Below, one piece after another: positions 1 through 33,913 of a stretch of 33,913 nucleotides of DNA. Under the pieces are notes generated by a model that had not been told where the DNA came from, ran no database searches, and worked only from the letters and a program-made list of their open reading frames with translations. Source of the stretch: Ionaspis alba (taxonomy: Eukaryota); NCBI GenBank assembly GCA_964255285.1, contig CAXUUL010000089.1:1-33913 (forward strand), given 5' to 3'. Positions within the stretch are counted from its first letter, which is position 1; each line of letters starts with the position of its first letter. The position numbers and the translations under genes are program-made.

Positions 1-7
1 TCCCCAG

Positions 8-387
8 TGCGAGAAACACTCCCGCCAAGAAGAAGCCCTCACGGCCCTCCGCTCCGGCAAGAAATTCGACGAAGTGGCGCGGGAGTTCTCGGAGGACAAG
101 GCACGGCAGGGTACACTTTCTCCTCCTTCCTCCCCCTCCCGTTCCTCCCAATCCCTCCCATTCCAATCCATTCCTACCCCTGCCGTCACAGCATAAACTG
201 TTAGTCAAGCTGATCACTTGGCAATTCCCCAGGTGGTAGTCTCGGCTGGAAAATCCGCGGCTCCCTAGACGCGGCTTTCGAGAAAGTGGCCTACGAGCTT
301 GAGCCGAGTACGGTGGGGAATGCGAAGTGGGCGGAGGTGAAGACGGGACATGGGTATCATGTTGTTATGGTTGAGGGGCGGAAGTAG
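8..387 (+). CDS. PIN4: Parvulin-type peptidyl-prolyl cis-trans isomerase (Par14/Pin4), 5'-truncated by the window edge; exons 8-110 and 233-387
   Basis: Spliced translation [85 protein letters not shown]. It carries the Par14 motifs ([13 protein letters not shown], GYHxxMVEGRK). Intron 111-232 is GT..CAG with a GCTGAT branch site. Confidence 0.95.
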
Positions 388-569
388 AAGGCCGAGGGAG
401 AGGGAGGCATGGGAGAGGGACGTACGGGGTGCCGGAAGATTGACAGGAGTCGAGGGCTACGAGGTGTCAAAGGTAGCGTGTATATGAAAGAAAGCTTTGG
501 AGTCTCGGGAGCTATGGTAGCTGTGGCTGGGTGCACTCCGCCCGGGAGCAGCCGTAGTATTTTATACAT

Positions 570-3561
570 TTAATAAATCTCTATGCCATCTATTACCCAT
601 CCATTATTACCCAGTCTCTCCTGCATCAACCCCTTGACGCCCTTTTCGCCAATCTCAGGCACAAGACGTACGAGGCAGAGTTCTACGATACCGAAGACGA
701 GATGTTTGTTCATGTATGGGTCTCCGAAAATATCCAGAACGTCCTCAATGTCTGCCAGCATCTGCTCACGCTCCTTCTCCGGGTCTGTTGCGACCGGATC
801 ATGGGAGCCATCATGCTGTATGGCGAAGAACCTTCGTGCAATGACGGGTGGTAAGATGCCGAGGATACTTTCAGCACAAGAGCGTTTGATAGCCCTCTGC
901 TGAACCAAAGTCGGTACTGCTCGGGGCGGAGCAAGGGTATTACCAGGGAAGAGGGAGGAGCGGAGAGTGCGGAGGAGCGGCGGCAGCACCGTGGGCGGGA
1001 GGACGTGCGTGGCGATGAGGTTGTGGAGAAGCCTGTTTCCGATAGAGACAATCACCGATTAGCTCAGACTGTCAATCGCAAACGGACTAGTAAGCCAAAG
1101 ATCATGCAATAAATGCCGATCGAGGACGGACAAGGGCAGGACTAAGAGAGATTGAACATGGGACGACGGAAGAGGTTCCGTAAGGCTGGAAGGTTCGGAT
1201 GCGGGAAGGGGGGGGCGAGACTGCGGCAAGGTTTCGAAAAAAGCAGGGACAGGGCCCTTATGCTGTGGAGTCTTTTTCTTGTCAAGGATCGTACCTTGGC
1301 AGTGTGTGTGTATGTAAACTAGATTACGGGGGCGTTGGAAATGTATCAAAGAAAGGAAAAGCAATGACATTTTTGTTCGAATTAATAATAAGCAGAGAAT
1401 GCGGGACGGGAAACGTTGAAGGTCCGCAGAGGCCCCCGACCGTGGGGCCAAGCCTTCGTGCTGAAGCCCCCGGCATTTGGTTGGGGTAGTGAAGCAGGTG
1501 AAGCAGTGGTGTGGTGGGTTGTGGCTTTTGGAGGGAGAGCAAGCTAGGATGGAAGCGGAGAGGACAAGTGGTGTAATGCACGGAGTAACGCGATTTGCGA
1601 CGGGAGAAAATCACAGTGCCCCAAGCGAACGCCAGGATTGCAGTATTGTTCGAACGTATGACTGCATGATTTATTCGCCATTTCTTGGAAAAAACAGAAA
1701 TCGAGGAGGAAATGAGAGGCACGACCGTTTCGGTACTTTGAGTTCGACGAGGCCATGGCGCTGAGTGTGGTTACACAGAGCCATGATTGCCCGGCGGTAC
1801 ACTCGGTGGCGTCGACTGAGAAATTGATGGGAACAAGGGCATTGTCCTCGTTGGACGAAGCAGGTATCATTTAGGGGGGTGGGAAGGGCGAAGATCATTT
1901 TTGCGCGATAATAGCGAACGAGTAGTGATATGCAAGAGAAAGGGAAGGGGGCTTCTTGGGGGGAGAAGGCTGCCGCTTGCCCCGCGCCCTGTCACACGCG
2001 ACGACGGAGACGATGCAAGTCCAACAGCTCAACGTAGTCGATGCAGGCCGGTGCGTGCGTGCATGCAGACAATACAAAGTCAAGTGACCGGAATTTCATG
2101 CGAGGACGGGAAGAAGGCCACATGCGATATATGCACCTCGTAGCCAACGAAATTGCAGAAGTAGGAAATCGAGCACACTCACTTGTCGACGAGTCCGTCA
2201 GTGGCACCCAGTCGCAATGGCCCACTCACGAGGTGGTGTTGCGTGAGGCACATTGATCCATACAGCCATGGCGTGCGCTCGGGCAGATCGAGCAACGACG
2301 CGATCAGCGACGAGATCTTGAAGCTCACAATTGGCCGTTGAGCCGTTGCCGCCGCTCTTTCCCTCCGACCATTTGCCGAGCACTCACTCTGGCCTCGTGT
2401 CGTTGACGTCGTCGGAGCTCGCGAGGGACTGGAGGATGCTGCGACGAGTCCGAGAATGAGGAACCGTACGCCAATGAAACCCAGGTAGCAATATTGTAGC
2501 ACCGGCCAGAACAATCCGGTGATCGCACTCGACCCGTTTCGCCTTGACTCTCGGACTGTTTTCTCGTCCTTGTCCGACAGCAAACCGAATTTCTCCAATC
2601 GACTTCGAGTATCGAGTTCTATCTCTTCACCTGTAGCTTTCGGTTGAAGGTGCGCTTTGATGTTCTCCACAACCCTCGTGATGCCCTCCCAGATCAACCA
2701 GCCTTGGCATGCCTTTCCTCCGATGCCATTGCCCAGTATCATTTCTCCGACGATGTCTGTGACCAAAGTGCGGAGACAAGCATTCCCCAGATCTTCGCTT
2801 GGTAGTAGCACGGCCAAAACGCCCTGCACAAGCAGTTGCCTGTACAGTCCCTCGTTCCTGGATTGCTCCTTCAAGGTCCGTGGCTCGTGGGCGTCCGGAA
2901 CCGGGGAGAATGCAGGATGTGGGACGAGAACATGATAGATCACTCTTGGGTCCGACTCAATTGGAGGTGGCCGCAGAGGCCGCCGGCTCGCCTTATAGGC
3001 TTTGTTTGAGGAATATTACTTAGCACAAGGATAACAGATTGTGGGAGAAGTTCATCACCAACCATTGACATGCCCCTCGACCAACTCCGGAATCTCATCC
3101 AATACCAGACTCTGGATGTCCACGCTGCGAATCCTTTGCTCGAGCGCCCTCGTGCAGTGTGCAATTATCCTCACCACCTCTTCCACAAATCCTTGGTCAG
3201 GTGTGATCTTGCCATACCAGCTGTAGACAAACTCTTTGACAACAATCGATATGATAGCGTACAGTTGCAGGTCGACCTCGTTACTGCTTGTGAGTGGTGG
3301 TAAAAGTTCGTGGAGTGGCAGAGGGTCTGTGGATCCAGGAGGGTGTGGGGAGAGCACGCGCCTGATCAACGCCGCAGCGGCCTTGTCCGAGTTGTCTGCG
3401 ATAGAGGAGTCTGCAGAAACGGCTCGCTGACGATTTCGAGAGGATGCTCGTGAGAGCTCTGGAGTTGTACTGCCCAAGGCATCGAGAGAGGTGCTGCTCG
3501 AAGTCGAGGCGGCTTTACGGCTAGGTAGTAGATGTGGAGGCAGTCGAGGTGGTTGTGTCAT
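570..3561 (-). CDS. PXA (PX-associated) domain protein; exons 3561-3063, 2999-2183, 1032-570
   Basis: PXA motifs LLPPLTSSNEVDLQLYAIISIVVKEFVYSWYGKITPDQGFVEEVVRIIAHCTRALEQR, YRQLLVQGVLAVLLPSEDLGNACLRTLV and C-terminal DVLDIFGDPYMNKHLVFGIVELCLVRLVPE. Introns 3062-3000 (GT..AAG) and 2182-1033 (GTGAGT..GCTAAT..CAG) both keep the frame (DK|LLHNLI). Confidence 0.88.
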
Positions 3562-4250
3562 CGTGCTACTACGCACAATGTATGTGACATCCTAACGACT
3601 CGGTCAATTCAACGGGCGATGGCAAAGTATATCGTTCTTCATGCGGTGGTTGTCCAGGGACAATTTTGTGGAATTGAAACGACGCACAGGCACGACTGGA
3701 AAAGTTGCGCTTGGCAGATGTAACGCCAGGGGTTTCGCACAGCCCTACGACGGCTCGTCCTTTTTATTACCCTTACTGATCAACAGTGATCTAGTCTTGA
3801 GCACTCAAGCAAAATAAACACGCTACATTTGTCATAATGCTAGTTATAGCTGAGGTCTCGATCAACTTTCTGTCACGTCCCTTATGTACCATTTGCTCCT
3901 TGCGAGCTATTCCATTCCACAAAAATCCTGTAGAGTCGAAGTCAAGGAGAACGCCGAAAAACCGAGAATAGCTGAAGTACGAAAACGTAGATGCTATGAT
4001 AGCGCCGCCCAAAGATAGTCCAGAAGTATGGTGAAGCCGTGAGGCTTGGGGTATGTCTTTAACAATGCAGTAGCTCGCAATTTCCCCCTATGTGTTATGG
4101 TGGTGGGTTTCCGCAGAATGGAATCCGAAGATGATATTGAATGACAGTGTTGAAACGACTAAAAGTCTGAACGTAAGAATCAATGACGAAAGAGTCGTCA
4201 GCTGGTGCGTAGAATATAGAATGATCGAACTGATAGGTCGTATGCAGGTT

Positions 4251-6051
4251 TCACAACGAGTGTATGCTCCTCTTCCGAGACATTTCTTTCTCTCCAACCA
4301 CCATCGAATGCATACCGCCAGGCAGCTCTCCCATGGCACCTTGTACCTTTAGCTTTTCCATAAGTTTGCCCATAATGATGTATTCTTGCCGATCTACCAC
4401 GCCACTGGGTTGGGTAGAGAAGAAGTTCATGACGAGTTCCAGGGCACGTCTTGCTTCGTCCTGTGAAGGCGGAGAAATTGGCGAAGAGATGTTACTGTTG
4501 TTAGGCGAGGAGGTGCTTGTAGACGGATGTGGCGGTGGTGCCATCAACGTTGGACTGCTATTGGGGTTCGGTGTATTGGCAAGGCTCCCAGAGCGAGACT
4601 GTTGGCGTAAAGCATTTTTGGCTGCCAGAGGCGGTTCTGACAGTTCCTCAACGGGAGTCTCTAGAGCAGGTGATGCCATAATCTGTTGAAGATGCATTGG
4701 GGTCAATGCCTCGGTAGATTCTTCTGTTGACGTAAACGTCTGCTCCACGCCAAGCATAGGAAATGTTTGACTGCGTGGTCTTATGTTGTTGGCACCAGCG
4801 GCGGACATCATTCTCGACTGCTGCGACGAAAGATAAGGACTAGCTCCGCAACTGGGGTCTGAGGAGAAAAAAGGCGAAGTTGGACTTTGAGGACCACCGG
4901 AGAACGATGAAGGTGCAGTGGTATCCGAAAAGCAGCTTGCTAGAGACGTTGCACTTTGGGAATGAGCATGTTTGTAATTGGCGGAGAAGTCAAGGTAGCT
5001 ATCAGGAGACCCTGTCTTCAAATTGTCGCGGCTTCGACTTGGAGACATCGGAGAAGGTGAGACAACACCCGAAGGCGAAATGGGAGAGATGCCATTCGGA
5101 GTTTGCGAGCCAGATTGAGAGTCTCCATTGGCTCCGTTGTCTGAATCATGCGCGTCGGAAGCTTTGCGAGGTTTGGCACCCAACAGATGATTCTTCTGCT
5201 TGAACTTCTCCAACCAACTATTACTGTTGACTTTGAGGTGGCTGTCAGAACTTCCTACAGTAGTGGCGAAAAAACGCGCCTTGTCGCGAATAATGCTGTC
5301 GTTCAGTGGCAAGCCTTGACGTTGGTGGTTTCGGGCCCAGTTGGATAAAGCTCGTTCAATGTCCGGAAATTTGCCTTTAGATCGTTTGATAGGCGACCTG
5401 CTACCGTCATCGGGGAACAGGTATTTCTCCTTCTGCCGTAAAACCTTCGATACAGTGCTGTCAAGGAGACAAATCAGCTTTTGATAAGTTGGGAGTTTGA
5501 AAATTAGATTCTACCTTCTTTCGACTCCGAACATTGCTATGACGAGACGTCAGTACAGGGTTAGATCAACGTCGAAGCAGAAAGCACTTACCTCCGATCT
5601 CTGTCTGTTTAACTGTAGGATTGTCTTCGTGATATTGGCACATTCTCCGCCGGTCCAGGTCTGTTAGTGTTCGTCTAGCTGTCGATTGCGGTACGGGTGT
5701 GGTCAGAGGTGGTAACGGATGTGCTGTTGTGAGAGTCGAGACCGGAGCCAGGGGTGGCGGGGGTGTTGGTACTGTAGGCTGAGTGTGATTCGATGGATTG
5801 GTCAACATGCTTGGCCATTGTGTAGTGATCAAGCTATGTGGCGACTGATGAGTCGAATAGAGCGGATGATGTAGAGGTCGATTGTATGCTGGCTCCATGG
5901 GAATGCCATGAGCGCTGGACATATATCCAAAGGCATTGTATTCCTGCGAAGGAGACTCAACGTGTGGTGAGTGATAGTCGTTGATCTCAACCCATTGACT
6001 GTTGCCATAGTCTCCATCATGATGATTTTCTTTCACCATCATGGGATCCAT
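4251..6051 (-). CDS. CENP-B-like DNA-binding protein (Psq-type HTH plus Tc5-transposase HTH, no DDE domain); exons 6051-5592, 5536-5515, 5457-4251
   Basis: Spliced sequence RRTLTDLDRRRMCQYHEDNPTVKQTEIG|AMFGVER|STVSKVLRQKEKYL...KGKFPDIERALSNWARNHQRQGLPLNDSIIRDKARFFA...SWLEKFKQKNHL is the tandem CENP-B HTH pair. It is followed by a Ser/Pro-rich tail. There are canonical splice sites around a 22-nt microexon. Confidence 0.87.
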
Positions 6052-7077
6052 TGTCTTCCTGAAGAGGGGCGGAACAGAGCTCGTTGCGTATATGCTTGCC
6101 GTTGAGGTTCTGGTCGTAGTTACTCGAACCAAGGTCCGACAGGCGCATGCGGATAGCCGAAGCTACGCTTCCCACCGTGCTCGACACGGCCGCGCCGTGG
6201 GTTCCTGGTCAGACTCGCAGCACGGCAGATTGCATGAGGCATGTGTAAGTAATCAATCGCCGATATGCACCAAGGACGGAAATGGGTGATACACGACAGT
6301 AGACGGACAGCTCATGGAAAGCAATTGGTAAAGAGAAAATTGAGGCAACAATAATATGCACGCAATTCGAGGTGGTTTTCTCTCGACGAGAGCCCACGCC
6401 GGAAGCAAGAGAGAATTGGGCTCTTGACAAGGAACACGACCTGCAGCATATATGCGGAGAACCTTAAGGCCACAGCAAGTCCAGTAGTCGGTCGTGGTTG
6501 GGCATTCCTAGTGGGTTTTTGGTGAGCGGGTAGGAAACTAAGGTAAGGGTGCTAGTGTGGGCTTTCGACATGGTTTATTTTACTTCGTCCAGCCCCATCG
6601 AGACAAGGTACTTACGGCAACCACGAAAGTACGGGACGGATGCTCCTTTAGACTCTAATGCTAGTCCCTCCATGGCGGGCAATCCTCAGCGATGATACTC
6701 CAGCAGTAACGCCAACCATCAATCGAGAAGGAAGAATGCGATGGGGGCGGCAACGAATAGAGGTGCGGAGAGAGACAATCCTGCGGAATCAGCACGGATC
6801 AAGAGGACCCAGGGCAGTCTGACTGCAACGCAATCACTGGCCACCATTCGGGCCAGAGAAGCAAAGGGTCGGAGAGCGGAAGAGTGTCTCTCGAAAGAGA
6901 GTCAAGAAGCAAGTCAGTTACATCGTACATGGGCCCTCGTAATGAATCAGCAACAAATCATACTCTCGGAAGGGTGGAAGTCGGGGCGTAATAATGTGGC
7001 CATGAGCGGTGCAAAGTCGCAGTGGGATGGCGGATGGGGGGATAGAAGATGGGGGATGGATGATAGGAATCGATTGT

Positions 7078-7100
7078 TCTCGCTCTCGCTCTCGCTCTCG
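7078..7100. repeat. (TCTCGC)~4 hexanucleotide microsatellite
   Basis: tctcgc tctcgc tctcgc tctcg read directly in the intergenic region upstream of the CENP-B-like gene. Confidence 0.8.
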
Positions 7101-8213
7101 GCTGTCCAGGGCAGCTAAACTTTTCCCTGCAACATGGGTCTCTGTCCACGAATTGGAGGCGTGGGCGGAGCGTAGTGTCTCACGCAAATGATTTCTCTGC
7201 AAATCCTGTAATAATGGTGTATTTATCGCGAATCGAAACGGAAAAGGCTCTCCGTTATCGCATGGAGATAAGATGTGGGTTGCTCCTCTCCGCTCTACTA
7301 TCGTTACACCGGAGATGCTGATCCAGCGAAGGTTCCATACGTATCGTATCATGAACAGTAGCAACGAATGACGAGAAGGATTCGCAATTTTCCGCCTCGT
7401 CTCCTCTTATCGTGGCCAAGTGCCGGCGGCATTTGTCGCAGGCTAAACTGCTTTGTCATTAAATCCAAAGTGTCAGATCCCGATGAAATTGTGGCCGGAA
7501 ATTCATTGCAAATCGGCCTTGGGGATCAGTGCTTCGCAACCAACCGACGCCAACTGGACGACGATGTATTCGCGTTCAAAACACGCAAGTACTGGTACGG
7601 AGTACATGAACCTTGATCGAGGTGAGACATGCCTCTTTTCAAGGCCGAGCCCTCTCCTCATCATCTCTGGGTCGTGATTCTCATTATTATTACTGCGGCG
7701 CAAGCGGCTGTCGATTCTGTCATTTTAAAATGTCATCGAATAATGGTGCATTTCCATCCCTGTCCCGCTCCTATTGGTCACCGTGCCATAAATGCCCTAG
7801 CCCACTTTTACCTGAATTGTTGCATCGTCGCTCTTAGTGTCCCAGTCCTTTCTCCAATGATGCGGCAAAGCATCCATTTTCGTCCATCGCTGTTTTCGGG
7901 CTATATTTGTCCGTCTCATCGCTCTGATCACCTGGCTATGTCCACTGACCTGTGCCTCTTCTCTGTTGCCTTTCGCAATAACATGATGCTGGCCACTACT
8001 GCTTCGAATGGCTGTATGCCCCGGAGAGTATTAGCTCCGTCGTTGCCGCAAGAAATTGTCTGCCCCGCCGCCAACTTCTGGTCAGCTGTACCCTAGGATG
8101 TTGCCCTGAAGTGCTGATCCACAACGGAAGACCGTCGCTGGCCAGTATCGCGGGTCTGGTCCGGCTCAGGATCGACTTAACGACCATTTGAAGTGGTCCT
8201 GCTCCTGCTTCGA

Positions 8214-9723
8214 TTATCGTTTTATGATGGTTACTTCATCCCTCATTAGCCATTTGTACTTGGTCTTGGGCTGTCAATGGACTCACTGATGTCTTCATCT
8301 GCCAGTTCATGCGTCAATCCCACTCTTTGCGGCTGATGTTTCACGGATCGTCCATAGACGATAGCATGCTTGAACTGCTCTACAATGGTCTTGTGAATGG
8401 CGTTGCACTGGATGATGCTTAGCATGTCACAACAGTGATCAGCAGAGAGCAGCTTACAAAGTCCTCCACGGTGCAAGCATTCTTTCTCAACACAACGGGT
8501 GTGTCATAGTCAGGAGATTTTCCTTTCGGTTTGGTGTATATTCGCCGAAGCTGAAGTGCATCCCACATCTGCTCCATCAGCTCATCAACATTCCAGCCAT
8601 GTTCTGAGCTAATTGGACAGGCGTGTGGAATTCTATATAGGAGGTCAAGTTCTTCGATCGATATGGAATCGATCTTGTTCAGGGCATATATGACTGGGAT
8701 ATAACTTCGGCTTTTGGCCTCGAGAACATCAATGAGGTCGTCGATAGTCGCATCACAACGAATGGCGATATCGGCGGATGATATTTTATATTCACTCATC
8801 ACGGCTTTGATCTCCTGCTCCAGAGTTAGAACTTGTTACATCCCACAGTCCACAAACTTACATCATGGTCGATATGTGATAATGGGACTGTGTTTGTGAT
8901 GCTGATTCCTCCCTTGTCTTTCTTCTTGAACACGATATTAGGTGGCTCCTTGTTGATACGGATCCCAAACCCCTCAAGTTCAGACTCGATAACTCGCTTG
9001 TCGGTAAGGGGTTTGTTGACATCCAAAACAATGAAGATCAGATGGCATGTTTTTGCAACAGCAATAACCTGACGTCCACGTCCCTTACCATCTTTGGCTC
9101 CTTGTATGATACCTGGCAAGTCTAGCATTTGGATGGCTGCACCGTTGTACTGGACTTGTCCGGGTACGGTTGTCAGTGTTGTGAACTCGTAAGCCGCAAC
9201 TGCAACTGGTCAACATTTGTATAATAATATCCATTTTCCTGACACTACCTTCGGAGTGCTGTCCTGTCAGTTTACTCATCAATGTAGACTTGCCCACGGA
9301 CGGGAATCCGATGAAACCGACGCTGGCGACACCTGTCCTGGCAACATCGAAACCAGCTTTTGCCCCAATCAGCAGCCGTTCATCAGGGTATGGTGTACGA
9401 GTACGTACAGCCACCTCCTCCGCCACTAGACTGAGGTGTCAGAAGTTCACGCTTAAGTTTGGCAAGTTTGGCTTTGAGTTGCCCTGAGGAGGGAATCAGC
9501 AGCAGTGGTGAGTCTCAGGAACCATTTCTAGATACCAAGATGGAATGATGTTGCCTTGCAAAAACATTAGCCAACAGAAGTAGAAAAGACTGCCAAGATA
9601 GCTGCTTACTTTATTTTTCTGAGTCTTGGACATCTCCAGCTCTATGTCTTTGATCTGTGAAGACATTAGGACGTGATTCGTGCAATGGTTTGATCAACTT
9701 GCCTTGTCCGCCGTTGTGGCCAT
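8214..9723 (-). CDS. RBG1: Developmentally regulated GTP-binding protein (DRG1/Rbg1; OBG-family GTPase with TGS domain), 9 exons
   Basis: [44 protein letters not shown]1 motif [17 protein letters not shown]3 motif [21 protein letters not shown]4 motif NKID, TGS domain IYTKPKG...[28 protein letters not shown]. Intron 1 is GC-AG, and there is a 19-nt exon at 9554-9536. Confidence 0.96.
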
Positions 9724-10386
9724 GATTGCGATGCGCTCGTTGCGCTGTTGATGAAGATGGATTCGATATCAGATCACAATAGAACAGCACAGAGGTCTCG
9801 ATCGCAGCTCGCGCTCGGAAGCTATGGGTTGCAGCTGGGGGTAAGAGGTCGAATAATTTCTCTGTTGCATTTCATAGAAGAATTTTGGCGGGGTTCCACA
9901 AGATATTTATACACCCCCTGGTTGATGCACCCACTTGGCGTACCTCAAATTGTCGTCATACTATGCACATCTTTTCCACAGACTACGATTTTCTAGGGTT
10001 TCACGGACTTCTCGAGCATTCAGTGAAACCAATAATTCATACCAGAATTAAGTTTGCCTGGGAGGTCTGGCATATAGTTCGCACGGTGAGCTCAAACGTC
10101 GGCGAACATCCTGATTGATTTCGCCGACCTAAATCTCATCAGTCCCTTCTTTCTCTTTGTCAGGTCATTACGCCTAGACTCAATAGCTTGTATGACATTT
10201 CTATCCATAGTTGCTATTGTCAGCAAGCTATTTCTCAACTATCATTCGAAACAATATCACTACAGCCCAAACACCGTCATCACTGCACCACTCTTCTTCC
10301 ACATTACAACATCGCTCTAGGCCTTGCCCCTACAATTCTTGTACTGGGCACATCTCTTTCTTTCCCACGATTGTTGTCTTCTTCTC

Positions 10387-11261
10387 ATGCCTTCACGAAT
10401 TGAGGAGTCTTCGAGTCAGTCTGACCGACGGGAGAGCAAAGGGCCCGATGCTTTCCATGGTCTCGTACAAGATCTCAGCAACACTCTTGGCCCATCCTCG
10501 GGTCTTGATTCAGCAGATGTTAATCCTGAAGACCTCCAAGCACTAATGGAAGGATACACTTCTCGTGAGAGTGAGTGGGCTCAATATGCATTCGGTGATG
10601 CGAGCAGAGCCTACACCAGGAACCTGGTTGACAAAGGCAACGGAAAGAGCAATCTTGTAGGCTTCGACTAACCCTTTGCCCAGAACTAGGACTAACCAGG
10701 CTACAGCTCATACTGGTCTGGACGCCTGGTAAAGGTAGTCCGATTCATGATCATGCCAATTCGCACTGCTTAATGAAGGTACGACACGATGATGGCCACG
10801 ATGGAAGTGGAACTGACTTGGCTTCTTGATGTAGATACTTCGAGGGTCCCTGATGGAGACACAGTATTACTGGCCGGAAAAGCATCAGGGCAGTGCTCAA
10901 GATCAGTCCCCGCTGAAGGTCAAGAAGGAGACCGTTTTCGAAGAAAACCAAGTGACCTACATGTCAGATCAGGTAAGCAAGAACCAGTCCTGACGTACAC
11001 TGACTTCCCGGCGGTTACTCACTCAATTTCAGCTGGGTCTTCACAAGATTGCCAACGTAGATACCGAGAATGTTGCGATCTCCCTCCACCGTAAGGTTCT
11101 CCCTTTTCATGAAGTGTTTGTGGATTCATGCTGAGGTCAAGCAAGTATATACACCACCAAATGCGATGAAGCTCGGCTGCCACATGTTCGATGAGAAGAC
11201 CGGTAAGGCCAGTCATATCCAGCAGTGCCATTTCTTCTCGGAACTAGGACGCAAGTTATAG
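10387..11261 (+). CDS. CDO1: Cysteine dioxygenase type I; exons 10387-10656, 10707-10778, 10835-10972, 11033-11090, 11146-11261
   Basis: [41 protein letters not shown]...|LGLHKIAN...ISLH|LYTPPNA. The 3-His iron triad, the substrate-binding Arg and the Cys/Tyr cross-link residues are all present. Confidence 0.95.
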
Positions 11262-11630
11262 GTCCCAATAATGTGGGAACTACATCAGGGCGGTCCTCCA
11301 GGCGGACTTTGTGGCGGTTCTGTCGAGGCACATCACAACATACGAAACTTTGCATCTAGATGAGGTACTTTTCCTCTCTTTTGGAAATTCATGTACATAG
11401 AACTTGGATACGGAGGTATTATTTGATGGGGAGGCCTGTTACTAGTACCATAACATATAGATACCCAACTTCATAGACTCTGCAAATATGTCATTTAGCT
11501 CTCACTCGAGTGCTCTTCTAGTACGTTCAAGCAGTCAATGTTGTTATACACGATATGCTGTCGTTCATGTATGCTGTCCTTCTTCGCTATCAGCCCATAT
11601 AGAAACATTATATTTACGCAAACACTCTAT

Positions 11631-13403
11631 TCATACAGAGAACCCGATATGCTCACGATCATCGTCGACCAACCGCCCGTACTCCAACAAGAGTCTGAAG
11701 AACCACACCTCAAAATCCTCATTCCTCAAGACCTGTCCTGCCCATTCTCGCCCTTGATCTGCTAGTCTCGAAGCCTGCACCTTGCCCGCATCATCTCGAT
11801 CGAAGTATCTCACGCTTTCCATGTACTCGTCACCGGAAAGACCGAATGGTACGTAATGTACCCAAGGTTTTATCCATTCTTCATGCCATTCCCTGAAAAC
11901 CGCCATCTTGAATATCAAGCTCCTACTCTTCAAGAATGCGTAGAACCGACCACTAAAAGCATTACCATCGATATCGAGTAAGTATTTGTAAGCCCACGCA
12001 TGCTGCTGGGAAGCGCCTTTCGCGATCCGAAAGAATTCCCTTTGCGCATCACAATCACCCGGATCGCACTGACCGACGTGGGAGAAATGGACATCAAAGA
12101 GACCTTTGAAGTCTGTTCTATCAATTTCCTTCACATCCCATTCCATATCACCACCAACGGTCCGGTTCTCTAATATCTTAGCTTTGTCAAGTGCATTGAT
12201 CTTCGTCACGACCAGTTGGCGATGCTGCCGTCTCCAACCTCCATCTCGAGAGAAGCCACCAGTGGTCGATCCTCGCCAATACATCAGGTTCTCCTTCTTC
12301 TCCCACTCGTAGTCGGAGGACTCTTTGTAAGGCACTTTGTTTGCCCAATACCATGGCGACGGATACAGGATATCCTGAAAGCTGCTGATCTTGCTCTGGG
12401 AGAAGATGGGAAAGAGATCATGGACGATGTCGAAAGCATTAGGGCGATCAAAGAAACCGAACGTCTTGCGGAAGGAGGGGGACATGCAGATGTCCGAGAA
12501 AGCGGTCTTGTTTTGTACAAACTTAAGGTCGGAGAATGTGTATGACGTTGTGTTATCGTGGATGGACTCATCGAGAGCTCGGGATGGGCTGTCCGGTGAG
12601 CAGGACAGCCGAGATATTGTCCAGGTCGGCTGGTGCGCGAATCGATTGAAGCGGGTGATGCGAACTTCAGGCCAACGCGTGCCGTCATCCATATCGGAGG
12701 GTCTCCCAGACCAGGCATTTTTGGAGCTTACATGGGAGAAGGCAGCTGGGAGAGCCTCATCCGTAGCTTTCTGCACAAGCCGGGTGAGATCCTCGTGAGG
12801 GACGACGACTCGTGGTTCGTCGTGCTTGTTGAAGGGCAGATCCATGTCTGGTAGATATTGAATAAAGTCTTTCATCATTCCGATCGTAGAATCTTGTTGC
12901 CACTCATCTCCGCCGTTCTTGTTCACAACCGTGCCATTGCGTACCAGTATACCCATCAACGCATTGTCAAATCCCAAAGCCTCTTTGGCTCGTCCACGTA
13001 TGATCGCAGGCTCCAACGCCCAGAACGGGAGTAGCGAGTGGTATATGGTGTCATACTCGTCAATGAGCTTTACACCTCTTGCCTTTGCAAACTCATACCA
13101 CTTATCGAAGTTTGGCGGTGGAGAAACTTTGTATCTACGTCGGTACTCTGCGATCGCTTCTTTTAGAGTCTTCGACTGCTTCGCGAGCGTCTCCCTGTGC
13201 TCCTTCTCTGCCTTTGATATGAGCTGATGGATAGGATGGGATTTGGAGGTTGCGGGTGATAGTTCCTTTATGGGCTTTGGAGGGGTCCGATGTAAGTTCG
13301 ATGGGCGTAGACTATCCAAGCGAGCTGGATTGCGCAGAAGCAATACGGTCAAGCCGACAAAGAGGCATAGTGCCAGAAGAGTCAGGATCTGCTTCGCCCG
13401 CAT
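11631..13403 (-). CDS. Glycosyltransferase family 90 (CAP10/Cxt1-like, putative xylosyltransferase), type II membrane protein, single exon
   Basis: 590-aa ORF with an N-terminal signal anchor. Motifs EYRRRYKVSPPPNFDKWYEFAK, LPDMDLPFNKHDEPRV, YWRGSTTGG, YKYLLDIDGNAFSGRFYAFLKS, EWHEEWIKPWVHYVP and FRLLLEYGRL are typical of fungal GT90. Confidence 0.93.
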   Translation of the reverse strand: MRAKQILTLLALCLFVGLTVLLLRNPARLDSLRPSNLHRTPPKPIKELSPATSKSHPIHQLISKAEKEHRETLAKQSKTLKEAIAEYRRRYKVSPPPNFDKWYEFAKARGVKLIDEYDTIYHSLLPFWALEPAIIRGRAKEALGFDNALMGILVRNGTVVNKNGGDEWQQDSTIGMMKDFIQYLPDMDLPFNKHDEPRVVVPHEDLTRLVQKATDEALPAAFSHVSSKNAWSGRPSDMDDGTRWPEVRITRFNRFAHQPTWTISRLSCSPDSPSRALDESIHDNTTSYTFSDLKFVQNKTAFSDICMSPSFRKTFGFFDRPNAFDIVHDLFPIFSQSKISSFQDILYPSPWYWANKVPYKESSDYEWEKKENLMYWRGSTTGGFSRDGGWRRQHRQLVVTKINALDKAKILENRTVGGDMEWDVKEIDRTDFKGLFDVHFSHVGQCDPGDCDAQREFFRIAKGASQQHAWAYKYLLDIDGNAFSGRFYAFLKSRSLIFKMAVFREWHEEWIKPWVHYVPFGLSGDEYMESVRYFDRDDAGKVQASRLADQGREWAGQVLRNEDFEVWFFRLLLEYGRLVDDDREHIGFSV

Positions 13404-14660
13404 TCTCTGCCTTCCCGACTCCGAAAGAGACTCGATGAACGGCGCGAGTACATGGACCAGGACGGTAAGGGTCCCAGATGCGAAGAGTCGTCAGTGAGCA
13501 CCTCGGTAGACCGTGGGAACATGCATCACTAATTGTGAATCAATGTCCTTTTAGGCCGGTCAGCACTGTATACAGCGCTGAAGATAGTGCTCTTGACAAA
13601 TTTGTCTCAACCGTGAACGTTTCATGTTTATCCGAGATCAAAATCATCGTACAATCCTTGTCGCAGATCTCCTGGGCCAAGCTTTGAACGGGCATAAGGT
13701 CCAGCCCGCCGTTGAAAGACGTTTTATTAATTACCCTTTTATCCAGACAAATACACTTGGTATGCGTGATCTTGAGCCGCTAGATATATTGAAAGAGCCT
13801 GCTCGACATCTATCAAGATCAGGTTTTACTATACTTTTCTCCTTGTACGAAGAGAAGTATACAAGCCATAGCTCTTGTTTACACTGGTCAGGCTCTCTTT
13901 AAGTTCTACTTGATTTCATTGAAAACACAGCGAATCTGTATCGGCTTTCCTTGACTCTTTTTTGTTTGAGTCGAGCTGTCATTGCTTAGCGACTGAATCA
14001 GTCCTTTTCCGCTGCCAGCTGTGGCAAGTTTGAGAACCTGGATCGGAACACTGTGCATTGCATCAGCTTGATCTAAGGGTAGAAGTGTAACTCTTCAATT
14101 TTGCAAGAATCGCTGTATCTTGACTTCTTGCTGCATTCCATTCCTCCTCAATCGTAACGTTCGACACTCCTCAAGTATGGTTGGCCCGATAGCGAAGTTG
14201 AACTGCTCTTGGTGATGGCTCTGTGCTGGCTACAAACAGTTTATCGCGATGATTCTCCGAAGCCTATGCTACGTATACGCCGATTAAGAGCCTTTGTCGT
14301 GAGGATGCTGTACCACGATTGGTCCCCTAGTGAGAGCTACCTCATCGCTTTTGAGCTCATGAACCTTGCGGCTGATCATACTCTCGACGTATCCACGATG
14401 GTCGTGCCGGTTATATCAACTCATTATTTCTTCTTCATCGGATAGTATATTCAGACTGGAGTAGTAAGTTTGATTGAAAAGGCTACTCTAGAGTACCACT
14501 CCCACAACAGAAGTCGATGCCAACCCCCCCCTCATCACGTCCGCGCAAACCCCAAGTGATCGACCATGCTAGCAGCTATCTATTGACCAAGGAGGACGCT
14601 CCAGTAACCCGCATTTTTCACTGCCAACCGAAGACCTTCCCCATCTTATACCACGCCCGT

Positions 14661-14990
14661 TTAACCGAAGACACATATGCAGGTGCTGTGGAACGATCAG
14701 TCCATACTCTTTGCCTTTTGAGGCCAAGGGAAACTCACGTTCGGAGGAAGCCACCGCAGTATCCACCAGTTCGGCCACCTTTGAGGGTAATGCACTGAAG
14801 TCTGCCGTCAGCTCATAATTCCCGGAAAGACAAAAGGCTCGAAACATACGTGATCGTTGCAAGCCTGTCTGTTGAAAGGACATCCGAACCCACGCTTCTC
14901 GACGCTAACAGGTGCGGCGTCAGCGACTGGGGCGGGTGCTGCAACTGCCATGGCGAGGAAGGGAAGTACGAGAGCGAGATTGAGCTTCAT
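14661..14990 (-). CDS. Secreted fungal defensin (CS-alpha-beta, plectasin/eurocin/micasin-like) prepropeptide, 73 aa; exons 14990-14850, 14794-14739, 14685-14661
   Basis: Spliced: [73 protein letters not shown]. It has a signal peptide, a propeptide ending in a Kex2-type KR, and six Cys in a C..CxxxC..GxC..CxC pattern. Introns: GTATGT..GCTGAC..CAG and GTGAGT..ACTGAT..CAG. Confidence 0.95.
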
Positions 14991-15110
14991 ATTTGCTGGC
15001 TGAGGGGCTTGGAAGCTGGAAAGAGCGATGAAGGGTCTTTGGAATTGTTGGATTGGATGAGAGTCTGAGATGCTGGTGGGATGCTTCTCTTTCGCAGGGA
15101 GAGGAGCCCC

Positions 15111-15118
15111 TTCTTATA
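15111..15118 (-). promoter_or_regulatory. Putative TATA box of the defensin gene
   Basis: TATAAGAA on the minus strand about 120 nt upstream of the defensin ATG, followed by a pyrimidine/CA-rich leader. Confidence 0.5.
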
Positions 15119-16604
15119 GATCTGGCATTCCGTTTCCGGCTCTTTCTATCCACCATGGGAGGCGCTGATCCAGACTGATCTCCTGCAATTCGAGGAAGCC
15201 ATCAACAAAGCATATCTGCTGATCTCGCCCTGAACGTTGCAGCAGTCCTGCTTTAGCGGTCTTGGCCTTGAGGCACCGAGCTCCGTGCTCTGTGGAACTG
15301 CTCCTCTCACAACCTCTCGTTACTCAAGAGGGTCAAACAGACTTCCTTGCTTGGTGCCGTCTGGATCATCATCTCGGTGGTCTTTCCAGCATCGAATTCC
15401 GCCTACGTTACCGACTCCAGTCCTAGCACCTTGGCATTCATCAGAAGGCCAGTCATTCGCGCTGTTTGGATGAGACTCTGCGGCAAAGTCGACGATTAGG
15501 AGTAGTAGGCGGTGGTGCTCTCGGAACGCTGCTTGATGGTGTACCTTCCAAGACGTAGCATCGTCAATCTTGTCCGTCGTCAAGGCATCGCTTGTGCTCG
15601 GTAGGACCAATTCGCTACGAAGAACCAGAGTGGTTGCTAATGAAAAGGACCAAAGAGTTCGAATAGGTGGATGTTGGAACTATTAGCGTCTTTTGCGGCT
15701 CTCAATCAGCCTCGCTACAACATCCTTCCCGTCTTGCCAAGCGTTGCTTGCGCCCAGTTGGGCGCAATGTTGTACTGGTTAAGCTCGTCTCGGCAGGGCA
15801 GATTGCGCTATGCTGACCACCCGTGCGGACGGAATGCGGGAGCGGAATGCAGATCCAGACCTCTTGGGTGCAGAAGAGTTCAATTAAAGGCTCTTGGTCG
15901 ACTGGCTCTAGCATCGTGCTGACAACACCGGAGATCACACTAATGTCTGCCAAGAGGCTCCGCGGGGTTAGGGCAGGGAGCTCTCGCGTGAGCTTTCGCT
16001 TAATCTCGTTTGAGACTACTGCGGCTCGTCTCTTACTTCCCGAGAGCGTTTAGTGCAATGCGACGTTAGATACGTCCGGTGGCACCGTTCATGATTATCA
16101 CAATTCCAGAGCAAATATTTTGGGAATGATGAACGGATCGCTGGAGGTTTTGTCCTGAAGAGGATACTTTGAGGGGTAAGATGCACGTGGCAAGAGGTGG
16201 GGATTGCCTCGGTCAATTGGGAACCCCAATCTCACCTTGCAAAGCACTTTAATGTAATGATCTTCATCATGCGAAGCATGAAATAGTGGCCTTGTGGCAG
16301 AGCACCTGGGGTGCAACCATTCCATTACTACGCCCGAGAGCTCGATCCATCGCCCTTTTCCGAGCAGTGCAGCTGTCCATGGTGTTACCGTACAAGGTTA
16401 ATCTGATTATGGATGATCTCCTATCCAACATATGTACTTCGAAACAAGAATAGGTACTCGAAACACTTAGAGACAGCCAGGCTCAGTGAAAGAAGCCGAG
16501 CAATGGGTATCGTGATCAGTCTGGCGAGGCATGTACAGAAAGCTCCCCTTTGTACAAGGAGATGAAAAGACGAAAGGATCACAAGGACGCTCGCTTCACT
16601 ACTA

Positions 16605-18827
16605 TCACTCGGTAGGACTAAACACTCCCTCGTCTTCGCCGCTCTTTCCCATGTCTCTCCCTCCAAAGTCCATGTCCTGGAACTCTGGTTTCGATTTGGA
16701 TTCGGTGGACGAAGATGGCACAACAGAGGTAAGAGGGGCCTCGGTTTCCTCCGAGGTGGGTGACAGAACGGCAGCCTCGGGGAGCACGCGATTAGGAATC
16801 GCTCGCGGAGGACTCGCCGGTCCTGTTGCGAATACCTCTGACTGGCGTCGCTGTAGTTCCTGCAGCTTAACAAGAGGATCCCAATCTTCCTGCTTCGGAA
16901 CACCCTCTGCACCTGGTAGTTCTCCCGCAGCGTCCCTCTCTTCACCCCAGAAACTAGGTCTCCGTACTGGCGCAGGAGTCACAGGGAGACTGGGTCTTTC
17001 GATTTCGGTCGGGAAATCGGTTAGTTTCATGCTCGGACGTCGCTGAGCTGGAGGTTCTTCTGCACCGGGTGAAAGAACGTCTTCGCCAGCAGGAGCAGTG
17101 TTGAGCAGGACTTCGACTTTGGCTCTTCGATTCTGGGTAAGAGCAGAGATATAACGCTCTATCTCGGGCATTTCGTCCCAAGCATTTGTACGTGAGTAAG
17201 TTGCAAAAGGTTCAGGGCTAGAGACACGGACCACCGGCGTTGAAGGACTTGACTCTTCTGGTCCGGTCTCCTCATCGGTTGTTATCGAAGGTGTCACTTC
17301 TGGTGATGGAGCTCTATCTTCTGCAAATACACGAGTGGGTTTCGACTGGTTTTCTTCCCATGGAAATATTGGCTTCGGACGTTCATGGGCTGGTGGCATT
17401 TTTGGTACCTCATACCACATATTCTTAGGCGGCTCGGGATAGGAAGTAGGTGCCTGGAAGAGATGCCTGTCATCAGACATACTGTAAATATCTTTGGGGA
17501 AGTTGGCAGCTTCCGGGCGGGAGTCAGAAGGTGGAGCTTGTCTAAGAATCGTCAACTGAGATACTCCACGGCATTCGTAGACTATGCTCACCTTGCAGGA
17601 TCCCAATCTGCCATTGGCGCAGAGAAACGTCGTTGCTCCACTGTCGGGACAGCCGTGACCTCGCCGTGTTCCAAACTCTCAGCAAATTCAGGCTGCTCTG
17701 TCAATGGAGGTTCTGAGGTGCCAATATCTTTTGGTAGGGGGTGAGTAGCTCCTACAGATGGTGCCGTGGTGGAGAATCCATAGTCCGTCACCTTCTCGCC
17801 CTTCACGTATTGCTGTACATTACGATATCCATGTTGTTTTTGTCCGGATATTGGTAAGTTAGCCTACAAAAGAGTCAGTCGATCGACCGAGAGGGTTTGA
17901 TCATCCCGTACTTGGGCTCTGAAATGTCTCTCGTAGACAGCCCACCACCTGCCCAGCAGTTCCTCGTAAACACCAGTAGCGCCGGTGCCCTCTCGTCCCA
18001 TGAACCAAGGTTTATCCTTTCCGATATAATGTACCATGCTGATTGTGCTTTGAAAATGTCTGTATGCTGGAACGTACTGATAGTGACCACTTGGGGTGCA
18101 ATTGTATGTGAAGCTCAATCTATCCCAATTCCGGAAATGCATGTTCATCAAGCCTTGATCTGCACCATCGAAACTGATACCTCGTTGTGCTAAGGCCAGC
18201 AACGCATAGTAGTCACCCATGTTGGGAGTGAGTGCCAATACACCACTGTTGAAACAATCCGGCCAGCCAATATCTGGAGCTGCAGCAAAACTCGATTCGA
18301 GAGCGAAGAGCTCGTCTGGTGCTCGTAGTGCAACAACGTCTGCGTCTAGGTAGACTATTCTTCGATATTGAGTTTGTTTCCATAACGCTATTTTGGTAAA
18401 GGTCGATGCAAGATCGGGGCGGTCCATTAGGTAGAGATTGGCAGGCGACCTATTGATTATTCGGTCCACAGGTATGATCTGATCGTAGACTGTCTGCAGA
18501 AACATATTGGCACTTTCCATGATCACAAGTACCACAAAAGTCCTTACCTTGAGTTCGTCGATGGTCGATGCTTGTATACTGTCCAGCGTGACAAGCACTG
18601 CAAGCTCTTTTCTCGTGCCATTGTCTCGTAATGAGTGGGCAAGGACCATAGCACCTTTACCATCGTATTAGCAATCAGAAACAACACCCATGAGACTTTA
18701 AACATACCAGGCAAGTAGCTATCGCTCATGAGCAGCTATCAGAGCAGTCAGTCGAAGGAAATCCTGTGCAATATCTGAAACATGATTCTCATACCGTACA
18801 ATACGCTTCCTGAGCTGAAGTAGCCAT
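16605..18827 (-). CDS. Glycogenin (GT8 self-glucosylating initiator) with long fungal C-terminal extension; exons 18827-18795, 18735-18708, 18654-18548, 18493-17912, 17863-17592, 17541-16605
   Basis: MATSAQEAYCT|LLMSDSYLPG|AMVLAHSLR..., TFTKIALWKQTQYRRIVYLDAD (DxD motif), APDIGWPDCFNSGV, SFDGADQGLMN, HYQYVPAY and HYIGKDKPW. All five introns keep the frame. Confidence 0.94.
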
Positions 18828-19576
18828 AATGCCGTGCTATCAAGCCCTCGCCGGAATATTAATGTGCTAGAAGAATGCAGTGAAAGAGCGAGAAAAGGTG
18901 AGAGATGGGGGCGGGTTTCGAAGCTATCACGAGTCTCGAATTTCCCCGCGCATAGAAACTCGAGAAGATCCGTCATAGCGCAGGAGCTAGACCCCCGAAA
19001 GAAGCTCGGTCCAGTTATTATTGCCATCGGCAACCGGAGTCCAAGATTCGAACGACTGCCACTTCCATTGCAGACATACATTTTAGGTATACCTTCCTCA
19101 ATGAACGTCCTTTCACAGAAAAGGGCCGTTTCTCCAGTTGCATTGATTCCATTATTGCTCAGCAACAATCGCGGCCCTGCATCAAGCGGTCCTGGGATTC
19201 CTTGATGGCTCGGAGCTTAAGCTTAAAACCCTTGTGATTTCTGGGGGAACGACTGTTATCCGCCCTTTCCCCATGACAGAGTAGCTCGTTAGATGAATCG
19301 AGTGTAGGTATGTTCTAGTGGATAGGTAAACAAAATCAATACCAAATATGTACATATGCCATCCATTTCCCTATTCCCATTGATCATCAGCAGAACAAGA
19401 GATACACAAAACTCCAAGAAGTGTCCAGCGAAATTGAGTTTCGAAAAGTCCGACCCCATACTCCATCCAGCCACCCATTCATGATCCCGAACGTCGTCTA
19501 TGGCATGAGCTCCCAAAAGATACAAATCCACTCTCCTTCATTTGGTCCAAATTGTTCGCCAAGCTATGCAGAGCAC

Positions 19577-21715
19577 TTACATGACAGCACACCCACCACT
19601 CCTAGCTCGCCTCCTACCGCCTCTCGCACCTCCCTCTTCCTCATCAGCATGTACCATTGCTGCCTCTCTGGCCCTTCTGCGCCTGCGCCGATGACCAGCT
19701 CCTTGCGCTCCGGCCTCCTCAGTGGCGATCATGTATTCTGCCCATTTCCTCTCCAACATGCTGGCACGAGCCAAGTCTCCCCGAAGGACCCGTTTCGTGT
19801 GCTCCTCCACTGTCGGCTGATAACCGTAGAAGCACTTGAGAGAGATAATTTCGCGTGGGTAGTAAGGTGCATTCGAGTCATGCGGCTGACGGTAGAACTC
19901 TGCATTACGCGAGAGGATCTCACGGATCCCGGTCCAATTTACATTTTGACAATCATAGACATCCATGCGAAGACCAACTTCGGGCTTTCCGGATACATTG
20001 CCCACGGTCGCTGATCGATTACGCTTCCTGACTTGGGCTGCTACCTCGGTGAGTACAAGATCTGAGATTCGGGTATTGTCCATATCCAAGCTCTTGAGCT
20101 TGGGACAATTCTTAACAACGGGAAGCATTCCTGTGTCACCCAAGCTTTCGCAATAGCTGATACTTAGATGCTGGAGACGTGAGGCACAAGGTGCTTTGGC
20201 AATATTTTGCAGCGTCGTATTGGTAAGTTCGTCCAGCTCTTCGAGGTCAAGGTGAGTTATCAAAGGGGACGATTCGAGGATGCCCTCCAAGGCTTCATCA
20301 TTCAGCGAGTGACACTGGGACAATTGGAGACCAACAAGAGCAGGGACATTATAGGACATTGTCTTGACTCCTTTGCATGTCAAACCACGACAGCGACTGA
20401 AATCGAGATGACGAAATTTGCGTGGTGGCACCAACGGTCGATCGGTCAACGGATCGATCTCTGGATCGGTGCCTTGGATCAAGACCTGAAGCGACTCGTC
20501 CTCAAAGTCGGAGCAATGAGATATCAACAGCCTCTCCAACGTGTTGCGATTAAAGAGGTCGAGTAGGAACTCTTGATCGTCAAAACCCTTCACTTCACCT
20601 GCCCGAAGGTCCTTAAGTTGCGAGCACCCTTGCACAATCTTTTGCAGCCCCCTGGTGTCAATATGCTGGCACCACGAGACATTGAGTTGCTCTAGTTGAG
20701 GACACCCTTCTGCAATGATCTTCATGGCGGTATTGTTCAAGATAGTCATGCCGGACAAATTAATATGAACCAAGCGAGGATTTCGATGCAGAAAAGAATG
20801 AACAGAACCCCTATCAATATGGCAGCCTTCGATCGAGAAGTTTTCGAGATTTCTGCAGACTTGAGTGATACGCCCACTGTCATCTCTCCATCGCTCTCCC
20901 ATTTGGGCACAACCCCTGAGGTTGAGATCCCTAATAAATGGTCCAGCAGCGGTGAGTACCTTTACCAACGAAGTGCCAGGGATATCTCTGTAGTACTCGA
21001 AAGTATCGAGATTGATCCATAGCTGTCCATCAAAGCACATTTTGCGCCAGCTCTTCGAGACCGCTGAGCACCTAACGAGTTGCTTCGGCTTCAAGAATCG
21101 AAAGATCTGGACCTGAATCTCATGTGGCATCTCAGCCCAGAAGTTGAAGTTGGGTCTTCTGATGCGCGGCTTGGTTTGCGGCACTGGTATTGAGAAATAG
21201 TCGTCCAACACTGTAGAGCTTTGAGGAGGCACTGCGAGGGCAGCACCCATTGAGCTAAATCGAAGCTCCGTGGGCAAAGATACACTTGTAGGTGTGGTGG
21301 TGCCATTCTGAGCATTCCCTTTCTCCACAAGGCGGCTTTGTGACTTATTATGGAAGAAATGCATGTCCCCGCCAGGCGTGCTAGCTAAGGAGGTTGGAGC
21401 TGTAGAAAAGCCCCCGGAGGAATGGGAAGAGTATGAGCTGCCGTATGAATGACTGTATGGCGAAGTAGAGGACGACAGAGAGATACATGACATTGTACCA
21501 AGACCCGAGCTTCTGTATGTGGAGGAAGGGCTCCGTCCCATCCTAGCCAGAGATGATGAGGACAAAGTCCTTTGTAGACCATGGAGTATACGCTGCCGGC
21601 CCTTGAGCTTTGGGGGTGGTTGATCCATAGGCGTGGCATTCGCAACGATGCTTATCTGTGCTGTGGTCTCAGGAGACTCGAGCGTGTGCTCTGCAACAAT
21701 AGGAGTGGTTGCCAT
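19577..21715 (-). CDS. F-box/leucine-rich-repeat protein (SCF substrate receptor), single exon
   Basis: 712-aa ORF with an F-box (FWAEMPHEIQVQIFRFLKPKQLVRCSAVSKSW) followed by multiple cysteine-containing LRRs (e.g. CPQLEQLNVSWCQHI, CPKLKSLDMDNTRI). Confidence 0.93.
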   Translation of the reverse strand: MATTPIVAEHTLESPETTAQISIVANATPMDQPPPKLKGRQRILHGLQRTLSSSSLARMGRSPSSTYRSSGLGTMSCISLSSSTSPYSHSYGSSYSSHSSGGFSTAPTSLASTPGGDMHFFHNKSQSRLVEKGNAQNGTTTPTSVSLPTELRFSSMGAALAVPPQSSTVLDDYFSIPVPQTKPRIRRPNFNFWAEMPHEIQVQIFRFLKPKQLVRCSAVSKSWRKMCFDGQLWINLDTFEYYRDIPGTSLVKVLTAAGPFIRDLNLRGCAQMGERWRDDSGRITQVCRNLENFSIEGCHIDRGSVHSFLHRNPRLVHINLSGMTILNNTAMKIIAEGCPQLEQLNVSWCQHIDTRGLQKIVQGCSQLKDLRAGEVKGFDDQEFLLDLFNRNTLERLLISHCSDFEDESLQVLIQGTDPEIDPLTDRPLVPPRKFRHLDFSRCRGLTCKGVKTMSYNVPALVGLQLSQCHSLNDEALEGILESSPLITHLDLEELDELTNTTLQNIAKAPCASRLQHLSISYCESLGDTGMLPVVKNCPKLKSLDMDNTRISDLVLTEVAAQVRKRNRSATVGNVSGKPEVGLRMDVYDCQNVNWTGIREILSRNAEFYRQPHDSNAPYYPREIISLKCFYGYQPTVEEHTKRVLRGDLARASMLERKWAEYMIATEEAGAQGAGHRRRRRRAREAAMVHADEEEGGARGGRRRARSGGCAVM

Positions 21716-22977
21716 TCCGCAGTCAGCCGGTCAGGCTACCGGCCTTGTGACCACGACGCTAGGCAAACTTCGACGCTGTGGAAGTTCAGAAAGTATTCCT
21801 ATATGATCGTAAGGGTCGATAAATCGGACTTAGAGTAGACGTGCGGCTGTGGTCCAAGGAGCACTGTAGCATGTCAGCTGCACGATATGGCAGGTGAGCA
21901 GTCTTCCAGTAGGCCCTACATGTAGATTGGAAGAGTCGGATGGCTTAATGAAGCTCCAAGAAGCTCAGGTGCAGCATGTTTGAGTTGCTGACCTTCACCA
22001 AGAGTCGCTCTTGACTGTTCGACAATCCTGTTACCACTGGATGAGGTACTTATTGCTCGTCTGTCCGCTCTGCTCCTTATCGATTGGGGTGGGGTAAGGA
22101 TAGCCGACCGGATTTCCCCGCCCTCGGTAAATGTAATGAGAGAAACAGTGCAAGCAACGATGGTCGAAGGTTGACGCAAATTGGATGAAGAATGCAATGA
22201 ATGATGAAAACGAAGCAGGTACCAATGGAGATGCTAAAGTTCCCAATGCAAAAGACCTTTGATAGGCAATGACCCAACGTTTCTCAAGCACTGCATCTGC
22301 CGGTCGAGCGCCTTACCTGCTCGAGGAGCTTCAGAAGCGCCTCGTGCGCCTCTAGACCCTGATCGACCCCGGCCTGTCACCCGTGCCAAATCGTACGATG
22401 GAACGAAAAGGGCAAGAGGCCCGATAGGAATGATGGGGGGGAATGAGCAAAACAAAGTGGCTACGCTCCCCATTTCTATGCTCGTGGGCACTTGTATCTT
22501 TCCTCAATTTGTCTCATTGATCGAGAGGCATAGTGATTTATGAAACTGTTTATAGAGCTTCTCCATGAACAACGTGGAGTAACTGAATACCAAAGCAGCA
22601 CTAATTGATCCAGGCATTGGCCAGCAAGCTTCAGCGTATGACCAGATCGGCGGGTCAATAATGATGGAATTAGACCCTTGATTCCATACGTTGGTGGCAA
22701 ATTTCTGACGGTGGAGGGAGTAACCCTGTCCTAATTTGTATACGCAGGGACCAATTTTAGAAGGCCGATGCTTCCCAGATCAAAGGCATGCGTTTAATCC
22801 CAAGCGCCAATACAAGCTCAATTCGCTTTCGAGCTGTTTGTTCTTTGAGACAAGTAGCAGTAAGTAATGCATCACAAGGGGTATCCATTTCGCTCCACAA
22901 CTCCGTAAACAATCCCGCAGTGGGCATGAAAATGTCCTGTCCTCTATCTTCATGCCTCCCATGATAGTTGGATCGGC

Positions 22978-23847
22978 TTATCGTTCGAAGAATCCTCCAT
23001 CACTCATCTCGTCGTCATCTTCCTCTTCTGATACAGCACCCCTAGTCAGCTTCACACCTCCGCCATTTTCATTGTGCTTCGGCTTCCTAGATGTCTCGAC
23101 GGATGCCTTCTGTTGCGGTGGTGGTTTTGGTCTTTCAACCACTAAAGATCCACCTTTCCCATCTCGTAAAGCTTCCAATGTCCCCTCGGCCATGGACCTC
23201 TCGATCAAAGACCACAGCGGCGGCCTTTGGGCTCCGACTTTTCGTTCTCCCCTGCCACCAATCTCCTTCTCATTCTCCGGGCCTTGTTCTACTGTGCGTG
23301 GGTATAGACTGTAGTATTTCTCCGCAAGAGGGTAGAACATTGTGTAGTTGAGATCCACCTCCGCTTCATGAGCTGCAATTTCAAGGTCATGATGCTCCTT
23401 CAAAGATACCGAAGTAGCCTCGAGTTGTTTGCGAAGCCTTTTCAGCGCCCGAGTAGCTTTTTGACGCTCTACCACAGCAGTCAGACCTCGCTCAAAGATG
23501 TGCAACTGAGGGGAGCATTTACCAAAGAATCGTACCATGTGGTATTTAGAGATCATCTTTGACTTCTTCTTCTCCTCGCTAGCTTCTGTAAGGTCTGCCT
23601 CGTAGCTTGCAAGTGCCCTCTCCTTTTCCATACGCACGTCCGCAGGTAGACGATCATTGTGTGCAAGAAGCCTCTTCAGGTCCCGAATTTTCTGCTTCAG
23701 TATATAGGGTGATTTTGTGCTCAATATTTGACCTCCTAATTCGCCTGACTCATGCCGTTGCCTCTTAGCGGATCTGGCTCTTGGAAAAGGTAGGTTTTGT
23801 CGTCGAGAGGGGTGCACATTGTCATGGTGTTGGCGTTTGGCACCCAT
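22978..23847 (-). CDS. EFG1: rRNA-processing protein Efg1; exons 23847-23523, 23468-22978
   Basis: LKQKIRDLKRLL...LPADVRMEKERALA...KMISKYHMVRFF|ERQKATRALKRL...EVDLNYTMFYPLAEKYYSLYP...DGGFFE. A 54-nt GT..TAG intron splits the conserved VRFFERQK motif. Confidence 0.92.
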   Translation of the reverse strand: MGAKRQHHDNVHPSRRQNLPFPRARSAKRQRHESGELGGQILSTKSPYILKQKIRDLKRLLAHNDRLPADVRMEKERALASYEADLTEASEEKKKSKMISKYHMVRFFGKCSPQLHIFERGLTAVVERQKATRALKRLRKQLEATSVSLKEHHDLEIAAHEAEVDLNYTMFYPLAEKYYSLYPRTVEQGPENEKEIGGRGERKVGAQRPPLWSLIERSMAEGTLEALRDGKGGSLVVERPKPPPQQKASVETSRKPKHNENGGGVKLTRGAVSEEEDDDEMSDGGFFER

Positions 23848-24373
23848 ATCTGATTTGGGGTGTTATAAATTGCACCTCATGAGACTGACATATCCCAGTA
23901 TCAACAAATGGAGTCCGTACTAGTTAGTAGATCTGCGTTTGCCGAAGATTGTTTTTGAAGCCATAAACAGAAGTAGACTTTGATGACCCTGTCATCCACG
24001 GGTGGGATTAGGGCTTTCCGACTAGTGACTGATTAGCTCATATGCCGGCTATACTTTTATCCACTTAGCCGCTTACCGAGCCTATCATACCTCGACCACG
24101 AAACAATGGCTTTCGCCGACCTACAACCTTGACGAGCTTCTTGCAGACAACGACTCGGATGAGACAATTACTCAAGACCGTTATGATCGTGATACAGCTT
24201 CTGGAAGAGCCCGAGCAAGTTCGAGTACTTCATCCCAAACGCGAACTTCTTCTGCAACTCGATCTGAGGCTTTAGCTGAAATCGTCCATTGTTCTCCGTC
24301 AACTGCACCTAGTCATGAATTTGCAGCAGAAGCTCCGCTGTCTTCAAGAACCTGGGAACGCGCCAATCTGGGA

Positions 24374-27320
24374 ATGGAGACAGCAATTCGCTGGTCGCCG
24401 AGGTCTACTTCCTCTGATCCTCACTTTCTCATAGTCGATGTTGTTGGTCACACGTTCAAGTTTTGCAGAGTCAAAGAGTACAAGAAGCATCACCTCCTAT
24501 GGGAAGAACTCTCTAGAAATACCAAAGTGCCTACCTTTCGCGCATTTGACTGGTCCCCCTCGAACAACATCGTTGCTGTTGGTCAATGGTCTGGTGAAAC
24601 AACAGTACTTGGTCTTGATAATAGACCACCGATTTTGAATCTGCCTATTAAATCCCAGAGGCAATGCAATGCAGTCGCTTTCAATACTTCCAGTTATCTT
24701 GCCACAGGCCTTGAGCGTGTCCGTAATGACTTCTGCCTTAACATATACGACGTTCACCAACGACCGGACAACCAGTCACAGAGGAATTCTGGGGCCAAAC
24801 CGTCATTCGTTGATCCTTTCCGCAAGTTCGCAACATCAGAAGGCATAACAAGCATCAAGTTCTTTCCGAAGCAACCTAATACTCTCATAGCAGGAATCAA
24901 GGGAGCCGTGCGACTCTATGATCTTCGGGACGACAGCTCTAACCCTGCACTGCAATACCAAACTCTATGTGTACACAATCTCGCCATTGATCCACTAGAC
25001 GAAAATTATTTCGCTTCTGCTGCACCTCCAAGGGATACTACAGTCCACATCTGGGATCGACGCAATCGTATTCGACCTGTGGCAGGTCGCTCACCATCAG
25101 GTGAAGGCAATAGCCACGATGGACCTGTTTGCGAGCTCAATAACTTCAGTGAGAAAGCAGGCCCTGCAAACATATGGAGTTTACGGTATTCTAGCACTGA
25201 GAGTGGTAGCCTGGGTGTACTGGGGAACAACGGAACTTTCCGAATTTACCGAACCAAGAAGGATTACGTAGACGACACCAGTACTCCAGAACAAGATAGA
25301 AGCAGCAGGGAAATTCATGATCAATATGTCCGTCAGGTTAGGGTCCAGACCCTGCACACTGTCGAACCGTATCTTCAGAATCCGGGCAGGAACAAGAACC
25401 GAGAAGACGCTGATCGCATTGTTTCCTTCGATTTCATGAATATCATGACGCAGAAAGGTCGGCCGTGCGCCATCACTCTACGCGGCAACCAGGACGTTGG
25501 CATATACGAGTTTCCAGATCGCCCTGCAGCCCTTGCGGTCTCTGCCCGAGGTGCCGTAGCAGTAACTTATCCTACCTCTCGAGAGTCTACACGCCAAGAT
25601 GGTGTCGTTACTCGGACTGGACTTACGATCAAGGAGTCGATTGAAGAAGGAAAGATTGCGGACCAATTGGCATTTATGCAAGACAAGCCGTCAAGGGATC
25701 GCCCAATTAGGCTACGCAAAGATCTAGATCAGGATTCAAGGGACTCCAAGTTCAGACACTCCAATTCTTTTCTCGATATATATGAGGCTCTCTTGCTCAT
25801 CGATGTTCCTCGCCGTCGTTGCTTGGAAGGATATCTGTTCGACTGCGAGGAGAATGCCAAGATTGTCATAGAGGCAGGAGACCTGCAGGAGATGTGGAAG
25901 TGGATTGGAGGTATACTTCCTGCTTGCTAGATCTATGTTTATAGGTACTTACTTGTGGCTAGGTGCGGAGAGAAGAGCCTCCAACGGCGAGATGACCTTA
26001 GGGCCGTATGATCTGAGGTATCTAGGAGTACAGAGCCTTTGGAACGAGGAACTCGGTAAGCCAGTGGCCATTGGTTTCATATACATATCTTCGCTGACTG
26101 AGTGAGATCGCCTAAGAAGCAGACCTCCAGAGTCGACGGCACCTCTGTCCATGACCGAGGCCATTATCAACCTCGCGCGATCCATGGAAGCGCACGTCCT
26201 CCTCCTGCCAACGACCGCTTGGCGGCACCATCGCCTGCTGTGCTTGCACAGCATTGGCTTTGGTCTACAGGAGGAGGACGTGCAGCCGGTTGTCATGGCG
26301 CTTGCGTCCTCGGGAGACGTCACGGAGAGTAGTCTCCTGGCGTTGATGTTCAGCCAGACCGACCTTGCGTTCAAGGTCCTCCGCAGGGCTCCCGAAAGGG
26401 GCCGCTACGAAACGCTGGCAATGACCATCACTTTCTTCGCCGGTGGGAAGCTTACCGATTCCCAGCGGTCAAATATTCGAGAAGTGATGGCCGACACCGA
26501 GGACGCATATGCCAAGGCAATACTCGCGTATGCCACGACCGGAGACTGGGCGCAAGTCCTGGACGTGAAGACTCTTCCTGTCAAGTACAAGGCCGCTATA
26601 GCGATGATGTCTCTGAATGACAGAGACCTGACTGTGTGGCTCGAAAAGATGACCAATGAAGTCGTTGAAGATGGTTCAGTGGATGGCATTCTACTTACTG
26701 GCTTGGGCAAAAAGGCAATGTCTCTCTTCAAATCGTACATCGACGAAACTGGCGACCTACAGACTGCAGTCCTCGCCTTGTCCTTCGTTGCGCCACGCCT
26801 CACACAAGACACCCAATTCGAGGTGTGGAAAGAATCTTACCGCTGTCAACTCAATCGCTGGAGACTATGGGTCCAGAGAGCTCGATTCGATATGCAATCG
26901 ACAAAGCTGTCAACAGAGTTTGCGGGAGAGAAGGTTTCCAAGCCAATCCCCTCTCAAGTAACTCTCCGCTGTTACAACTGCAATGAAGCTCTGCAACGCG
27001 ATCAGTCGGCATCGACTGCACTGCTTTCCGCTGCACAACAAACCAGCATCTTCGGCGATACAAGAACAAGTACTGTTTGTCCTAAGTGTAGGGCTCATCT
27101 TCCTCGCTGTGCGATCTGTGATCATTGGCTCGGCATGCCAGATAGGGGATATAATCAAGGTGGAAATGCCACGGGACACGATGCTGCTTTCGACAAACAC
27201 CTTGAAGTTTGTGTTACTTGCGGGCATATGTATCATCGGGGACATGCGACGGAGTGGTTTAAAGGGCATAAGGAATGTCCGGCACCTGATTGTGAATGTT
27301 GTTGCGATATGTTGGATTGA
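24374..27320 (+). CDS. SEA4: SEA complex/GATOR2 subunit Sea4 (MIOS orthologue); exons 24374-25910, 25963-26055, ~26107 (or 26131)-27320
   Basis: N-terminal WD40 propeller (AIRWSP, FRAFDWSP, QRQCNAVAFN..LATGLERVRNDFCLNIYD), GDLQTAVLA alpha-solenoid, and C-terminal zinc ribbon/RING (CPKCRAHLPRCAIC...CVTCGHMYHRGHATEWF..HKECPAPDCECCC). The acceptor of intron 2 and the true N-terminus are uncertain. Confidence 0.9.
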
Positions 27321-27866
27321 TGATGCGGTGGGACTTTAGTTGGTTGAAAGTTGTGACTGGCAGTGATGGCGAGCTTAGATGTTACGCTGTGTCTTATCAT
27401 ACTCGCTACAACTCGTTGGGTCGAGGGTATGACACGGTACAGAAGCTGGAGACTCGTCCATGGACAGCGGAGGAATTGCTTGTTTTATAGATACCCTTTG
27501 CCGCAATAGGCCTGGTTCACCTTCAGTTTACAATGAGTTGAAACCTACAAGAAAGGCTTGCATAAGTCTTGGGGTGTCTAGTTAATCAACAGCTGAAGGG
27601 GCGTAATTAAAAAGTGGACAATGTAACATTATCGGGTAGCGCAGTCGTGACTCGGAAAATCCCAATTGCTTTCTATCCTTTCCTATCAAACAGTCCACCA
27701 ATTAGTTCAGCCTCTACTCGCTACGTTTCTGACTGCCACCCAAATCATCACCTTCTTGTTCTAAAAGCAAAAATCGTCTTCCTTGTCTGTGGCTTTCCGT
27801 CAAAAATTCTTCAAAATAGCTTCTAGCAAGACTTCTCACTTGCTTCCTTGGATCAGATATGCCGTT

Positions 27867-29036
27867 ATGCCTCGTGGCGGTGGTTCTCGCGGAGGGAGCA
27901 GTCGAGGTCCCATACCTCGAGAGGTCATGATTTCAAAGAAGATCAGTTGGGTGCTACGGCATGGTGCGGTGAAGGAAGGACTGAAGTTGGATGAGAACGG
28001 GTATGCAAACTGTGCGGATCTGGTATGTTGATAGGAATGGATTCATTGTTCGTTTATCAGGATTTCTGGATTAGTGCCTGATAACTTCCATTTGTGATGC
28101 TTTGCCTTTCTACTACTGTGTCCGAGGTCGATTAATTTGTTTTGAGGCTCGGACTACGTTCGCTCTACATATATGCAGCTCACACATCTGGCCACCAGTC
28201 TGCTTCCTGCTCTCCTTGCTGGTTGCTTCTTCCGAGTGCCAAACCCCTTTTACACAATCGTCTCCCATCTCGCTTTACTAATTTTGCTTCCTCAGCTCGC
28301 CTGGCAACCTCTCCGCTCCCTCCACCTAACCTTCCCGGAACTCCTGACACTGGTCCGCGAAAACGACAAACAACGTTTCCAGCTCATTCCCACCGTCGAC
28401 AGCAACACATCTTCCACACCCAAGTCGCCTTCAGACCACCTCATCCGCGCTTCCCAGGGTCACTCCTTGCCCGTCGCCTCGGCGAACCTGATGACGCCAA
28501 TCCTTCCTTCGGATGCTGATTTCCCAACGGAAGTCGTTCATGGCACGTTTGTAAGAACATGGCCACTTATTCTAGAGTCAGGAGGCCTGAAGCGAATGGG
28601 TAGAACGCATGTTCATTTTGCCGTGGACGTGCCAGGACCAGGCAGAGGTGGAAAAGGAGAAAAGAAGAGTGCAAGTGATGGGCGGACGCCTGAAGATCCC
28701 TCTGCCGCTGAGATTGCTGTATCTACAGACCCCATAGACGCAGATCACGATTCAGCATCTGTAGGTGCCACTGAGCAACCCCAGGTACTGAGCCCCAGCG
28801 ACGCTGCCAAACCGGAAGTGATCAGTGGGATGCGTCGTGATGCTAATGTGCTGATCTGGGTTGACGTGCGGCAAAGCCTCGAAGAAGGGGGAATGAACTG
28901 GTGGCGGAGTGCGAATGGTGTGATATTGACAGAAGGAGACGAGCAAGGAATCGTGCCGATGAAGTTTGTAAAGAGGGTTGTGCGGAGGGCATGGGGCTCA
29001 AAAGAGGAGGAAGTCATTTGGCTGCCTGATTCATAG
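27867..29036 (+). CDS. TPT1: tRNA 2'-phosphotransferase (Tpt1/KptA); exons 27867-28022, 28296-29036
   Basis: ISKKISWVLRHGA, NDKQRF, IRASQGHS, VVHGT, GLKRMGRTHVHFA, ISGMR and SANGVILTEG motifs. Intron 28023-28295 is GTATGT..TACTAAT..CAG. Confidence 0.93.
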
Positions 29037-29144
29037 GAATGTCGTTGTGATAATTGAAGACTTTCATAATTTCGGTATCGTTCTCGAAGATGAAATCCAA
29101 GTTGCGCTGCTATCTGTGGTCTAAGAATATCTGTTCATTCTCTT

Positions 29145-29510
29145 TCAATCCCTAGGCATGCCAGCCAGAAACCCCTCCGCCAGTTGTCCCACCACCTCTG
29201 GCCGTAGAATATCTTTCCTGAACTCTTCCTGCTGTAGTAGCTCCAATGCTTTCAAAGTTGGCCCTGGATAACTGAGATATTGCACATATGGGGGTTTCGT
29301 CCAGTAAAGAAGATATTCGAGGTAGGCTACAAATGCCGGATCCTGCAGCAGCTTTGACGTGGCAAGATGAGAGAGGTAAGGCGGAGAAGCGAGCAAGGTC
29401 ACGAATTCGAGTTCAAGCTCGAATCGAGTAAAACCGCCGTAGAGAGGTTCATCGGACGGAGGGTGAGGTGGGAGGTCCGCTTGCCCATTGCTCATCGTGA
29501 TATCTGCCAT
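29145..29510 (-). CDS. SOH1: Mediator subunit 31 (Soh1), single exon
   Basis: [27 protein letters not shown]...[42 protein letters not shown] is the Med31 signature. Confidence 0.95.
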
Positions 29511-30421
29511 ACTTCGAGGACCATGAGATCCGGGAAGGGACAGTGGTCGCTCCGGTAGGTATTATTGTATGCAATGCAGTTTTCCCCTTGTGGCTGGTGT
29601 GGCAGTACCGTGGCTTCCAAGTTTCCTGCGTGGGATGTGTCGAAAAAAGTCTTTCTCTCACTTGCAGATCCTCCACACCAATTGGAAGGGACCAAGAGAA
29701 CGACGGCACGGATGGTAGACAATTGGTTGAGATAGAACGAGGTGCGCCAATGTATGCAGGAGCCCAACTATCCAGACCGTCCCGCTCTATGGTACATGCG
29801 ACCCGGAAGCCGATCTTCACATTCGAACAAAGTCTATATTTTTGGACGATCGGAGACCGAAGGATCTTTCCCACAATAGGGAGTGACACAGCGCCACATG
29901 GAGGAAGGCGTGGAGTGCTTGAACAGATAGGGTTCTCGGGAAGGAGCCACGCCTGAGGTCGGGGAAACCGTTCTCGATGCGGGCCCCTTTATTCGAAGAA
30001 GCAAGAGCCTCTTTTTCCTACCTTATGCCATTCTTACTCCTCGATTACAACCTCCATCGTTCTTCATCATCACTCGTCTTGGCTTTGCATCGTCTACATT
30101 TTCGTGTACATCGATATACAAAGACATCACCTCAAGCCTGCAGTATTGTAGAGCAGACCTTCCTCTCCCTTTTCCTCCCACTCTAGGTCTACCCTTGCTT
30201 CATCCCCGCTTACATAAGGCCAACCCCTCGTTCCACGCCGAAGCAGCTCCACTGGGAACACGAAAAACGTTGACCGCAACCCTGACGACCGAGGATACAG
30301 AGGATCCTTTTCCTTGCTTCCGCATACATACTCAACTCCGTACCTCTCTTATCAAACAAGGGCTACAGCAGCGGGTGGTAGCAGGTGTGTGGGTACGAAA
30401 CCCCACTGACGGTCGGAAAAC

Positions 30422-32379
30422 ATGTCCCTCGTCCAACCCCAGCAACCTGCCGGTAAGTTTGGTCTTTTGCCTCCCACCCAAGCGATCGTCGCGCTCCTTC
30501 AAACCTCTTCCCAAACCTGATTTTGGTTCCACTGTTGTGCCACCAACGAGTATTGGAAAGACATCATTCACACTTGACTTTCGGTCCTTTCGCGTCAAAT
30601 CTCGCTAATCTTTCGTTCCTTTGTCAACAGTAGAGAGGCGGCTTTCTCCAGGACTCACACTCAACTTATCTCAAAACAATCCCTTCCGTAAGGGGGCCAA
30701 TTCACCGTCTCTGAGCCCAGGCTTCACTGGCACGCCTCCTGAAAGACCCTCATCGCGAAACCCATTTCTTGAACCCGCGACCGAAATGGATGGAGGATGG
30801 ACTCAACAAAAAGCAGCCTCTCCTGTCAAAGCACTCAATGGGACTCCTTCCACAAAGGTGGACAACGCAGCAGATCTCTTTGTACGTCGCGGGTTTCCTC
30901 AACTCACAGCCATCGTAATCTATGCTTACAATCTCATATAGAACAACATGAGCATCACGGACAAAACCACAACAAATGGTACTCGCCATCCAACAACATC
31001 ATCAATGGTCACTAACGGATCTCTTCGAACAGAAAATCTTCCTCCACACGTCAACGGCAGAGCCGGACATCGCACTACGCGTTCTCAAGAAGAAGAGCAA
31101 CGACGGCGAAACGGAGCTAAAGCACGAGCAAATGACAATGTACTTGATATATTCGCAGATCCCGTTGAACCGACCAAGCCGCACGAAAGACGACCGCGAC
31201 GAAATTCCGAGTCCTCAGTTGCTGAGCGGAACGGAAAGGTGCTCGATCCAGAGGAAGAACGTCGCCGGCGGGAGCGAAGGCATCGTGACAGGGAGATTAG
31301 ACATCGCGAGAGAGACAGTAAAGGTCGACCGATCCCCTCGGCTGGTCCACGGGGCAAGAAACCAAGCCATCGACTGGATGTGATCGATAAATTGGATGTT
31401 ACGAGCATTTACGGGACGGGACGTGAGCTACACTGACAATCGCTGATCTCATTTCGTCACTGACTCGAGTTTTCATCCAGTCTTCCACCACGACGGCCCT
31501 TTTGACGCTTGTAATCCACACCGCAACCGCAAAGGCTCTCAGCGTGCCCCAATGCAAGCATTCCCCAAAGACTCGGCCAATAATGTCATAGGAGGCTCGG
31601 GTCCAGTCAACAAGAATATCAACCTTGCTCAATTCCATGGTCAAGGCGCCGAAGGTTTTACCGACTACAGCAATTCCGGTACAGCAGGTCCTCTCCCAAG
31701 TTTCGAACCATATGCAGGCTCCAGTGCTCCTATTCGAGGAGATGCACGACCGGGCATCGATCGTACAAGCAGCTTCAATCCCACCGCTAGAGCAGAAATG
31801 GTACATGGCGACGAAACGATGGGACTTGGCACCTCGACTTTCCTCGAAGGCGCACCTGCCGCCAGAGTAGCCATTCAGCGTCGTGAAAGTGAAGGCGAAA
31901 CCGGAGAAATGGGAGGCTTGACGCGGAAGAAGTCGCTGGCGCAGAAGATTCGTGGGATCAGCAACTCGCGTGGTGGTTCCAACATCCGTGGTGTCAATTC
32001 TCCTGAACCTATCTACGAGCAGACGACTAGCCCAATGGAACAGCCGCAAAGTGGAGGTGGTCTTGGTCGGAGAAAAGAGACGAACCCCTTCTTCAACGAG
32101 TATGACGATGCATATGAGAAGAAGGGCGCCAGTATCAAAATCGCTGAGGAACGGAATAGAGGAGGCGAGGACAGAACTGCGAAGACGCCGGCCAGTCCAA
32201 CGAAGGGATCTGGCATCGGAACCCCACTTCAGAGAGCGGTAACAGCTGATTCATCCGTGAACCCTCCTCCCGCTCATGAGGTCAAGCCCAGTGGTGGAGG
32301 ATTCTTGAACAGAGTCAAGAGCTTACGAGGAGGTGGGAGGGGAAAGCCGAGGGTCGAGAGACGGGAAACAAACTCTTGA
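30422..32379 (+). CDS. Pal1-family cell morphology/endocytic patch protein; exons 30422-30452, 30631-30881, 30942-31422, 31481-32379
   Basis: Pal1 core LDVIDKLDVTSIYGTG|LFHHDGPFDACNPHRNRKGSQRAPMQAFPKDS, VHGDETMGLGTSTFLEGAPA and LTRKKSLAQKIRGI, plus several NPF motifs. Splice sites are canonical; the first exon is less certain. Confidence 0.9.
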
Positions 32380-32858
32380 ATGCACTCGGGGATGGTGACG
32401 AAGTGAAATGTGCATTTTGTCAGGGAGTTTGGGAAGTTGGACCCATCGGATTTGGATAGTATGGTTCGTTGAGTGTGGCTGGGTTGGGTATGATTGCGGT
32501 TGGATGCAGAACCGTGGAAGTTTCCTACTTCTCTTCTACGTGTACAATTCTCCTATGGAAGTTCATCCCTCCTCGTAGAGGATTAGATTCGTAGTAGAGT
32601 CTTTGATAGACTTTTGATAATCAGACACCATGGATCTAACAATTTTACCTAGCTGACGTAGATTACGCCCACTTTTCCTGAAGATGCCAGGTACAGTTTC
32701 GAGTAGGCTCCCAATGTACTTTATACTCATGTTTTAAGAACAAAGCTCGACCATTTAAGATGAATTTGCCGGGACATCATCCATAAGGCTGACCGTACAC
32801 TCTCGAACTACTATCCAACCATTACGACTTTATATCAACTGTCCACCGACAACAAACA

Positions 32859-33551
32859 ATGGCATCTGGTTACGGTCTTGGAGGCGGTATGTCTTTCCCT
32901 TCAATTCCTGAATCCTTCGATTCCCTTGTCGAACCTGCACAATAACCTATGTGCTCTTAATGCCATTCCCCAATCCAAGCGCCCTCCCCATCCTAAATCC
33001 ATACCAAATACAAGCTACGCATACTGAGTCCTTTCTTCAGGACCCTCCCGCTGCTTCCCCTTCTGGCAAGATCTCTTAGCATGCTACGTCGTCAACACGA
33101 ACGCCGACGATATCTCCGGCGGCAGGAAATGCCTCCCAGTCATGGAAGATTATTACGAGTGCTTGCATCATAAGAAAGAGGTATATCTCCCCGCAATACC
33201 ACGCAAAGCTCATCCTGCGAGCCGGTGCCAGAGCTTCTGCTCTGGTAGTGAGGAAAGTGGCTGCTCTATCTCTGAGTTGGAGATGACAGTTGAATATGCT
33301 ACCCGCTGAGTGGGGACTCGGGGGGAGGATTTGATAGTAAACGACGGATGGCATAGCAGTCTTCTATGGATAGGGGCTGATGAATGTTTTTTTGACAGGC
33401 TGCACGAGTACGAGCACTCCAGCACGCATACCGCAGAGCGCAGGCTGCACACCCGAGGGAGGATATGCCGCGGGCGGGGACAATAAGGAATCTGGGGTTG
33501 TTGGATCGGGAGGAGGATACGAAGGCTGTCTTAGAGAGCGGGAGGAAATGA
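32859..33551 (+). CDS. NADH:ubiquinone oxidoreductase NDUFS5-like (15 kDa/11.5 kDa) subunit; exons 32859-32886, 33041-33180, 33399-33551
   Basis: Spliced MASGYGLGGG|PSRCFPFWQDLLACYVVNTNADDISGGRKCLPVMEDYYECLHHKKE|AARVRALQHAYRRAQAAHPREDMPRAGTIRNLGLL...*. It has a twin CX9C motif and the typical fungal N-terminus. It is absent from the ORF track. Confidence 0.93.
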
Positions 33552-33913
33552 ACGATTGCTATTGAAATGCTGTTGATACTGGTTTCAGGACTGTGTGACA
33601 GCGCCGCATGATTGCACGTCTTTGCCCGAGTTATCAGTGACAGTCCTAAGGCCAGAAAGCCTGACGACTGGAGCTGGCGCGATAGATTGCTCAAACCTCT
33701 TGAAAGAGCAGAAGCCGGCCGGCATGCGCATTTATGGGTGGCAATCCCGTCGTCGTCAAGCTCCTTTTGGAAGAGCAATTGCAGGCACAGACGAGAGAAT
33801 TTGATCGAATTGCCTTGATAAAACCCAAGCGGATGGAATCGACTATCCAATACATCCTGGGTATCACATCCTTTCCAACGCCAAAGCCCACACCCTCATC
33901 ACCTCCCCCCTCC

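Follow-up and report, generated by a model that had tools for sequence, protein, structure and literature searches.

An uncalled three-exon gene for a micasin/eurocin-type defensin, probably of a lichen-forming fungus

The window, by which we mean the whole stretch of 33,913 nucleotides of DNA analysed here, carries what is probably a real, uncalled and selectively maintained defensin gene of the micasin/eurocin type, and its owner is probably a lichen mycobiont. The gene lies on the minus strand and encodes a precursor from which a peptide of 40 residues with six cysteines would be released. We hold with high confidence that the gene is real and that its product is a peptide of the defensin family. 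The whole explanation, in which an uncalled fDEF1 defensin gene of a lichen fungus yields a Lipid II-directed peptide acting against Gram-positive bacteria, is in our judgement likely.

Gene structure and splicing

A sequence-only reading of the window had proposed that removal of two introns (14849-14795 and 14738-14686) yields a precursor of 73 residues. Both introns are canonical GT-AG introns, joining of the three exons by script reproduces the precursor from a coding sequence of 222 nt, and every coordinate of the model (minus strand, 14990-14661) was confirmed by reading the sequence. Exon 1 (14990-14850, minus strand) starts with the ATG at 14990, which has an A at -3, and contains 47 codons. 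Intron 1 (14849-14795, minus strand; 55 nt, phase 0, GTATGT...CAG) divides the helix of the mature peptide between His14 and Cys15, and a branch-like CTGAC motif is found 13 nt before its 3' end. Exon 2 (14794-14739, minus strand; 56 nt) encodes mature residues 15-32 and two bases of codon 33; it thus covers Cys3, the m-loop, Gly-Tyr-Cys4, and most of the c-loop. Intron 2 (14738-14686, minus strand; 53 nt, phase 2, GTGAGT...CAG) falls within the c-loop and has a branch-like CTGAT motif 11 nt before its end. Exon 3 (14685-14661, minus strand; 25 nt) contributes the last base of codon 33, residues 34-40 and the stop codon TAA, and with them Cys5-x-Cys6 and the Val-Phe-Gly tail.

Retention of intron 1 stops the frame 13 codons later; if intron 2 is retained, the frame runs into a TGA within its donor, as read from the sequence. 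Because either retained intron ends the frame, the six-cysteine product can come from the doubly spliced form only. The mechanical list of open reading frames holds exon 1 with the read-through of intron 1, as a 60-residue frame at 14808..14990, in agreement with the previous remark that the ORF track covers exon 1 only. Upstream of the gene, 121-128 nt from the ATG, a TATA-like motif, TATAAGAA, was read from the sequence at 15111..15118 on the minus strand; it may be a core promoter element, and this function is putative.

Precursor and mature peptide

The part of the precursor encoded by exon 1 has three segments, all on the minus strand. The first segment (14940..14990, 17 codons) is a predicted signal peptide with a mean Kyte-Doolittle hydropathy of 2.25 over residues 3-18. 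Its cleavage is likely after Ala-Val-Ala, a site assigned by eye with the -3/-1 rule, and the nearby residues Ala17 and Pro19 are invariant in seven aligned sequences. The second segment (14892..14939, 16 codons) is a propeptide that ends in Glu-Lys-Arg, a dibasic site of the Kex2 type. The third (14850..14891) encodes mature residues 1-14, which comprise the N-terminus, Cys1, the n-loop, Cys2 and the helix up to His14. Arg33, which stands right before Gly34 (Gly1 of the mature peptide), is likewise invariant in the seven aligned sequences; the residues shared without exception with six stored relatives are Arg33, Gly34, Gly36, Cys37, Pro38, Cys44, Asn45, and His47.

According to PMC4165938, a propeptide is part of fDEF1 and fDEF2 precursors, and in one group it has one or two basic residues at its end. 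The window precursor, with a signal peptide followed by a propeptide whose Lys-Arg directly precedes Gly1, matches the layout of fDEF1 precursors. The mature peptide of 40 residues has cysteines at positions 4/11/15/27/35/37. It contains three Arg and one Lys against one Asp, together with one His, and has a charge of +2.79 at pH 7, a pI of 8.69, and a reduced mass of 4231.9 Da; subtraction of six hydrogens gives about 4226 Da for the oxidised 40-mer. Translation and hydropathy bear out the order of signal peptide, propeptide ending in EKR and 40-mer that had been read from the letters, and the cysteine positions and the charge of about +3 given in that reading agree with the computed values.

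Similarity to solved defensins and family assignment

Exons 1 and 2 were searched separately against the PDB, and their matches are colinear on defensins. Residues 34-47 from exon 1 align with residues 1-14 of micasin (2lr5; E 1.1), BmKDfsin3 (5xa6; E 1.6), and defensin 2b68 (E 2.1). These three make up three of the four rows at E<=10, and each of them, with an E of about 1-2, is insignificant individually. The fourth row aligns the signal peptide with a designed protein and was judged spurious. Exon 2 matches residues 14-29 of eurocin (2lt8; E 0.0041), 20-30 of BmKDfsin3, and 16-30 of MGD-1, and these are all three of its PDB rows; to reach the length limit, the query was padded with three intron codons before the exon and the first codon of intron 2 after it. 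In Pfam, exon 2 alone scores 14.0 bits against Defensin_2 (PF01097, profile positions 15-27), where the cut-off is 20.4. Exon 1 alone gives no Defensin_2 row at E<=10; its rows are all below threshold (Scorpion_toxin_alpha-beta, 13.4 bits; DIM, 11.1 bits). A search of the ESM Atlas with exon 1 gave a best score of 0.75, a value that carries no information.

The mature peptide has the fDEF1 cysteine framework as defined in PMC5234102, Cys1...Cys2-X3-Cys3...Cys4...Cys5-X1-Cys6. It also has the gamma-core, with Gly25-Tyr26-Cys27 placing a Gly at -2 of Cys4, and Arg32 as the cationic c-loop residue. The latter kind of residue is described as a premise for function (PMC5234102), and the column of Arg32 holds R, H or K in all seven aligned peptides. 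The loops contain six residues between Cys1 and Cys2 (as in micasin), eleven between Cys3 and Cys4 (as in eurocin), and seven between Cys4 and Cys5 (as in micasin); the loop lengths of the relatives were taken from printed alignments. Since the framework is shared and the loop lengths equal those of solved relatives, a CS-alpha-beta fold with C1-C4, C2-C5, and C3-C6 disulfides is predicted.

Gene organisation points to the same family. In genes of the micasin type, one intron, of phase 0, lies in the alpha-helical region and another, of phase 2, in the c-loop (PMC4165938), and the positions and phases of both introns in the window gene are those of this published organisation. Table 1 of the same paper classes a dermatophyte defensin as fDEF1. 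The earlier assignment to the plectasin/eurocin/micasin class, which is the fDEF1 class of ancient invertebrate-type defensins, is upheld by the colinear exon matches, the framework and the intron pattern together.

Compared with individual family members, the window peptide is closest at its N-terminus to micasin of Microsporum canis. Both start with GFGCPFN (9 of the first 14 residues are identical, counted from the alignment, so that the resemblance noted earlier holds), and both have the six-residue Cys1-Cys2 and seven-residue Cys4-Cys5 loops. The intron organisation and the order of signal peptide, propeptide and mature peptide are also those of micasin and the dermatophyte fDEF1 defensins. 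In contrast, the Cys3-Cys4 loop has 11 residues in the window peptide and 9 in micasin, the Val-Phe-Gly after Cys6 differs from the micasin C-terminus, and the window peptide probably comes from a lichen-forming Lecanoromycete, micasin from a dermatophyte. The best single match is eurocin of Eurotium amstelodami, which has the identical GGRTGGYC (within the segment 14-29 aligned at E 0.004, as had been suspected) and the same 11-residue Cys3-Cys4 loop; eurocin has 42 residues compared with 40 in the window peptide, and N-terminal details differ. In the window peptide, n- and c-loops of micasin-like length thus occur together with a middle loop like that of eurocin and with a hydrophobic tail that is conserved.

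Plectasin/Pyronesin4 (1zfu), the fDEF1 prototype, belongs to the same class and shares the cysteine framework and the types of residue that form the Lipid II network. It is distant, however, being absent from the exon-wise matches at E<=10. The n-loop of the window peptide is short, with its six residues between Cys1 and Cys2, whereas that of plectasin is long and carries an acidic stretch which the window peptide lacks. The remaining matches, BmKDfsin3, MGD-1 (1fjn), and defensin 2b68, are animal peptides, whereas the window gene has a fungal precursor layout and intron pattern. MGD-1 has a fourth disulfide.

Stored relatives and missing annotation

A HMMER search with exon 1 against 1.84 billion representative proteins returned seven proteins at E<=1e-3. 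The top row, P0002, is a 401-residue repeat protein; it was judged spurious and unrelated, and was left out of the alignment. Five further proteins (P0003-P0007) are ORF calls that agree with the window as far as the His codon, after which comes a Val and then sequence of no relation. The break after His is what results when the GT of the donor is read through. In one of them, P0005, intron 1 is read in frame and is followed by exon 2 with GGRTGGYC.

The last protein, P0008, is an uninterrupted precursor of 68 residues, and it connects the window gene to the family. It scores 35.8 bits against Pfam Defensin_2, over the cut-off of 20.4, and the spliced window precursor aligns with it at 62.8 bits over 64 residues. 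Among its 30 PDB rows at E<=1 are BmKDfsin3 (1.4e-11), micasin (4.9e-11), defensin 2b68 (1.3e-10), eurocin (5.2e-5), MGD-1 (3.6e-4), and plectasin (0.12).

A neighbouring GT90 reading frame was used as a control search, and a 590-residue protein identical to it at 100% is present in the protein collection. That protein is filed under a contig of 33,913 nt, exactly as long as the window, so that the window is an entire contig whose gene calls the collection includes. Word-index searches of the same collection with exon 1 (25-83 aa) and with the 60-residue read-through frame (33-105 aa) gave one candidate each, and none scored. Because the collection contains the GT90 protein of the contig and nothing that matches exon 1, the defensin gene is uncalled. 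The expectation that annotation would easily miss it has proved correct: the GT90 neighbour was called, the defensin was not, and five relatives exist only as read-through mis-calls. This amounts to a systematic blind spot, in which short multi-exon defensin relatives are stored in large protein collections as truncated read-through ORFs.

Metagenomic relatives and selection

Metagenome contigs were scanned with an exon-1 pattern only, [KAP]RG[FY]GCP[FL][ND]. It matched 37 stretches, 16 of which encode a relative, and these represent 15 loci (L001 to L015). With the spliced precursor as query, tblastn found colinear exon-2 matches in all loci except L005, L013, and L014; in L001 and L002 it matched exon 3 as well. 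Exons 2 and 3 lie outside the search pattern and therefore give independent support. A script of our own, applied with the same criteria as for the window, produced a three-exon model in 11 of the 15 loci (L001-L004, L007-L012, and L015; four distinct peptides), in which the His codon is always followed by an intron of phase 0 and the c-loop is interrupted by one of phase 2. For L003/L004 and for L007-L010 two alternative second donors were offered, and the more canonical one was taken. The four loci without a model are either cut by contig ends (L005, L006) or have no CxxH stretch (L013, L014).

The nearest of these relatives, L001 and L002, encode mature peptides of 40 residues with the same two introns as the window gene; 34 of 40 residues are identical to L001 and 35 of 40 to L002. 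Their signal peptide and propeptide are longer, with 55 residues before the first intron compared with 47 in the window. A MIOS-like gene lies about 700 nt downstream of the defensin in L001/L002, whereas in the window the MIOS gene is 9.5 kb away on the opposite strand, so that the neighbourhood is loosely kept and rearranged. L003/L004 differ in having a c-loop of 10 residues instead of the 7 of the window peptide, a length that we take to be eurocin-like. The C-terminus had been described as a distinct CICVFG tail. It is shared, as L001 and L002 end in C[I/T]CVFG and L003/L004 in CICVFN. Being common to relatives, the tail is the mark of a small uncharacterised subgroup and is not unique to the window.

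Conservation of the peptide is due to selection. Between the window and L002 there are 23 changes at 27.7 synonymous sites and 7 at 92.3 non-synonymous sites; synonymous sites are saturated, yet 35 of 40 residues are kept, which shows that the gene is under purifying selection. Identity of the introns to those of a relative is 37/55 and 35/58 in a gapped global alignment.

It could still be asked whether the arrangement is a silent relic or a product of chance, that is, a stretch that is untranscribed, or spliced in some other way, and gives no six-cysteine peptide. The gene is tiny, the protein collection has no call for it, and none of the three runs listed for 14450-15150, all of them contig sets of one study, is recorded as RNA; these are the points that speak for such a reading. 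We regard it as very improbable. The frame is intact over three exons that are bounded by canonical splice signals with branch-like motifs, both introns recur in 11 of the 15 related loci, and the pattern of substitution just described is that of a maintained coding sequence. As a control, the 400 nt past the first donor were shuffled 2000 times by mononucleotide, and 1 of the shuffled sequences gave a model with splice signals and the cysteine framework; similarity of sequence was not demanded of these models. A second run from that study moreover carries the coding stretch unchanged: run X2 agrees with the window over 14643-15221, and among the three contig-set runs of that study variants are found outside the coding sequence only, with no joints. 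Given the colinear matches, the introns of the relatives, selection and the shuffle control, the defensin gene model is not a chance arrangement.

Genomic context and host

A Pfam family was found for 11 of the 23 window ORFs that were scanned. The neighbours of the defensin gene include a PXA domain protein, GT90, GT8, F-box/LRR, Efg1, MIOS, Tpt1, and Pal1, as well as a fragment of a Tc5-type transposase. A biosynthetic or defence cluster was considered and ruled out, the neighbours being genes of the housekeeping type. Within the window, tblastn matched the gene itself alone and gave no second defensin.

The best named homologues of the GT90 neighbour come from Xylographa species (77-80% identity), Ptychographa xylographoides (76%), and Lambiella insularis (74%), and the other named rows, at 62-70% identity, are also from lichen-forming fungi. 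Two GT90 proteins are closer still, at 86% and 82%. This one neighbouring gene suggests that the host is a lichen-forming Lecanoromycete near Xylographaceae. Xylographa itself is placed in Lecanoromycetes, Ostropomycetidae, Baeomycetales.

Proposed function

The expression, processing sites, fold, target and spectrum of the window peptide are predictions made from its sequence and its relatives. In the proposed mechanism, the mRNA would lose its phase-0 and phase-2 introns and be translated into the 73-residue prepropeptide, which would enter the secretory pathway, where signal peptidase would take off about 17 residues. A Kex2-like protease would then cut after Lys-Arg and release the 40-residue peptide, which would fold with its three disulfides C1-C4, C2-C5, and C3-C6. 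Once folded, it would bind Lipid II, the precursor of the cell wall, and so kill or inhibit Gram-positive bacteria. Contacts to the pyrophosphate and D-gamma-Glu would be made by the N-terminus with Phe2-Gly3-Cys4, by His14, and by the fifth Cys, while Phe6, Phe30, Leu31, Val38, and Phe39, which form a hydrophobic loop and tail, may dock on the membrane.

The window peptide does contain the residues that this scheme needs for the contacts to Lipid II: Phe2-Gly3-Cys4, the fifth Cys, and a His that immediately precedes Cys3. A free Gly1 is predicted after processing. The view that the Lipid II-binding residues of plectasin are retained is therefore borne out for Phe2-Gly3-Cys4 and for the presence of the His; that His14 corresponds to His-18 of plectasin is our assumption. 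In plectasin/Py4, hydrogen bonds to the pyrophosphate and D-gamma-glutamate of Lipid II are described for the N-terminus, Phe-2, Gly-3, Cys-4, His-18, and Cys-37 (PMC8877149). According to the same source, hydrophobic residues of the N- and C-loops of plectasin dock on the membrane, and Lipid II is bound by residues next to them. In the table of a review, plectasin, eurocin, micasin, and copsin all have Lipid II as their target (PMC6272156), which agrees with the previous statement that plectasin and eurocin bind it. We consider that the window peptide has a somewhat better than even chance of being antibacterial, and that for Lipid II as its target the chances are about balanced.

The peptide may instead be a real, secreted peptide with a defensin fold whose main role is something other than Lipid II-directed killing of Gram-positive bacteria. 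It could regulate how the fungus itself grows, act on the photobiont or other fungi, show binding of the ion-channel type, or damage membranes through its hydrophobic tail; even taken jointly, these roles appear unlikely. Both exons also resemble the scorpion defensin BmKDfsin3, the n-loop is short, unlike the long one of plectasin, and the host is apparently a lichen fungus that shares its thallus with a photobiont and a microbiome. Blocking of potassium channels by a fungal defensin is described in a paper of 2026 (PMC13199095). It is also reported that some fungal defensin-like peptides have lost antibacterial function and gained a growth-regulating role, and that synthetic Zytrisin-1 folded correctly and was inactive (PMC5234102). 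Because Zytrisin-1 folds and is nevertheless inactive, antibacterial activity is not guaranteed by the fold. Against a different main role, the closest characterised members, micasin and eurocin, are antibacterial (PMC8877149), and Lipid II is listed as the target of both (PMC6272156). The window peptide, moreover, has a positive net charge and retains the types of residue that make up the Lipid II network, as well as a cationic residue in the c-loop. We thus favour a Lipid II-directed peptide against Gram-positive bacteria as the product of this gene.

Novelty and significance

No concept is changed by the present gene; its family, its structure and its likely mode of action have been described already. 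One paper alone reports 69 new fungal defensin-like peptides, many of them without GenBank annotation (PMC4165938), and few peptides of this kind have been characterised so far, as stated in PMC8877149. In a search through the running text of the papers covered, neither the window peptide nor its relatives turned up as exact strings, and PMC4165938 and PMC5234102 have 0 occurrences of each string. On defensins of lichen fungi, our literature search gave a single mention of a generic kind, which comes from a bioRxiv preprint of 2026. There, a 'defensin-like protein' Pfam annotation appears among orthogroups in at least 72 of 80 lichen-forming species.

A bolder reading, which we think improbable enough to be called speculative, groups the window peptide with L001/L002, and perhaps also with L003/L004, in a conserved subfamily of its own that ends in Cys-x-Cys-Val-Phe-Gly/Asn and has its own mode of membrane or target binding and a role in the microbiome of the thallus. 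In this subfamily, at least the window copy would belong to a lichen-forming fungus. If the reading were true, the hydrophobic tail would provide a mode of membrane anchoring or target recognition that is absent from plectasin, eurocin and micasin, and the peptide would serve the mycobiont as a means of shaping the bacterial community of the thallus or its cyanobacterial partners. Such a peptide would offer both a new scaffold for Lipid II binders and a molecular handle on the control of the lichen microbiome.

It would be reasonable to synthesise and test the window peptide, although it will not surprise a specialist. A plectasin derivative has reached clinical trials (PMC13139365). Fungal defensins of the plectasin class are validated antibiotic leads, and every natural variant of them, including one from a gene that is probably carried by a lichen mycobiont, informs the relation between sequence and activity in this family.

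Genomic context of the defensin gene

The neighbourhood of the defensin gene is loosely conserved but rearranged between the window and the metagenomic loci L001 and L002, which carry the closest relatives of the window defensin. In both of these loci, a MIOS-like WD40 gene (2429-3055) lies about 700 nt downstream of the defensin, and in the window the MIOS stretch compared with them (24368-24985) is located 9.5 kb from the defensin and on the opposite strand. A Pfam scan of the window found two long plus-strand ORFs, at 24029-25930 and 26106-27320, that share between them the MIOS domains WD40, alpha-solenoid, and zinc-ribbon. The two ORFs presumably belong to a single MIOS gene and are separated by an intron or a frame change.

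Elsewhere in the window, a minus-strand ORF at 4251-5510 matches the Tc5 transposase DNA-binding domain (HTH_Tnp_Tc5; Pfam, 1.4e-16), and it is probably the remnant of a pogo/Tc5-type transposon. The window (1-33913) is one entire contig of 33,913 nt, and its GT90 protein (P0009) is recorded in the protein collection on a contig of this length. In a protein search, the top named homologues of this GT90 protein came from lichen-forming Lecanoromycetes, for example Xylographa, Ptychographa, and Lambiella.

Sequence variation next to the defensin gene

The sample of sequencing run X1 contains two alleles or strains, because the segment lying 3' of the stop codon of the defensin gene (14457-14584) occurs in that run as two contig variants, with depths of 58.5 and 28.1, that differ at five positions (14487, 14516, 14524, 14529, and 14554). 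Comparison of the run contigs with the window found no variant in the defensin coding sequence.

Metagenomic relatives, candidate loci and mis-annotation of the family

The defensin of the metagenomic loci L003 and L004 (about 1666-1900) ends in CICVFN. It has a c-loop of 10 residues, compared with 7 in the window defensin, and a much longer propeptide; we take its long c-loop to be like that of eurocin. Two further loci, L013 (about 864-911) and L014 (about 1501-1539), contain a KRGFGCP[FL]N motif after which the frame departs without a CxxH stretch. They may be defensin genes with an n-loop intron, pseudogenes, or chance matches.

Five entries of a large protein collection (P0003-P0007) stem from fungal defensin genes that contain introns, and each is a mis-call, either truncated or read-through. 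Such mis-calling is a systematic annotation artefact in this fungal defensin gene family.
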